Virus record (IMG/VR): IMGVR_UViG_3300009431_000003
Length of the DNA stretch: 64,000 bases
Origin: a virus
Strand: one strand, 5' to 3'
Below are positions 1 through 64,000 of this stretch, one piece after another (position 1 is the stretch's first letter; every line of letters starts with the position of its first letter). The position numbers and the translations under genes were made by a program. Under the pieces are notes generated by a model, which saw nothing but the letters and a program-made list of their open reading frames with translations, was not told where the DNA came from and did not search any database.

Positions 1-1
1 A

Positions 2-472
2 CAAAAGCCTTATACCCCAGAGCAGCTACAAAAAGCTCAGCAGCTCTTAGAGGCTGTGCAAACCAATGTAGAAAGACAAACAGAATTGCTTCATAAAATT
101 GAGATAAACCAAGCAAAAGAATGGAACGAGTTGCAGGAACTGCGAGACATCTACCCCGAAATAGAAAAGGCTCTGAAACAATACATTCGTGTTGAAAATA
201 TGCAATATGGACCTCTTAAACCTAAAGCGAATAATACAGAATTTTTTAAACCGATGCCGTTTATTGCTCTGGCCGCAGAAAAAGGACTTTATGAAGATAT
301 GATTAAATTTGGGGTTATCACATTTAGTATAAACAAGAAGGAAGCTGAAAATTATCTGGCTAAATATCCCGAGCTACTTCCTGTTTTTAATACCTTCCGA
401 GATAAGAGACTCAATTACGTTGCGGTATATGGAGTCCCAAAACAACCAGAACTGGAAAATAAAAAGAAATGA
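2..472 (+). CDS. Hypothetical protein, 5'-truncated by the window edge
   Basis: The frame of the 56..472 ORF stays open back to position 2 (QKPYTPEQLQKAQQLLEAVQTN...); ATGA overlap with the next gene. Confidence 0.75.
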   Translation, partial: QKPYTPEQLQKAQQLLEAVQTNVERQTELLHKIEINQAKEWNELQELRDIYPEIEKALKQYIRVENMQYGPLKPKANNTEFFKPMPFIALAAEKGLYEDMIKFGVITFSINKKEAENYLAKYPELLPVFNTFRDKRLNYVAVYGVPKQPELENKKK

Positions 473-855
473 GGACACCTACAGAGATTATCGGCAAGGT
501 GCCTACAGGTATTTTAGTAGGCGAAGTTGTTTTTGAAAATACGGGCGAAGTACTTAAGTACCAAGCTGTTTTACCAACGGAGGAACTAATGGCAGATAAT
601 TTTTACGCGGAAAGAAATAAAAAGGGAGGCTTTAAAGCGGGAATCAGATGGCCTATAAAAACATTTGGAGAAGCAGCACTAGTCAAAGGGACCTCTCTCG
701 GGGTCGAAATAATGCTGGAAGCCGAATGTGATAATGATGCAGTTACCGTGGCCGAAGTCATGCAGCGACTCCAAAACGACGCACGATACTACGCGATGCA
801 AGGTCTTAAGCAAATACGAGAAGATGCTCAGGCTCACTTTCACATTAATTCCTAA
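469..855 (+). CDS. Hypothetical protein
   Basis: 128 aa ORF with an ATGA overlap to the upstream gene and protein-like composition. Confidence 0.75.
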   Translation: MRTPTEIIGKVPTGILVGEVVFENTGEVLKYQAVLPTEELMADNFYAERNKKGGFKAGIRWPIKTFGEAALVKGTSLGVEIMLEAECDNDAVTVAEVMQRLQNDARYYAMQGLKQIREDAQAHFHINS

Positions 856-866
856 TAGGAAATGCT

Positions 867-1178
867 ATGGATACAAAGATGAGGTACGCCCCAATAGTTC
901 CCCCTATTGGGGACATTCATTGGGTTTTTATCGAGAAGGTGGTAATCGATTTTAATAACAAGACTCCTTTACAGGTTTCATATAAAACTCTTGATGTACA
1001 CGGCTCTACAGTAACTAGTGGGGTTTATCATGGAGGTATGTCCATTAACAGAGAGGTTGCCACTCAAATACTTACAGTGGTAACTAATCTCGCCAGCGAA
1101 ATCTCAAGAGCGGTTTTGGGCATAAAAACAAAAGATGCGGTTGAGGAGACAGATGCTAGAAAAATTGAACAATTGTAA
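867..1178 (+). CDS. Hypothetical protein
   Basis: 103 aa ORF in operon context, AGGA upstream. Confidence 0.7.
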   Translation: MDTKMRYAPIVPPIGDIHWVFIEKVVIDFNNKTPLQVSYKTLDVHGSTVTSGVYHGGMSINREVATQILTVVTNLASEISRAVLGIKTKDAVEETDARKIEQL

Positions 1179-1189
1179 AGGAGAGGTAT

Positions 1190-2632
1190 ATGCTGGATCT
1201 TGAGCAGGCTCTCCTCTATAAAATACTCGAAACCGGCGACTTTGACTACATTGACTCAGAGGGTATTACAAGCGCACTAATAACAGATACTCTCCTGGCC
1301 CACTTGTTTGATAAGATTCAAACACATTACCACAAAGCGGAGACAAAAGGGGAAACACTGTCAATGCGTCAAGCTGCCTATATCTACCCATCAATTACAG
1401 CGATCCCACCCCCACAGGAAAATCTAAAAACTCTTGTAAGGGACCTACGGAATGATTATGTCTGTCGTAGACTAGGCAACCTAAGCCATACAATCAATAG
1501 TCTTACAATAGAAGGGGATGCGCGAAGAGCTATTGCTGCCATTCAGGAAGAATTAAAGGAGTTGGAACGGAGCACAGGTTCCTCCCGAGATTTAGTTCTT
1601 ACAGAACATTACGACCGTATCCTTAAAAAGTATATCATTATTAGGGACCATCAAGGGTTAACAGGAATACCGTGGCCCTGGAACCCTTTAAATGAAGAAA
1701 CTTTAGGGATTCAGCGGGGGGATTACATTATATTCTCCGCTCGCCCAAAGAGCATGAAGACATGGGTGTTAATCTATTTGGCTTACCATGCGTACGTCAA
1801 CTCCGGTCGGCGAGTACTTTTTTATACCCGAGAAATGAGTCCGGAAATAATTCTCCGACGAATGGTGGCTATGTCCGGAAAAGTAGACTACAAAAGCTTT
1901 ATTAAAGCCAGGCTTACTTATGAAGAAGAAGCTAATGTTCTCCGTAGCATACAAAACCTGAAAGTTGAAGAACAGCTCCAGCGAGCCAGTGGTAACCCTA
2001 GATCATTGCTTCAAGTAACAAACCTATCTGATGCAGGGCATGGGAGCGGAATCCTTGGGTTATCCAAAAAGATTAAAGAGATGAAGCCCGATCTGGTTTG
2101 TATTGATGCAATATATCTTATGCCGGATGACAGAGCAAAAAAAGGTACAGCTGAGCATACAAAGCATTTACACGTTTCTCGGGATGTCAGGGGACTGGCT
2201 CTTGACGAGCAGCTTCCTGTTGTCGGCACTACTCAAGTAAATCGTGCTGGAGCAGATACGAAAGGAACATCCTCTAAGGAAGGGGCTTTTACTGATGCTT
2301 ACATGCAAGATGCCGAAATCTTGGCCCGAATTAACTTGAGGAGGAGAAAACAAGATGCGGTAATTATTCTGTCCGGTGGACGGGAGACTAACTTAGACGG
2401 ATTCATCATAAATACCAGACCAGCATATGACTTTAGTCATAAGAAAGGGCCTCTCCCCCCAAACTACCTAAAACTTCTTGGATATGATCCTAATGAGGAT
2501 GAGGAAGATGACCCTCATGAGTACAAATCTACTATGGATAAACCTTTACAAGGCAAAGATCGATCAGATAAACAGCAACAGGTCTCTGTAAATAAAGCCA
2601 GTAAAGCTGCACGAATAAAATTTACTATCTAG
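1190..2632 (+). CDS. dnaB: DnaB-like (SF4) replicative helicase
   Basis: N-terminal DnaB-like helical domain, Walker A-like SARPKSMKT, YTREMS, Walker B LVCIDAIYLM, TTQVNR motif; AAGGAGAGG RBS. Confidence 0.9.
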   Translation: MLDLEQALLYKILETGDFDYIDSEGITSALITDTLLAHLFDKIQTHYHKAETKGETLSMRQAAYIYPSITAIPPPQENLKTLVRDLRNDYVCRRLGNLSHTINSLTIEGDARRAIAAIQEELKELERSTGSSRDLVLTEHYDRILKKYIIIRDHQGLTGIPWPWNPLNEETLGIQRGDYIIFSARPKSMKTWVLIYLAYHAYVNSGRRVLFYTREMSPEIILRRMVAMSGKVDYKSFIKARLTYEEEANVLRSIQNLKVEEQLQRASGNPRSLLQVTNLSDAGHGSGILGLSKKIKEMKPDLVCIDAIYLMPDDRAKKGTAEHTKHLHVSRDVRGLALDEQLPVVGTTQVNRAGADTKGTSSKEGAFTDAYMQDAEILARINLRRRKQDAVIILSGGRETNLDGFIINTRPAYDFSHKKGPLPPNYLKLLGYDPNEDEEDDPHEYKSTMDKPLQGKDRSDKQQQVSVNKASKAARIKFTI

Positions 2633-2641
2633 GAGAATATC

Positions 2642-3682
2642 GTGGACCTTATGCACCTAGTTAAAGGGCTTCTTAGAGGAGCCAAAAAATCAGGAGAAAG
2701 ATTTATTCAATCTTATTGTCCTTTCCATAAAGGCGGGCAAGAAATAAAACGATCTTTCATGATTAGTAAAACTGATGGGCATTGGTGGTGTTATTCATGT
2801 AAGCAGTACGGAGACTTAAAAAGGCTCTTTTCAATGCTGGGGGCAACCTCTTCATTTTATACAGACTTTGCGAGCCAGTATGAAGGGATAGGCGTAGTTG
2901 AGCATCCTAAAACTTTAGATAACTCTCCTTTTAATACAGATCCTGTGTTGCCCGAAGGTCTTTTAGGAGTATATGATTACATGCCTACAGTACTAACACA
3001 AAAAGGATATCACCCTTCCACTCTTAAATTCTTTGAAGTCGGAGTTGACCTACGAAGATATCGTATAACTTTTCCCATAAGGGACCTGGATGGAACTTTA
3101 GTTGGTATTGCCGGCAAGCGATTGTTGGAAGAAGAAGTTGAGACGCTTGGAAAGTATACAATTTATAGGCCAAGCGAAATCGATGCAGAAGTATCAGGAT
3201 ATTCTATACCTTACACAGGCAGATATCTATGGAACGCACACAACCTGATGAGACACAAAGAAGCAGGTAAAAAGTTTGATTTTGTTATAGTTGTCGAAGG
3301 CTATAAAGCTTTAATGTGGGTATGGCAGTGTGGGTTCCCGGAAGTTGTAGCAACTTTTGGTGCAAAAATAACATTTCCCTATATACCTCGCTTTGGAAAG
3401 TATACTCCAGAGAGGTATAAAGTCCCTGTAAAGAACCAAGTACAGGCTATTCTTCGACTGAGCCCAAAGCGGGTTCTTTTATTCTTTGATAACGACTCTA
3501 CGGGAAGGAGCGCCACTTATGGAGATCGCATGTCTCTAGGAGGATTTAAAAAAAAAGGGCTGGCACTTAAGCTCTCTAATTATGTACCTGTGCAGATCAT
3601 GCCATACCCCCGGCAAGATGCTATGCAGCCAGACTTTTTAAGTTCAACAGAAATCGAATGGTCATTTATAAACGCAGCATGA
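2642..3682 (+). CDS. dnaG: DnaG-type DNA primase (CHC2 Zn finger + Toprim)
   Basis: CPFH...WWCYSC zinc finger, RITFPIRD..G..VG, Toprim VVEG and FFDND..G; GTG start after AGGAG. Confidence 0.88.
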   Translation: MDLMHLVKGLLRGAKKSGERFIQSYCPFHKGGQEIKRSFMISKTDGHWWCYSCKQYGDLKRLFSMLGATSSFYTDFASQYEGIGVVEHPKTLDNSPFNTDPVLPEGLLGVYDYMPTVLTQKGYHPSTLKFFEVGVDLRRYRITFPIRDLDGTLVGIAGKRLLEEEVETLGKYTIYRPSEIDAEVSGYSIPYTGRYLWNAHNLMRHKEAGKKFDFVIVVEGYKALMWVWQCGFPEVVATFGAKITFPYIPRFGKYTPERYKVPVKNQVQAILRLSPKRVLLFFDNDSTGRSATYGDRMSLGGFKKKGLALKLSNYVPVQIMPYPRQDAMQPDFLSSTEIEWSFINAA

Positions 3683-3696
3683 AAGGAATTTAGTTT

Positions 3697-5076
3697 ATGC
3701 CTATGGATTTAAAAAGGTCCTTCCGTACAGGAGGAGTATCAACAGCCTCCTTTGGTGGAAGAGGATCACGCGGTAGTTATTCTTGGGGAATTATTCTTCC
3801 CAAACTGTCTCAAATCCCTGCAGGTATCCCCGTGGTTTTAAGGCCTGGTGCTTATCCAGACCCTGTAGATAGTATGGGACAATTTATTGTAGACCCACAA
3901 AAGGTACAGGATTCTGCGCTTTATCATTATCTTGAAGCTCGCCTTAAAGTCCCAAGTCAGGGATATCCTAAAGTTATGCAAGACAGCGTCAGCTTTGATC
4001 CCAATAACCCACAACCCTCCATGTTCTCCTGGGCAAAAAACCAAGAACAATATAAAAAGAGACTAAAGTCCGGAACCCAAAAATGGGCCATTACCGTAGT
4101 CTCTTTGGCGCCACATCATAAAGTTCCTCAAACAGATAAAAACGGAATGTTAAAGACCCGAGATGACGGGACACCTTATTATAATATTTATCGCTGTGAC
4201 TACTATGGACGTAATAAGGAATGTACTTATTGCAAAGATACAATAAATTTCCCTTATGTTCTTGGTCGAAAATACTACTGGTCCTTTGGTAAAAATCACC
4301 GAGAAAACCTGGAAGGAATTACTGACCAGATTAGTCAACGATGCAACTCGTGCGGTGTAGGAACTGTTTTTATTGCTAAACTTACTTGTGCCAATTGCGG
4401 AGCAATTATTGCTGATATCAATAGTGGTCTCAGTGACAATGACATGAATGATCGGGCTTCCCTCCCTTGTCTTTGTTACAACTGTAATTATACTGGGTAC
4501 ACTATCGAAGCCGAACTCCGTTGTAATAGGTGTCAACAGCCTAAACGCCAGAAAATCACTGATAGAGTCCTCTGGCTCGGAAAACAAGGGGAAAAGATGG
4601 ATTCTGAAGTAGTTCTGGTCAGTGATTGTAGTATTACTGAGTTCGATCCAGTTATGCAACAATGGAGCTCTTGGGGAGTCACAGGCACTACTCAAGAATT
4701 GCTTGATAAAATAGGGGCACCTATTGATTTTGATAACCACAAAGAAATAGGACGCAAAACCCTTATAGACCAGGCTGAATTTTTAGAATGCAATATTCCG
4801 CCCGAATTACAGGCCGCTGCACAGCAACAAACGCCACAACAGCAAATTGCCCCAGGCAACCCTCAACAAGAAATTGCACAAGAGTATCCTCCTGCACAAC
4901 CAAATTACAGTACACAACAACCAATGCTCTATACGTATCCATCTACAGGGGACCAACAAGCAGCACTAGAAGCCGTGCAGGCCAAGAATGAAGCATTACA
5001 ACCTCAACAGCCTTCGCCACAGGGTCCTATAGGGGCAAGTAGGCCATTTGGTCAACCACCTAAACAAGGACAATAA
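3697..5076 (+). CDS. Zn-rich protein, probable ssDNA-binding protein (gp32-like) with Gln/Pro-rich tail
   Basis: Lies between primase and polymerase; HH...C-x8-C-x2-C resembles the T4 gp32 Zn site; four more CxxC pairs; low-complexity C-terminus. The SSB function is inferred. Confidence 0.55.
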   Translation: MPMDLKRSFRTGGVSTASFGGRGSRGSYSWGIILPKLSQIPAGIPVVLRPGAYPDPVDSMGQFIVDPQKVQDSALYHYLEARLKVPSQGYPKVMQDSVSFDPNNPQPSMFSWAKNQEQYKKRLKSGTQKWAITVVSLAPHHKVPQTDKNGMLKTRDDGTPYYNIYRCDYYGRNKECTYCKDTINFPYVLGRKYYWSFGKNHRENLEGITDQISQRCNSCGVGTVFIAKLTCANCGAIIADINSGLSDNDMNDRASLPCLCYNCNYTGYTIEAELRCNRCQQPKRQKITDRVLWLGKQGEKMDSEVVLVSDCSITEFDPVMQQWSSWGVTGTTQELLDKIGAPIDFDNHKEIGRKTLIDQAEFLECNIPPELQAAAQQQTPQQQIAPGNPQQEIAQEYPPAQPNYSTQQPMLYTYPSTGDQQAALEAVQAKNEALQPQQPSPQGPIGASRPFGQPPKQGQ

Positions 5077-5078
5077 AT

Positions 5079-7019
5079 ATGGGAAGCTTAAACTCTTTCA
5101 AGGACCTGGGCACGTACCAGGTCCTTGACCATCCCGCAGATGCCATACAAATCAGAGATTACTTCATGGGCTTGGATTACGTTGCTTTTGATACCGAAAC
5201 GACCGGCCTCAACAACATGAAAGAGCATATTCTTGTATTTAGTGTGTCCGACGGTACTCGACGTTGGTCAATCCCAGTAAGCAACCTGGAAATATTCCAA
5301 CCTGTCTTTGAAAATCCGAACACTATTAAGATATGCCACAACATAAAATTTGATGCTCATATGCTGAAAAATCACGGCGTAATTCTTCAAGGAGAATGGC
5401 ATGATACTCTAGTAATGTCTTGGTTACTCAATGAAAATGAAGAATTAGGTCTCAAGCCCCAATTTGAAAAGTACTTTGAAACTCCTGTACCTACATTTAC
5501 CTCGACTTTTGGAAAAAAGAAAAAGATAAAAGGGTCCCGTAAATCAGAAACATTACCTCAAGCATTTGAGCGGGTGCTACGAGAAGAGCCAAATTTAGCA
5601 CATAATTATGCTTCGCAAGACGCATTAATGCATTTTTGGCTCTGGGACAATCATCGGAAGCTCTTAGAGAAACTATTTCTGTGGGAAGGGTTTCCTCTAT
5701 CAGGCTGGGAATATTTCCTGAAATACGAAGTACCTTTCACAAAAGTACTTTGGCGAATGGAAATGGCCGGGTTTAAGATTGATCTTGTCAATTTAAAGAA
5801 GTCTGAGCCTATCCTGGAAGAGAAGATGGACAATATCTCTAAAAAATTTGCTCATCTTGCCGGTCGGGAAGTAAATTTGAGTTCTCCAAAACAGATATCC
5901 GAGATGCTATACAACCAACTTGGGTACAAATATAAAATACAAGGAAAATCTTCTACAACAACAGACGTAACCGCACTAAAATACTTTAAGACAAAATTCG
6001 AATGTCCATACTCCAGCTTGGTACTGGACTACCGAGACGCAAAGAAGATGTATAGCACATATGTAAAAGCTCTGGTTAAATTTGCTTATTTGGACGAGCG
6101 GATACATACTACATTAAAACAGCACGGAACAGTAACAGGCAGACTGTCCAGTTCGGACCCAAACCTTCAAAATATCCCAAGGCCAGATAATGATATCTCT
6201 AACATTCGTGGTTCATTTGTGGCCTCGCCAGGATATAGACTAATCGTAGGTGACTATGCTCAATTAGAAATGCGCCTTATGGCGCATTTCTCGCAAGATC
6301 AGGCTATGATTGCTGCTATTTTAGGAGGACAGGATCTCCATACTTTTACAGCCGCAAAGATGTTTGGTTATGAGTATAGTCAACTAATATCCCTCATTAA
6401 AGAAGCAAAGGAGGCTTCTCAAAAAGAAGTAAGCTCAAAAGAGCAAAGACACCTTCTTACCTTAAGGCATACAGCTAAGACAATTAACTTCGGAATATTA
6501 TACGGAATGGGCGCATATAGACTAATGATTACTCTCGCTGAAGGCGGCGTAGTCAAATCACGAGAAGAATGTAAAGCACTTCTTAGCCAATATTTCCGAG
6601 CCTTTCCTGGGGTACATAGTTACATTAATTTTGTACATAAAGACGCAAAAGCCAAAGGATATATCAATACAATTTCTGGGCGTAGAAGAAGGCTCCCGGA
6701 CGCAAACTCTCCACGGCGCGGGGACGCTGCTAGAGCTCTTCGTCAGTCAGTCAATGCTATCATCCAAGGCTCGGCTGCTGATGTTGTTAAGTTTGCTATG
6801 ATTGATTGTGCTAAGGATACTCAACTTAAGTATTGGAATGTAACTTTATTACTTCAAGTACACGACGAGTTAATTTTTGAGGTCCCTGATAATGATTATA
6901 TTGTCAACTTGGCACTGGAACAAGTTAAGTCCTTAATGGAGAGTCCTTTTGATCAACCTTTGGCTGTTCCTTTACCCGTAGATATCGCAGATGGTTATTC
7001 GTGGTCGGAGGCAAAATGA
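5079..7019 (+). CDS. polA: Family A DNA polymerase (3'-5' exonuclease + polymerase, no 5' nuclease domain)
   Basis: ExoI FDTETTG, ExoII HNIKFD, ExoIII YASQDA, TGRLSSSDPNLQNIP, motif A DYAQLEMR, motif B AKTINFGILYG, motif C LQVHDELIFE. Confidence 0.97.
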   Translation: MGSLNSFKDLGTYQVLDHPADAIQIRDYFMGLDYVAFDTETTGLNNMKEHILVFSVSDGTRRWSIPVSNLEIFQPVFENPNTIKICHNIKFDAHMLKNHGVILQGEWHDTLVMSWLLNENEELGLKPQFEKYFETPVPTFTSTFGKKKKIKGSRKSETLPQAFERVLREEPNLAHNYASQDALMHFWLWDNHRKLLEKLFLWEGFPLSGWEYFLKYEVPFTKVLWRMEMAGFKIDLVNLKKSEPILEEKMDNISKKFAHLAGREVNLSSPKQISEMLYNQLGYKYKIQGKSSTTTDVTALKYFKTKFECPYSSLVLDYRDAKKMYSTYVKALVKFAYLDERIHTTLKQHGTVTGRLSSSDPNLQNIPRPDNDISNIRGSFVASPGYRLIVGDYAQLEMRLMAHFSQDQAMIAAILGGQDLHTFTAAKMFGYEYSQLISLIKEAKEASQKEVSSKEQRHLLTLRHTAKTINFGILYGMGAYRLMITLAEGGVVKSREECKALLSQYFRAFPGVHSYINFVHKDAKAKGYINTISGRRRRLPDANSPRRGDAARALRQSVNAIIQGSAADVVKFAMIDCAKDTQLKYWNVTLLLQVHDELIFEVPDNDYIVNLALEQVKSLMESPFDQPLAVPLPVDIADGYSWSEAK

Positions 7020-7333
7020 CACAAAAAGGTTTGGGCCTTAAAGAGGATATATTAGCATTATTGAAACTACAGGCCCCAACAATTAAAGACCCAAATATAT
7101 TTGCGGATATGTTACTTGACCTAATCGCAGAAACCTTTTCTGGGTTACTACTGCGAAGAGGTCATTTAACTATCCCAAAATTTGGTAGGTTTGAGGTATC
7201 ACAGCAAAAGCGGATAGCTACAAAATTTAAAGGGAAAAAGACTGTCCGCTTTTACCCGGCAAAAAACTTAAAAAAGGAAATAGAGGAGGCAACTAATGGG
7301 AATAGAGAAATACGGTGTCAGGACAAAAAGTAA
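7016..7333 (+). CDS. HU/IHF-like DNA-binding protein with shortened beta-arm
   Basis: Two helices, then LTIPKFGRFEV...VRFYPAKNLKKEI; start set at the ATG overlapping the polA stop (ATGA). Confidence 0.75.
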   Translation: MTQKGLGLKEDILALLKLQAPTIKDPNIFADMLLDLIAETFSGLLLRRGHLTIPKFGRFEVSQQKRIATKFKGKKTVRFYPAKNLKKEIEEATNGNREIRCQDKK

Positions 7334-7481
7334 AGCCCCTGGAGAAAAGACTGCAGCAAGCAAAGCAATTTGTCCGAAATGTGGAGCAGGAATGCTCAAA
7401 GATACAAACATAGCCAAATGTTCTAAATGTGGGACAGAGCCTTTTGAGGAGACTCCTAATGGCAAAAAAGCAAAAGAGTGA
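7296..7481 (+). CDS. Small Zn-ribbon protein
   Basis: CPKCG...CSKCG; GAGGAGG RBS upstream. Confidence 0.8.
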   Translation: MGIEKYGVRTKSKAPGEKTAASKAICPKCGAGMLKDTNIAKCSKCGTEPFEETPNGKKAKE

Positions 7482-8868
7482 GCGCCGAGAACTTACCCCA
7501 AAAGAACGAAGTAAGAGACTAAGTGTGTATAGAGAAAAATTCAATACGCAGCACTCAAGCACTGCCTGCTTAACTCCTTCAAAGAAATTTACTTCAATAC
7601 CCTCGGTAGTCCGTTGGCCTACAGGATACCCTCAGCTTGATCTTGCTCTTGGAGGAGGCTGGCCTGGAGGCTGCTTAAATGAGGCAATTGGCGGCTCTGG
7701 GCTAGGAAAGACAACTATTTTTCTAACTGCAATGGGCAAGGCTCAATGGAGAATGAAAGAAGCAAGCTGTTTAGCAATTGCAGCCCCAGAAGGGTTTGAT
7801 AAATTCTTCGGAAAAATGTTGGGGTTTCATGTCAGTTTTTCGGAAGAAGAAATTGGGTGGCTGGAATACAAACTTCAGCGCAAACTTGATAATAAAGAAA
7901 AAGAATGGCTCCGTTTTCAGCTTGGCCATGTTGAGTTTATTCAAGGAAAAGATCATGCAGCGATCCTCGATGGGATTCTTGGAGTCGTAAAACTGAATGA
8001 ATATCAAATTGTGCTTCTTGATAGTATTGGAGCCTTAACCAGCATCCATGGTGAGAAGGACCACGATTTAGATAGTGTATCAGATAGGGCTTATGGAGGC
8101 ATTGCTTACGAGTTGACAAATTTTGTAAATGGGTACCTTGGTTTAATGGCGTGGAAAGATGAGTATAGCGAACCTTACCAAACATCTGTTTTTGCAGTAA
8201 ATCAAAAACGAGACAGTTTAAGCAAGTTTATCAGCGATAAAGTTCCTGGAGGAAATGCACTAATGCACGCAAAGGCCATTTCGGTCAAGTTCTTCCCGCC
8301 ACAAGCAAGTAAAATCGTTGTAGGTACTCAGCAAGTTGGAAAGATTGTTGGGTGGAGGATTGTAAAAGGAAAACATGGCACCAGGGACGGTATTGATGGA
8401 GAACTCCATTTTATGTATGTTTCCAGGCCAGATGACTTTAAAACCTTCCAACTTGAAAATCGTACGTATGGTGGATTCAATTATTATATGGACCTAATCC
8501 AGCTTGCACTAAAAACCGGCGTCCTGGTATTATCAGGCACTTCTCATTACTATTTTCCAGTATGGGAGCAAGAAAAAGCAGAGAAGCCTCCTGTTGTTTA
8601 TGACAAAAAAGAATGGGAAGAGTCAGGAGGCACCTGGGTATTTTATGTTAATGGGATCACCGCGATACAAAATTATCTCTATCAGGCCCCTGTTGTTGTA
8701 GAAGATATGCTAACAAGAGTCCGTCTTATTACCGGACATCAACACTGGGAAAAAGTTGTATGGATACCTAAACGAGACATAGCAATCTCTCCGAAGAAAC
8801 AAAAACTAAAACCAAAAGCAAAAAAGAAAGTAGCCAAGAAGGGCAAAAAGAAAAATGGCAACACGTAA
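7459..8868 (+). CDS. recA: RecA-family recombinase with Lys-rich C-terminal tail
   Basis: PTGYPQLDLALGGGWPGG, Walker A GGSGLGKTT, Walker B IVLLDSIGAL, VNQKR, PGGNALMH; start moved to ATG 7459 behind GAGGAG. Confidence 0.9.
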   Translation: MAKKQKSERRELTPKERSKRLSVYREKFNTQHSSTACLTPSKKFTSIPSVVRWPTGYPQLDLALGGGWPGGCLNEAIGGSGLGKTTIFLTAMGKAQWRMKEASCLAIAAPEGFDKFFGKMLGFHVSFSEEEIGWLEYKLQRKLDNKEKEWLRFQLGHVEFIQGKDHAAILDGILGVVKLNEYQIVLLDSIGALTSIHGEKDHDLDSVSDRAYGGIAYELTNFVNGYLGLMAWKDEYSEPYQTSVFAVNQKRDSLSKFISDKVPGGNALMHAKAISVKFFPPQASKIVVGTQQVGKIVGWRIVKGKHGTRDGIDGELHFMYVSRPDDFKTFQLENRTYGGFNYYMDLIQLALKTGVLVLSGTSHYYFPVWEQEKAEKPPVVYDKKEWEESGGTWVFYVNGITAIQNYLYQAPVVVEDMLTRVRLITGHQHWEKVVWIPKRDIAISPKKQKLKPKAKKKVAKKGKKKNGNT

Positions 8869-9331
8869 AGATTCAAAAAATCAGGAACGCAGACACGTAA
8901 AAGAACAAGGAGGCATAGTACATCTTGGGTCTGGAAATTTACCTGGAGGCAAGGATGATTGCTCCAGTCGTAATTTCTACCGAGCTGAATTAAAAATTAC
9001 AGATGCAGACTGTTATCGTATGAGTACTAAAGCGTTCTTTCGTACTCTTCAACGGGGACGACTAAATGGCCAGCTTGCTTATTGGGTCATTGAATTTAAG
9101 CACCGCAGGACTATTTGGATAATGTCTGCGACCCAAACGGTCCATAGCCTAAACCTTATTGAATATAACAAAAAGACAATTAACTTTTGCTTGTCTGATT
9201 TGTTATTGCTACCTCAACAGGCTCCTCTTATTGAGTATCACGTACTAAACCCAACTAACGGACGTAAAGAGGGTATCGTTATTTTCTGGAAGGAGGACAC
9301 ACATGGCATTTCCCAACAGCGAGTGCCTTAA
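8855..9331 (+). CDS. PD-(D/E)XK nuclease, Holliday junction resolvase (Hjc)-like
   Basis: E...GSG....KDD......AELK catalytic pattern; directly downstream of recA. Confidence 0.7.
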   Translation: MATRKDSKNQERRHVKEQGGIVHLGSGNLPGGKDDCSSRNFYRAELKITDADCYRMSTKAFFRTLQRGRLNGQLAYWVIEFKHRRTIWIMSATQTVHSLNLIEYNKKTINFCLSDLLLLPQQAPLIEYHVLNPTNGRKEGIVIFWKEDTHGISQQRVP

Positions 9332-10193
9332 GTATGGTTTAGCTACCTGGCGTTATGTGATAAACCAAAACCACCGAGCAATTTTGGAAAAGTTTGAGAT
9401 TGCTCAATCAGTAGTCGCACAGTTAGATAAAAAATTACCCCCACCAATCGAAGATGAGTATACAAAACAGAAAAAAGCAGGCGTGGCTCGACGGTCGGGC
9501 GGGAACATTAAACCTTCTTCAATTTCTTCTACTTGTTTACGTAAGATTGCTTATGAATATGAAGGTAAAGAGAAAAAGCAGCGAAAGATTACAGCAAAAG
9601 ATCAAATAATCCTTGGTATAGGCGGTTTTTGTCATAATCATTTAGTACAGCCGGCGCTTCAAGAAGTATATCGACATAATTGTATAGTTGAGGCTCCAGT
9701 TACTATATCTGCAGAAAAATATCTGGGTCCCGATACTGTAGACCCTCAAGAAATATTAACCTTTGGGTATTGCGATGGTTTGGTACATATCTATTACGAT
9801 ACCGTTTCCAGACTACAAATAGGTGTAGAAATCAAATCAATTAAGTCCGGAAAGACACAATACGAAAAAGTTATAGATAAAGGCCCTCCTGATTATCATA
9901 TTGATCAGGTCAACTGCTATATGCTTGGACTCAACCTTGATTATATGTGCTTTCTCTATGTCCAGAAAAATGATGCATTTATTACTCCAGTATACGTTCC
10001 TCCGGACCTTGATTCTCTGAATAGAATTAGGAACAAAATTGATACAGTAAGGTCACTAGTCAAACAAGGACAGTTGCCGGAGCCGAAACCCGGTAAATTT
10101 ACATGTCAATTGTGCGATTATAAGCATGTCTGCCCGAACCCTTTCCATTTTAGGAAACCAAGTAACAAACTATCGAAAATATCATTTGAATAG
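9303..10193 (+). CDS. Cas4/AddB-like PD-(D/E)XK exonuclease with 4Fe-4S cysteines
   Basis: SSISSTC, GYCDG, VEIKS, QVNCYM and C-terminal C-x2-C-x5-C (CQLCDYKHVC). Confidence 0.85.
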   Translation: MAFPNSECLKYGLATWRYVINQNHRAILEKFEIAQSVVAQLDKKLPPPIEDEYTKQKKAGVARRSGGNIKPSSISSTCLRKIAYEYEGKEKKQRKITAKDQIILGIGGFCHNHLVQPALQEVYRHNCIVEAPVTISAEKYLGPDTVDPQEILTFGYCDGLVHIYYDTVSRLQIGVEIKSIKSGKTQYEKVIDKGPPDYHIDQVNCYMLGLNLDYMCFLYVQKNDAFITPVYVPPDLDSLNRIRNKIDTVRSLVKQGQLPEPKPGKFTCQLCDYKHVCPNPFHFRKPSNKLSKISFE

Positions 10194-10202
10194 GAGATTG
10201 AA

Positions 10203-10847
10203 ATGAGCGGAAAGCTTAAAGACAAAGACGTACCAAAGACATCCGTTCCAGCATATACAGATTACTCAAAAATATTAGCTGCCGTTAATGCACGGGTCAA
10301 ACAAATCAGCGAAGCGGCAGTTCGCGAGGTCGCGAATTATAGAATATTCTATAGTACAGCAATTATCACGGACCCAGATACTGGGAAGCCTTGGAATGGT
10401 GAATATCCGGAAGACCTGCACAGACTTACTCTACAAGGTCTGGGTAAATATCTTACTATGTCCTCCAGTGAGATGATACGACTCTCTGAAATTGACTTAT
10501 CCCTTTCTACAGAAATAAAGAAGAGAGATTTTAGTACCGACTTTCTGGAAAGCAATCTTGTTATTGATACAAAAGGACCAAATGCAGAACATCGTAAAAA
10601 GAAAGCGGAAATCCACCCCCAATTGTTGGAAGAGCGAGCCTCCCTCCTTTATTATTTAATTCAGCGAGACTACGCCCGTTGGGGGCACAAAGTACATGAG
10701 CTCAAAAATAAGACAATTTCTCGGCTCATATCGATAAAGGAACTTGAACAAAAGACTCTGGAGACCGGGGCGGCAAAGCTGGTAGAAGCTCAGCCCTACA
10801 GGTCCCCATTAACACGAACATATCCAAGATTTACTCAAAATGACTAA
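10203..10847 (+). CDS. Helical hypothetical protein, possible UvsY-like recombination mediator
   Basis: Long amphipathic helices and position in the recombination cluster; function inferred only. Confidence 0.35.
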   Translation: MSGKLKDKDVPKTSVPAYTDYSKILAAVNARVKQISEAAVREVANYRIFYSTAIITDPDTGKPWNGEYPEDLHRLTLQGLGKYLTMSSSEMIRLSEIDLSLSTEIKKRDFSTDFLESNLVIDTKGPNAEHRKKKAEIHPQLLEERASLLYYLIQRDYARWGHKVHELKNKTISRLISIKELEQKTLETGAAKLVEAQPYRSPLTRTYPRFTQND

Positions 10848-11466
10848 TAAACCAAAAGACGTTACCAAACCAAAGAGGAAGAAAGCAAAGACACAAACTT
10901 ATGAAGAGTTTGACTTTCGCAGCTCATATTCTTCTGCTTCAACATATGCAATAGAGATTAGGACTCTACCGCCCTCCACTAATGCTCTTTATCAGTGGGT
11001 ACCTCTTGGCAAGTCTAAAAGATGGACACAAATTTTAACACCAAGTGCTCGAAATTGGAAAATTGCATTCAACAGCGCCTTTTCTAAATCTTTTGGGCCT
11101 TTCTTGCATAAGATAACTACATTAGATGAGTCTGTATTATTTAAAAGTCAAACTGTTATATTTGGTCCTTTTGTTATCAACAAAGGTTTCCCTAATAAAG
11201 CAGCGTCTTTGGTTAAGACAATGGACTTGGATAATAGACTAAAGTTTATCCAGGATTGTTTTACTAAAGCCCTTGGGATAAATGATTCAAAAATATTTTC
11301 GATGAAGGCAAATAAATTATATATGCCGGATATTATGGGGGCTACTGTACTTCTCTCTATCTCCGACCAACACTTTGGCATACCCAAAAAACTATTAAAA
11401 GAAGCAGCCAAGCAGCAGATTGTTTTATTGAAAGAACCTGCTGTTCCAGACAAAAGGGGGCTGTAA
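10840..11466 (+). CDS. rusA: RusA-like Holliday junction resolvase
   Basis: PPSTNALY, DLDNRLKFIQD and GINDSKI match the RusA D-x-D-N-x2-K-x3-D...D pattern. Confidence 0.8.
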   Translation: MTNKPKDVTKPKRKKAKTQTYEEFDFRSSYSSASTYAIEIRTLPPSTNALYQWVPLGKSKRWTQILTPSARNWKIAFNSAFSKSFGPFLHKITTLDESVLFKSQTVIFGPFVINKGFPNKAASLVKTMDLDNRLKFIQDCFTKALGINDSKIFSMKANKLYMPDIMGATVLLSISDQHFGIPKKLLKEAAKQQIVLLKEPAVPDKRGL

Positions 11467-11852
11467 TGGCTTTTCAACAATATTTAGAACGAATGAGTAA
11501 GACAGAAATAATTTCTATACTGGCTGAACGAGAATTGAGTATATTACCCTCAATAGAAAAGAGCCGACTTGTAGAACTTATGCTAGGTGACATACCGGAA
11601 AATAAAGAACTGAGCCCCACTCGTTTTCTTAGTTCTGAAATTAGAATAAAGCTTGATGAGCATTGGCAGTCTTTACAGCTCCAGCTTATCGAAACTTGTA
11701 AAGGCCGTTGTAGGAAGGAGGAGCGGTATAAATGCCCAGATATCCTGACAGTAATATGTCACAGTCGAATGGCGGCAATGAAAATACCAAAACGCAAAAC
11801 ATCCAGAAGTTTGAAGAAGTACAGAAGTCCTTCATACAAAAAGCCTGTATGA
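11466..11852 (+). CDS. Hypothetical protein with N-terminal HeH/Rho-N-like helices and a Cys/His cluster
   Basis: LERMSKTEIISIL...KSRLVELM; C-x3-C-x6-C-x7-C-H; TAATG overlap with rusA. Confidence 0.65.
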   Translation: MAFQQYLERMSKTEIISILAERELSILPSIEKSRLVELMLGDIPENKELSPTRFLSSEIRIKLDEHWQSLQLQLIETCKGRCRKEERYKCPDILTVICHSRMAAMKIPKRKTSRSLKKYRSPSYKKPV

Positions 11853-12091
11853 CTTGTGTAAAAGTCTACAAGTGCCAGGAAGCAGAGACCCACGAGAGGA
11901 CTCTTAATGTCCATATCTGCAAACGCTTTATACTTGATAAAGAGCCTGTTGCTCTTGCAAACATACAAGCTGTACGTTTAATGGGGCACGTTGGTATGTT
12001 AGCTTTACTCAATAAAGAAAATATGCCCTATAATGAAAGAAGCTTACAAATACTGTCGGCGCGAGTACTCAAAAAGCGACGACACAAATAA
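11849..12091 (+). CDS. Hypothetical protein
   Basis: ATG at 11849 overlaps the upstream TGA; in frame with the 11732..12091 ORF. Confidence 0.65.
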   Translation: MTCVKVYKCQEAETHERTLNVHICKRFILDKEPVALANIQAVRLMGHVGMLALLNKENMPYNERSLQILSARVLKKRRHK

Positions 12092-12115
12092 TAATAATAA
12101 TAATAATAATAATAA
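12089..12115 (+). repeat. (TAA)9 trinucleotide tandem repeat
   Basis: Nine consecutive TAA triplets; the first is the stop codon of the upstream ORF. Confidence 0.97.
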
Positions 12116-12128
12116 GAAAGGAACTCTT

Positions 12129-13028
12129 ATGGACAATTCTTCAAAAGACCTGTACAGATCTGTGTATCTAAAACTCAGCGAATTTGTTGAAAAAGAAATG
12201 TTGGGAACTCTTCGTGCAAAAGCAGGAGAGACTGGAATTGATATCAATGAGATTGTTACGTTCAACTGTGAGCAGGTTAAGGACCATATTCTTAATCATT
12301 TGTTTGGTACCAAAGCCTCGCCAGAGACCGCGACAGTAACAAAAGCACCAGAAACGCTTCCTCCTATGATGGGAGAACAAAAAGCACAAACACCGGCCCA
12401 GAACTTACAAGGAGAAACACAACAAATGGTACAGAACCCAACACAAGGCAATCCTACTGGCATCTCTCAACAACAGCAGCAACCTCAAGGCGCCCAAACA
12501 CCCTTTGTGCCTCCTGCCCCAACACAGCAGCAACAAGCCCCAACACAGCAGCAACAAGCCCCTCCACAAACATTCCAACCTCCCGGGCCTTCTGCTCCAG
12601 TACAGCAACCAGGTGTTGGAATTGGAACAGGAAACTTGGCCCAAGCACCTCAACCAGGAGCAATTGGGGCACCTATCCCCCCAACAGCTCCAGTAACCAC
12701 CCCACAAACCGCAATACCTCAACAACTTGCACCTCCTCCTACCGGTGGGGCTCAAGCCATGCAACAAGCAGCCTCTCCCGATACCTTAACACAGATACTC
12801 TCAAAACTGGAGGATCTGGAAGGCAAAATCGACAGGTTCGGAGAAGGCATGAATCTTTTTGGGGAACGCCTCTCAGAAGAACATACAATGATCGCTCATC
12901 TCTTCCGGGAAACTATGCTGCCGGACGCAATGAGCATTAAGGACATTACAAAGTACTATCCACAATTAAATGCCGCGGGGGAGTTCAGCGCCCTGTCGTA
13001 TGCCAAACAAAGACAAACTCAGAGTTAG
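12129..13028 (+). CDS. Protein with N-terminal helical domain, long Gln/Pro/Thr/Ala-rich disordered linker and C-terminal coiled coil
   Basis: Start set at ATG 12129 behind AAGGA; the ORF-track extension only reads through the AAT repeat as poly-Asn; coiled coil LTQILSKLEDLEGKIDRF. Confidence 0.8.
   Translation: MDNSSKDLYRSVYLKLSEFVEKEMLGTLRAKAGETGIDINEIVTFNCEQVKDHILNHLFGTKASPETATVTKAPETLPPMMGEQKAQTPAQNLQGETQQMVQNPTQGNPTGISQQQQQPQGAQTPFVPPAPTQQQQAPTQQQQAPPQTFQPPGPSAPVQQPGVGIGTGNLAQAPQPGAIGAPIPPTAPVTTPQTAIPQQLAPPPTGGAQAMQQAASPDTLTQILSKLEDLEGKIDRFGEGMNLFGERLSEEHTMIAHLFRETMLPDAMSIKDITKYYPQLNAAGEFSALSYAKQRQTQS
12516..12562 (+). repeat. 21-bp tandem duplication encoding APTQQQQ x2
   Basis: GCCCCAACACAGCAGCAACAA at 12516 and 12537, followed by GCCCC. 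Confidence 0.95.
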
Positions 13029-13045
13029 TTCCCAAAGGAGTATTT

Positions 13046-13246
13046 ATCGGGAAGATATCTGTATACGCTCCAGATGAAACAACTCGATATGAGCTCGACA
13101 GGGCTCAAGCAGAAAAGTTAACAAAAGCAGAAATGCTTCAAATGGCCAATAACATTGGTTTATTGCCTAAAGAAGCTGCTTTTAATGGATTTACTGAAGA
13201 CAAGTTACGAAAGGTAGTTTTAGAAACGGCAACGTCGTTTGAATAG
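13046..13246 (+). CDS. Small HeH/Rho-N-like protein absent from the ORF track, apparent ATC start
   Basis: AAGGAG (13035-13040), 5 nt spacer, ATC, then (M)GKISVYAPDETTRYELDRAQAEKLTKAEMLQMANNIGLL...KLRKVVLETATSFE; it fills the gap up to the terminator. Confidence 0.65.
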   Translation: MGKISVYAPDETTRYELDRAQAEKLTKAEMLQMANNIGLLPKEAAFNGFTEDKLRKVVLETATSFE

Positions 13247-13272
13247 AGGGCTTCGGTCCTCTATTTTTTTTT
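13243..13272 (+). terminator. Rho-independent terminator ending the replication operon
   Basis: ATAGAGGGC-TTCG-GTCCTCTAT stem (cUUCGg loop) followed by a T-tract to 13272. Confidence 0.92.
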
Positions 13273-14137
13273 ACCTCACAATCTTTTTCTTTCTAAGAAT
13301 TCCGTAGGCGATAATTGCAGCAGGTAAGGTAAGGCCTGCGCTTCCATATGTAGCCAATGCAGCCCTAAGGGTCTTTTTCGCAGTGGCTTTCTCTTTATCA
13401 GTTAGGGGGGTATCTTCTAACAGCTTCAGCCCTCGATGGCTTGCTTGTGCTTCTGAAAATATTAAAGGGAGCGCGGTAACTGCCCCAACAGCCCCTACAG
13501 AAATAGCTGCCTTAGGAGCTTTAAGTACGGCCAGAGGAGCCAGCCCTCCAGCACCAGCAAGTCTATTTGCTGCTCTGGTATTAATACGCACTAAAGAATC
13601 AACCAAAGTACCTTTTTCTTCAAGCTGGGTTGCGTGCCCGAGCTCGTGTGCTAATATTCCTGGGGAGTTTTTAAGAATAGAATCACCACCTACAACGATA
13701 CCTGCTTTAAGAGAATCAGCAGTAATGCCGGACTTTCCCGGAAGCATTTCTCGGACCTTCTTTATTGTATCCTTTACATTAGTTTTATCTGTCTTTAGAA
13801 AAAAAGCGTTGTTAAAAGGAGAATGAAATAACTTTTTGTATTTCATTTTACGTTTTACAGTTTTACCTTGTTCTTCCGGAACTACTCCAGTTCCTAAAAT
13901 GGCCTCCGTTAATAGTGCTCGTGGCGTCTTTACTACCGCCCCTGTATATACTTTAACTCCTCGACCTTTGGCAAACTCCTCCAATTTTGCTATCGCTGTT
14001 TCCTTAGTTTTTGTAGGTTCTCCATTATCAAGAGTTTTTTGCATAGTAGACACGGCGGCACTATTAAGCACCCGTTGAGCAAGTACTCCAGCCAACACAG
14101 CATCCTCAGATGAAAATTTAGGACCTGTCTGTGTCAC
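13271..14137 (-). CDS. Membrane-associated neutral zinc metallopeptidase (YugP/Zn_peptidase_2-like)
   Basis: LAHELGHA zincin motif, downstream E-x2-AS-x-RG...L..A..TY pattern and hydrophobic segments. Confidence 0.75.
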   Translation of the reverse strand: MTQTGPKFSSEDAVLAGVLAQRVLNSAAVSTMQKTLDNGEPTKTKETAIAKLEEFAKGRGVKVYTGAVVKTPRALLTEAILGTGVVPEEQGKTVKRKMKYKKLFHSPFNNAFFLKTDKTNVKDTIKKVREMLPGKSGITADSLKAGIVVGGDSILKNSPGILAHELGHATQLEEKGTLVDSLVRINTRAANRLAGAGGLAPLAVLKAPKAAISVGAVGAVTALPLIFSEAQASHRGLKLLEDTPLTDKEKATAKKTLRAALATYGSAGLTLPAAIIAYGILRKKKIVR

Positions 14138-14366
14138 CTTTTATATTCCCCTTTATTCCGAGATACTTCCCAATAAGATACTGACTTCCCATTAAACTAA
14201 CATATGCTGTTAGAAGCTCCCAGGACAATTCAGTAAACCAGCAATGCTTCACCATTAAAACAGAAGCTATACAGTTGCCTATATTTTTCCATAAACGATT
14301 TGCCGAAGGAGTCCCATCAGGCCCAACATATAGTAGATTTTTTATAGTCTTGAATGCATTTTTCAT
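14118..14366 (-). CDS. Small membrane protein, holin-like
   Basis: 82 aa with two hydrophobic segments, near the end of the late operon, TAATG-coupled to the upstream gene. Confidence 0.5.
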   Translation of the reverse strand: MKNAFKTIKNLLYVGPDGTPSANRLWKNIGNCIASVLMVKHCWFTELSWELLTAYVSLMGSQYLIGKYLGIKGNIKGDTDRS

Positions 14367-17300
14367 TAGCTTGGATAATTCCTTAAAGGTATACGAGACC
14401 TCTTTGAATGAGATATCCCTGTTTGGTCATTTATATCTATACTTCCTGCAGTTAGGTTTGTTTCAGCTATTTCTCTAGTCCCTGCAGGATGCTGGCTTTT
14501 AAAATGAGACCATTTAACATGTGCTCCATATAGCTTAAATCGATGTGCCAAGCAATTGGATGAAGGACTCCCAGGAAGCTCTCCCGTACCCAAAGCCTCT
14601 CCGGTAATCAAAGTTCTTCTATCTTGGAGCTTTGTACCTACAGTAAGTTCCAGCCTCCCCTTAGCATTATCATTTATTAGACCACCACAAGTGACATCAA
14701 AAGCAAAGTCGGCAAAAGTAAAGAAATAATCTACTGCATCAATAGTTTCCTGATGAGAGCCGCGATACGTCCTAAAGCAATCGGAGACAAGTCGCTGCGC
14801 CGGAGATATTTCCGACAATGTTCCATTTTCAAAAAACGGAACAGGGTCCAGCTCTCGCAGATAGATAGAAGCACCTGTAGGTGCTGCTAAAATATATTGT
14901 CCACATATCTGGACAACAGAACCATGATATCTGGCTGCCTGCGTATAACCTAGCCCAAACCCTGCCTGGTCTGCATCATGATCATCTTTTGGTGCTGCAC
15001 TTCTTTTTACAAAACCACCAATGATCCCAAACTTACGGTAGAAATCCGGTGCAGATGAAAATCCCACAAAACCTTCTAAACCACAATAGACTCTAATGCT
15101 CTCGATTACAGCTCCTTGTGGAAGCTGTAATGGTAAAACCCAAGCATTAGAATAGGGTACCTTAGAATCAAACGCATCTACATCACAACGAAAGTGCTGT
15201 GACCAGAAAGGTCTCTGAATCGATCCATCCCTACAATACCATTCAGTTTGTTTATATGGGAAAGTTCCAGGATAGGGTACTGTCCAAATACTGCCTGGGG
15301 CATTATCAAACAAATACGTTATAGTCCCTGGCCCATAAGAGTCTTCTTTGAACCAGTCACTTAAAAACCCCTCTTTCTCAGCCGCGGAATGCCCAGTAGA
15401 AGGGGTACCTGTATTTATGTATATTCCTTCATATTTACTATATCGAGAGTACGCAGGCCCTTCAAGAATATCTTCCTGCCAACGCATCATACGGTGGAAT
15501 GCTGACTGAAAATCTGCAGCAGGATGCCACATTCTCATAGCCCCAAGGTCGTCTCCCTGGTCTCGGCCTACCAATATAGTGTCGGCTGATACCTCTTTCT
15601 CAATAATAGCCCTTCTTGCCGTAACTTCATCCCATTGCTTGGCTAAAAGCTGCCAATCTTCATAATGACTGTCGTAGTCACCTTCAACCCACCCAGGATG
15701 CTCCAGCTTAACCGCAATTTTTCCCTCAATTATCTTTACATCAGTAACAGCTAGCTCAGAAAACTCATTAGCGTCACTGTCGTTAGGATAAACTTTTATT
15801 ACCCGACCGACATCATTAACTGAAAACTGTAACCACTGCTCATACGCTCTTCTATATTCAGGATCATTCCACCAACCTCCCGGAACAACCTCATCATTGC
15901 TTCCCGGAATTAAATAGTACCAATTATACTCCTCTGCCCCCACGCCCAATTGCATCAAAACGGATTCTCGGATTCCCACTTTCCTAATTCTTATCTGAAT
16001 AGTTAGGCCCGGGTCCCATTCTTCATCATGGTTTATGTGCTCCGGATGTGGGAAGGAAGGAGCAAAAGTTAAAGTACAATAATCAACCCCGCCATCAGAA
16101 AAGAATGCAGCAGTTTCTATTACATGTCTTGTTGTATAACTGATTTGTCTTTCTGTATCTGTGTAAGCAATCTCTAAAAGATCTCCCCGCATGCGCGTAA
16201 TTGTCCCTGCAGAGTATGCCTCATTAAGCGTGTCTCCTGATATTCCTGCAGTATCCGGCCAAACCTTAAAGGTTATATCATTGTATCCGGCATAATGCAT
16301 AGAATCGAGGCCTGGATTACTTATAGGCGCCATCTCTATTAAAGAGTTTCTTACCGGGTTATTGCTGCGCCATTCGTATACAGTTTCAACTACAGGCCCC
16401 GGCTGATAAGAATAAATAGAATAATCCTTATTATCCCCAGGAATAACACCATTAAGAGAACCATGCGCAGGCCTTCCAAGAGAAAAGTTGTCACCAGCTA
16501 CAGGAGACAGCTCTCCAAGTACGCCCGTTCTGCTTAAGAACCTCCAAGTATATGGATATGTAGGGTCTGTCTCTGCGTAGGGTCCTCCTTGATCCCAAAG
16601 AGTAGAGTTTGCAAAGGGCTCGGTCATTAAATACCCGTCCCGCAATAATACGTCGCCGCGCAAAATATCTATTGCAGGAGCACGAAAGACAAGAGCGTCC
16701 GGGGCACGATAACCATAGATACCTGCAGAATCTGATTCTTCCATTTCTCGATAAGACCAGGAAACTCTATAATCTCCAACCACACCATCCATATCTACAT
16801 TGTGATATAGCTTCATTAGGTCTATTTGTGGGTATAAAGCATCAAACTCTCCACCATTAAAAGTAGTCTGATGGTTTATAATTACGGTACCTGTGGAAGG
16901 GACCAGTGGAACATAGCCCCCCTCCCATCCAGGTATACGTATAACGGTTTTTAGTATATCGTCTTTTTCTTCTTTCCCGCCCACAACAGAAAAATAAGGA
17001 GAAGCTACTGTTGCAAACACAGCAGCAGGATCTTCCCATTGATGATCAAAAGAATATTCTTCATGTACATTTGGTGAAGGCACAGAAAGTCCTAATACTC
17101 CCGTACCGCTTTGAGATATTGTCATTAAGTTTCGAGGCAGAACAAAGAAGATAATCCCGGAACGGTCTGGTTTAAAAACCCCAGGATCGTTTGTATTAAA
17201 GGCATAGAGGCCTCTAACCTCCCTATCTGTCGTATCTGCGCTTCCCTGAACATAAGGAGCAACATCTGCCCAATCACCATCTACGTCCGAACCCGCCGCA

Positions 17301-20300
17301 AATACACTATAAATTCCTGTTTGGACTTCGTTATTGCTATCTCCTAAAATAATAATATAATCACCGACAGTAACAGAAACTCCTCGATCATCAAGCCAGG
17401 ATAGAGCCCCTTCTCGCCTAAGTCTGGTAGGCGAAACAAATTCAACAGAAGCCTCCGGAAATGTAGGACTTTCATCTGCCAGCCCATCTTCATAATATCC
17501 TTTCACAGCAGCAAGCCTACCTTGCGAAGTACTAAGGAACTCACCTCCCACTCCCATAATCAATGAAAACAAATCAGAATCAAGAGTGTCTGGAATATCC
17601 CAATTATTTAACGCATTTAGCAAGGACACATATCTACCTTGTGCTCCTCCTTGAGAAATGTTTGAACCTTCAAATACTCCACCGAACCCCTTAGTACCGA
17701 GATATCTCATAGAAGCATATGCTGATGTATATCCATAAGAAGGATCAATAGGATTATATTCCCAAGCATTTGCCCGTCCTACTACGCCATGCGCTGCAAA
17801 GTCCCCATCCATGCCCCAGGCTGACCCATAAACCCCATAAGCAACCTTATCTGCCTGAGGAGTATCCGGAAACTGAAAAGCGGCACCGGATAAAGCAGCC
17901 CTTGGATAATCATTAGATGCTGGAGGTATTCCTGCCGGCGGAGGATCAATAGCACCAGCTACCCAGGGCTTCTCCATTCCCGCAGAAGCGTTGATTCTAT
18001 AAAAGGTAACCAAAACCCTTTCTTTCGCTTGAACATTTTGCGGTCTTTTAGAAATAGATCTAATTTCTATACCAAAGTCAGTCCCCACATCAAAAAAGAA
18101 GCTTTCTATATTATAAAACCCGTCCCAATACGAAGAACCTCGAACCTCAATAATAGTAGCGTTATCGGCAACAATACCTTCTGATCCATCTCGGACACCT
18201 AATTGTCGTAAATTATCAAAAACAAACTGGCCCGCAGTTCTGGTCTGTAGTTGGTAGTTCTCAGTCCCTCTAATTGACATATCTACAGGGACAACCGAAA
18301 GATCATTAAAATAAATAGGCCTACGAATAAGTAATGGCACGCCCATCTGTTCATCTGTAGTTACCATATCCAACATCAGCCCATGCTTTGCTACAACATC
18401 TACTTCTTCAAAGCCTTCTCTGCTAAGGCGTACCATTGCTCCATCATTAGCTGATTGATATTGAGCACTTTCATATATTGTAGCGTCTCCCGTAAGGTGT
18501 GGAAGTATTTCACCGTTTATAGGAATCGAAGAGCTCTCAACAATAACATGCTCATTATCAATATAACCAATAATAAGAAACGGGTAGTATCTTATTGGGT
18601 TTGCCGGTCCAGAAAATGCAATAACCAACCCAACATCGTCGGGAGTAAATTGCGGCCCGCTTCCAGATATACCAACATAGGAAACGACGCCAATAGAATT
18701 TATAGATACATCAAAAGGCCCGGAACCTTCTGATCTAGCTATTGCGGGGACCGTCTTAAAACTTGAAGAGTAAGGTACAGCTCCTCCAAACTGATCTGTG
18801 TTGTGTAATGTCATCGGATAACCGGAAACGTGACCAAAATGCCCTCCAGACTCAGTTGTCCATAAATCAGCCATAGCACTTGGAGGCACTTCGCCGTATT
18901 CATATAATTGAGGATCAATTACCCGAGACATACCACCTAATATACCTTGTACAGATACTCTCCGATGGAGGTCCTCTAAAGTTAAAAGAGGATCACCTTC
19001 GTATCTATAAGGCGTGGCTTCAACCACAGTACCAGATGACCGCGGATAAGAACCGTCCCGCTCTCTCCAGAGCGCCGGCATTCTGTAGTTGGACGGATCA
19101 AGTACTGCTTCAGGATAAGCAAACGGCCTTACATGATACAATTCCGTCTGCTCATAATGCCGACCCATAATTCGGCCTATGTGCTCCTGAGCAATACCTG
19201 GAAGTGCCTGCTGGCCTACAATAGGCGGAACATCATCATATCCGGTATAATAAGGCCTATAGTCTTCTGGTTCAGTAATCTTTTTGGGATGCCAATCAGG
19301 TTGAGCAGCATAAAAATGAACAAATATCCTTTTGTACTGTCGAGGTATTGGCCATAAAAATACCCAAGGCTCCTTAAAATAATCACCCGGAGCAGTTATA
19401 ATCAGTTCACCAAAATCACCATATCCTGCTACTGTCTCTCCAAAGCCATCGTTCAGCATTCCTAGAGGAAACTGGCCTTCTACAGACACTTGCCGAGAAC
19501 GTAAAACAACCGTATGATCATCAAGAAGGCCTTCGACCTCGTAATCCAACCTCAGCAGCCCCTCTTCAAAAGCTTCCCTAATGCTCTCAAAAGTCTCACC
19601 ATAAGGATCTGGCACATAATCTAGCCCCTCTGAATTATGGTTTATTGGATCAGCTAATACAGAATTCTGGATACGGGCATGGTCAAATTCCTTAACATCC
19701 ATTTGGAAAGGAGAACTAAAGGGCAAGGCATCCTTGTCTTTTATTTGAGCACTAATCCTTACCGCTGTCTTCTTCTCCACACTTAGAATAAAGGGAGGGT
19801 ATCCCGGAGCGTTCCTTCCAGCAGAGACACTATCAGATCCATAATCTGGGGTAGAAGGACCTATTTTTTCATACTTAATCTGATTTACTTTACCAAATTG
19901 GAGGCTGCCTATAATACCCACAGCTCCAGTATTTTGGTACGCTGGAGATATAAGAGCGAGATCAGTCTGTAGATCATCACCGGGATCATCAAGCAGCGTA
20001 GAATTATCAGAAGAAACCACAGCTACGACTCGGACCCTTTCGCCCTCTACAAAAACATCATTACCTAATTCGTCCGTTACTCGAAATATTTCATCCAATG
20101 CACTATCCGGGCGATCAACATAAACAATATTATCAGACTCAAATAAAGGAGACTCATCAAAAGTAAAATCGGACAAAAGTAATCTATTCCTATTCGCAGG
20201 CACGGCGCCACTGGTATCTACCTCTTTCTTGGCTGGAACAGGCATCCTTCTCAATGTTCTACGATTTAATTCGTCTACTCCAACAGACACAGCCTCATCA

Positions 20301-21082
20301 GCTCTATTAATATGAGTATGAGCAATGTCTTCCGCCTTCATTAAAAGGCGCCCACCTAAAGGTGTTTGTTCTCTATGGTCACTTCCTGGAACATCTTCTA
20401 AATTTGATGTCTCTTTAACATTTGTTATCCAAGTTCTTCTATGAGAAAAAAGATCAATTAGTGAGTATTCCTGGCGACCCACGTCCATACCAATCTCAGT
20501 GGATAATTCGTAAGAAGGAGGAGCACCTCCTACAATATCCCGGTTTATAGCGTAAATATAACAACGCCTAAGTTCTGTATCCGAGGGTATAGATGTATTT
20601 TTAAAATAAAAATAACCTACTCGTTCCCATACAAGAATTGGGGGAGCAGGAGGATTAGGCATCAAATGGAGAGGTATTGAGTTTGTTGGATCGGTATAAG
20701 TGCCTGGTACAGCTCCTTGGCCAGAGCTCCAAACAAGTACATCAGCAGCTTCAATTGCCTCCATTAATTCTTGAGTAGTAAAATAATTCTGTACAGCAGT
20801 ATCTGCTATAGGAAGGTTAATTTCTAATCGCCAAATAAGATCTTCATCTAAAGGAACATCTCCAGGAAAGAATGCTGAGATATCTGAATGGGGGCCGCTA
20901 TTTAACTGTATATACATCCCTAAATCAAAAGTAGTTTCCGTGTATGTCGAGAGAATAAACCGGCGAGAAGTATCACACTTCCGCTCATTACGTACTTCAG
21001 CCATCTGTAATAGGTTTGTATCTGACGCTCCCAACAACATGGGCCTACGCCAAATATGCCGTCTTTCTTTATTATTGCCCAT
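14366..21082 (-). CDS. Giant (2238 aa) virion protein, tail fibre/adhesin-like
   Basis: Acidic, Gly/Pro/Tyr-rich beta-type sequence; INRADEAVS and LPLQLPQGAVIESIRV motifs typical of fibre N- and C-terminal domains; lies in the tail module. Confidence 0.6.
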   Translation of the reverse strand: MGNNKERRHIWRRPMLLGASDTNLLQMAEVRNERKCDTSRRFILSTYTETTFDLGMYIQLNSGPHSDISAFFPGDVPLDEDLIWRLEINLPIADTAVQNYFTTQELMEAIEAADVLVWSSGQGAVPGTYTDPTNSIPLHLMPNPPAPPILVWERVGYFYFKNTSIPSDTELRRCYIYAINRDIVGGAPPSYELSTEIGMDVGRQEYSLIDLFSHRRTWITNVKETSNLEDVPGSDHREQTPLGGRLLMKAEDIAHTHINRADEAVSVGVDELNRRTLRRMPVPAKKEVDTSGAVPANRNRLLLSDFTFDESPLFESDNIVYVDRPDSALDEIFRVTDELGNDVFVEGERVRVVAVVSSDNSTLLDDPGDDLQTDLALISPAYQNTGAVGIIGSLQFGKVNQIKYEKIGPSTPDYGSDSVSAGRNAPGYPPFILSVEKKTAVRISAQIKDKDALPFSSPFQMDVKEFDHARIQNSVLADPINHNSEGLDYVPDPYGETFESIREAFEEGLLRLDYEVEGLLDDHTVVLRSRQVSVEGQFPLGMLNDGFGETVAGYGDFGELIITAPGDYFKEPWVFLWPIPRQYKRIFVHFYAAQPDWHPKKITEPEDYRPYYTGYDDVPPIVGQQALPGIAQEHIGRIMGRHYEQTELYHVRPFAYPEAVLDPSNYRMPALWRERDGSYPRSSGTVVEATPYRYEGDPLLTLEDLHRRVSVQGILGGMSRVIDPQLYEYGEVPPSAMADLWTTESGGHFGHVSGYPMTLHNTDQFGGAVPYSSSFKTVPAIARSEGSGPFDVSINSIGVVSYVGISGSGPQFTPDDVGLVIAFSGPANPIRYYPFLIIGYIDNEHVIVESSSIPINGEILPHLTGDATIYESAQYQSANDGAMVRLSREGFEEVDVVAKHGLMLDMVTTDEQMGVPLLIRRPIYFNDLSVVPVDMSIRGTENYQLQTRTAGQFVFDNLRQLGVRDGSEGIVADNATIIEVRGSSYWDGFYNIESFFFDVGTDFGIEIRSISKRPQNVQAKERVLVTFYRINASAGMEKPWVAGAIDPPPAGIPPASNDYPRAALSGAAFQFPDTPQADKVAYGVYGSAWGMDGDFAAHGVVGRANAWEYNPIDPSYGYTSAYASMRYLGTKGFGGVFEGSNISQGGAQGRYVSLLNALNNWDIPDTLDSDLFSLIMGVGGEFLSTSQGRLAAVKGYYEDGLADESPTFPEASVEFVSPTRLRREGALSWLDDRGVSVTVGDYIIILGDSNNEVQTGIYSVFAAGSDVDGDWADVAPYVQGSADTTDREVRGLYAFNTNDPGVFKPDRSGIIFFVLPRNLMTISQSGTGVLGLSVPSPNVHEEYSFDHQWEDPAAVFATVASPYFSVVGGKEEKDDILKTVIRIPGWEGGYVPLVPSTGTVIINHQTTFNGGEFDALYPQIDLMKLYHNVDMDGVVGDYRVSWSYREMEESDSAGIYGYRAPDALVFRAPAIDILRGDVLLRDGYLMTEPFANSTLWDQGGPYAETDPTYPYTWRFLSRTGVLGELSPVAGDNFSLGRPAHGSLNGVIPGDNKDYSIYSYQPGPVVETVYEWRSNNPVRNSLIEMAPISNPGLDSMHYAGYNDITFKVWPDTAGISGDTLNEAYSAGTITRMRGDLLEIAYTDTERQISYTTRHVIETAAFFSDGGVDYCTLTFAPSFPHPEHINHDEEWDPGLTIQIRIRKVGIRESVLMQLGVGAEEYNWYYLIPGSNDEVVPGGWWNDPEYRRAYEQWLQFSVNDVGRVIKVYPNDSDANEFSELAVTDVKIIEGKIAVKLEHPGWVEGDYDSHYEDWQLLAKQWDEVTARRAIIEKEVSADTILVGRDQGDDLGAMRMWHPAADFQSAFHRMMRWQEDILEGPAYSRYSKYEGIYINTGTPSTGHSAAEKEGFLSDWFKEDSYGPGTITYLFDNAPGSIWTVPYPGTFPYKQTEWYCRDGSIQRPFWSQHFRCDVDAFDSKVPYSNAWVLPLQLPQGAVIESIRVYCGLEGFVGFSSAPDFYRKFGIIGGFVKRSAAPKDDHDADQAGFGLGYTQAARYHGSVVQICGQYILAAPTGASIYLRELDPVPFFENGTLSEISPAQRLVSDCFRTYRGSHQETIDAVDYFFTFADFAFDVTCGGLINDNAKGRLELTVGTKLQDRRTLITGEALGTGELPGSPSSNCLAHRFKLYGAHVKWSHFKSQHPAGTREIAETNLTAGSIDINDQTGISHSKRSRIPLRNYPS

Positions 21083-22175
21083 TTACTTTTCCCCCTCTCT
21101 CCTTCATACTACTGAGGCGAGCTTCTGGATTATCAAGCCCACCAGCAATTGTATACAACCTGACACCGTCAATCGACCGGACATAAACGCCGCGAAATAC
21201 CGTCCCAACACTAAAAACTTCGCTAAGAACACCAAAGGCATGATCCATATCAATATCCTTTACTTTGCTAAGAGCTTCTTCTGAACCGACTACCAGACCC
21301 GCAGCAGAAATAGTACTCTCCAAATTAAATCCATCTGCCAAAAAAGTATGCTTTACAGCTCCTCGTATTCCTGCGCTTATAGCGTCTCGGGTAAGAGTAT
21401 TTGGTTTTATTGCTCCAAACACTACCGTCCCGCTTTCCAGAATTGTAGTGTAATCTGCTGGATCAAAAACCTCAAGATCCGATTCTTGGCCGGCCATAAG
21501 ATTAAATGCATGAAATACCCTAACAAAATAATTATTAACTAAAGTCTTTGCTTCAAGCATCCCTGCATTTGGAAACAATTCAGAAACTGTATCATTATCC
21601 AAAAGAATTAGAGGACTAAAATCTTGACCAGAATTGGTGCAGAGATTTTCCAATAAAGCAAAAGCATTAGCATTTGGCCTGGAGCCTTCAGACCTCTTTG
21701 GTAAAGTAGAAATAATACCTACCTTCTTCTTATTTATTGAAAGCCTCACAGCGTCTCGAAATTGATGAATAGCTTGAAGTAGCGGCCTAACACTCCCCGT
21801 ACCAGTCCCTCCACCAGCGCCAACAACAATAAAAGCATGGTCTACCTCGTCGCCCCAAGAACTCCTTAACTTATCAACCACAAGCCCAATATCTTTATAT
21901 AGTGCTTCTTCTCCCTTTTTAGGGTCTTTCGCAGCACCAGAAACAGGAATAATTAGCTTATTTGGGCATTGTATTTTATCCATATCTTGCTCTGTAGTAT
22001 TAATACAAAGAACCCTACGATAACCCAAACGCCAAAAAGCATCAGCAATTCTGCAACCACCGGCACCTGCCCCAACAAAAGACATCTTTAATGCAGGAAT
22101 AAATCCTTCATCCAAAATTCTGTCTTCTTTTTCTTCCGCCTCGCTTACATCTGGTATATCAAAAATATCGCTCAT
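21072..22175 (-). CDS. Tubulin/FtsZ-superfamily GTPase (PhuZ/TubZ/CetZ-like)
   Basis: FVGAGAGGCRIAD, INTT, GAAKDPKKG, signature GAGGGTGTGS, LDND and T7-loop VFDPADY; no FtsZ C-terminal linker or peptide. Confidence 0.92.
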   Translation of the reverse strand: MSDIFDIPDVSEAEEKEDRILDEGFIPALKMSFVGAGAGGCRIADAFWRLGYRRVLCINTTEQDMDKIQCPNKLIIPVSGAAKDPKKGEEALYKDIGLVVDKLRSSWGDEVDHAFIVVGAGGGTGTGSVRPLLQAIHQFRDAVRLSINKKKVGIISTLPKRSEGSRPNANAFALLENLCTNSGQDFSPLILLDNDTVSELFPNAGMLEAKTLVNNYFVRVFHAFNLMAGQESDLEVFDPADYTTILESGTVVFGAIKPNTLTRDAISAGIRGAVKHTFLADGFNLESTISAAGLVVGSEEALSKVKDIDMDHAFGVLSEVFSVGTVFRGVYVRSIDGVRLYTIAGGLDNPEARLSSMKERGGKVNGQ

Positions 22176-22204
22176 AATTGACCCCTATTTGGCTTCCACG
22201 GTTC

Positions 22205-22924
22205 TCAAAATCTAATCTCCCACATTATATAAATTGCATAAGTTCTCTTTTTTGGGATTGGATCAAAAGCTTTATATGCCATAGGTCTTTGTTTATCTGC
22301 GTCGTTAATACCTGTATCCCTTGATCCTGGCGCCCACATTAAAAGCTCTGGAGTAGATCCCCTATCGTAATCAGAGCCATCAGTAAATAACCCGGCCTCG
22401 GAAATAAAACCCTCGCTTTCATGTTCCCCACCCTCAAAAGTAATATCATCTTCTCCAATTACTAACTCGTATCGTACAATAGTACGGGCAGGGTATAAAG
22501 GAAATTGTGGCGGAATAACAATAGGAGCAAGAAATTCTTGTGCTCGAAATTCCATAGGAGTATGTAACCGAGCCACTTTTGATTCTTCGGGAAATACTCC
22601 TTCCCCAAAGCCCATATATCTTATTCGGTCATTACGGTAAGGAGTACCTCCTCCGTCCTCAGACTGGTAAGACATCAACAACGCAAGGTATTCTCGGCCA
22701 GTTAGTGTCCATATATTATTGCCTCTTCGACGCGCCACAATAACTCCTGAAGAATCAAAGGCAGTAATATCAACAAAACCCTCAATAGCTATAGAAGGAG
22801 GAAGTGTTCCTTTGTTTTGTAATTCAATATCTCTTTGCTGAACTACTTGCTTTTTATGTTTTTCCATACAAGCAATTATTGTATCGGATACTCTAACTTC
22901 CTCAGTAAAACCTAAAATACTCAT
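22205..22924 (-). CDS. Baseplate/tail-fibre attachment-type structural protein
   Basis: G.V.I...D...Ni....G...lA...G.G...ISEAGLF...AYK.F..I.K...I.WEIRF pattern resembles tail-collar/baseplate proteins. Confidence 0.55.
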   Translation of the reverse strand: MSILGFTEEVRVSDTIIACMEKHKKQVVQQRDIELQNKGTLPPSIAIEGFVDITAFDSSGVIVARRRGNNIWTLTGREYLALLMSYQSEDGGGTPYRNDRIRYMGFGEGVFPEESKVARLHTPMEFRAQEFLAPIVIPPQFPLYPARTIVRYELVIGEDDITFEGGEHESEGFISEAGLFTDGSDYDRGSTPELLMWAPGSRDTGINDADKQRPMAYKAFDPIPKKRTYAIYIMWEIRF

Positions 22925-23322
22925 GTAGCAACCCCCTCTAAAGAAACCAAGCTCGATCCTGAACCTATATCCTTAGTAAGCTTAATAGTAACTATCCCTG
23001 GACCTTCTAAAATAACACGAAGTATTGGAACTTTCCCATACCCCCACCCATAGTTAGTATCTGAAAAAGGTGAGGCGTGAATAATTGCGTAAACCGGCCT
23101 AAAGGTCCCAGCACCTACTCCAGGCAGCACTTCCTCAAGAATAGGACAACTACTATATCCGCCATACCCACCATAACCGTAACCCCCATACCCCGTCTCT
23201 ATCATAAGCTCGTCGCCCTCAACAGTAAATAAACAAGGCCCTAATACAGGAGTTAGTATATCTTCGGGAATAAGATCAAGCCTATGATCTATCAAAATTG
23301 GTGTACCACTAAATACAATCAC
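22921..23322 (-). CDS. Small structural protein with Gly-Tyr repeat
   Basis: GTG start at 23322 just after the upstream stop (TAGGAAA); contains GYGGYGYGGYGGY. Confidence 0.6.
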   Translation of the reverse strand: MIVFSGTPILIDHRLDLIPEDILTPVLGPCLFTVEGDELMIETGYGGYGYGGYGGYSSCPILEEVLPGVGAGTFRPVYAIIHASPFSDTNYGWGYGKVPILRVILEGPGIVTIKLTKDIGSGSSLVSLEGVAT

Positions 23323-23330
23323 AATATTTC

Positions 23331-26300
23331 CTATACGAGCGGATAAGGCAACCAATCTCCAAAAGTAATAACTTGTGCGCCTCCTCCTGGAGTAAGTAAT
23401 CCAGAAGGTACAGCAACATAAGTAGGATCACCTCCTACAGGAGGGTCTGCCCAATAATAAAGAATTAACAAATACTTATTATCTCCAGGACAATGTGGGC
23501 CTTCTTCTATACTGATAGGAGTATAACAAGTAAGTGTATTAGTTTGAATTCCAGTTATTCGCCAATCTAGGCCACCACTCCACATATATACTCCCGCAGC
23601 ATCATCAGCTAACATAGTCATAAGATTAGCCGGCGAAGCTGGATTATATATAAAACCTGGAGGTATCGGAAAAGCCAACAAAGCTATAAGGCCATCATTA
23701 GGTCCCCCATCTGGAGGGTGTGTGCTCATATTCCATGATACTGAGATATTATCTCTGGTTGGTAAAGGCCCAGGAAACATATCAAATAGAAGTTTGTACG
23801 GTAGTATAAGTCCTGAAAAATCTTCGTCTACAGTTGTAATAGTGTGGTCCTCTTCATACTTACTTTCGTCTATTACTATATAAGGACCATAAGGAGTTTC
23901 GGTCATCCCCGCCGCCATACAAACTGTTGTATGACCGTCTTTTGGTACATATGCCTGAATTAGCCCACTAAGAGGAAAATCTCCTGTTGTTGGAAATGGT
24001 CCGTAGATAGCTACACCATCTCGTAGTGCTATATTTCCCATATCGACCAGATTATACCAGAAACTGAGAACGAGATATAATCCCCCAGGATATGAATCAC
24101 ATCCTGGTCTATAAGAATTCCACTCCATTGGTGGATCTATCCCTGCATTCTCAGAAAAGATATAAATACAATGTGTAGCTGCATAGGGAGCAGGAGGTTC
24201 TATCGCCCAGTTAGCAGGTTGAGGCCCGGGCACAGTACTCACCTGCCCCCTATTTCTTTGCTTATCCAATAACACTTCAATAAAAGTATCAGTATCATCA
24301 TTTAAAGGTTCAGGAAATAAATAATAGCCTCTGGGATGACTATCTCCACGAACATCAATTATCTCGTACTCTACGCCATTTAAAATCAGACAACATACTC
24401 CCTTTTGGAGAATACCAGAAGGGAGAGGATAATCTCCTATAGAAAGCTCTACATTTGGTAAATTCGTTCCAGCAGTAGCATGAACAACACAACCTTCGTG
24501 CTGTACTACTCCTTCTATGTGACCTCTGCGAAAGACCCAACTTTCGATACGTGTACCGACAGGAACATCAAATGCTTTATTTATTACTGCCTTATATACC
24601 CCCCAAGAGGACCAATCTCCATAAGGAGCCAAGCGATCTAAGGAAGGAAGAGTATCCCCTACTTCGTTTACCGCCCCTATTATAGTGGCTGATTGGCCTT
24701 GTGCATCAGATATTTCAGTCCAAGGAATACACAACACATCACCAATGGCAATAAAGGAAGCAAGAAAGGGAATATGTTCCCCGTCCCCATATATTCCCCC
24801 ACTAGTAACCCGAAACTCAATTATTGTATAGGGTTGACCAAATTGATTTGACCAAGAAGTATCCACCTCTTGGATTTCAATATCCCAAAGAGAAACAAAT
24901 GGCCCTATTCTTCGTTGAATAGCTCCTCCACAATAACCTTCTGGAAGTTGATGCATATTCTCAAAAAGAGTATAGGGATCCACAGGGTCCGGTGGAGGAC
25001 CAAAGCCCAAAGATTCGTCTACTCTGGACAATCCGACAGTTTTCTCATCGAACCTATGAACAATATGGTAATACCCTTTCCAGGCATTATCTTGAGCAGA
25101 ATCAATTACAAGAATATCCGGCTCTATCATATCAGGCAGCTCATCTTTAATCATAAACATTCTATTATTGAAGCCTCCAGTAATATGAGGAAGCATCTCG
25201 TATATAGGGTTGCCATCAGTATCCGCCCCTGAAAGCTGTTCTGAATATTCAAGATCAATAATCTCTGCTCTTACGTCTCCCAATAAAGAATCTCCGTAAG
25301 GTACCTCACTTAAGCTAATTTTCCTTAAATTCATCGGAGTAAGTTGTACAAAGGGGTTTGAGTCTACAAAATATAAAGGAAGCATCGTAGAGGATTTTGC
25401 TTCCATCATTAAAGGCTCTTGTATCTTACCGCCTGCTTGGTCATATAATCGTATATCTAAACGAGCCGCAAAGTAATCATTTATCTCAACATAATCAATT
25501 AATAATTTTTGGGCCACCAGAAACAAATTTGTATGTTTTGCTCGCCCTAATTCAAACAAAAAATCATAAACAATATCCAGCTCTGCTTCAGAGGCTAGAT
25601 CCTCACGAACCATAATTACCCAGTTATGGTATTTTAAAGCTTCTATATGTGGAATAGTCGAGGAAAACATCCTTGTCCAGGCCTCATTCGAAATATAATC
25701 AAAGACCTTAACACCATTTGAAAGTACTGTGTATGCAGGAACAATATCCCCTACTGCCCAAGGTTTTCCTGTCGCCTCATTTATAGTTATTCCGTACCAA
25801 TCCTCTTCCTCAAACTCAAAACCCTCAAAATCCTCAATACCCAGTAATGCTTCATAATATTCTCTAGTCTCTCCTTGGCCTTCAGGATACGTAAATGCTT
25901 GATATTCTCCTGTACCATCTCCGTGTTCTGTAACTTTCTCAAGAAGAATCCTACCAAACTTCCTACTACCCGTATGTATATCTAATCGATAATCTCTATC
26001 AACTTCGATTATTTTAGAGGAATAAATTGCCGCAGGGAGCCCAAGCAATATAGAAATACCAAAATGAATATTTCCAATAGTGGCCGCTTTAGCCAGCACA
26101 TACATAAGACCCTTAACTACAGATAAATAATCGAGCTGAGCATCGGTATCTTCGTAGTCTTTCAAGTTCAGGTTTATTTTATACCCATGAATATTCTCAA
26201 CAGCCTTTGAGTTATCTAAAAAGGCAGATTCACACCAAAGAATTTCAGGCACGGGTTTTGAGGGATAGAAAAAACGATAAAGAAAGCGAATATACGGTTT

Positions 26301-28982
26301 CTCAACTCCTTGCCTCTCAATAATGTAATCCCCTCCATACTGAGAATATATTGGGGTAGGACTAACTGCCGCCAGCTCCTGGCCAAGAAGCTTAGTGATA
26401 GTAAACACACCTTTATTATATCCTTCAGTAACTCTTATTCTGTCACCAGGTAGCACACCCCTAGAAAGTAGATAGGCATTGGTCAGTCTAATCTCATCAT
26501 TGTTTGTCCGAGCCTCAAATCCTGTTGCTTTTTCTGAAACAGGAAGTTCCAGGGTATAATCCACATTCTCTGAGAAAGCATAGGGCAGCCTGTCAACTAC
26601 AACTTTAGAGCCATCATCTCGTATCTTATATTTCTGACCGTCCCCGTCCTCTTCAATCTTTGGAGGATCAATCATTTCAAATAGACAAGGTAAACTACGA
26701 ACATCCTCGTCCACCGGAATAGTACTATTCCTAATTATGTACGCAGGTTCTATTCTGAAAACAATACCGTTACCCGCATCAATAAGAGTATCTCCTGATA
26801 CATCCACGCCATAATAGTCGAGTTTGAATTGTTCCGAAGAAACATAGTCAAGCACTTCTTGAGCAAAAGCGTCTGTTGCAGCTATCCCTTCCTCTTCTAA
26901 AATAAATCCTTGAATCTTTGTGGCATCAACAAGCTGCATAAGGATTTCGTTCTCTGGTACATTGAGCTCTGTAGAAAAATAAAAAGGCCTGATGGTAGGC
27001 TCAAACCCAATTTTATCGTTATAGGCGCCTAAAATAGTACAGCCAATCCCAACACCTAGATTTGTTTTGTTAGCGATTATATTAAACACCAGAAGATCTC
27101 CAGCAGATACTCCTTGTTGAACAAAATCTTCCCCGGGAAACTGTAAAGTATTTGATATTCTCCAAGGCACTCCGAGCATACCGGCCACTACTTGACCGCC
27201 CATGTCTATACTAGTAATAGCAAATTCTGTAATATCAGAAACCACAGTATTGTATTCTATAGGGAATGTTCTTCCTTGAATATGAATAAGCCTCGGCACT
27301 GTACTTGTATCTGCAAACACTCTGGTAAGGTCTATAAATCCCGGAGTGTTAATAAGAGTACCTTCTGCATCTTTTTCCGGTACCTCAAAAGGTATATTTA
27401 CTACAGAGGAAAATAAATCGGTGCCGCCAGGAATAAGATACGTTAGCGGAGCAAATATACTAAAATTGGAACTTGTCCATCCTCCTGAGGGAGGAGAACC
27501 GTCCGGCGAGGTTGTATCAATCTTCAATAAGGTAAATTTGAATGCGTAGGGGGCGGACACCCACGGATATGGCTCGCTTTGATGTAAAGGAGGATCTGTC
27601 CACGTTGGAAAAAACCCGCGCACCGTCCCAGATATATCTGAGTGAATTTGCATACCAGGATGTTCAGGTCCTTCAGTAAGTTCTGCACCGTCCCAGACAT
27701 ACGAGGGAGGACCATCCCATGTCTGTGGATCAGCAGGATCATATATCCAGATATCCAAGATTTTATGGAAACCAGAAATTGATCCTTTCTTCACTTCGAC
27801 AAAATCCCCTGCACGTATTCCTGTGGGAAACTCTGAGGGAGTATCTCCATTATCTTCTACCAAAGCTAAATACGGAGAATCTGTGAACCATCGAAGTCCG
27901 CGGGAATAATTTGCACTAATAATCTTTGTGCCGGTACCTTTGACTGTATCTTCTTCCGGCGCCCAAGACCCTGTCCAACCACCTACAGGAAAATTTACCA
28001 TGTAATCGTTTAGAGCTAAAGATCGGCCACGAAACTCAGGAAGAATCTGTATAGATCTATTTAGATCGATGCCTGTTCTTGTACTGGACAATCCCGAACA
28101 ACCAAATTTGGTTCCTTGCGCAGCTAAGTCTGTCCAGTCTGTGCCAAAACCGTCCCGGGTAGGTACAGAAGACAAAAACAGATCTTTTCCTACATGGGCT
28201 TCAGAAACCATACCTGTATATGTACGTATTGTATCTCGATCTGTCGCAAGCCCATTACCAGGTACACCAAGCTGCCCAGTAATACCAGAATCCCCTCCAA
28301 CAGAATGGCCATAAACCATCTTCCAATCTATAGAGAATAAATCAATCTTTGGCACAATTTGGAACCAGTTCCGCCTAGTCTGTTTTTGTATATCTTGGAT
28401 ATTCTTGTCCACATCCATCTGGAGAGCATCAAGCAGTAACGAACCGACAAGTTGTGTATAACCAGACCATGCTGTAGTAAATACTCGCTTGTCGGAAATA
28501 TAATCCCAGGAATCACTCAAGAAGTTCCACATATACTGCATATCAGGGACTTTTCCTTTGCAGTAAGGGACCATCGAAGCGTAGCAGACCACCGTTATAA
28601 GTGCCGGCTCAGAAACATCATCTCCATTAGAGACAACTAACTCAATCTCATAAGACCCTACAATATCTGGATAGAAAGAAACAACAGAACCATCATCATC
28701 TTTATTTGTAAAACCGGTTATTGTTACAGTGCTGGTAGGGGGTACACGAACAAAGCGCCAGCGATAGTCAAGCGGGTTCCCGCTTGGATCATAGCTGGTT
28801 CCACCATTCAAAAGTACAACAGTGCCAATAATTGCTTCATAGACAAGCTTGTCAGCACGAGCAATAGGGCGCTCTTTAGATACAGCAAGGTTACAAGAAA
28901 AGAAGTTGTCTGATCTGCCTTGCTCTACTGTACCAGATAAATACCCAAGTTGTGGGTGAAATGCTGCAGGCTCATGAGCCAT
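23331..28982 (-). CDS. Giant (1883 aa) baseplate-associated protein with N-terminal PKD/Ig-like domain
   Basis: LNGGTSYDPSGNPLDYRW...PDIVGSYEIELVVSNG is a PKD/REJ-type pattern; acidic composition; downstream of the J-like gene. Confidence 0.6.
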   Translation of the reverse strand: MAHEPAAFHPQLGYLSGTVEQGRSDNFFSCNLAVSKERPIARADKLVYEAIIGTVVLLNGGTSYDPSGNPLDYRWRFVRVPPTSTVTITGFTNKDDDGSVVSFYPDIVGSYEIELVVSNGDDVSEPALITVVCYASMVPYCKGKVPDMQYMWNFLSDSWDYISDKRVFTTAWSGYTQLVGSLLLDALQMDVDKNIQDIQKQTRRNWFQIVPKIDLFSIDWKMVYGHSVGGDSGITGQLGVPGNGLATDRDTIRTYTGMVSEAHVGKDLFLSSVPTRDGFGTDWTDLAAQGTKFGCSGLSSTRTGIDLNRSIQILPEFRGRSLALNDYMVNFPVGGWTGSWAPEEDTVKGTGTKIISANYSRGLRWFTDSPYLALVEDNGDTPSEFPTGIRAGDFVEVKKGSISGFHKILDIWIYDPADPQTWDGPPSYVWDGAELTEGPEHPGMQIHSDISGTVRGFFPTWTDPPLHQSEPYPWVSAPYAFKFTLLKIDTTSPDGSPPSGGWTSSNFSIFAPLTYLIPGGTDLFSSVVNIPFEVPEKDAEGTLINTPGFIDLTRVFADTSTVPRLIHIQGRTFPIEYNTVVSDITEFAITSIDMGGQVVAGMLGVPWRISNTLQFPGEDFVQQGVSAGDLLVFNIIANKTNLGVGIGCTILGAYNDKIGFEPTIRPFYFSTELNVPENEILMQLVDATKIQGFILEEEGIAATDAFAQEVLDYVSSEQFKLDYYGVDVSGDTLIDAGNGIVFRIEPAYIIRNSTIPVDEDVRSLPCLFEMIDPPKIEEDGDGQKYKIRDDGSKVVVDRLPYAFSENVDYTLELPVSEKATGFEARTNNDEIRLTNAYLLSRGVLPGDRIRVTEGYNKGVFTITKLLGQELAAVSPTPIYSQYGGDYIIERQGVEKPYIRFLYRFFYPSKPVPEILWCESAFLDNSKAVENIHGYKINLNLKDYEDTDAQLDYLSVVKGLMYVLAKAATIGNIHFGISILLGLPAAIYSSKIIEVDRDYRLDIHTGSRKFGRILLEKVTEHGDGTGEYQAFTYPEGQGETREYYEALLGIEDFEGFEFEEEDWYGITINEATGKPWAVGDIVPAYTVLSNGVKVFDYISNEAWTRMFSSTIPHIEALKYHNWVIMVREDLASEAELDIVYDFLFELGRAKHTNLFLVAQKLLIDYVEINDYFAARLDIRLYDQAGGKIQEPLMMEAKSSTMLPLYFVDSNPFVQLTPMNLRKISLSEVPYGDSLLGDVRAEIIDLEYSEQLSGADTDGNPIYEMLPHITGGFNNRMFMIKDELPDMIEPDILVIDSAQDNAWKGYYHIVHRFDEKTVGLSRVDESLGFGPPPDPVDPYTLFENMHQLPEGYCGGAIQRRIGPFVSLWDIEIQEVDTSWSNQFGQPYTIIEFRVTSGGIYGDGEHIPFLASFIAIGDVLCIPWTEISDAQGQSATIIGAVNEVGDTLPSLDRLAPYGDWSSWGVYKAVINKAFDVPVGTRIESWVFRRGHIEGVVQHEGCVVHATAGTNLPNVELSIGDYPLPSGILQKGVCCLILNGVEYEIIDVRGDSHPRGYYLFPEPLNDDTDTFIEVLLDKQRNRGQVSTVPGPQPANWAIEPPAPYAATHCIYIFSENAGIDPPMEWNSYRPGCDSYPGGLYLVLSFWYNLVDMGNIALRDGVAIYGPFPTTGDFPLSGLIQAYVPKDGHTTVCMAAGMTETPYGPYIVIDESKYEEDHTITTVDEDFSGLILPYKLLFDMFPGPLPTRDNISVSWNMSTHPPDGGPNDGLIALLAFPIPPGFIYNPASPANLMTMLADDAAGVYMWSGGLDWRITGIQTNTLTCYTPISIEEGPHCPGDNKYLLILYYWADPPVGGDPTYVAVPSGLLTPGGGAQVITFGDWLPYPLV

Positions 28983-31572
28983 GATCTATATACTCCTCTG
29001 GGCAAATAATCGCAGTTACTTCTCTACCTCCTTTTACCGCCTCAGCAATCTCATCTTCCATCATCATTGTATATACAACATCCCAACCGTTTGCATATGC
29101 CGCCGTAAAGTATTCCCAATCTACAGAGGTTTCCGCTTGGACAGGCTCAATTACTCCAAATTGAAATGAGGGGGGATCGCTTTCGGGCGTAGGAAGTTGA
29201 ATATCTTTCTCTTTTACTTCCAAAATTCTTCTGTCACCCTGAACATATACAACAACACCATAATCGGGAGTATAAACAACTTTATACTCCCTACGCTGCT
29301 TCCAGTCCACAAAAGCAATATACTGTCGAACACTGGTATCATAAGCCAAAACTTTGTCCCAGAAACCAGCATCAGCAAACTCGCCGTTTACAATAGCTAT
29401 TGCAGGCCCATAAGGTTTTATATTTACTAAACATAAAATAACTGACCCCTTACCGGGAAGATAAGCTGCGGCGCCGACCCCAAGAAAAGAATCATATCCC
29501 CAAGTAGTTCCTTTATGTGAGATATGTTCCGAGACCTGCAGGGCAAATTCCATAACAAATCCTTGTTTACCTGCCTGAGCAAATATAGGATCCTTTTTGG
29601 CATACCGAAATCTTGTTTCAGAGCCTTCGTCTTGTTTCTCTTTAATCATTCGCAGAAAAGGACTTTCGATTGTTGCAGTTCCTACTCCTTGTTTTGTCCA
29701 ACGCAGACAAGAGCAGTCTGGTATATCTGGCGGGGCTGGTAGTTGGTCCGGCAACCAAAGAACACTAGATCCCGGCAATATTTCAGGACGTAAATCATCC
29801 CACCACGCCTCATAAGAAACAATCTTTTTGCGTGTTTCAATATTCTTAAAGTACATATTGGCATCAGATTCTACAGCATCAAGGAAGCCAAGATAGATGC
29901 CGTGATCTGGAGGTACTCCACCATAATGCGGCAAAGTAGCGTTTATTTTATAAAAAATAGGTCTGCCAGGGCTATCCCGATCAATTACATAAACAACATC
30001 CAGTAGTGGGTTGTACACTACTCGTAGTTTTCTAGGTACCCGCCAATCCCCGTAGTCTCTGTCCACAGGTATAAAACTAATTGCCTGGAAAGGGTCTTTG
30101 TCCTCCTGCAAACTAATGTAATGGCCATTGCCGGATTTCATAAGCCTAAAGTTATAGGAGGATTGCCCGTCTGCTATTGAAAACCCCATACCTGTATTTG
30201 AACCGGCTGAAGCATCAAAGGTTCTAACATTTGCGTGGAAGTCTATATCCAATAGCCAGGACGCAGGGGGAAACGCAGAGACTATATTTCCAAAGCCTCC
30301 CCAGGCCACTGAATCAGCCTCTAATATTCCCGCACCTACCAGCGGCTGCTCCTGCAACTCTATTTCGTGCCGAAAGATATACTTTTGGCCATAACCATTC
30401 TTTCCAAACTTAAGCCAGCCACCGGAAATGGTATGTTGCCCCCTCTCGGCAGTATCATAATGTCCCCAGGTCTGAGCGGCTTCCCAAGGAAAAACAGTTA
30501 GACTTCGCGGCATCGGGTATTGCGTAACCCCGTTACCATAAGTATTTATTACTGCCTTATTTTTTGGTACGGCCTTTTCCTCAACAGAGCCACGAACTGC
30601 TTGGCTAGCATAAGGATACAGCCTCATATAATCCAAAACAACTTCCTGTTCTGGAAGAGAATTACTATGTGAAACTATAAGAGATATTTCGTTGCTTATC
30701 TCTCCATAGTCCTGCCGCTTATTTACGCCCCCTCCAAGAATACTTAGATCCGGGTCCCATAAAAGAAGTGAATCAATTCCATTTATATTTCCATCAGGAT
30801 CGCTAACCATTAAAAACAGCCCGTAAGACTCCCCATAACCAAACAAATAGGTCCTGGACCCACCAAGCCATCTGTGTCCAGCCAGTTCATTTATTCCTCC
30901 TGGAATAATAGCAGAGCCGTGATAAAAAGGTGTCCTACCTGCCCCAAAAGCATCCGTAGGAGGACCTGAAATAAGTAAAAAGTCGCCTTGTATGGGATCA
31001 TTACAAAAGAAAACTGTAAGTTGTGCTCCAGTATCTTGAAACAACAAGGAAATTGCCAGACCTGTCCAGTATGAAGGAGCCCAGGGGTACGTTCCAGGAG
31101 GGGCCGGCGCCAAGGTACTCGCGTCTGTACTAATCCCTACTTCTGCCATTACTGCCTGCGCAGGAAGGAGCTGGTCGGTAATAACAATAGCGTCTCCCTG
31201 AAGCAGCCTCGGAGTCTCAAATTCTGGAGGAAAGGAAGAAGGCAAAGAGACCAACCGAAGCTGGTCGGTAAACCCAACAGGTGTCCCTTCAGGGTATTCA
31301 TCCTCTCCAGTGATAGCTAGAATACTTCCGCCGCCCGTAACAACAAAATCATTAAAGGTTGTATAAGATAGTTTTGCTTTGAGCGAGTCAAACTCACTAA
31401 TATCTTCTTTTCTAACATCACATTCATATGAGGCATTTCCTCTGCCAATCAACAAACGAATATCCCCAAAGGACATAACACCATTCCTAAAAGGTGTTCG
31501 ATACCCAAAAGAGGTAATTCCCTGAAGACTAAATGAACTCTTATCAGGTAATGGGTCCCGGTTGACTATCAT
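28972..31572 (-). CDS. Virion structural protein (866 aa), beta-rich
   Basis: Long ORF overlapping the next structural gene; beta-strand/lectin-like patterning; function not assignable. Confidence 0.6.
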   Translation of the reverse strand: MIVNRDPLPDKSSFSLQGITSFGYRTPFRNGVMSFGDIRLLIGRGNASYECDVRKEDISEFDSLKAKLSYTTFNDFVVTGGGSILAITGEDEYPEGTPVGFTDQLRLVSLPSSFPPEFETPRLLQGDAIVITDQLLPAQAVMAEVGISTDASTLAPAPPGTYPWAPSYWTGLAISLLFQDTGAQLTVFFCNDPIQGDFLLISGPPTDAFGAGRTPFYHGSAIIPGGINELAGHRWLGGSRTYLFGYGESYGLFLMVSDPDGNINGIDSLLLWDPDLSILGGGVNKRQDYGEISNEISLIVSHSNSLPEQEVVLDYMRLYPYASQAVRGSVEEKAVPKNKAVINTYGNGVTQYPMPRSLTVFPWEAAQTWGHYDTAERGQHTISGGWLKFGKNGYGQKYIFRHEIELQEQPLVGAGILEADSVAWGGFGNIVSAFPPASWLLDIDFHANVRTFDASAGSNTGMGFSIADGQSSYNFRLMKSGNGHYISLQEDKDPFQAISFIPVDRDYGDWRVPRKLRVVYNPLLDVVYVIDRDSPGRPIFYKINATLPHYGGVPPDHGIYLGFLDAVESDANMYFKNIETRKKIVSYEAWWDDLRPEILPGSSVLWLPDQLPAPPDIPDCSCLRWTKQGVGTATIESPFLRMIKEKQDEGSETRFRYAKKDPIFAQAGKQGFVMEFALQVSEHISHKGTTWGYDSFLGVGAAAYLPGKGSVILCLVNIKPYGPAIAIVNGEFADAGFWDKVLAYDTSVRQYIAFVDWKQRREYKVVYTPDYGVVVYVQGDRRILEVKEKDIQLPTPESDPPSFQFGVIEPVQAETSVDWEYFTAAYANGWDVVYTMMMEDEIAEAVKGGREVTAIICPEEYIDHGS

Positions 31573-31596
31573 AATATTCTTTGGTACCTTCTTTCT

Positions 31597-31893
31597 ATGT
31601 CAGAAAAGAATAATAGATTTAAACAATTAACGGAAGCAGAAATTAAAAAGTGCTTAAATGGTATTCCAGATATTATTTCTCCGAAAGCCGATAAAGAACG
31701 CGAAAAGGCCAATGGTTCCATATGTCCTTCTTGCGGAAGCGTTGGCGGAGCTCTCATTACTCACCCCAAAATACCTTTTCTGCCAAATGCTATTTTACCA
31801 AATCTCGTTGTTCGTTGTGGCTCCTGTCAAACAGTATACGACAAGGCAAGCAAAATCATTACTGAGTCAATCGGGAAGAAGCAACCCGAGTAA
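31597..31893 (+). CDS. Zn-ribbon protein antisense to the structural operon
   Basis: CPSCG...RCGSC; fills the gap between two - strand genes. Confidence 0.7.
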   Translation: MSEKNNRFKQLTEAEIKKCLNGIPDIISPKADKEREKANGSICPSCGSVGGALITHPKIPFLPNAILPNLVVRCGSCQTVYDKASKIITESIGKKQPE

Positions 31894-34800
31894 AGCTAAT
31901 TCCTGGACCAGGAGATAAATCTGTTTCTATTGATTTATTAGAGCCAGGAATAAAGTATGTTGTTCTCCCGGAACCCTTAAACGCTACCTCATTCATACCG
32001 CCCATAATCTTATTTGTCCTATCACCGACCAATCGGCGCCGTAAATCATGGGTCAATGTATAGAGCCATAAATCTCTATCTATAACAGAGACCCCAAGTT
32101 TATATAAAACTCTCTCTATCTCTGATAAAGCCAAAGTATCAGATCCATACAGCCCTTGCATAAGCTCGGAAACCTTTTGATAGAGCACAGAATGCTCTAC
32201 GTCTCCGGCATAGGTCACATTAAGAGATACATATGAGGGAAGGAAGTGTCGAGCAAGCTGATTTGCATTGGTAATTCTTTCAGAGTCAGACGAGATAACG
32301 CTCTGTACTTGTTGGGTATCTACCGACCGAGTATATCCTATTGCCAAATTTCCACCAAATAAGGGAACTTGAAAAATAGGATAATCTTGAGAAGCTTTTG
32401 GAAGTACTCTAGCCGGCAGCCTCAACTTAGGCTCTTCATCTACAGAAAAAGTGTAATTAGGATCGTCCACATCTATACGATACCCGTCCGATTGATATGT
32501 ACCAAGAATAGGCTCAATCCGAGTATTTGCAACAAGATTGGATGCTCCCCCTCCTTGCAGAGAGATAACATCCACATCCATATAATATAGCCCACCCTCG
32601 CGCTGTAATTCCATCATTCCAGCCGTTTTGCGTTGAATGCCCTCTCTTATTAATTTAAAGGGTTGCTGCTCTCCTTGCCAAACTCTGGTGCCTATCTCTC
32701 TATTTTTACTGCGGATATGGAGGGTTGCTTCGTCCGGATCAAGAGTCTTGTCCCATCCCGTAATATCATACAAAGCAGGGTCTCCATTATATATACGAAC
32801 AGGCCTAACTGCCTGATATTCCCCTTTTCCAGTTGCCCCGCCTGTGTTATAGTGCATAGCCGCGCAGCCCATACCACACTTTAATCTAACTGTTGGAGCA
32901 ATTTCTTCTCCAGGAGGCATGGGTCCGGTATACTCATTTCCTGTAATAATATCTACATAAGCAAATTGCGCTGAAGTATCAGGAAAACTCTCTGCCCTAT
33001 CCAGTCTAGCATATACTCCAGGTATTGCCACATCAGTTGCTCGGAAAGCCGGAGCATCATACACTGCCATAATCTGATACGTCCCGTCACAGTCAGCAAT
33101 AGAACTCCCATATAAAGTTACCCATCTGCCGGCATCTTCTTCCGTCAACGGGAATAATAACTCGTCCTCGCTTTCAGCGTCATAAGCAATAGGATAAGCA
33201 AATAAATAATTTCCTTCAGGGTTCTTGTTCTCTCCATACTCCCAAAGCTCTCCTTCTTCTGCATATAAAAAATATGTAGCAAATGCTTTTAAAACTTTTT
33301 GTGTTGTTATGGCTAAAGACTTATCAAGCTCTACAGAAAAAGGATCGACCCATCTAATAATTTTGTACAATCCTTCGTCTTCTCCATCTCCCACAGCAAC
33401 TATATCCCCTACATTTCCTTCAGTCAGGTCAACCATTGGAGGTCTTATATTTATATCACCTACCAATTCAGATAAAACACTGGCCTCTATTCCTGTATGT
33501 ACAGGCTGGGCCTTAACCGAAGGAAACTGAATTACGTTAGATAGTGTAGATGTCTTTACCCCAACAGGAGATATATTATTCATTTCCGGCATCTTCGCAG
33601 AAACTTCCATACGATATGTAGTTGTCCACTTTTCATTTCCGTCATCTATAGTAAGCTTATGCCAACGCGCCCCAATATAAGACAACCAAGAATATAATCT
33701 ACCATACGGTGACCACTCCTCATTGATCTCCAACTTATCATGGTCCGTATCTAATTCTAGTAAAACAGGGACAGGTATATCTACACTACAGAAATTAACT
33801 TTCCCTTCCCAAGGCTCAACAATCTGTAATTCTCTGGGAAGCTCTGTATAATTTGGCTCCCCTGAAGCCGCCTGACCCGGAACCAGAGTATATCTATGTA
33901 ATGGATCTGTCGTAAATAATAACTCTCCGTCTTCGTGCTCAGCTACAAAAGTAGTAGGGTTACTGCACCAGGACGAAGCAGTAAAACTAACCGGATCATT
34001 GAAGAAGAGTCGGACAGCCCCCTTCGCTGGAGTAGCCACCTCATAAGGGGTAAATACATTCCCAGCTATTTTCTTTACCAACTCCCAAGAGTCATTAAAT
34101 ATAGCAGCACCGGTAGCTGTTAAATATCCTCCGCTCCCTTCAGGAGAACCGTCGCCATCCTCACCATAATCATACCCTAAATCAAACAAGGGATCACTAA
34201 GCATCGTACCGGAAGTAAATGCTCCTGCGATAATATCCGTGCCAGCCACAGAAAACATAGAAAATAAATTATATATTAGAATTACAAACCCAGGCATCTT
34301 TCCATTATTAGCATTCAATGCTACAGAAAGAGCATTAAGGATTAATCCTATTCCGGCAGGCGCCACTCCTGCCAACAAATCTTTTCCCTCTACATACGCA
34401 TCAGATATCTTCTGAGCATACTCAAATAAAAGATCAGTCATATCTTCGCCCAAAAGCTTCTCAAACATCGGTCTAAGCTGCTCCAGAAACTCGCCTTCAG
34501 CAATACTCTCCAACAAGGTAGGAATACCGTACCCAGGGGGATCGCCAGGAAAGACACACTCAAGCTCTGCGAGACCGGCCTGGAGTCGTACATCTCTACG
34601 AGCCTCTCTGTCCGGTCCCCAGTAATCCTCTAAGAAGATATAACGTCCTGTTTCTGTATTCTGCCAAGGGATATACTCCCCGTATGCTTCCACCCAACCC
34701 GGCCATTCTCCATCAAGATGTTCCTTCCACCAAGAAGGGGGCGACCCAACAGGATATTTAAGGTTGGCAAAAGCACTCCAATCATCCTCAGAGGGATACC

Positions 34801-37800
34801 AAATTGGTTTAGTAACTGGAGGCTCAAACCTCGGAGGCCAATCAGCAGCATTATGAATGCCTAACATCTTTTTAATAGTTGTTCCAACAAGGCTTGTTTT
34901 TGGGCTGACAAACGGTATTCCTAAAAAATTGATAAACTCATCAAGTCCAGGGATTGCTTCCTCTCCTGTCAAATACTTTTCCAGGAATTCGTCTGGTATT
35001 GTAAAAGAACCATCTTTTGCTGTCGGATCCGGGCCGGAATCAAACCACTCCGGCGGATACTGCCCTAAAACAGGCCACAGTGCTGGATCATCATACAATT
35101 CTTGTGGTGTTGGAAACCTACAAGAAATTATCACATCCGTCTCCGGCCACCAATAAGGAGGAGCTACTCCATTAAGAAAAGGACCTACACCAACAACCCA
35201 TTCTATATAATCTGAATTGGCTGCGGTTATACGACCAAAGTCATTCCACCAATAAGGGGGAGTTGTTGGAATACCAAATCCTTTTACCCAATGTAAGACA
35301 TCTGCCGCAGTAAAAGGATTTGGGAAAGCTGGATTGCCTTCCGTATTTTGGTATATCCAATTCGCCGCGTGAAAAGCGATGATAGAACCCCAGTAATGTG
35401 GAGCATATTCCGGATATTGGTCTGTAGTTCCCGAAGATCCATCAGGATAATCTTTAGGAGTATACCAAACAGGTGGCCATGTTTGTCCCGTAACATAAGG
35501 CCACCACTTAGGCATAGCTCCTTGAGGGGTGGACCAGTTCTCAAATACACCCCCAAAATTCAATTCAATTGGGTAAGTATCCTTAATTAAATAAGAGCCT
35601 TTTGCTTTTCCGTCCCCAATCTTTAGAATGTCTCCCTTTTTTGCATCAAAAATTGGGGAGGGAGTAAGCTCCGGTTTTCGGTAAGCATAATCATACCGTC
35701 CTGGAGGATATAATTCCGGAGTAACTACCTCTTCGGCCTCAGTATCCACACTAAGAGTTAAAGAGCCCCTATTCTGTCTTTCAGTACTTTCCAACCAACG
35801 AGCTATCTCTCCTAGACTAATGTTTGGCAAGCCAAGGAACAGATTATTTTTACCATCAAAGAAAGCTTTAGGGATACAGACCTCAACAATTTTAGCCTGA
35901 CCATGTTCCGGAGGAAAGGTATCAAGGACCATGACAGGAAATACATACCCATCACTAGTAGGATCATAACACTGAAGTAAGGCCAAAGCCTGTAGCCTTG
36001 TATGTCGTAAGGTTGTACCAAAAGGATATTTCTCACTGGCAGCGTCTGTTTCTTGTCCAGGATATTTGAAGGGATCGCCTGTAGCCGGATTATTTGGATA
36101 AGGAGGTGGGTACGTAAGATACTCAGGCTCAAATAATTGCTGTACTGTATAGTCAAATCCAGCATACCCATAATCAGCAAGAATTTCTTCGAATATAGTT
36201 TCTCCGCCCTCACGAGCAATTCGGGCAACCTCTTCAAGATCGAGATTTGTAATACCTTCAGGAGGCTCAATCATATCGAACCAACTGGCAAAATCAGGCA
36301 TCACCAATCCATATTTACCTACAGAAGCTTCTGTTGCTCCAGAAAATGCTTTCTGATTTCTACCATCTACAGGCAACCCGTAAACAGCATCTATTCCCGT
36401 TTTTTGTTGAGAAGAATTTAATATCCCTAAATCGTGAAAAGTAATTACTGGAAACTCAACTCCTTCTTCCCTACGCACAATTCTATATTCAAGGTTAAAC
36501 CTACCAGCCGACATGCCACGGCTGATACGTAGTTTCCTGTTGCTCTCTGGAGAATTATCGATAATTACTCCAAGAACAGAGTACTCGCCCGTATCCGGCC
36601 CCTCATTAATCTGGAGAATATCACCGGCAACCACCCCAAAAGAACCGGCATTCTCATTTAAAGTAACAATGTTTGATCCAGCATCGGTACTTAATCCGGC
36701 TATGTTTTCTCCGTCATAAGGCAGGACAAATCTTTCGATATTACGAAGATCTACAACCACATCCTTAAATATTTTGAATGCTGTCGGATTATCTGGGGCG
36801 AGCGCCCTGTCCACCCATAAATAAGACTCGTTGACTTCCACTGGATCATCTATATCTTCTATACCTACAACAGTAAACAGGCCAAGATTCTCTCCGGAAT
36901 TAATCCATAATTGGTACCCTACACGGACACCAAATTCATATAATCTGCGTCCGACACAATGAAGTCTGTTGGTTTCGTGTAAAGGCACTTCTGGGTGCAT
37001 AGTAGGGTCCACTGCCTCAAGAGTAACCGTGTCGCCATCCCCCAGAGCAATAAACTCAATGGTAGGGATATCTTGAACCCGTAATTCCTTCTCTTCTTCA
37101 TTTAGTCCCCGAAGGTAAATATCCGTATGCCCGCCTATATGAATCTCGTTCTCTGCGACAGTAATTGTACCATAATCAGTTGTAGGATTTTTAATGCCTC
37201 CAGGAATATCAGATAAGGTAATCCTCTGCATGTTGCGTTTCCATACATACGGAGCAGGGATCAGAAAACTTACCGGAAGAATTTTACTCCCATCTACTTC
37301 TGCTCTATGATCCAATTTTGCAACTACAATATTATCGGCAAGAAAAGATAAATCCCCTGCATTGACATATACCTTCTCAATCTCAAAAGTATCATACTCT
37401 TCAGTCCCTGGAGGAAGATCGAACATCGTTGGTGAGTAATATATTTCAAGGAAGTCTCCTTCTTGATGTACATAAGTATTGCCGTCTGCGTCTTGAAATT
37501 TCCAAGTATCAAAGCCAATAAAAATATCCCCAAAAATCAGCCCGGTACCGCTAAATAAAGCGGTCCCAGTTAAAGCTCCTTTTAGAATGTCCCTTTCCAT
37601 TTCTACGTCTCGGTACCCTATAGCAAGAATAGCTCTTAAGTCTGGGAATAGACGATATAAGGTTTTTTGAATACCTTTGCCTGTATTTAGAGATCCTTCC
37701 GCATTCCCAGACTCAGCCTTCCTAAGTAAATCGGCCTTAGTATCTGCGGGAATACCCCCTTTATATCTCTGTTTATTTGTAATACTATGTACGCCTTCTT

Positions 37801-38431
37801 GTCCTCGAATATTCTTCAACATCCCTGGTTCTATATCGTACTCATCGCCAGGAAACTCAGCCAGCACGGTAATATCCCAAAAATATAAACCGTCCTCAAA
37901 ATTAACTATCATGTCTTGAGCAGTAATTGAAAAAGTACCAATCGGGAAATATCTAAGTCCTGTGTTGGTGGAGCATTCTACACTTGGAGTAATATAGTCT
38001 GCTCTAGGATTCTCATAATATATCCTAACGGGTCCTATTGTACGCTTACCCTCTGAACGGACAATAAACATATTATCTGTCAGTTCTCCAACCTCTTCAG
38101 CAGTAAGCAGATCAGAATTTGCGAGACTTTGACGGAGCTTAATTTGTGTTTGGTCCCGCTTATAAGGATCAAGTATAAGAGTTTGGTTTTTTACTAGAAG
38201 ATCGTGCAGAACTGTACCTTCGCCAACAGTACCATCCCCCCAGGCCTGAGTGAGTCTGGTTTCTAAAAATTCTTTTGTTTTTGTAGATAAAGGATCAGGC
38301 GTCATTTTTTGTACAAGAGGCTGCACTACTTGCTTATCAAAAGCGCCGCCCTCAGCAGTAGAAACTGTCGGATCAAAAGCCGCCATAGCTTCCCGTAAAT
38401 ATTGTGCTATAATCTCAATTTCGCTAGCCAT
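31859..38431 (-). CDS. Baseplate wedge J/gp6-like protein, greatly enlarged (2190 aa)
   Basis: N-terminal J-like pattern (R..G....G.VR.Y...P...GLRY...A...G..Y.I.PG...TN....GG...T...L) and C-terminal J-like domain; follows the gp25-like gene. Confidence 0.7.
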   Translation of the reverse strand: MASEIEIIAQYLREAMAAFDPTVSTAEGGAFDKQVVQPLVQKMTPDPLSTKTKEFLETRLTQAWGDGTVGEGTVLHDLLVKNQTLILDPYKRDQTQIKLRQSLANSDLLTAEEVGELTDNMFIVRSEGKRTIGPVRIYYENPRADYITPSVECSTNTGLRYFPIGTFSITAQDMIVNFEDGLYFWDITVLAEFPGDEYDIEPGMLKNIRGQEGVHSITNKQRYKGGIPADTKADLLRKAESGNAEGSLNTGKGIQKTLYRLFPDLRAILAIGYRDVEMERDILKGALTGTALFSGTGLIFGDIFIGFDTWKFQDADGNTYVHQEGDFLEIYYSPTMFDLPPGTEEYDTFEIEKVYVNAGDLSFLADNIVVAKLDHRAEVDGSKILPVSFLIPAPYVWKRNMQRITLSDIPGGIKNPTTDYGTITVAENEIHIGGHTDIYLRGLNEEEKELRVQDIPTIEFIALGDGDTVTLEAVDPTMHPEVPLHETNRLHCVGRRLYEFGVRVGYQLWINSGENLGLFTVVGIEDIDDPVEVNESYLWVDRALAPDNPTAFKIFKDVVVDLRNIERFVLPYDGENIAGLSTDAGSNIVTLNENAGSFGVVAGDILQINEGPDTGEYSVLGVIIDNSPESNRKLRISRGMSAGRFNLEYRIVRREEGVEFPVITFHDLGILNSSQQKTGIDAVYGLPVDGRNQKAFSGATEASVGKYGLVMPDFASWFDMIEPPEGITNLDLEEVARIAREGGETIFEEILADYGYAGFDYTVQQLFEPEYLTYPPPYPNNPATGDPFKYPGQETDAASEKYPFGTTLRHTRLQALALLQCYDPTSDGYVFPVMVLDTFPPEHGQAKIVEVCIPKAFFDGKNNLFLGLPNISLGEIARWLESTERQNRGSLTLSVDTEAEEVVTPELYPPGRYDYAYRKPELTPSPIFDAKKGDILKIGDGKAKGSYLIKDTYPIELNFGGVFENWSTPQGAMPKWWPYVTGQTWPPVWYTPKDYPDGSSGTTDQYPEYAPHYWGSIIAFHAANWIYQNTEGNPAFPNPFTAADVLHWVKGFGIPTTPPYWWNDFGRITAANSDYIEWVVGVGPFLNGVAPPYWWPETDVIISCRFPTPQELYDDPALWPVLGQYPPEWFDSGPDPTAKDGSFTIPDEFLEKYLTGEEAIPGLDEFINFLGIPFVSPKTSLVGTTIKKMLGIHNAADWPPRFEPPVTKPIWYPSEDDWSAFANLKYPVGSPPSWWKEHLDGEWPGWVEAYGEYIPWQNTETGRYIFLEDYWGPDREARRDVRLQAGLAELECVFPGDPPGYGIPTLLESIAEGEFLEQLRPMFEKLLGEDMTDLLFEYAQKISDAYVEGKDLLAGVAPAGIGLILNALSVALNANNGKMPGFVILIYNLFSMFSVAGTDIIAGAFTSGTMLSDPLFDLGYDYGEDGDGSPEGSGGYLTATGAAIFNDSWELVKKIAGNVFTPYEVATPAKGAVRLFFNDPVSFTASSWCSNPTTFVAEHEDGELLFTTDPLHRYTLVPGQAASGEPNYTELPRELQIVEPWEGKVNFCSVDIPVPVLLELDTDHDKLEINEEWSPYGRLYSWLSYIGARWHKLTIDDGNEKWTTTYRMEVSAKMPEMNNISPVGVKTSTLSNVIQFPSVKAQPVHTGIEASVLSELVGDINIRPPMVDLTEGNVGDIVAVGDGEDEGLYKIIRWVDPFSVELDKSLAITTQKVLKAFATYFLYAEEGELWEYGENKNPEGNYLFAYPIAYDAESEDELLFPLTEEDAGRWVTLYGSSIADCDGTYQIMAVYDAPAFRATDVAIPGVYARLDRAESFPDTSAQFAYVDIITGNEYTGPMPPGEEIAPTVRLKCGMGCAAMHYNTGGATGKGEYQAVRPVRIYNGDPALYDITGWDKTLDPDEATLHIRSKNREIGTRVWQGEQQPFKLIREGIQRKTAGMMELQREGGLYYMDVDVISLQGGGASNLVANTRIEPILGTYQSDGYRIDVDDPNYTFSVDEEPKLRLPARVLPKASQDYPIFQVPLFGGNLAIGYTRSVDTQQVQSVISSDSERITNANQLARHFLPSYVSLNVTYAGDVEHSVLYQKVSELMQGLYGSDTLALSEIERVLYKLGVSVIDRDLWLYTLTHDLRRRLVGDRTNKIMGGMNEVAFKGSGRTTYFIPGSNKSIETDLSPGPGISFTRVASSRLTQ

Positions 38432-38439
38432 ATTATCTC

Positions 38440-39126
38440 CTACAAGAAACCTCCACCAGTAACCAATTTTGATAGATCCGATACATCAGTAAGCATATGC
38501 TGGCCTGTAGAGTTTACCAATGACATAGACACACCAGCCATTGTTTCCTCAGGACTAAAATTAACCCCTTCAAGCCGAGCATAGACCAGCTTCTCTTCAG
38601 GATCAAGGTTTGTTATATTTGATTGCATCTGCTTAAACTGGTTTTGTGTTGTAAGAATTGCTTCCATTGCCGCATTAGCAATGGATTCTTTTTTATTTGT
38701 TACTTGTTGCCCTATCATTGCCAATAAACCTCCTCCGTTATCTGGACGAAAAATATCGGTCCCAGGCGTTTGAAGCAACAACCGTAAAAAATTCTGTGTC
38801 AGCTTTAGGAACCCAGCTACAAGTTTAGGGCTCCTCCCGACTTCCCAATCTGTCAAGGAAATAGGGAACCCTGGCTCATGTTTATATCTAAGAACTCTCA
38901 GGCTTCTAAATTTATCATGAATTACTTGTTCAGGTAATTGTACAACAAGCCTAGTATTACTTGAAAGAATAAAAGAAGGAGCATCGAAGCCATTAATAAT
39001 AATACGCTCCACTCCTGTAAAATCATTTGAAAGAAGCACCAAATAAGGCGGGGCGCCGTCATAATACTGCACATCATTCAAATCTATTTCTGAAAGCAGC
39101 CTCATTATTAGGAGATCAAAGCCCAT
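38440..39126 (-). CDS. Baseplate wedge gp25-like protein with N-terminal IPT/TIG-like domain
   Basis: NDFTGVERIIING...NTRLVVQLP, then GFLKLTQNFLRLLLQTPGTDIFRPDNGGGL. Confidence 0.65.
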   Translation of the reverse strand: MGFDLLIMRLLSEIDLNDVQYYDGAPPYLVLLSNDFTGVERIIINGFDAPSFILSSNTRLVVQLPEQVIHDKFRSLRVLRYKHEPGFPISLTDWEVGRSPKLVAGFLKLTQNFLRLLLQTPGTDIFRPDNGGGLLAMIGQQVTNKKESIANAAMEAILTTQNQFKQMQSNITNLDPEEKLVYARLEGVNFSPEETMAGVSMSLVNSTGQHMLTDVSDLSKLVTGGGFL

Positions 39127-39362
39127 TACAAATTCCCAATCGCTTCAGTAATTTGTTGAATAAGAAAGTCTAACTCTTCTACTGCGGTCATCTCTCCTTC
39201 TTTTTCTGCCCATACCGGCACAGATGAGCGATTCAATGTTTCCGCATAGGCTGCCATTGATCCTTCAAACGAGTGAGAAGTTTTATTCTTCCTGTCTAAA
39301 GATGAGGCTCGTTGGGCCGCTGTCCTAAATACTGCCTCAATTTGATTCGCATCAATAGTCAT
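39126..39362 (-). CDS. Hypothetical protein
   Basis: 78 aa, TAATG-coupled on both sides. Confidence 0.7.
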   Translation of the reverse strand: MTIDANQIEAVFRTAAQRASSLDRKNKTSHSFEGSMAAYAETLNRSSVPVWAEKEGEMTAVEELDFLIQQITEAIGNL

Positions 39363-42300
39363 TATGTCTCAAACCCTCCACCAAAATCTTTACCTGATTT
39401 TATCTTACCCTCAAAACCAATCTGTACATTAAATGCAGCTTCTGCTCCAGAAGTAACCTCTGTCGCTTCTTTAATCATCTCGGTATTTTTCACCATTGTC
39501 GCTGTTGCAGAAATTAGTGCTTGTATTGCTCCAAAAGTTCTAGCGGTAATCTCATTCATCTCAAAAAAACTTTCTATATCCCCAATTTGCAATGCCTGAG
39601 CTGCCCTATCGTACCCGAGATCAGTGAGTTTCTCAATAAATTCAGTAATCGAGGAAACCCCTTCTTGTGTATTTATAACAAAACTCCCCAGCAACGCCTC
39701 TATATCTCCCGATAAATTAAAAGCAGCAAGTGTCCCCTCGAAGTCAAATAAATCTTCTGTCCCAAGTAATTCTCCTATATCTGCAAAAAAGTCCGAATCA
39801 CTTCCAGCAAGCAGCTCCGCCATATCTATCAACCCTTCCAGCACCTCCACAAACTTACTTGGATCAAAAATATCCGTACCAAATTCGAAAATATCTGTAG
39901 GAATTTCCATAAAAGGTTCTTGGTCTATTTTCCCAAGCTCTATCGGATCTGTATAAATAGCAGGGTCTGTATCCATAGTACTTGGGGGTACCTTTTGGTA
40001 CGCCTGCCCAGAAATATCCTTTCCCACTGCATTGGTTCTGGGTATTCCCGGGCGTGCTTTAATAAACATAGAAGGGGTATATCTATAAGCCTTCATCCCT
40101 TTTAGTGGAGCAAACTCAGAGTCATCACTTCCAAAAACAAAGCCCCCAGAAAAAGGAAGAGGGTAAGGAGGTAGATCATCGGCAGATAAAGCTGGCCCAG
40201 ACAACTCGTTATATACATTATCTCCTGGAGGCTCAATATCTGGGATATCATAAGGGGTCTCTGGCTCTTTGAAAGATTCAATCTCGAAAGTAACTGGTGG
40301 GTTAAGTAAGCTAACAACCATGTTAAGCTTAATTCCTAAAGCTTGTGGATCTGCAACAATCTTCTTTTTAGTCCCACCGTGGGTTCTACCAGCTAAAACA
40401 AAACGGTTTGCAGCATACCTATACGTCTTTGCTTCAATTCCTAAAGAATCAAGGAGAGCAGCATCGCCACTAATATCAATAATTGCTGTTTCGTCTGTAG
40501 CAAGAGGCTTCAACTGAAGCTTCTCAATAACTAACTTACCACTAACCTGACCCATATCCAAAAAAGGAAAGGAGCTACATTCCCCATAAAAGTTGCCTGT
40601 TATTGTCTTAGCACCATAATCAATATCATAGATATAAACTTTTCCAAGAGAGGTCTCAAGAGCTACCCCTAAAGGTACCGTATTCACCCAGTTATCTATT
40701 GCCTCTTCGTCTGCCAAAGAAAATGTAAGTGCCGGAATTTCCGGAGGGTCTACGTCCTCAGATTCATAGAGCCAGATTAATTCTCCAGTTTTTTCCGTTC
40801 GGGCAATTGTCCCTTCAACCATTTCAGTTATATCAGTTTCTCCATCCAGCGCCTTTGTTGTCAAAATAACATCTAAAATAGTTTGGGCATCAATGTACGG
40901 ATAATATGACAAATCCCCGTACCTACTAAATTGCCCCAAAACAGAACTTGACGTACTTCTAGTTTCAAAGGCAGACGGTCCTACTGTTGGATTACCTGGG
41001 TGTGGTTTTGTTCCTGGAAGAGGTATAAAATCCGGCTTGTACCATACAGCCGTAGCCGTAGGCATTTCAACTACATTAATTGATCCTATTTCATGAGAAT
41101 AATAAGCTTTATATTCATTAGGCCTTATCCTAGAAATAGTACCGGGAATTGCAGGATCATATTGCTGTGTCCTCTTTATATGCTTAAAAACAAAAGGGCT
41201 TATCGGAGCAGAAGCAGACCAGCTCCCAGTATCACAGACCATTTTGGATATTGAAATATCCATAAGCATACTTCCATCAGAGATCTTACTTGCAATTTCC
41301 CATGATTGTATATCAAAAACACAATGCTCTAAAACCTCAATAAAACCAGAGTTTACATCCCCAAATAAGTATAACGAACCCGCATCTGGAGACACTGCAA
41401 TGACACCGGAAACCCCTGACATACTATTAATATAGTCAACAAAATTAGCTAGGGGCATCCTCGCAATAAAATCTTCACAGGTAGGGTCTGTAGGGTCTCC
41501 TTGTACTAAATAAGGTATCCACTCATCAAAAGGAGCTGAAATTGCCACAGCCTCTGTGTCAAGATTATCGTGTGGCGACTCATAAGGAGGCACAGTTGTC
41601 TGTGGTGTCCGTACAAACAATTTATTACTCCCAATAAGAGTAGTACTCTGCCATGTTAAGACCACCTCATCTATACCGGAAAGAGTAAATAGTTTTAGCC
41701 GCGGGCGGTTTCTGGTATCAACCACCGCCCCGGAAGCACCACCTGAAGGTATCTCTGCAAACTTTACAATAAAGGTTGTTGGAGGATCACCCACCCGAAT
41801 AATCATTTCTCCTGTACCAGTTGCATCTAATCTATAAGGCGCCGGCGCTGCCTCTACTAAAGGACGTACAAAAGGCTTAACTGGGTACAATTCAAGGGTG
41901 TTTCCAGCAGGGATTTTTTGCGCGGGAGGAATGTTACCTCCACCAATTACCGCCTTCTTACTAGCTTTTGTCTTTTGTGCAGTGGAAGAAATCAAAGCTC
42001 TAAAAGCTTCAGTGTATGTAAGTACCTCATCCGCGTTCGCCATTATATTACTAGAGTCATTACTTACCCATTGAGCTATCTGTTCTGTAGTTTTGCTTAT
42101 GTTCTGTACCAAAACTCTGGTAGCTTTATTCGCAATATATTCTCTCTTACTGTTAAAAGTGTCTATTAGTCCGCCCAACAGCTCAAGCTCTCTAAAAAGG
42201 CGGCGCCACTCATAAGCTATCTGCCCAAGAATAGGATTTATTTCTTCCTTTGCCTTTTCTTTTGTTGGAAGAAGAAAAAGAGACTCGTTATTGGACCGTA

Positions 42301-42703
42301 TATTTCCTTTACTCATCCCCATAGCTTTACGTAACGAATCTCCCACAGCACCAATAGCGTTCCAGATAGGTCCTATTGCTTGCTTTCCGGAACTGAAATT
42401 GTCAAACTTCTTTACAGAATCAACTACAGCATGCAGATTATTCAACTTTTCGGGAAGATCAGATACTGGAGCGTCTTTTACTTGTGTAAGGCTTAGAGCG
42501 GCCATAAATATAGGTTTCAGGTTCTCTATTCTGGAAGTTGCTTTTTGGGCGGCAACATACGCTAAGTCATAGACTAGATTGGGATTTAAATGCAGGAGTA
42601 GTAAGAACTCGTCTTGGTGAGACTTAAAAAACCGCTTGGTCTCTCTTTCGCCCCCAGACAGTACATCGTTTATAGCCCTTTTGATAGAGGCTTTTTTGAT
42701 CAT
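39362..42703 (-). CDS. Large hypothetical virion protein (1113 aa)
   Basis: Helical N- and C-termini around a beta-rich middle; TAATG-coupled within the structural operon. Confidence 0.65.
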   Translation of the reverse strand: MIKKASIKRAINDVLSGGERETKRFFKSHQDEFLLLLHLNPNLVYDLAYVAAQKATSRIENLKPIFMAALSLTQVKDAPVSDLPEKLNNLHAVVDSVKKFDNFSSGKQAIGPIWNAIGAVGDSLRKAMGMSKGNIRSNNESLFLLPTKEKAKEEINPILGQIAYEWRRLFRELELLGGLIDTFNSKREYIANKATRVLVQNISKTTEQIAQWVSNDSSNIMANADEVLTYTEAFRALISSTAQKTKASKKAVIGGGNIPPAQKIPAGNTLELYPVKPFVRPLVEAAPAPYRLDATGTGEMIIRVGDPPTTFIVKFAEIPSGGASGAVVDTRNRPRLKLFTLSGIDEVVLTWQSTTLIGSNKLFVRTPQTTVPPYESPHDNLDTEAVAISAPFDEWIPYLVQGDPTDPTCEDFIARMPLANFVDYINSMSGVSGVIAVSPDAGSLYLFGDVNSGFIEVLEHCVFDIQSWEIASKISDGSMLMDISISKMVCDTGSWSASAPISPFVFKHIKRTQQYDPAIPGTISRIRPNEYKAYYSHEIGSINVVEMPTATAVWYKPDFIPLPGTKPHPGNPTVGPSAFETRSTSSSVLGQFSRYGDLSYYPYIDAQTILDVILTTKALDGETDITEMVEGTIARTEKTGELIWLYESEDVDPPEIPALTFSLADEEAIDNWVNTVPLGVALETSLGKVYIYDIDYGAKTITGNFYGECSSFPFLDMGQVSGKLVIEKLQLKPLATDETAIIDISGDAALLDSLGIEAKTYRYAANRFVLAGRTHGGTKKKIVADPQALGIKLNMVVSLLNPPVTFEIESFKEPETPYDIPDIEPPGDNVYNELSGPALSADDLPPYPLPFSGGFVFGSDDSEFAPLKGMKAYRYTPSMFIKARPGIPRTNAVGKDISGQAYQKVPPSTMDTDPAIYTDPIELGKIDQEPFMEIPTDIFEFGTDIFDPSKFVEVLEGLIDMAELLAGSDSDFFADIGELLGTEDLFDFEGTLAAFNLSGDIEALLGSFVINTQEGVSSITEFIEKLTDLGYDRAAQALQIGDIESFFEMNEITARTFGAIQALISATATMVKNTEMIKEATEVTSGAEAAFNVQIGFEGKIKSGKDFGGGFET

Positions 42704-43629
42704 TAATGCACCGTAATTGCAACTTCTGTCACCACAAGTTCAGGTTCTGGAAGCACTTCATCAGTGGCATCTGATTTAACCACGGCTGAAATTGTACACG
42801 TACCGGGTTTCGCGCCAGTGACTCTCATGCCTTCGCCCTCCCAGCGGTAGGTAATAACTCCGGCCACGCTGTCGTCAAATGTCAAAGTAATCCATGATAG
42901 AGCGGCAATGCCGGAAACTTCTCTTGTATCTGATAATAGAAGAGATATATCAACATCTTCTGTCTCCTCTATTGCTAAATTTATTACTGCAGGCGACATA
43001 CTAAGCTGAGCCGGCCTAACAAATAGACATTTGCTCAATTCATGCCTCGCCCGGTCGGGTACATGAACAGTAAAAATATAGTCCTCAAAACCATCGATCC
43101 TTACAGAGTATATCCCTCCGCGAATCATATCCGCAAACACTACACCATTAGCATCGGCATAGATATCTTTCCCTTTAGCAACAACCATATAACTCCCAGG
43201 CCCAAGAGCCACAGGAGACCTATCAAGTCGGAGACGGACCCTCCCATTACTTATAGGAGTACCATCATTGTGGATCAATGTTGTATATAATCTACAAAAC
43301 CGAGGGTCCAAAGCTTCCCCTACGCCCTCCAATAAATGACCATAAAGATCAAAATCATTTGGAGTTCCTGGGTCTTCCGGCTCAACTACTTGTATATACT
43401 GAGGCGATTGAAAGGAGACCCCAAGTTTAAATAATCGAAGCTGATACTCTTGGCCTCCATACGCTATCGCTCCTTCAAGAAGAAATTCAACCATTCCATT
43501 AACATCTGTTGTTCCACTAGTAATTAAAATAACTCCTGCACTATCATACACCTGAACAAGTACATCCTCCAAAAAAGTAGAAGGAACATCATCAGTAGAA
43601 ATAAAAATATGTACAGGTACTGCCATCAC
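42703..43629 (-). CDS. Structural protein with carboxypeptidase-regulatory/transthyretin-like and Ig-like domains
   Basis: VLVQVYD.G.....GTTD.NG.V.F.L...Y.L pattern; C-terminal Big_2-like MSPAVINLAIEE...V.G.KPGTCTI.A. Confidence 0.55.
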   Translation of the reverse strand: MMAVPVHIFISTDDVPSTFLEDVLVQVYDSAGVILITSGTTDVNGMVEFLLEGAIAYGGQEYQLRLFKLGVSFQSPQYIQVVEPEDPGTPNDFDLYGHLLEGVGEALDPRFCRLYTTLIHNDGTPISNGRVRLRLDRSPVALGPGSYMVVAKGKDIYADANGVVFADMIRGGIYSVRIDGFEDYIFTVHVPDRARHELSKCLFVRPAQLSMSPAVINLAIEETEDVDISLLLSDTREVSGIAALSWITLTFDDSVAGVITYRWEGEGMRVTGAKPGTCTISAVVKSDATDEVLPEPELVVTEVAITVH

Positions 43630-44570
43630 ATCCTCATATTAGGGTTGTACCCAAGATACATTCCATGTGTTTGCGGATTCTGCATTGCAGCAGTTTGCCT
43701 TGCCTGTTGTCTCCGACCACGCACCCCAAAATATCCACCTACACCAAGAGCGCCAGCTCCACCTGCACCAATCATAGCTTTTGTCCCTAAACCCATTCCC
43801 GGCTTTGCAGCACCAAATAAAGCACCTCTCATTAATTGCTTACCTCCTTGAGCTACCGCCCTCCCCCAAATAGGGGACGTAGCAATTAAAGCCGCTAATG
43901 TGCCGCCGGCTACCAATTTCCCTTTATTTGTTCTTAGAAAATTTATTCCTTTGTTAATACCTCGCGCAGTTTGTTGGTGTCCTACTGTACTTATTGCTGT
44001 ATTTACTCCGGGGCCTGATACGCCAGGCATAAATGCCTTAGATCCTCGTTGGGCTTTTAGCATCGCTTGTATTTCAGGGAAAGTCATACCTTTACCTGAA
44101 ATATGAACACCCTCCATCTGCTTTCCTGCCAAGGCAAACCGCCGCTTTGTAGGTGCTTTAAAGAGCCCGCCTTCTAAAGTCTTCATACCCTGGCCGAGCT
44201 GTTTCATACCTTGGCTTCCTGCTTGTCTTCCAGAAAGTTCTGTGAAAGCTTTCCCTACTCCTTTTATGCCTCCTCCTCCCCTGGCCACAGTAGATAGAAA
44301 ACTCTCCACCCCACCGACAATACCAGGAAGCTTAGAAGCAAAGCCCTCTAAGAGCTTACCAATTGACAAAGCATTAATAGCAACTTTTTCTCGACCAAAC
44401 TCAACAACAGGGTACATTGACTGACCAATTATCTCATCAACTACAGCATGGCCTAGAGTATTCAATTTTTGATACCCTACACCAAAAGCCTCAGAAGCAA
44501 TTTTATTCCGGAGTAGGATCATGGAGGTTTTATTTTTTATCTCTGTACGGAGTGCCTCCTTTAAAATCAT
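43626..44570 (-). CDS. Gly/Lys/Ala-rich basic protein with hydrophobic glycine-zipper-like segments
   Basis: 314 aa with GKLVAGGTLAALIA and IGAGGAGALGVGGYFGV segments; coupled overlaps with both neighbours. Confidence 0.65.
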   Translation of the reverse strand: MILKEALRTEIKNKTSMILLRNKIASEAFGVGYQKLNTLGHAVVDEIIGQSMYPVVEFGREKVAINALSIGKLLEGFASKLPGIVGGVESFLSTVARGGGGIKGVGKAFTELSGRQAGSQGMKQLGQGMKTLEGGLFKAPTKRRFALAGKQMEGVHISGKGMTFPEIQAMLKAQRGSKAFMPGVSGPGVNTAISTVGHQQTARGINKGINFLRTNKGKLVAGGTLAALIATSPIWGRAVAQGGKQLMRGALFGAAKPGMGLGTKAMIGAGGAGALGVGGYFGVRGRRQQARQTAAMQNPQTHGMYLGYNPNMRM

Positions 44571-45535
44571 GGCGACCTCCTCACAGCATAAGTTTTCCCG
44601 GTACGAACAACCTCGAAAGCGTCCGGCTGGGAAGCTTCAACGGTCATCACATTAAATGAGTCTTCGTCCGGCACTATAAACTCCCGTATAAAACTTTGGC
44701 CTACTAACACTACCTTCACACTTGCTCCACGAATAAGGTCTATAGAAGCTTCTCCCTTCCCGTCTGTAACAATACTGAGGTACTCTTTCCCAAACAATAC
44801 CCCATAATCTTTTTGAGGAAAAGGAGGAAGAAGATAAAACCTTACTTCAACATCTGAAACAGGGACACCGGACCCGTCCACTAACTTAACCTCAGCGGAA
44901 GAAAGGTCTTCTGGTGGGGCAATAGTACCTGATACTCCCTGGAACGGGTCAGAAAGATCACTCTCCAATCCGGTATCAAGGTTTATATAAGTACAACGAT
45001 ACCATGCTGTTTCTTCTCCCGAAAAGTCTATAAAGTGATACTGGAGAATATTTTCAAATAGTTTTATATGCTGACCAAATCCAATTACAGTCCCAATAGT
45101 AAGCCCCAATGCAGAGACAGCAGTGCCTCCAAGAACCTCAATAGTTGACTCCCGTCCCTGTACAGGGGATTGTATAATATATCTATGCGGGTTCGACAGT
45201 AAGAGCGTAGCAGGCGAATACCGCAGCTCTTGATAGAATTGAGCATTAATAGTCTGAATTGCCTGAATTACTGTCATTGGCTGAGAGTAATCGAAGGAAA
45301 TATCCTGCATAGGATCCCGATCAATCTTCAGTTGTAGATTCCCTCCCCCACTCAAATCCCAGGGTTCATCTGAGGGAGCTTCTATAATTGCAGCAACAGG
45401 CTGGCTGTCAGATATAGGCTCATAAATAAGCTCACCATATGGGCCTATATCTGCCCTGTATATCTTAATGTGAGAATATTGTGGCAAGATTAGGTCCACA
45501 TCTGGGACATCAATCGTTAGTTCGATGACAGCCAT
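44567..45535 (-). CDS. Structural protein, partial paralog of 42703..43629
   Basis: C-terminal LVDGSGVPVSDVEVRF...TDGKGEASIDLIRG...VPD aligns by eye with LIHNDGTPISNGRVRL...ADANGVVFADMIRG...VPD. Confidence 0.65.
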   Translation of the reverse strand: MAVIELTIDVPDVDLILPQYSHIKIYRADIGPYGELIYEPISDSQPVAAIIEAPSDEPWDLSGGGNLQLKIDRDPMQDISFDYSQPMTVIQAIQTINAQFYQELRYSPATLLLSNPHRYIIQSPVQGRESTIEVLGGTAVSALGLTIGTVIGFGQHIKLFENILQYHFIDFSGEETAWYRCTYINLDTGLESDLSDPFQGVSGTIAPPEDLSSAEVKLVDGSGVPVSDVEVRFYLLPPFPQKDYGVLFGKEYLSIVTDGKGEASIDLIRGASVKVVLVGQSFIREFIVPDEDSFNVMTVEASQPDAFEVVRTGKTYAVRRSP

Positions 45536-45547
45536 CGTTTGCCTTTC

Positions 45548-45970
45548 TTATCCGTTTGCGGAGGTTTCCGCTTCGGTTTTTTCTGTTTCGGCGCCAAGAC
45601 TCTTCCCTTGCTGATTATTGGCTTTGACATTATCTTTCTCCACTCCCTGCTTAGGGCTTTTCTTCATATTTTCCAGCATATTCTTCTGGAATTGTTGCTG
45701 TCGGAGTGCCTGGGCAGTCATTTGTCCTTTACCAGATATTGGATCAATCTCAAAAAATGTGAGATCCTGTCCATATTTGTCACTCATTTCTTTAATGGTG
45801 TTGTGGAAGGCTGTACGAAAATCCTGTACATCCCTACTTGCCAACATGGTCTCTTTCCTTGCCAGCTCAACCCGGCGCACCGCATCTTGTTCCTGGAGCC
45901 GCAGCATCTCAAGTAGCCGGGCGTCAGCAGGGTCCATCTGGACTTGCGGTTTCTGTGGTTGTTCACTCAT
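45548..45970 (-). CDS. Coiled-coil hypothetical protein
   Basis: 140 aa, GGAGGAAG RBS, heptad-like LLEMLRLQEQDAVRRVEL. Confidence 0.75.
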   Translation of the reverse strand: MSEQPQKPQVQMDPADARLLEMLRLQEQDAVRRVELARKETMLASRDVQDFRTAFHNTIKEMSDKYGQDLTFFEIDPISGKGQMTAQALRQQQFQKNMLENMKKSPKQGVEKDNVKANNQQGKSLGAETEKTEAETSANG

Positions 45971-45986
45971 GTCTTCCTCCTCTTTA

Positions 45987-46265
45987 TTAAATATTTAACA
46001 CGTCACCTAAATTACCATCAAAGTCAAAAAGATCTTCCACAGAAGAATATCTGTATACATAATCAGCAGAAGCAGAGCCTCCAAGCTGTCCGGAAAGTTC
46101 CTCAGCAAAAGCAGCTTCCTCAATAAGCTCTGCCTTTTCCTGCTCAAAAGCCGCTATCATTACAGAGGCGGAGGCAGCTAATAGTGCTTTCGAAGCATTC
46201 TGCTCCATCTGCGCTTGCTGTTCTAGCTTATTCAAATTCGCAGCAGCATTTGGATCTCCTATCAT
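45987..46265 (-). CDS. Hypothetical protein
   Basis: 92 aa, GGAGGAAGG RBS. Confidence 0.7.
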   Translation of the reverse strand: MIGDPNAAANLNKLEQQAQMEQNASKALLAASASVMIAAFEQEKAELIEEAAFAEELSGQLGGSASADYVYRYSSVEDLFDFDGNLGDVLNI

Positions 46266-46275
46266 GCCTTCCTCC

Positions 46276-47073
46276 TTATATCCCTCTATCTTTCATGCGC
46301 TTTTCAATCTTCCCTTTTAAAGAAGATACCTTTGCTGGGGACCATTTATATTGTTTAGCTATCTGACCGGGCTTCATCTGATCAAATCCATCCATTCCCA
46401 TTAGATGCTGAAATACTAATTTTTCCTCGTCAGGCAGCTCATACTTAATTAGTCTCAGCCCCATTTCGTCCAGATCAGGAGGTATCTGAAATGTTGCTTC
46501 CTCACTTCGAGAAGTAACCCAATCGCTTCGAAGCTCGTTTTGTAACCTCGCCACTTCCCTTTCCGGCCATTGAAGCTCTTCTGCCAACTCAAAAGGAGTA
46601 GGCTCTCTTCCTATAGCATCCCTCATTACCGCAAAGGTAGTTTGGAGCTGCCCTACTTTAGAGGCTCTATGATCAGGAATAGATCCTACATTTTGGTACT
46701 TCTTTATATGATGCTCAGCGTCCCTAAGCTTATATGTCGCAAAGGTAGATAGCTTCGCTTTCCTTCCTGGATCATATTCTTTAATCGCCCGAATAGCGGC
46801 ACTCTCAAAGCGTGATTTAATAACTTCCTTTGGTACTCCTTTAATATTTGCGTGGAGATAAGGATTCATCCTCATATTAATAATTGGCCGAAGAGATCTA
46901 AGAACAGGCTTCATGTCTCTCTTCTTCCGGCCCCCATCATTCCATTTATGCCAAAGAGTCAAGTCCTTATTTCCTGCCTCCTCAGCAGAGGGAGCAAGTT
47001 CCACAGTCTTTTTTGCAACAAAAAGAGGACCAAAGCCCAATTTCTGTAAATATGTAATCGTTTCTGTGTCCAT
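46276..47073 (-). CDS. Phage-encoded sigma-70-family factor (FliA/SigF-like architecture)
   Basis: Region 2 AIKEYDPGRKAKLSTFATY, region 3 IGREPTPFELAEELQW, region 4 LPDEEKLVF...QIAKQYKWSPAKVSSL. Confidence 0.88.
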   Translation of the reverse strand: MDTETITYLQKLGFGPLFVAKKTVELAPSAEEAGNKDLTLWHKWNDGGRKKRDMKPVLRSLRPIINMRMNPYLHANIKGVPKEVIKSRFESAAIRAIKEYDPGRKAKLSTFATYKLRDAEHHIKKYQNVGSIPDHRASKVGQLQTTFAVMRDAIGREPTPFELAEELQWPEREVARLQNELRSDWVTSRSEEATFQIPPDLDEMGLRLIKYELPDEEKLVFQHLMGMDGFDQMKPGQIAKQYKWSPAKVSSLKGKIEKRMKDRGI

Positions 47074-47076
47074 ACT

Positions 47077-47325
47077 CTATGCAAAACCTGATCGTTGAAC
47101 ATAAGGATTGATTTGGTGTATCGGTTTTGTAACCGACGCTTTAGGTTTTCCAACATTAGCTGTACGATTAAGGCTTGCAGACGCTTCCATTTTCGACTCT
47201 CTTGGTATAGCCAATGAAGAGGCCGGGGTTATCCTACGCCCCCTCATATCCAGGTTAGGCCTGGCAGTCGGAGCCGAAACCAAGGATAGTTTCATCAGCT
47301 CCTCAAAAAAAGCATAAGGAGGCAT
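47077..47325 (-). CDS. Small protein with N-terminal AFFEELMKL motif
   Basis: 82 aa, TAATG-coupled to the upstream gene. Confidence 0.65.
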   Translation of the reverse strand: MPPYAFFEELMKLSLVSAPTARPNLDMRGRRITPASSLAIPRESKMEASASLNRTANVGKPKASVTKPIHQINPYVQRSGFA

Positions 47326-47579
47326 TATAGTCCTCCTGGGCGCCCCATTGATTGGGCACGGAGATACGCTCCCATATCACGGTCTTTCTGCATCTGCTTT
47401 AGTTGTTGAAGACCTACTCCTCCCGCACCCGCAGCAAGAAGAAGACCTTTGTTCTTAAGCAGAAAATCCAAACTACGATGTGCTAAAGGAGTATTAGCAA
47501 CAAAATATGCCCGCTTTTCTCGGCCCTTGGACGCCAGTTTTACTGTCTCATCAAAAAATGATTTTGGGATCCCAAACAT
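47325..47579 (-). CDS. Small protein with N-terminal SFFDETVKLA motif and a hydrophobic segment
   Basis: 84 aa, GGGAG RBS, GLLLAAGAGGVGL segment. Confidence 0.7.
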   Translation of the reverse strand: MFGIPKSFFDETVKLASKGREKRAYFVANTPLAHRSLDFLLKNKGLLLAAGAGGVGLQQLKQMQKDRDMGAYLRAQSMGRPGGL

Positions 47580-47612
47580 TATAATTCTCCCATACTAAAG
47601 CTTTCCAGATAT

Positions 47613-47668
47613 ATTCTACCACAAAAGGACAAAAGTCAATCAACTAAAGGTATATTTTAGTCAACTAA
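47613..47668 (-). promoter_or_regulatory. Candidate sigma70-type promoter with upstream direct repeats
   Basis: Extended -10 TGgTAGAAT (47621-47613); TTGACT 15 nt upstream (non-optimal spacing); TCAACTAA at 47640 and 47661; in the largest intergenic gap of the structural block. Confidence 0.45.
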
Positions 47669-50600
47669 TCCTCTAGCAAATGACCTAAGCTCTAAAACCA
47701 TATTCTGTACTCTGCTGGCCCGATCTGTTCTTACATCTAACTCCGGAGGTATTTGTGCTTTCTGGGCAGAGCTGTGATAAGTTCGTAGCGATGCTCCTTC
47801 CAACCCAGACCCGGAAGGACCTAACAATCCCGATAGTTTAGGTAAACCAGACCCAAAACTGCCCTGGTGAAATCCAACCTTACTGGAGCCTTCCAGCTCC
47901 GCACCGGTTACATCACTATACATACCTGTTCCAACAGTAGAATTTTCGACCATACCGGTTTCTGGATTAATAAAAGTATTTTGGCCGAGAACGTCTCCCA
48001 TTGTAGCGATAGGCCGATATGTATATGTACGAATAAATTCCCGGATAGCTTTTGGAGAAGTTCTACATACCCGGTCATAATAAAACGATAAGGCATCTAA
48101 GGCACCTTCTTGCGACCCGGGAACTCCGGTAGGCGTAGAAGGTCCCGAAGTAGCACCAAGAACCCCTTCTGAAGTTATTGATTGGCAACCAAATAATTGC
48201 TTATATATTTCCCCTATTGCATTATTTTTATAATTTGAATCTAACCATTCCGGCATAAGCTTGTCTTCCGGCATACCACCTTCCGCAATAAGAAGAACCT
48301 GCTCTACTTCTTCAGTAATAATAATCTTTTCAAAGAGATAGTTCCCATACCCACCTGAGAGTGTACCTCCTCCCGGATCTTTATATATAGGAGGCTCGCT
48401 AAACGGAACCAGAATTTGAAAGGGCTCCCCTCCTTTTGGTCCCTTTTTTAGGTATTGAGCAGGATCGTCAATCAACCAACCTACTGTAGGAATGCTGGCC
48501 TCACCTTTTATACTTATTGCATCGCCCAACGCTTGTATAGAGGACTGGGTACTTTTGAAGTCTCCTACTGCGGGAGACATGTATCCCTTTAGTATTTCAT
48601 CCAATGATTTTTTTGCTTCCTCTAAAGAGGCAGAGCCTTCATCAGGAACAAAAGAATCGTCCTTATAAAAACCTACATAGTCCTGTGCTTTATAGTGGTA
48701 ATCTAAAAGCTGTGCTATGTCCGTTGGAGTCGCTGCTCTCAAAATATCTATTTTTGTAGAATCGCCGGCCTTCCAATCCACAATAGCTTCAGTATAGGTA
48801 ATTATAGTTGTTACCTTTCTCTTGACCTTTTCTTCTTTAAAAGAGTCCGCTAAAAATTCATCGTCTGGATGATTAGACCGTACATGTCCCAGGTCTATCG
48901 AAGTTTTTGCAGTACTTTGGTTTATCATATGACTTAAAGAAACAACCATACCTAAAACCTGGGAAGGAACATTCAAACCTTCCTCCATGAGACCAGCTAC
49001 AGCCTCTGTAACATTTGCGAATTGTTTCAGCCCAGTACCTGCCCAAGGCATAACCGAAGGTATTCTCGACAAAATAATACCCGCAGGCACACCAACTAGA
49101 ATACGAGGCAAAAACCCACAAGTAATTGCTGCCGACCTTGTTCCATACCGCATATGATAAAACATATAATTAGCTACCATCTGCCCGTACTCTTTTGTAG
49201 AAGCTCCTTCAATACCAAACATTGAAGGTACAGCAACTCTATAAATAATCGGGCCTGAGAACTTTTCCCAGTCTTGTGTTGTACCTACCTTCATTTCTGA
49301 AGCACTACCAGAACCTCCACCTAAAGAGATTGCACTTACAAATTCATCCCCACCACTACCGCCAGCAGAGGACATAGTAACTATCACCTTTGTAGCTTCT
49401 GTCGTAAAATCCCTTGCCATCTCAAAAGAGTCATATTCATCCGGAAAAATAATATTACAAGTTGGTGGAGAAGCCATCCAGATATCTGGAAGAACAATCT
49501 GAGTCAGAAGCCGCCCCTTTGAATTAACTTCCGTAAGCTCCTCCAAGTTAGTAAAAGAGGCTTCTGTGAGTAGCTTTTCTACTACCTTTAAAATCTTGGT
49601 GTTAATATCCGTCTTGAATAATTTTTCGTATGGTGCTGTAGCTCCCGCAGTTTTTAGTAAGTTAATATCCGGAGCCGAATCTTGTTCTGCAAGAATAACT
49701 GTTAGGTACCCCTTCAGTTCGTCAAGATACTTTTTTACTGTGGCCTTAGTCCCATCATTCACATCATCCGCATTGTCCAATAGTACAATAAACCCAGGGA
49801 TACTATTATGTAATGATTGCAGTATCTTTATGACTGTCCCAGCTTCCATAGAATGATAAGTTATCGGCATATCTACAATTGAAGCAGCCATAATATTATT
49901 TATCACTCCAGAGTAACCATAATTTAAGGATGCAGAAGCAATTTGGCGGTACGTATAAGAAAGCTGCGTATATATTGGAGCCAAAGACGGGTGTTCAAAA
50001 TTGGACATTGGAAACGAAGAGGACTCTATCCCTGTTCCTTCATAGTGTCGATAATAAGGACAAGGTTGTGGTGAAATATTATAAAATATTTGTTGACAGA
50101 TATGATTTGCTATATCCCTAAAACTTACCCTTTGCTTTCCATTGGCAACTCCTCCCCCAGACCCAAATAAGGCCTTTTTTAATTTACTCCACGCAAATAC
50201 ACTTTCAGCACTCGTACCATCATCCGCCCCCAATTGCATAGACAAATGCAACCTCAGCTCCTCATAGCTGGACCACAAATTATTTCCTAATCTAGGAGCA
50301 GTTCCTTCATTAATTGCTGGAGGGTATATTCCTCCAGCCGAAAGTAACAGATTTATCATTGCGCCAATTGCTCCGGAAACACCAGAGAAGTCTTTAGCTA
50401 CCCCAACACCGGAGGCTCCCTCATCCATAATTGTCTTAATTTTGGTAACCCACCCCTTAGTAGCGGAAGCACCTAGCGTCATTGCGCTGGTAAACTCGTC
50501 CGAACCACCAACACCAGACGTAGTTCCTGCTGTTTGGTTTGTGGTAATGTCCCAAAGGCCAGAATCATCTACACAGTGTAATACAAGAGAGTTTTGTCCT

Positions 50601-50917
50601 ATATTTTTTCTGTAACCAAAACCGGACACGGTACCTGAAAGTAACAAACGATAAGAACCGCCAGAGCTAATTGGCTCTTGAGAAATTAGAGGAAAAGCCT
50701 CGATACCCTCAAAAGCTTTCGGCGCCAAGGAATCTGTATCATAGTAAAATAACTCTATTTTGGATCTCGGAGCAATGTAAAGGCCCGCTGTCATAGAAAC
50801 AATTTGAATGGCAGCAACTGCCGCGGTATTCGCCGCAGCCGTAACAAAAGCAGAAACACAAGGCACCTCAAACCCTTCAAGGACGGCTCTTAATCTTAAA
50901 TGTTTACCTTCACTCAT
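47657..50917 (-). CDS. Probable baseplate hub-type protein (1086 aa)
   Basis: Position after the tape-measure and tube-initiator-like genes; N-terminal LRLRAVLEGFEVPCVSAFV beta-barrel-like start; function inferred. Confidence 0.45.
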   Translation of the reverse strand: MSEGKHLRLRAVLEGFEVPCVSAFVTAAANTAAVAAIQIVSMTAGLYIAPRSKIELFYYDTDSLAPKAFEGIEAFPLISQEPISSGGSYRLLLSGTVSGFGYRKNIGQNSLVLHCVDDSGLWDITTNQTAGTTSGVGGSDEFTSAMTLGASATKGWVTKIKTIMDEGASGVGVAKDFSGVSGAIGAMINLLLSAGGIYPPAINEGTAPRLGNNLWSSYEELRLHLSMQLGADDGTSAESVFAWSKLKKALFGSGGGVANGKQRVSFRDIANHICQQIFYNISPQPCPYYRHYEGTGIESSSFPMSNFEHPSLAPIYTQLSYTYRQIASASLNYGYSGVINNIMAASIVDMPITYHSMEAGTVIKILQSLHNSIPGFIVLLDNADDVNDGTKATVKKYLDELKGYLTVILAEQDSAPDINLLKTAGATAPYEKLFKTDINTKILKVVEKLLTEASFTNLEELTEVNSKGRLLTQIVLPDIWMASPPTCNIIFPDEYDSFEMARDFTTEATKVIVTMSSAGGSGGDEFVSAISLGGGSGSASEMKVGTTQDWEKFSGPIIYRVAVPSMFGIEGASTKEYGQMVANYMFYHMRYGTRSAAITCGFLPRILVGVPAGIILSRIPSVMPWAGTGLKQFANVTEAVAGLMEEGLNVPSQVLGMVVSLSHMINQSTAKTSIDLGHVRSNHPDDEFLADSFKEEKVKRKVTTIITYTEAIVDWKAGDSTKIDILRAATPTDIAQLLDYHYKAQDYVGFYKDDSFVPDEGSASLEEAKKSLDEILKGYMSPAVGDFKSTQSSIQALGDAISIKGEASIPTVGWLIDDPAQYLKKGPKGGEPFQILVPFSEPPIYKDPGGGTLSGGYGNYLFEKIIITEEVEQVLLIAEGGMPEDKLMPEWLDSNYKNNAIGEIYKQLFGCQSITSEGVLGATSGPSTPTGVPGSQEGALDALSFYYDRVCRTSPKAIREFIRTYTYRPIATMGDVLGQNTFINPETGMVENSTVGTGMYSDVTGAELEGSSKVGFHQGSFGSGLPKLSGLLGPSGSGLEGASLRTYHSSAQKAQIPPELDVRTDRASRVQNMVLELRSFARGLVD

Positions 50918-53398
50918 CTATGCCTCATAAGGATTATAGGTGGGTACCTCATCTGGAGAAGTTTCCTCTGCAAAGAAATTTGTCGGGCTACCGAATACAT
51001 TAGGTGCGCCAGGCATATCTTCAGGCACAAAATTAGTGGGCGAAAAGAACACAATAACATTGCCGGAAAACACATCCTCAGAAAAAAACTTCGTGCCGGC
51101 TCCGAATGTAGGAGCTGACGCACTCATCTCTTCTTTGTAGAATTGAGCAGAGTTATTAATATTATTAATGTTTCCATCAAATGTATCTTCCGCATAAAAC
51201 TGAGAAACAGGATTAAATGTACTAGGAAGAACATCTGCATTGTCCTCAAAATACATGGTTCCATGTTTATATCTTTTCACAACATCAGGAACCCATGGAG
51301 TAGCCCATGGGGCATCAAGATTTATCCCAAATTTATCCATACCTTCCTGCATATCTGCTACATTAATATCCTCCACAGCTATAGTCTGTCGTGTTTTGAC
51401 TTTATAGGTATATGCTCCACTATAATCATTTAATGAGTCTTTCCGATAAGCACTGGGAGCATCTACAGAACTAATTTTTAGCTTCTGTCCGTCTGACTGG
51501 ATCTCCCAGCCAAAACTTAAGGCTGTACGGGAAAGTTCCGCAGCATATTCTCCCCAAGAACCTAACTCAGCGACAAGCTTATTTACTCCATGAGAGGGAT
51601 CAAGTTGGGCATCTCCCCACATACGCCGAAGGAAATGTACACCAGTTGACCAAACTGATGACGTATTATTGATTTTCATAAATCCGGCGCCGGAGCTTAC
51701 TAACCCTCCATGCAAAAGAACTTCCAACAAGAACTGGTCGTCTAGCTCTCCTTGAGGAGTGTTCATCGCATCTTGGTAGGGGGTATAAAACTTAAGACTT
51801 TTTGCGGCTGCATTCTTAATGTCCGCTTCAGAACCCTCAATACCTTCCGGATCTGCTTTTGTAAGTGTCCAAGACATATCATAAATTGTCTCAAACATAC
51901 TTACGTCATACTCATCACTAATTTGTTTTAAATATTCTGCGTTGATTCCGTCAAAAGAACCAAGAGGTTTTCTGCCGGGATATTCATCATAATTGAATCT
52001 GATTGGCCCAAAAACTTGGGCCATTGTTCCTGGGTACCCAAAAAAGTTCTTCCCTATATCCAGGTTCCCGCTAGCCAATCGGGATATATTCGCAGGAATA
52101 ATGGAATGAAAGACTGAGGTAATCAATGATGATGTCCATATAGGCTGCATTAAGTCCTGAACTGTATAATCCTTTCCCTCAGCCCCTCCAACCAAGGAAG
52201 ATACAGCCCCAATTAATCCGGCGGCACTAGAATCCGAACTCATTACCGATTGTAAGGAATGGGACACCAACCCAAGATCAAGGTCTTCAAGAGAGTAGCC
52301 CCCTCTCGGCGCTCTATAATGCCTGCCGTATAAAACATTTTGTACCTGCTGATACAAAATATTATTAATGACTGCCGGATAATTTGCTAAGGCTCCCTTC
52401 GCCAAGCGCCACATCTGGTCAACATTAAACATGGATAAGAATCCGAGATTAGCCAACCCTCCTTCACTGTCATTATCCATTCCGAGAATTCCCTTACGAA
52501 CCTGGAAGGTAAGACTCTCATACTTATTTTGATATAGCTCACTCTCAAAATTAAAGCCCAAAGGTACATTGTAATGAGGAAACTCAGTCATCCGAACATC
52601 TTCAAGAGTATAATGATCAAGTACCAGCATCGTAAATGAAAAATCGACTTTATGCTGATGTACTGAAGTATGAACAATCTGGGTCCCGAGAAGAAATCCT
52701 TTTAACACTTCCTGATCAAATTCTAATACTACCCTAGCTCTTTGCTCCGCAACTCTTGTGCCTCGGAAAAATCCCTGGTAATTACTTAACCACTCAGCCT
52801 TCCAGGGAAAGTCCTCAGTATTTATTAGCGTGCCGGAAAACTCAAACAATCTGGATTTTTCTCCCATAAAAAAAGCAAAGTTCTCACCGAAAGTCTCAAG
52901 AACAGAAAACTTTTCCTCCATCCGTTCAACTACTTGCTGGATAATAAAATTTGAATAGGGAGATCCATGGCCTAAAGCAGCGCTGGTATTGGGTGTTTCA
53001 ATGATTCTTGTACCATCAGCAGACTCAATTGTCAGGAGAGTATAGGTATCCTCTTTAATTTGAATGCCTCGCATAGGGCGTCTCACATTATCATACCTGC
53101 CAGCAGTGACCAGTTTTCCTTTAATATAACCATACCCATGCTCTGTGACCTGATCTTCTGTAGTAAGCGTTTTGACGCGGGGAATATTCCGTTCCATCAT
53201 TACTGTCAGGACCTGGGCATTGAAGGTAGACTTAGAGGGAGAGCCCACATACGCTGCCGGGGCAGCAATACCAAAAGTACCGTAGGGGTTATATGCTTTA
53301 TCGCTGGAAAGAATTTCACTCACTGCCCCTGTGCCTGCTTTACTCATGGCATCGGAGCCACTGGGCTCACCGCCTCCAGAGAGTCCTGGTTCAGTCAT
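50918..53398 (-). CDS. Probable tail tube-initiator-like baseplate protein (826 aa) with C-terminal repeats
   Basis: NFIIQQVVERMEEKFSVLETFG...FEFSGTL...VLEFD...GFL...VDFSFTM pattern of tube-fold proteins; function inferred. Confidence 0.5.
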   Translation of the reverse strand: MTEPGLSGGGEPSGSDAMSKAGTGAVSEILSSDKAYNPYGTFGIAAPAAYVGSPSKSTFNAQVLTVMMERNIPRVKTLTTEDQVTEHGYGYIKGKLVTAGRYDNVRRPMRGIQIKEDTYTLLTIESADGTRIIETPNTSAALGHGSPYSNFIIQQVVERMEEKFSVLETFGENFAFFMGEKSRLFEFSGTLINTEDFPWKAEWLSNYQGFFRGTRVAEQRARVVLEFDQEVLKGFLLGTQIVHTSVHQHKVDFSFTMLVLDHYTLEDVRMTEFPHYNVPLGFNFESELYQNKYESLTFQVRKGILGMDNDSEGGLANLGFLSMFNVDQMWRLAKGALANYPAVINNILYQQVQNVLYGRHYRAPRGGYSLEDLDLGLVSHSLQSVMSSDSSAAGLIGAVSSLVGGAEGKDYTVQDLMQPIWTSSLITSVFHSIIPANISRLASGNLDIGKNFFGYPGTMAQVFGPIRFNYDEYPGRKPLGSFDGINAEYLKQISDEYDVSMFETIYDMSWTLTKADPEGIEGSEADIKNAAAKSLKFYTPYQDAMNTPQGELDDQFLLEVLLHGGLVSSGAGFMKINNTSSVWSTGVHFLRRMWGDAQLDPSHGVNKLVAELGSWGEYAAELSRTALSFGWEIQSDGQKLKISSVDAPSAYRKDSLNDYSGAYTYKVKTRQTIAVEDINVADMQEGMDKFGINLDAPWATPWVPDVVKRYKHGTMYFEDNADVLPSTFNPVSQFYAEDTFDGNINNINNSAQFYKEEMSASAPTFGAGTKFFSEDVFSGNVIVFFSPTNFVPEDMPGAPNVFGSPTNFFAEETSPDEVPTYNPYEA
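50921..51256 (-). repeat. Six degenerate 18-19 aa repeats (protein level)
   Basis: MYFED/FYAED/FYKEE/FFSED/FVPED/FFAEE spaced 19, 19, 18, 19 and 18 aa apart. Confidence 0.75.
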
Positions 53399-53616
53399 TA
53401 TACGCTACTCCCTATATTGTTTTGTACAAGCTGCAGCTTGAGAGCTCTTCGTACTGGTTTATACAAATCAGCTTCCCGCATAGCCACTTCAGTAGCTACA
53501 GCCCTTGACCCGTGCTCAATTAAAGTATCAGGCAAAATACCTTCAAAGTACAAAATACTGTAACGGGTACCTGTTGTACGTAAAGTAAAATCTTTCTTTA
53601 ATTTATCACCGCGCAT
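53398..53616 (-). CDS. Hypothetical protein
   Basis: 72 aa, starts 1 nt after the tape-measure stop; TAATG overlap downstream. Confidence 0.6.
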   Translation of the reverse strand: MRGDKLKKDFTLRTTGTRYSILYFEGILPDTLIEHGSRAVATEVAMREADLYKPVRRALKLQLVQNNIGSSV

Positions 53617-53617
53617 A

Positions 53618-56600
53618 TTATTCTTCTCCTGATGCTGTTTGGTAAGGTACCCCAGCCACTGCCGCAGACAAAATCTCCGGCAACTGTTTAGTAAAAGAAG
53701 TTAAAGCTTCTGTCTGGGCCACTATTTTTTCTATTATAACCTTAGAATTTGCAACTTCCTCTCCTTGAAGTTTAATCAGCTCTGCGGAAACTTCCGTGTC
53801 TTCCTTACCTGTACTAGTCTCCTTTCTAACACCTTCTCTTGCCCCTTCAGTTGCCAATAACTCCATTTGCCTCTCAAGTTCTTTATAGGTATCATCAGAA
53901 AGCTTACCTAATTTCTGCGTATCTGCCAAAACTTTCTTCTTCAATTTCCTATCACGACCCATTATTGACTTGAATAAATTTGATGCCATAGAACTACCAG
54001 AGCCAAGCTCTCTCAATTCTTCAATCGTTATATCCTTACCTCCGATACTCTCCTCAGACATAATATCTTCAAAATCTGCGAACCTCTCCTGGAAACCTGC
54101 TCTAAGTGCCGCTTTGGTTTTCGCATCAAAAGCTTTACCTAAAGCAATTGCATCTGTTCGCGCCTGTCCAAATTTCCCGCCACGAGCTTGTACTTTCTCG
54201 ATGAGAGAAGCAACATCCTGTCGCTCCCCATACTTAAGTCTCATTCTTTTTTCTCCATACTTAAGTCTCATTCTTTTTTCTGTTGATATCTCCTTTATCA
54301 TGGCTGCTTTATTAGGGGCACCGGATATTCTCTCTAATTCCTCTACCGAGAACTTACCAAAAGCAGCAAAAGCATCAGGACCTAATTTTTCCATCTCATC
54401 ATCTCTGTCAGTTTGCCAATCTATTCCCCAATCATCCTTACCATATTTACTGGCAAAAGCGGAAAAACGCCTACTGTATTCCTGTCGGGCACTGGCAGCC
54501 TCTCCTACAGCCCCACGCCCAAGAGGAGTCTCAACTATTTTTCGAATATTATATGGATCCCCACCGCGCATAGGAAAATCTTCATCAGAACGCAGCATTG
54601 CATCATACTCATTCTGTACTCTGGCATCATAATCAGTTATTTCAGAAAGGCCCTGTCTGCGAGTAATAGATCTTTCAAGGTCCCCAATTTCATTATCAAC
54701 CATTCCCCGTTCTGGGTCATCATAAGCAAGCTTATCTCGCTTTTCTTTCAGGCCAGTAATAACTTCCTGTATGTTTGTCACATCTTTATCAGTAAGATCA
54801 GAAAAAACTCCACTATCGTCCGACTTTCCAATAATAGAAGTCATTCGAGCTATACGCCTTTTAAGTTTTTTCTTTTTTCCTGCATTCTTAGTTTTATCAT
54901 ATTGCTGCTTAAGGGCACCAAGGTCAGTAATATACTGTCTTAGCCTTGTCCCTCGCCTCTCTACACCCCTTGGATCAAACCTTCGCATATACCCACCAAA
55001 TGCCGTGAGTCTCTCCTCGTGAGTCATCTTCCGTAATTCCGGATGCACTCCTTTAACTCCCTCTTTTTCTCTTCCCTGAGATTCAAGGTACCATCGACCA
55101 AAATTTTCTACAGCACTTGGGTCTCCTGCTAAAAGAGCATCCACATCCGCTCCTTCTCCTCTAGCCAGCCCTCTCCTCCGTTCTTCAAGCCCAGCTACCT
55201 CACCGATAGTACCTTTAGTTATTGGAAACACTCCTTCTGCTTCCGGGTCAAATGCTCCAATGCTGGATATGCCAGCTTCACCTATTAAAGGTTTCCTTAT
55301 ATTTGTAAACCTTCCACGAAAACGAGCAGCTTCAGCAGACATAGTAATAGGCGTGCCCGGATCGCCAATCATCTCACTGCGGTCAAAATCTGCAATTGCC
55401 CGATTAAAAGAATCATCCCAGGTTGTTTTGCCTCCACCTTTACCAACACTGCCTTTTTGGTATGCCAGATTTGCACCTATATCACGAAAGTATGTTCTCA
55501 GATCTCCCCAGCCCTCTCGCCAAACTTTCTTCATCCCAGCCCATACATCCTGCCCTTCTTCTCTACGCCTTCTTACATTCTCTTCCGCCTGTTTACGTAA
55601 TGAAGCATACTGAGACTCAACCACATCTCTTTGAGCCCCAGGAGTCTGCTGAACCATTTGAGACATTAATAATGCTTGTCTACGATCCATACCGCCCACT
55701 CTCATAAAAAAAGCGGAAGCAGCCTCTCCTCTACTTTTGCCTCTATAAGAGTCCCCATACCTATCTTGGAAAGTCTTAGAGAAGATTGATCCCCAACCAA
55801 GGCCCCCTAATTGACTGCCGGCCTCTGCAGAAAGTTGTTGTTTATTTAAAAGAAAAGATTCTCTACCAGCCCAGTCCAGTTCTTTATATTTATCTTCTCC
55901 CATACCCCTAAGATCATCAAAGGAAAGCTGACCGGAAATAGCTTGCTGTATCATCTCCTGATCGAGGGCTCCAGTATACCTACCCCTGGAAACTTTACCA
56001 AAAGCCTTAGCAAAAACACCTCGGCTAAGCAACTTCCGTCCAAACCTAGATTGGGCTATACGGTGTCCAGCTTGTTGTGACAATATCGAAGCCTGGGCCA
56101 TCCCCTCTACTCCTCCTATACCAACACCGGCCTGTAACATCCCTTCAGAGAGGCCACCACCGCGATACATCTGATTAACTAGATTAATCTCTCTACCTGC
56201 CCCGGTATACCCTGAAACCTTAGCCCCTCCTAAACCATACCCCATCGCCCCACCCTCTTGTTGTAAGCTATGGAGCTGGTTTACAGTTAATCCTGTAGCA
56301 TCTGCAGTTGCTCTCAATCCTTGAGCGACTCCCCGAGCCGCCCGCGGATTAATTCCCATTCGATTTAAAGACGCAACCATCTTCTGAGCATTTTTAAAGG
56401 TGGCGCCAAGCACCTCAGAGACTTCTATAGTTCCTTCAACAGCCTCTTTAAATCTTTTGGAAAACTCCTTGGCACCACGAACTCCCTGCATCAATCCCAT
56501 TCGATCAAAGTTTTTTAGAGAATCAAGAGCTTTACCTACTTCGCCACCAAACTCTTTTAGGGTAGATAATTCTCTAATTGTTTTATATATCTGATTCTTA

Positions 56601-57073
56601 TCAGCCTGAGAAAATCCCTGTGCTCCGCCAGCTCCACCAAATTTTCCTCCCGCCTGACTCAAATACCTATTTGTATTAAAATAATCTTGAGCCCCTTGGT
56701 ACACATTCTTCCCAGCAAATTCAGCTCCCATCATTCCTGCCGTAGCTGGGATCATACCACCAAACATAGCAACCCTTCCTGCCATCCCTAAAGCCCCACC
56801 AACTTTACCATAGTTGCCGTATTTTAAAGATCCTGCCATGAGACCTAACATTCCCATATTAGTTGCTTTGGAAACTCCACTGCCTACTCCGCCAGCCATA
56901 GACCACATACCAGCGGCATTCTCCATAGGATCTTGGGAGAAAACACTTCCACCCATACTGAGATTTGATGATCCCACTATTTGTTGAGTAAGCATTTGAG
57001 ATTGGGCATTAGTCATCATTGTAGCTTGACGGTGTGTACCCATCATTTGAGTAATCTGTGTGGATGTAAACAT
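53618..57073 (-). CDS. Tail tape measure protein
   Basis: 1151 aa Gly/Ala/Met-rich helical protein at the head of the baseplate operon; GGAGG RBS. Confidence 0.75.
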   Translation of the reverse strand: MFTSTQITQMMGTHRQATMMTNAQSQMLTQQIVGSSNLSMGGSVFSQDPMENAAGMWSMAGGVGSGVSKATNMGMLGLMAGSLKYGNYGKVGGALGMAGRVAMFGGMIPATAGMMGAEFAGKNVYQGAQDYFNTNRYLSQAGGKFGGAGGAQGFSQADKNQIYKTIRELSTLKEFGGEVGKALDSLKNFDRMGLMQGVRGAKEFSKRFKEAVEGTIEVSEVLGATFKNAQKMVASLNRMGINPRAARGVAQGLRATADATGLTVNQLHSLQQEGGAMGYGLGGAKVSGYTGAGREINLVNQMYRGGGLSEGMLQAGVGIGGVEGMAQASILSQQAGHRIAQSRFGRKLLSRGVFAKAFGKVSRGRYTGALDQEMIQQAISGQLSFDDLRGMGEDKYKELDWAGRESFLLNKQQLSAEAGSQLGGLGWGSIFSKTFQDRYGDSYRGKSRGEAASAFFMRVGGMDRRQALLMSQMVQQTPGAQRDVVESQYASLRKQAEENVRRRREEGQDVWAGMKKVWREGWGDLRTYFRDIGANLAYQKGSVGKGGGKTTWDDSFNRAIADFDRSEMIGDPGTPITMSAEAARFRGRFTNIRKPLIGEAGISSIGAFDPEAEGVFPITKGTIGEVAGLEERRRGLARGEGADVDALLAGDPSAVENFGRWYLESQGREKEGVKGVHPELRKMTHEERLTAFGGYMRRFDPRGVERRGTRLRQYITDLGALKQQYDKTKNAGKKKKLKRRIARMTSIIGKSDDSGVFSDLTDKDVTNIQEVITGLKEKRDKLAYDDPERGMVDNEIGDLERSITRRQGLSEITDYDARVQNEYDAMLRSDEDFPMRGGDPYNIRKIVETPLGRGAVGEAASARQEYSRRFSAFASKYGKDDWGIDWQTDRDDEMEKLGPDAFAAFGKFSVEELERISGAPNKAAMIKEISTEKRMRLKYGEKRMRLKYGERQDVASLIEKVQARGGKFGQARTDAIALGKAFDAKTKAALRAGFQERFADFEDIMSEESIGGKDITIEELRELGSGSSMASNLFKSIMGRDRKLKKKVLADTQKLGKLSDDTYKELERQMELLATEGAREGVRKETSTGKEDTEVSAELIKLQGEEVANSKVIIEKIVAQTEALTSFTKQLPEILSAAVAGVPYQTASGEE
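54228..54281 (-). repeat. Perfect 27-bp tandem duplication (EKRMRLKYG x2)
   Basis: CCATACTTAAGTCTCATTCTTTTTTCT at 54228 and 54255. Confidence 0.97.
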
Positions 57074-57175
57074 TGAGCCTCCAATATAGGACTCTTAACA
57101 AGATACCCGAAAACAGAAAGAAAATACAACATAAGAGTACTGAGAGACAGATAATTTATATAAAAAGGAGAAAAA

Positions 57176-57436
57176 ATGATTGAATCTATTGCAGCCGGGG
57201 CCTTAATTCTTGCTAAAGTAACGGCCCCAATCGGGACTGCCCTGGGAGGCGCTACCCTAATTGACATAGGATGGCGAAACGGGACCAAATGTGAACGGTC
57301 CAGGGAGGGGGTGTTCGTACGGTGGGAAGGGAGCAAAAAGCCTCCATTCTCATTAATAAAAATAGCTAAAGCAAGTATGAAAGGCGTCCCCGAAAAAAAT
57401 AAAGGAAAGATCATACAGCTCGATGTAACCTACTAG
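57176..57436 (+). CDS. Small membrane protein
   Basis: AAGGAG RBS, hydrophobic N-terminus, own terminator. Confidence 0.75.
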   Translation: MIESIAAGALILAKVTAPIGTALGGATLIDIGWRNGTKCERSREGVFVRWEGSKKPPFSLIKIAKASMKGVPEKNKGKIIQLDVTY

Positions 57437-57443
57437 CCTTTTT

Positions 57444-57467
57444 AACCGGGGAATCCCCCGGTTTTTT
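57444..57467 (+). terminator. Rho-independent terminator
   Basis: AACCGGGG-AATC-CCCCGGTT stem followed by TTTT. Confidence 0.88.
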
Positions 57468-57502
57468 ACCTGAAAACTTTAAAGAAAGCACCCAAAAGAG
57501 AA

Positions 57503-57628
57503 ATGCCTCTAGGAGTATTTGAATTGCAGATACGATTAGAGAGCCGAGAGGGTTTGCAGCAGGATGAGGGACGTGCTCCGAAGAAGCCTGCGAAGCGCCA
57601 GCACGAAGGCCAACTCAATTTTTATTGA
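57503..57628 (+). CDS. Possible 41 aa ORF (MPLGVFELQIRLESREGLQQDEGRAPKKPAKRQHEGQLNFY)
   Basis: Open frame across an otherwise unexplained GC-rich gap; weak RBS. Confidence 0.3.
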   Translation: MPLGVFELQIRLESREGLQQDEGRAPKKPAKRQHEGQLNFY

Positions 57629-57827
57629 TGATTTCATTTATTTGCCAAGCAATATAAGTTTTAACGATGGACCGCTCAAAACGGTTCATAGTATCCTGAT
57701 TTTCGGCCTGCATAAACCAACCATTAAACTTAGAAAATAATTTATCTACCAATATCTTCCTCTCTTCCGCAGTTTTAGGTGGAGAATTTGCAATATCAGC
57801 CAAAATAGTATTGATAGTATTATTCAT
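57615..57827 (-). CDS. Hypothetical protein
   Basis: 70 aa, overlaps the stop of the upstream RHH gene. Confidence 0.7.
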   Translation of the reverse strand: MNNTINTILADIANSPPKTAEERKILVDKLFSKFNGWFMQAENQDTMNRFERSIVKTYIAWQINEIINKN

Positions 57828-58155
57828 TTTCCATCTTTTGTAGGTTAGGTAAATTAAATTTTTTTATCAATAGACTGATCGCTGCTTCTTCTGAAGACCC
57901 TTCAGGAAGCAGTCCAAGGTGCTCTATCTTTACAGTTCTCCCATTTAATTGGCTGGCAATTACATAACCAGTAAAGCTGGTACCGTGACCAAGATCTACA
58001 AAGTATTGTGTCTCAGCAAGGATACGGTCTACTTCCTTTCTGAGTATTCTATTTACAAACTTATTTACAGAATATTCAGAAAGCTTTGCCGCTCTTGTAA
58101 TTTTCCCTTTAAAAGAAGGATGTACACGTATCCGTAATGAAGTTCTTTTATCCAT
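57820..58155 (-). CDS. Ribbon-helix-helix (HicB/DUF1778-like) DNA-binding protein
   Basis: TSLRIRVHPSFKGKITRAAKLSEYSVNKFVNRIL; start set at ATG 58155. Confidence 0.65.
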   Translation of the reverse strand: MDKRTSLRIRVHPSFKGKITRAAKLSEYSVNKFVNRILRKEVDRILAETQYFVDLGHGTSFTGYVIASQLNGRTVKIEHLGLLPEGSSEEAAISLLIKKFNLPNLQKMENE

Positions 58156-58191
58156 AGCCACCACTATCACATAGAAAGGGGACATAAGTCA

Positions 58192-59508
58192 ATGAAAGCC
58201 GCAAAAATTAAAATGATACAAGTACGTAACGGAGGAAAGCACCGTATCTGGAACGCCTCCATAAAAGATAACACAGTATGTTCGACTTGGGGCCGGCACA
58301 AGGGAAAAGCACAAACTACTACAGTAGAATACCAAACTTTGAATAAAGGAAAGAAGAACGAAAAATCCCCAGAGAGAGTTGCAGAGGAAGACTTCGCAAG
58401 AAAAGTAAAGCTCAAAATGAGAGAAGGCTTTGTAGAGTGGGACGGAGAAAATACCCCAGAGATATTATCTGCAATTGATCCAAGAGCGCCTCTGCCAGAG
58501 AGCACTCGATTTTGGAAGCCTCAGAATACCTTAAACAAGACAATGATACGCGCAACAGAACATACTGATAGTGTTGTGTACGTACGAAAACGGGAGGGAG
58601 AAGCCTTTTTTATTCAAGCTCTTGGGAATCGCAAATATATTATGTATTCCAGGACAATGCAGCAAACTTTTAAAGATGAGCCCAACATTCCCTGGCTCAC
58701 ACGGTTCCCGTATCTCCATATGGCACTTGAGCAAATCGATCTATGCGCTGGTTCTATTTTCGGTATTGAACTAATAGCCTCCAACAAACAAGACAAAGAT
58801 AACTTTACGCTCCTATCTAAAATTACTTCTTCTTTAACCAAAGAAGCACTAAAAATACAAAAGGAGCATAGCTGGCCTATAAGGGCATATGTCTGGGGAG
58901 TAATGTACCTTAGCGGTCAGTTGCCTGAAATGGATATGATTTCTTTGACACTACAACTAGAAGATATGTTCTCTGCAGATAGTACAGGGGTTCTACTACC
59001 ACCTGAAATACACAGATTTGACTCAACTGAGGTTGCCTTAGACAAAGCTGAAGTATTCAAATATGAAGGGTGGGTTGTTCATGATCTTCGGAAAGATTTG
59101 GGAAATAAACTCTATACATTAACCGGAAAAACCCCAAGGCCCTCTTCTATAGCCAAATTGAAGCCGGAGGGGGAAGATGACTTTATTATTATGTGGGACC
59201 CGGAAAAGAAAGTAGGGACCTATGGAACAGGGAAAAATAAATCTTTGCCTGGATCTGTAGGACTATTCCAATATAATACCCAAGGAGCATTAGTCTATCT
59301 AGGTAATTGTGGTAATTTTACTGATGCTATGAGAAAAAAACTAGGAGACAGAAAACTATACCCATTTGTTTGGAAGGTGCGGTACAAAGAAAGGAAATAC
59401 AAAGCAAATGGAAATCCTAATAACTCAGTAATACAGCCTAAGTATGACAGCGTTAGAAAAGATAAGGCTCCAGAAGAGTGCCTCAACGACCTACTAGATA
59501 TATTATAG
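58192..59508 (+). CDS. ATP-dependent DNA ligase-like protein with N-terminal WGR domain
   Basis: TWGR in a WGR-type N-terminus; motif I RKREG, III GIEL, IV YEGWVV, V AKLKP; OB-fold with LGNCG.FTD..R and P.Y...R.DK. Confidence 0.82.
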   Translation: MKAAKIKMIQVRNGGKHRIWNASIKDNTVCSTWGRHKGKAQTTTVEYQTLNKGKKNEKSPERVAEEDFARKVKLKMREGFVEWDGENTPEILSAIDPRAPLPESTRFWKPQNTLNKTMIRATEHTDSVVYVRKREGEAFFIQALGNRKYIMYSRTMQQTFKDEPNIPWLTRFPYLHMALEQIDLCAGSIFGIELIASNKQDKDNFTLLSKITSSLTKEALKIQKEHSWPIRAYVWGVMYLSGQLPEMDMISLTLQLEDMFSADSTGVLLPPEIHRFDSTEVALDKAEVFKYEGWVVHDLRKDLGNKLYTLTGKTPRPSSIAKLKPEGEDDFIIMWDPEKKVGTYGTGKNKSLPGSVGLFQYNTQGALVYLGNCGNFTDAMRKKLGDRKLYPFVWKVRYKERKYKANGNPNNSVIQPKYDSVRKDKAPEECLNDLLDIL

Positions 59509-59694
59509 TACTGGTTTTTCCGCTAAACATTTTGCACATTTATAAACCCCGCCACCTTTTCCTAGTGGGAGGGGCCTGAAATACGCAGTACCGTGACATC
59601 CTGGAACTTTACAAGGGGCCGTCACAGGAATATTGAGGTCAGTTCTACTGGCCTCTGTCTTTTTCTTTACTCCTATTTTGTACACTTTTGTCAT
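59503..59694 (-). CDS. Small Zn-finger protein
   Basis: CKVPGC...YKCAKC; AGGAGGAG RBS. Confidence 0.7.
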   Translation of the reverse strand: MTKVYKIGVKKKTEASRTDLNIPVTAPCKVPGCHGTAYFRPLPLGKGGGVYKCAKCLAEKPVL

Positions 59695-60280
59695 GTGGAA
59701 TAACTCCTCCTTTTAAATTGCTAAACTCAAACCGACTCTCTGGCCTTTTTTGAGTTCCCTTTTTATTTGCTTTATTTATGTCTATTCCTGCTTTAATAGG
59801 TACAACCTTATTCTCTTCTTTATGAAAGCTATGCAAGAAGTCGCACATAATTCTTGTAGCATGATACATTTCATACTTTTGGTGTAGAAGAGCTTCCGCA
59901 TTAAAAAACATAGGAGAAGCTTCTTCATTATCTGTACGGACCAGAAGGCTCAACAAGTCTACTTTAGCTTTAGACGTTAAAGGAACAACGTCTAGCTGAT
60001 TAAGTAAAAGAATATGAAGCAGATTTACTCGCTTTCCAAGCTCCCCCACTACCTGGAAGTATATATAATCTCGAACAGAGCTTTCTATAATAAGGCCACT
60101 GATTTCCCGGACCTTTGTCAGGAGTCCTCTTTTTACGAGTTTCTTCTGATCGTCCTGTGTCCCATTTAGTGCTTGTAATACTCCACTAAGCTGCATTGCT
60201 ACTGTTCTGGAAAAAGACTCCATTCCTTTAACTGCTTTTTCAAGAAGACCTATTCGAGTAGTATCATTGAGTTTCTTCAT
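59645..60280 (-). CDS. Hypothetical protein
   Basis: 211 aa, ATGA overlap, AAGGGAAG RBS. Confidence 0.75.
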   Translation of the reverse strand: MKKLNDTTRIGLLEKAVKGMESFSRTVAMQLSGVLQALNGTQDDQKKLVKRGLLTKVREISGLIIESSVRDYIYFQVVGELGKRVNLLHILLLNQLDVVPLTSKAKVDLLSLLVRTDNEEASPMFFNAEALLHQKYEMYHATRIMCDFLHSFHKEENKVVPIKAGIDINKANKKGTQKRPESRFEFSNLKGGVIPHDKSVQNRSKEKDRGQ

Positions 60281-60573
60281 TTGCTTCCCTTCTTATGCTG
60301 CTTCTTAGAACTCTCCACAATTTGTAAGGACTCATCCATCCTTTTTAATTCCTCCTTCAGATCTGCAATACTCTTTTCAATATCAGCACCTACATCCGCA
60401 ATAACTTCAGCAGGTACTTCCCCTCCTAACTCCTCTGGAGCAGGAACCACCTTATCTGCAGGCCCTGCATCCGTAGGCAAACATAGCTCAATCTCCTTTA
60501 TAATGTCCTCCCAAACAGCAATCTTCAATTGTTTTTTGGTATATACTTCTCTTACTTCACCAAATGTTGGCAT
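60277..60573 (-). CDS. Hypothetical acidic coiled-coil protein
   Basis: Start set at ATG 60573 behind GGAGGA. Confidence 0.75.
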   Translation of the reverse strand: MPTFGEVREVYTKKQLKIAVWEDIIKEIELCLPTDAGPADKVVPAPEELGGEVPAEVIADVGADIEKSIADLKEELKRMDESLQIVESSKKQHKKGSK

Positions 60574-60588
60574 TCTTTCCTCCATAAG

Positions 60589-60665
60589 AAGTAGGCAGCA
60601 ATGGGAATCTGTCGTCCGGAGAAAATCCCACGATAATGGCGACACCCGCCGCACTGCAGTTACTT
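60589..60665 (-). ncRNA. Candidate structured intergenic RNA / 5' leader
   Basis: Nested complementary segments found by eye (AAGTA/TACTT, GCAG/CTGC, GGCG/CGCC, TGGGAT/ATTCCCA) immediately upstream of an RBS. Confidence 0.35.
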
Positions 60666-60965
60666 TTAGATTACTCTTACATGCCCTGCGCCTATATCAC
60701 TGCGCTTTTCAACAGGAAGCCCGAGTATCTTCAAAGAATTATTTTCCCACGATGTATTAAATTGTTTTTCCAACTCTTCAAAAGAATCAAAGGGTTCTTG
60801 TATGCCTGCACCAGATAAGATAAGATTTAACACGGCGGCTTTTGAAGATTCTGTATCAGCAACCAAAATACCTACAGGATTAATCTTTTGCACCTCAAGC
60901 AGCCTTCTCTGCTCAATAATATTCTCGACAGAAAGGGGAAGTAAATAGACATTCTTAGCCTCCAC
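60666..60965 (-). CDS. Hypothetical protein
   Basis: 99 aa, GTG start overlapping the upstream gene. Confidence 0.65.
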   Translation of the reverse strand: MEAKNVYLLPLSVENIIEQRRLLEVQKINPVGILVADTESSKAAVLNLILSGAGIQEPFDSFEELEKQFNTSWENNSLKILGLPVEKRSDIGAGHVRVI

Positions 60966-61227
60966 TTTTTGAGTTTAAAGATATCTGCATATTCTCTATC
61001 TTCCCAACAGGCACTTCTATTCTAGGGCTGACGCATGGAGGCTCCAACTCTATAATCTTAACCAATTTAACTCGCCCAGAAGTAATGCCCTCACGATCTT
61101 GATCATTAAATCCTTCCCATATTAAATCCGCTTTATTCCGTATAGGCTGAATGAGCGCGTCATCCACTTTTGTAGTTTCTAGGCAATTGATTGCCAACTT
61201 TAATACTAGGTACTTACTTTCGTCCAT
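60955..61227 (-). CDS. Hypothetical protein
   Basis: Start set at ATG 61227 behind AAGGAG. Confidence 0.7.
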   Translation of the reverse strand: MDESKYLVLKLAINCLETTKVDDALIQPIRNKADLIWEGFNDQDREGITSGRVKLVKIIELEPPCVSPRIEVPVGKIENMQISLNSKSGG

Positions 61228-61238
61228 AATCTTTCTCC

Positions 61239-61940
61239 TTATGCGTTTAGGAAATTCTTCATACACTTCACAATATCCTGATTCGCGGTAACGTCCTCAA
61301 TAATCCGTTCCATTGTATAGATTAGAGGCTCCCGTTTAGCTCGAACATCTTTTGTAATAGTCCGACTCATTAAGTGCGGCCTAATATCAGTCTTACAGTA
61401 CTTCAAGTACACATCGCCCTTAAATTCTATTTTTTGAATTTCTTCCGCTAAAACCTCTGCCCAATGCTGAATAGAAAGAGCAAGCACTCTTTCAGCAGTT
61501 AGAGTTTCCGGGTTCCACCTTAGTTGGCAATGAGGACAGACAGCAATACTGCCTCCGTCTGGTATGCCCAGCTTTACTGACTCTTCTATAGTAGGCATAG
61601 ACCATCCAGCAGAGAAGTCACTAGAAATCACTCTCCCACAACCATACCCTTTACGTACAGCATCTGGAACGTCTTTGTGCATACACCAAAAACCTGCAAT
61701 GTCTCCGTCTCCTCCAAGGCCTTTCCCAGCCGCCCACATCTTTATAATCCCAGAAAAAGGTTTATGTAGAGACCTGTTGGAAGTAAGGTGTACGTCCAGT
61801 TTCCATTCCGGAGCCAGACTCTTATCTTCAAGACCAAACAATTCCCGAAATTCTTTCTTATCCTTTTCAGTAATATTTACCTTTTTCTCTTTATCTACCT
61901 GTTGATCAGTAGCTGGTGCTATAGATGCCCGCTTTGTCAT
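61239..61940 (-). CDS. Hypothetical protein with putative Zn site
   Basis: Start set at ATG 61940 behind GAGGGG; WC...GCG...CPHC. Confidence 0.75.
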   Translation of the reverse strand: MTKRASIAPATDQQVDKEKKVNITEKDKKEFRELFGLEDKSLAPEWKLDVHLTSNRSLHKPFSGIIKMWAAGKGLGGDGDIAGFWCMHKDVPDAVRKGYGCGRVISSDFSAGWSMPTIEESVKLGIPDGGSIAVCPHCQLRWNPETLTAERVLALSIQHWAEVLAEEIQKIEFKGDVYLKYCKTDIRPHLMSRTITKDVRAKREPLIYTMERIIEDVTANQDIVKCMKNFLNA

Positions 61941-61941
61941 A

Positions 61942-62448
61942 CTAACCCCTCGACCTTTTTGGGTTAAATGTTTGTTTATCAAAAGAAGGCACAGCACCAC
62001 CCCCAAGCTCACTAGGTTGATTTCTTCCTGGAGGAGCTCCAAGCATAGGTATCTCAGATACAGCAGTAGGCTGAATAAAGTTCTCGACTCTAAAACAGTC
62101 TGCAAGAGCCAAAATTGATGAAACAGCATTTTCGGGAGCAAATTGAGCTAAAATAATCCACTGATACTTTATATCACCCACAAGAACAAATTCCTTAAGA
62201 GTACGTACTGAAAATGTAGACTCAGAAGAGCGTGCTGCTATATGAACCTCTTTTAATACTTCCTTTGTCCACATGGGCTCAGTCTTTATGTCAGCATAGA
62301 AACCATTCCCATCATACCCACCTACTCGGATAGCAAGACTCAAATAAGCAGGTTCAACCTCTGAATTTTCCAGATTTACCTGAGCCAGCTTAGTTCCCTC
62401 AATTGCCCGCACAAGAAGATCAATAGCTTCAGTTATTCCCTGAGTCAT
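61942..62448 (-). CDS. Hypothetical protein
   Basis: Start set at ATG 62448 behind GGGAGGAAG; ATGA overlap. Confidence 0.75.
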   Translation of the reverse strand: MTQGITEAIDLLVRAIEGTKLAQVNLENSEVEPAYLSLAIRVGGYDGNGFYADIKTEPMWTKEVLKEVHIAARSSESTFSVRTLKEFVLVGDIKYQWIILAQFAPENAVSSILALADCFRVENFIQPTAVSEIPMLGAPPGRNQPSELGGGAVPSFDKQTFNPKRSRG

Positions 62449-62690
62449 TTCTTCCTCCCAAAAATTTGATCCCAACGCACTCCCCCAACTACTTGAATGA
62501 CGCCTAAGTCAACAACTCCATAAATCCCATCAAGGCTTCCGTGCACAGTAATAGTAGGATTTACAAACCCTTGATTAAGGGAAATATTCTGCATACGCAT
62601 AAGATGATGATGCGCCATCTGATTAATCCGTAATGGTTGGATCGCTCTTGGAGCTGGTGGGATGTCGATCTTTTTCCGTGTGTTACTCAT
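62445..62690 (-). CDS. Hypothetical protein
   Basis: Start set at ATG 62690 overlapping the upstream stop. Confidence 0.65.
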   Translation of the reverse strand: MSNTRKKIDIPPAPRAIQPLRINQMAHHHLMRMQNISLNQGFVNPTITVHGSLDGIYGVVDLGVIQVVGGVRWDQIFGRKK

Positions 62691-63216
62691 ATGATACCGC
62701 CAATGCATACCCAACTTCATAGTCAGGCGTGTTGTAAGATTCCGTCCCTATTAATAGAGAGACATTTTCAGGTACTCTATTATCTTTAATTACTTCAATA
62801 TACCCAAAAGCAAAAACTCTTGTACCTACCACTACTAAAGAGCCGCCAAGCTGTTTATGTAGTTGTTTAGGTTCAGCAGTTAAAATCAGCTTCGGAAACA
62901 TTCGTTCTTGAGCCATCATGTTTAATGCCAGAAGCATCGCAGAAAAAAACCTTTTTCTTGTCACCTCTCCAATGCCTACAGTCCTGGCTTTTTCGTAGAT
63001 ATCCAAAGGCTGCTCGTCAGGCAATGCGTCCACCATAGAAACAACACGCTCAATATACAAAGGCTTACCTATCTCAGCAATCAACTTCTGGACCCCACCC
63101 CTTTGTAGTGCCTGCTCAATTCTCTGCATAAGAGACGCACGTTTCTCAGAACCACTAACAAGCTGAGGCAGTTCTAATATTTGAGATATACGAACAAACT
63201 CTGTTTTTGGCATCAC
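62683..63216 (-). CDS. Hypothetical protein
   Basis: 177 aa, GTGA overlap with the RHH gene. Confidence 0.75.
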   Translation of the reverse strand: MMPKTEFVRISQILELPQLVSGSEKRASLMQRIEQALQRGGVQKLIAEIGKPLYIERVVSMVDALPDEQPLDIYEKARTVGIGEVTRKRFFSAMLLALNMMAQERMFPKLILTAEPKQLHKQLGGSLVVVGTRVFAFGYIEVIKDNRVPENVSLLIGTESYNTPDYEVGYALAVSYE

Positions 63217-63404
63217 AACTGCTCGACCTCCCGCGTAATATATAAAGTAGCTTCTTTTCTACGAAGGTTCTCGAAGGCTTGAGTAATTAAAGCAGACAAA
63301 TTAGTCCTATGCCGTTTAGCATAATCCTGTGCCCACTGCTTCAATTCAGGATCAATGGCGGCATGTACCCTACCGTCTTTCTCTACTTTTGTATACTTAG
63401 GCAT
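63213..63404 (-). CDS. Ribbon-helix-helix (CopG/Arc-like) protein
   Basis: GRVHAAIDPELKQWAQDYAKRHRTNLSALITQAF; AGGAAGGG RBS. Confidence 0.75.
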   Translation of the reverse strand: MPKYTKVEKDGRVHAAIDPELKQWAQDYAKRHRTNLSALITQAFENLRRKEATLYITREVEQL

Positions 63405-63576
63405 TCTCTGCCCTTCCTTTTACTGTATGACAATATGGGCATACCCACTCATTTCCGTACTGATCCATAGGCCTTAAGCAGCTTGAGCAATTAAGTGTCG
63501 GGATCAATTTAACCTTTTCCTTCATACATGGTTTGTTTATTTTCTTCGATTCCTTCAGTTTTTTTTTATCTCTCAA
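63397..63576 (-). CDS. 59 aa Zn-ribbon protein absent from the ORF track
   Basis: GAGGAG RBS, TTG start, MRDKKKLKESKKINKPCMKEKVKLIPTLNCSSCLRPMDQYGNEWVCPYCHTVKGRAENA; just under the 60 aa cutoff. Confidence 0.75.
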   Translation of the reverse strand: MRDKKKLKESKKINKPCMKEKVKLIPTLNCSSCLRPMDQYGNEWVCPYCHTVKGRAENA

Positions 63577-63591
63577 TAAGAAACTCCTCTA

Positions 63592-63999
63592 TTATGGTGT
63601 TATTTCCTTATCTTGCACTCCAGCCTGTTCTTTTAGGTACTGAGTTATGGCTAAATCAAAAGTAGACTTTAGCTCGATAAAGGTCGGGACAAACTCTCCG
63701 TGTTCTGGGTCTGTCCATTTAATCTGACGCGCTGCGTCAAGGCAAAATTGAGTCACCAATGTCTCGTCTGGCGTATTCAAAACATCACCAAACACAGAGC
63801 TTGTTAAAGTAACTGCCTGATCTCCAGCATAGGTAAAAGTTATACTATCTCCATCCACCTTCATCCCTAAAGGACGAAGCTGCCAAATAGCATCAAGAGA
63901 ATCAATTACCTTATCAATCCCCCGCATTCCTGGAAATACTTTATCGCAGATATACTTCTTCACAAAGCTGCCAATTTGTTGAAGCAATTCTGCATTAAT
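63592..63999 (-). CDS. Hypothetical protein, 5'-truncated by the window edge
   Basis: Frame stays open from 63987 up to 63999 (INAELLQQIG...). Confidence 0.7.
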   Translation of the reverse strand: MNAELLQQIGSFVKKYICDKVFPGMRGIDKVIDSLDAIWQLRPLGMKVDGDSITFTYAGDQAVTLTSSVFGDVLNTPDETLVTQFCLDAARQIKWTDPEHGEFVPTFIELKSTFDLAITQYLKEQAGVQDKEITP

Positions 64000-64000
64000 A

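Follow-up and report, generated by a model that had tools for sequence, protein, structure and literature searches.

The gene at positions 21072–22175, on the minus strand of the 64,000-nucleotide stretch of phage DNA analysed here (the window), encodes P0001, a 367-residue GTPase of the tubulin/FtsZ family. By sequence and by modelled structure, P0001 belongs to a separate, uncharacterised and mostly phage clade that is distinct from PhuZ. We give roughly even odds (a probability of about 0.5), reasoning by analogy, that it is a movable, accessory cytomotive GTPase of this clade that would organise DNA replication or packaging. What is understood of phage cytoskeletons comes chiefly from two models, the PhuZ spindles of chimallin-nucleus phages and the TubZRC systems of plasmid prophages. 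This would be a third and numerically large tubulin clade, found in uncultured aquatic and groundwater phages, and if our reading is true, tubulin-organised infection would be far commoner than these two models suggest. Neither known partner system accompanies members of the clade, whose genes often lie beside terminase-portal genes or within the replisome. No paper describing this branch was found in the literature searched.

Sequence and structural model agree that P0001 is a GTPase of the tubulin/FtsZ family whose catalytic apparatus is intact. P0001 scores 43.9 bits against the Pfam Tubulin family (PF00091; cut-off 33), and its AF2 model has two domains, with a pLDDT of 91.2 and a pTM of 0.90. 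Foldseek searches with this model rank TubZ and CetZ first, with a full-length TM-score to TubZ of 0.76–0.79. In an alignment of 44 homologues, the phosphate-binding T1 loop GAGAGG (residues 35–40; 22056–22073, minus strand) has invariant glycines at positions 35, 37 and 40, and the T4 tubulin signature GGGTGTG (residues 121–127; 21795–21815, minus strand) is invariant at G121–G125 and G127. The T7 synergy loop and start of H8, FDPADY (residues 237–242; 21450–21467, minus strand), carries the catalytic Asp; its D238 never varies among the homologues, and at least 90% of them keep F237. In the model, this segment comes after a long H7 helix (residues 206–228), at the H7/T7/H8 junction, and is followed by a beta/alpha C-terminal domain; hhalign aligns it with the DFAD segment of FtsZ. 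The chain stops three residues past its last helix (351–364 of 367), with a basic or neutral end. Neither the sequence nor the model contains an FtsZ-type linker or C-terminal tail, and P0001 has no match to Pfam FtsZ_C. Its clade as a whole is likewise without such a tail.

The first 25 or so residues of P0001 are acidic (10 Asp or Glu against 2 Lys or Arg) and modelled at low pLDDT. Within this disordered extension lies a family motif, F-D-I-P-D-V-S (residues 4–10; 22146–22166, minus strand; pLDDT 53–61), and at least 90% of the 44 homologues in the alignment share its P8. A strict version of the motif matches 67 of 127 family sequences, 64 of which place it 27–32 residues ahead of the T1 loop, and looser variants occur in the remaining family sequences and in copies from Planctomycetota. 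The preliminary description of this locus, made from the DNA letters, had already recognised the GTPase, its intact GGGTGTG and FDPADY motifs, the acidic N-terminal extension and the missing FtsZ tail, and all of these are borne out.

Phylogenetic analysis places P0001 in a five-member clade (SH-aLRT 100) nested in a metagenomic family (84), while PhuZ forms a separate clade (SH-aLRT 99, branch length 5.25). The family comprises at least 428 clusters at 50% identity (representatives at E ≤ 1e-30), with 99 confirmed loci in IMG/VR, on contigs reaching 298 kb. Nearly all of its members derive from uncultured phages, mostly large tailed ones, and tblastn of P0001 against GenBank phages gave no match. 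Sporadic copies occur on Planctomycetota chromosomes; a conserved division protein of that phylum is ruled out, as the gene is present in none of 300 other sampled genomes. Some family members have weak Pfam Tubulin_2 matches. The GC and GC3 of the tubulin gene match those of its neighbours, which marks it as long resident in this phage.

The location of the gene varies from phage to phage, an outcome that the preliminary description had listed among the signs against its own reading. A sister phage (L112) is collinear with the window over 27 kb and keeps the whole operon, including a giant gene 35% identical to that downstream of the window tubulin, yet it has no tubulin at the equivalent junction, where the TAA stop of a 237-residue gene directly abuts the ATG of the giant gene. 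The closest tubulin, 49% identical and found in phage L003, occupies another site of this operon at a distance of about 40 kb, flanked by homologues of window genes 63592–63987 and 62683–63216. Across the family, 36 loci show the order TerL, portal, tubulin, about 22 place the tubulin in a replisome context (UvsX, then tubulin, DnaB, primase and exonuclease), and 7 have PolB, a Clp-like protease and tubulin; many of these loci are near-duplicates, and de-replication of the tubulins at 65% leaves 9, 2 and 2 lineages, respectively. The portal assignment is backed by a Foldseek list made up uniformly of portals, and the small genes downstream in this group resemble membrane proteins or lipoproteins. 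No family-wide link of the tubulin to tail genes appears across the context groups. From these comparisons, placement side by side with the giant gene looks peculiar to the window phage, and the tubulin gene looks movable and accessory. The window phage and its sister thus form a natural presence/absence pair which, with the N-terminal motif, offers a concrete handle for experiments.

The junctions around the gene are compact, in keeping with a tightly packed, long minus-strand operon of very large proteins. Upstream, 29 nt separate the tubulin gene from a 239-residue gene (22205–22924, minus strand; 52% identical to the 237-residue protein of the sister phage), and a Shine-Dalgarno-like GGGG (22182–22185, minus strand) can be read 6 nt ahead of the tubulin ATG. 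There is no intergenic DNA on the downstream side. Instead, as first described and as the open reading frames and JGI gene calls agree, the tubulin stop overlaps the start of a 2238-residue gene (P0121; 14366–21082, minus strand) by 11 nt (21072–21082, minus strand). The apparent ribosome-binding site of the giant gene, GGAGAGAGGGGG (21091–21102, minus strand), lies inside the 3′ coding end of the tubulin, 8 nt upstream of the ATG at 21082, a start supported by conservation of the N-terminus that follows it in the sister phage. We infer from this embedded site that translation of the giant gene may be coupled to that of the tubulin. However, since the tubulin changes site among related phages, the overlap would reflect compact operon packing and not a functional partnership. 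Scans near the gene with a candidate promoter motif (CATAAGARTA), generic promoters and terminators gave nothing useful.

The local annotation changes accordingly in two respects. The labels "giant tail-fibre gene" and "baseplate operon" find no support, as the neighbours of the tubulin have no match in Pfam (at E ≤ 0.01, or even E ≤ 10), PHROGs, PDB sequences or the ESM Atlas, and P0121 has a single homologue among 5.8 billion proteins (P0122, 35% identity); the supposed tail-fibre coupling is incidental. Further, the phage was implied to lack a multisubunit RNA polymerase, yet a 2559-residue gene for a fused beta-beta′ enzyme, thus of multisubunit type, lies just outside the window, about 11–19 kb before its start. 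The PolA and sigma factor reported within the window are indeed there.

How might such a protein act? Because P0001 has an intact catalytic apparatus and is not a canonical component of a PhuZ or TubZRC system, a self-assembling filament is the reasonable expectation. Conservation of the T1, T3, T4 and T6 loops and of the T7 Asp predicts that P0001 should polymerise head to tail, with GTP hydrolysis expected at subunit interfaces, as in a cytomotive filament. The acidic, proline-containing peptide some 30 residues before the T1 loop may be a handle for a partner or for the neighbouring subunit. The most likely role of P0001 would be spatial organisation of phage DNA replication, packaging or both in the infected cell, through a filament analogous to those of PhuZ or TubZ that would need neither chimallin nor TubR. 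This role is suggested by analogy and by the genes found around the tubulin, which vary from one phage group to another; it is the recurring TerL-portal-tubulin and replisome contexts that point to packaging and replication. It is tempting to speculate further, and more tentatively, that this undescribed and widespread branch, which lacks a cultured host-virus system, gives large phages that are not known to be nucleus-forming a self-contained cytoskeleton. The N-terminal motif, rather than a C-terminal tail, would engage cargo or neighbouring subunits as the filament organises packaging or replication, and the gene would pass from phage to phage and, now and then, into the chromosomes of Planctomycetota.

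Phages are known to target FtsZ, and P0001 could instead be a hijacker of host division, mimicking FtsZ but lacking the C-terminal peptide that anchors FtsZ to the membrane, and co-assembling with or capping host FtsZ so as to block division. An FtsZ-like fold with the linker and C-terminal peptide missing is consistent with this, as are family-profile matches to FtsZ at E-values of 5e-25 to 1e-13. However, identity to FtsZ in structural alignments is only about 17–24%, and the hhalign match is limited to the GTPase domain (98.4% probability, E = 5.4e-15 against Escherichia coli FtsZ). The closest relatives, TubZ and RepX, do not mix with FtsZ, and the family-specific N-terminal motif suggests that P0001 has a partner of its own. 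We therefore regard a division inhibitor as unlikely.

Clostridium phage c-st and Bacillus plasmids use segregation of the TubZRC type, and P0001 might serve a prophage kept as a plasmid in the same way, its filaments partitioning the copies by way of a centromere and an adaptor protein that binds DNA. The attraction of this reading is that RepX/TubZ are the nearest characterised relatives. The hhalign match of the family profile to RepX-like proteins spans both domains (99.8% probability, E = 2.6e-30, 315 columns), and 21 of the 44 relatives match Pfam TubZ-like_C, albeit not P0001 itself. One family-bearing IMG/VR record is labelled a provirus by that database. In L003, moreover, two open reading frames come after the tubulin, one for a Zn-ribbon and the other ribbon-helix-helix-like with a faint ParG match (E = 0.16). 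The same pair occurs in the window at 63213–63576 on the minus strand (Zn-ribbon, 63397–63576; 63-residue ribbon-helix-helix-like frame, 63213–63404), syntenic to the L003 tubulin site. We treat it as a lead only, as all Pfam hits behind the ribbon-helix-helix idea, for window 63213–63404 and for L003 11236–11430, are below threshold. Against segregation, no TubR-like gene is conserved beside the tubulin in any context group, and upstream small proteins are unrelated between groups, so that no small partner is shared. The window contains no TubR-like gene; the upstream 239- and 144-residue genes have no DNA-binding matches in Pfam, and the former is retained in the sister phage, whose junction has no tubulin. 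Tandem Repeats Finder detected no iteron array near the gene or elsewhere in the window, as had been noted before, nor did the window show genes for integrase, repressor or partition functions. P0001 also lacks the flexible C-terminal tail, which is the part of TubZ that binds TubR, and the family is found in terminase-portal and replisome modules, in phages that are large and seem to be virulent. A partitioning role is thus quite improbable.

A PhuZ analogue would place the replication compartment of a phage that builds one from a shell protein so diverged that it escapes recognition. This would fit a large genome (163–183 kb) with its own fused RNA polymerase and sigma factor. No chimallin-like match was found, in line with the preliminary description of the window, by tblastn with phiKZ ChmA over about 81 kb of the genome (the window and the 17 kb upstream of it), by protein search with ChmA in three near-complete family-bearing IMG/VR genomes, or with the Pfam chimallin model PF25677 in the parts searched. 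These tests are insensitive, the ChmA protein search having recovered one of three known chimalliviruses and PF25677 neither of two, which leaves some room for a divergent shell. However, the tubulin lies outside the PhuZ clade, the polymerase is fused and not split as in Chimalliviridae, and the replication genes encode PolA, DnaB and DnaG. Identity with PhuZ itself is ruled out by sequence, fold, C-terminal tail and tree. The family profile matches phiKZ PhuZ over 94 columns (57.5% probability, E = 1e-4), tblastn with phiKZ PhuZ against GenBank gave 194 records and no cross-matches with P0001, and a BFVD fold search reached a TM-score of only about 0.57 for PhuZ, compared with 0.86 for an "FtsZ" from an uncultured phage. 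The expectation that P0001 is not a canonical PhuZ is therefore upheld by the tree and hhalign; among all solved proteins its best match is TubZ/RepX, at about 25% identity, and it stands as a separate clade. We consider a compartment-positioning analogue a poor prospect.

Least probable of all is a factor dedicated to assembly or transport of the giant neighbour, tail or virion, or a tubulin packaged in the virion, as was first proposed. The overlap, the embedded ribosome-binding site and the operon of very large, possibly virion, proteins speak for it; against it, the collinear sister keeps operon and giant gene without the tubulin at this junction, the closest tubulin is elsewhere in its own operon, the family is not tied to tail genes, and nothing marks the neighbours as tail proteins.

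Known systems each share some features with P0001 and differ in others. FtsZ has a disordered linker, a conserved C-terminal peptide to which membrane anchors bind and an FtsZ_C domain, and P0001 is without all three. The divergent families FtsZl1 and FtsZl2 also occur in Planctomycetes; the former is missing T6-H7 and ends in coiled-coil and helical regions, and the latter has an unrelated C-terminus of about 300 residues (Makarova and Koonin 2010, PMC2875224). P0001 belongs to neither, having a canonical H7/T7 and a C-terminal domain within 367 residues. CetZ, the archaeal cell-shape tubulin, is close to P0001 in fold and profile (CetZ2 4b45, TM 0.77/0.84; family profile E = 8e-21), but it is chromosomal whereas P0001 is phage-borne. 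Bacillus phage G gp138, an FtsZ/tubulin-like protein, is the sole cultured-phage protein detected using a family-member query (27% identity to P0018). It sits on a long branch outside the family, and proteomics of phage G particles did not detect it (bioRxiv 10.1101/2024.12.16.628780). PhuZ, the spindle tubulin of Chimalliviridae, resembles P0001 in being encoded by a large phage with its own RNA polymerase, and a role in positioning DNA is plausible for P0001 too; PhuZ differs in its extended acidic C-terminal tail, which contacts neighbouring subunits.

The TubZ-type proteins come nearest. RepX/TubZ 4ei7 is matched by P0001 or its family at E-values of 2.6e-15 (phmmer), 4.6e-35 (profile) and 6e-23 (Foldseek; TM 0.78), but identity is only about 23–26%. 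These proteins serve type III segregation of the Bacillus plasmids pBtoxis and pXO1, whereas the family of P0001 resides in the packaging or replication modules of large uncultured phages. TubZ of Clostridium phage c-st is likewise phage-borne (profile E = 1e-19, Foldseek E = 3e-19), but it adjoins tubR (CST190) in a plasmid prophage, a partner that the tubulin of the window phage does without. In the tree it falls outside the P0001 family and joins PhuZ on long branches (SH-aLRT 89, flagged as unsure by the program). In place of the adjacent tubR, the tubC iterons and the long C-terminal tail of TubZ, P0001 carries its conserved N-terminal acidic/proline motif.

P0001, the tubulin/FtsZ-superfamily GTPase of this phage, is encoded by an open reading frame of 367 uninterrupted codons at window 21072-22175 (-). 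Its translation contains the T1 loop GAGAGG (residues 35-40) and, as the preliminary description had read them, the tubulin signature GGGTGTG (residues 121-127), FDPADY (residues 237-242) and an N-terminal extension of about 25 residues that is acidic (10 D/E against 2 K/R). The FtsZ C-terminal tail is indeed missing, as the chain stops 3 residues past its last predicted helix. Pfam Tubulin (PF00091) scores 43.9 bits, above its cut-off of 33, and an AlphaFold2 model made with 44 homologues is confident (pLDDT 91.2, pTM 0.90), low confidence being limited to the first ~20 residues. The model has the complete two-domain layout of GTPase domain, long H7 helix (206-228), T7 loop and C-terminal domain. 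P0001 is a tubulin-fold GTPase, intact and with its catalytic residues conserved, and we infer that it polymerises into GTP-hydrolysing filaments. Because the GC and GC3 of its gene are like those of its window neighbours, the gene is not a recent arrival in this phage.

Among proteins of solved structure, P0001 is closest in sequence to Bacillus RepX/TubZ (4ei7; E 2.6e-15 with P0001 as single sequence, 4.6e-35 with the family profile), followed by FtsZ, CetZ and other TubZs; PhuZ is absent among the matches listed. The model's best Foldseek matches are B. cereus TubZ, CetZ2 and B. thuringiensis TubZ (TM 0.76-0.79), and in a viral structure library the best match is an "FtsZ" of an uncultured Caudovirales phage (TM 0.86), PhuZ models reaching about 0.57 at most. 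Profile-profile comparison of the family gave 99.8% with RepX-like proteins (E 2.6e-30, 315 columns), 98.4% with E. coli FtsZ (E 5.4e-15, 204 columns) and 57.5% with phiKZ PhuZ (E 1e-4, 94 columns). By tblastn, P0001 found nothing in 50,697 GenBank phage records, the phiKZ PhuZ control finding 194; P0018, a more typical family member, had a sole match there, Bacillus phage G gp138 (27% identity). Plasmids yielded eight Bacillales RepX/TubZ-like genes, about 25% identical. In a maximum-likelihood tree of 53 de-replicated sequences (quick IQ-TREE search, LG+C20), P0001 falls in a five-member clade with its relatives P0002, P0003, P0005 and P0009 (SH-aLRT 100), nested in a 43-member metagenomic family (support 84), and outside PhuZ, which forms its own clade on a very long branch (support 99); with a single FtsZ, no CetZ and long branches, the deep order of this tree, and with it the exact sister group among TubZ, CetZ and FtsZ, is unreliable. 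Judged from these sequences, P0001 is solidly apart from canonical PhuZ. It belongs to a large, distinct, mostly phage clade that is nearest to TubZ/RepX.

In our literature search, no paper described this clade. Phages and viruses go unmentioned in a 2023 survey of the FtsZ/tubulin family (PMC9871819), the FtsZl1 and FtsZl2 families have an architecture unlike that of P0001's family (PMC2875224), and jumbo-phage reviews take up PhuZ alone. A word-indexed search returned more than 200 relatives, 33-49% identical, the longest of their contigs being 298 kb. In an exhaustive HMM search, 428 of 1.84 billion cluster representatives passed E<=1e-30, and at least 99 loci were confirmed in an IMG/VR scan. 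Since residues of T1, T3, T4 and T6 and D238 of the T7 loop are among those invariant across 44 members, conservation argues for GTP binding and assembly-dependent hydrolysis being kept in the family. Half of the members match Pfam TubZ-like_C. The C-terminal tail is missing family-wide, and an N-terminal motif of the type hydrophobic-D-x-P-D-I-P is conserved; 67 of 127 sequences carry it in its strict pattern (27-32 residues ahead of the T1 loop in 64 of the 67), others have looser forms such as M-P-D-I-L-I-P, and cellular copies have P-T-L-x-L-E-Q-Y-E-P. This motif probably mediates a contact. In eight representatives of 745-961 aa (P0124, P0130, P0132, P0149, P0167, P0217, P0224 and P0269) the tubulin profile matches twice, in separate stretches, and these proteins may be tandem double-tubulin fusions.

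When one genome per prokaryotic species was scanned, at least nine tubulin-family loci were found. Seven of those listed are in MAGs named Planctomycetota (Pirellulales, Planctomycetaceae, Sedimentisphaerales), with family contigs that include L103:5776-8963, L111:5477-8442, L105, L106, L108 and L109, and one, closely like these, is in an unclassified MAG. Pfam-scanned neighbours on three contigs (L103, L106, L111) include ordinary metabolic genes; two MAG contigs carry tandem paralogues, and a fusion with AAA_lid_14 and a Fis-type HTH is seen in the paralogue at L103:7191-8963. An ancestral planctomycete function does not fit, as none of 300 other sampled Planctomycetota genomes has a family match at E<=1e-40. 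The cellular, chromosomal copies are for the same reason sporadic, which fits phage-cell transfer. The remaining listed locus is a phage contig, L110, in a Flavobacterium sp. MAG (CAYOCC010000021.1); it is ~90% identical at the protein level to IMG/VR phages with PolB, a Clp-like gene and tubulin (L087, L089), which suggests a Flavobacterium host for this group, or co-binning.

In the window, the tubulin gene is part of a tightly packed (-) string that extends from the 1151-aa gene at 53618-57073 to the Zn-peptidase gene at 13271. Every gene of >=100 aa between these two is on the (-) strand, and a sigma-factor gene (46276-47073) sits mid-string. The non-coding DNA on either side of the tubulin gene amounts to just 29 nt. 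The 11-nt overlap (21072-21082) of its stop with the ATG of the 2238-aa ORF, the giant gene at 14366-21082 (-), had been noted before and is real: GGAGAGAGGGGG precedes the ATG with a spacing of 8 nt, the N-terminus encoded from that ATG is conserved in the sister phage, and JGI gene calls concur. At the operon end (13271-14366 (-)) are an 82-aa ORF and a 288-aa protein matching Pfam Zn_peptidase_2 (E 8e-9), the latter kept in the sister phage at 33% identity; a strong hairpin terminator lies beyond, at 13241-13266.

The 2238-aa protein has exactly one homologue among 5.8 billion proteins, on the 171.9-kb sister contig L112 (JGI 3300076257, Ga0565094_000001). The two phages are collinear for at least 27 kb (33-52% protein identity), pairing products of 866/867, 1883/1676, 239/237 (52% identity) and 2238/2406 aa (35%), as well as the Zn-peptidase and a divergent replication block that reaches UvsX and PolA. 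The L112 locus has no tubulin by tblastn, the TAA of the 237-aa gene being directly followed by the ATG of the giant gene, and with the tubulin missing at this junction it is a natural comparison genome. The closest tubulin (49% identity) is carried by a more distantly related phage, L003, in which homologues of window genes 63592-63987 and 62683-63216 flank it, a site ~40 kb "upstream" and on the same strand; the window holds no tubulin remnant at the equivalent site. Across 86 loci the gene occupies at least three further settings: directly after TerL and a ~660-aa protein (36 loci, in 3 of them between the two), in the order UvsX-like ... tubulin, DnaB, primase, exonuclease (~22), and behind genes for a family-B DNA polymerase and a Clp-like ATPase (7). 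Many loci are near-duplicates, and 65% de-replication of the tubulins leaves 9, 2 and 2 lineages. The model of the ~660-aa protein is of low confidence (pLDDT 57.8), and its Foldseek matches are all phage portals. The order TerL, portal-fold gene, tubulin occurs in a widespread marine phage group (TARA contigs included; L007:6138-11170 and 35 other loci, such as L014, L031 and L060), in which small predicted membrane or lipoprotein genes come after tubulin. Because its position varies in this way, the tubulin is a movable accessory gene and its overlap with the giant gene is peculiar to the lineage of the window phage, so that a conserved location beside the giant gene does not hold.

PhuZ and TubZ have known roles, and terminase-portal and replisome neighbourhoods recur around the family. 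On these grounds we propose, with a probability of roughly one half, that a P0001 filament would organise phage DNA replication or packaging. The leading alternative, at low odds, is that P0001 hijacks FtsZ, to which its family is related in profile and whose tail it lacks. Next, and also doubtful, comes a TubZRC-like partition of a prophage. TubZ/RepX is the nearest relative; the tubulin has no conserved TubR-like neighbour, the small proteins immediately upstream being unrelated across context groups, and a repeat search found no iteron arrays in the window, in agreement with the preliminary description. Straight after the L003 tubulin (L003:11135-11430 (+)) are a 34-aa zinc-ribbon ORF (CxxC...CxxC) and a 64-aa ribbon-helix-helix-like ORF with a faint, below-threshold ParG match (E 0.16). 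The same pair is found in the window (-) at 63397-63576 (zinc ribbon) and 63213-63404 (~63 aa, ribbon-helix-helix-like), with Pfam below threshold; it is a lead and does not amount to evidence for a partition adaptor.

It is improbable that P0001 is a PhuZ analogue whose shell protein went unrecognised. The window, which matches bases 72271-136270 of the 162.8-kb JGI contig Ga0117908_1000037 (there is also a version of 182.6 kb), had given the picture of a phage without a multisubunit RNA polymerase. That picture changes about 11-19 kb ahead of the window start, where a 2559-aa ORF (L115:15255-20864 (+)) combines Rpb2_3 and Rpb2_6 (beta) with Rpb1_2, Rpb1_4 and Rpb1_5 (beta') domains in one polypeptide and is, by these domains, a fused beta-beta' RNA polymerase, so that the phage does have an enzyme of multisubunit type. 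Its additional LAGLIDADG_3 domain suggests an intein or homing endonuclease, and with the sigma factor the phage may assemble its own holoenzyme. As described earlier, no chimallin is evident: tblastn with phiKZ chimallin matched nothing in the window and the 10 kb before it, together about half of the genome, or in three near-complete family-bearing IMG/VR genomes, where the Pfam chimallin model also finds nothing, by tests that are weak in controls (1 of 3 known chimalliviruses for the protein query, 0 of 2 for the model). Least probable of all is the tail or virion role first put forward, since the "giant tail-fibre gene" and "baseplate operon" behind it find no support: the 2238-, 1883-, 866-, 2190-, 1113-, 239-, 144-aa and other operon proteins belong to no Pfam or PHROG family, and the operon neighbours give nothing in Pfam at E<=10, no match among PDB sequences and no usable neighbour in the ESM Atlas.

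Set against PhuZ, whose features are not recognisable in P0001, and against TubZRC, whose TubR and tubC are not recognisable at its locus, P0001 is of interest as the representative of an unstudied phage tubulin clade rather than for its coupling to a giant gene.
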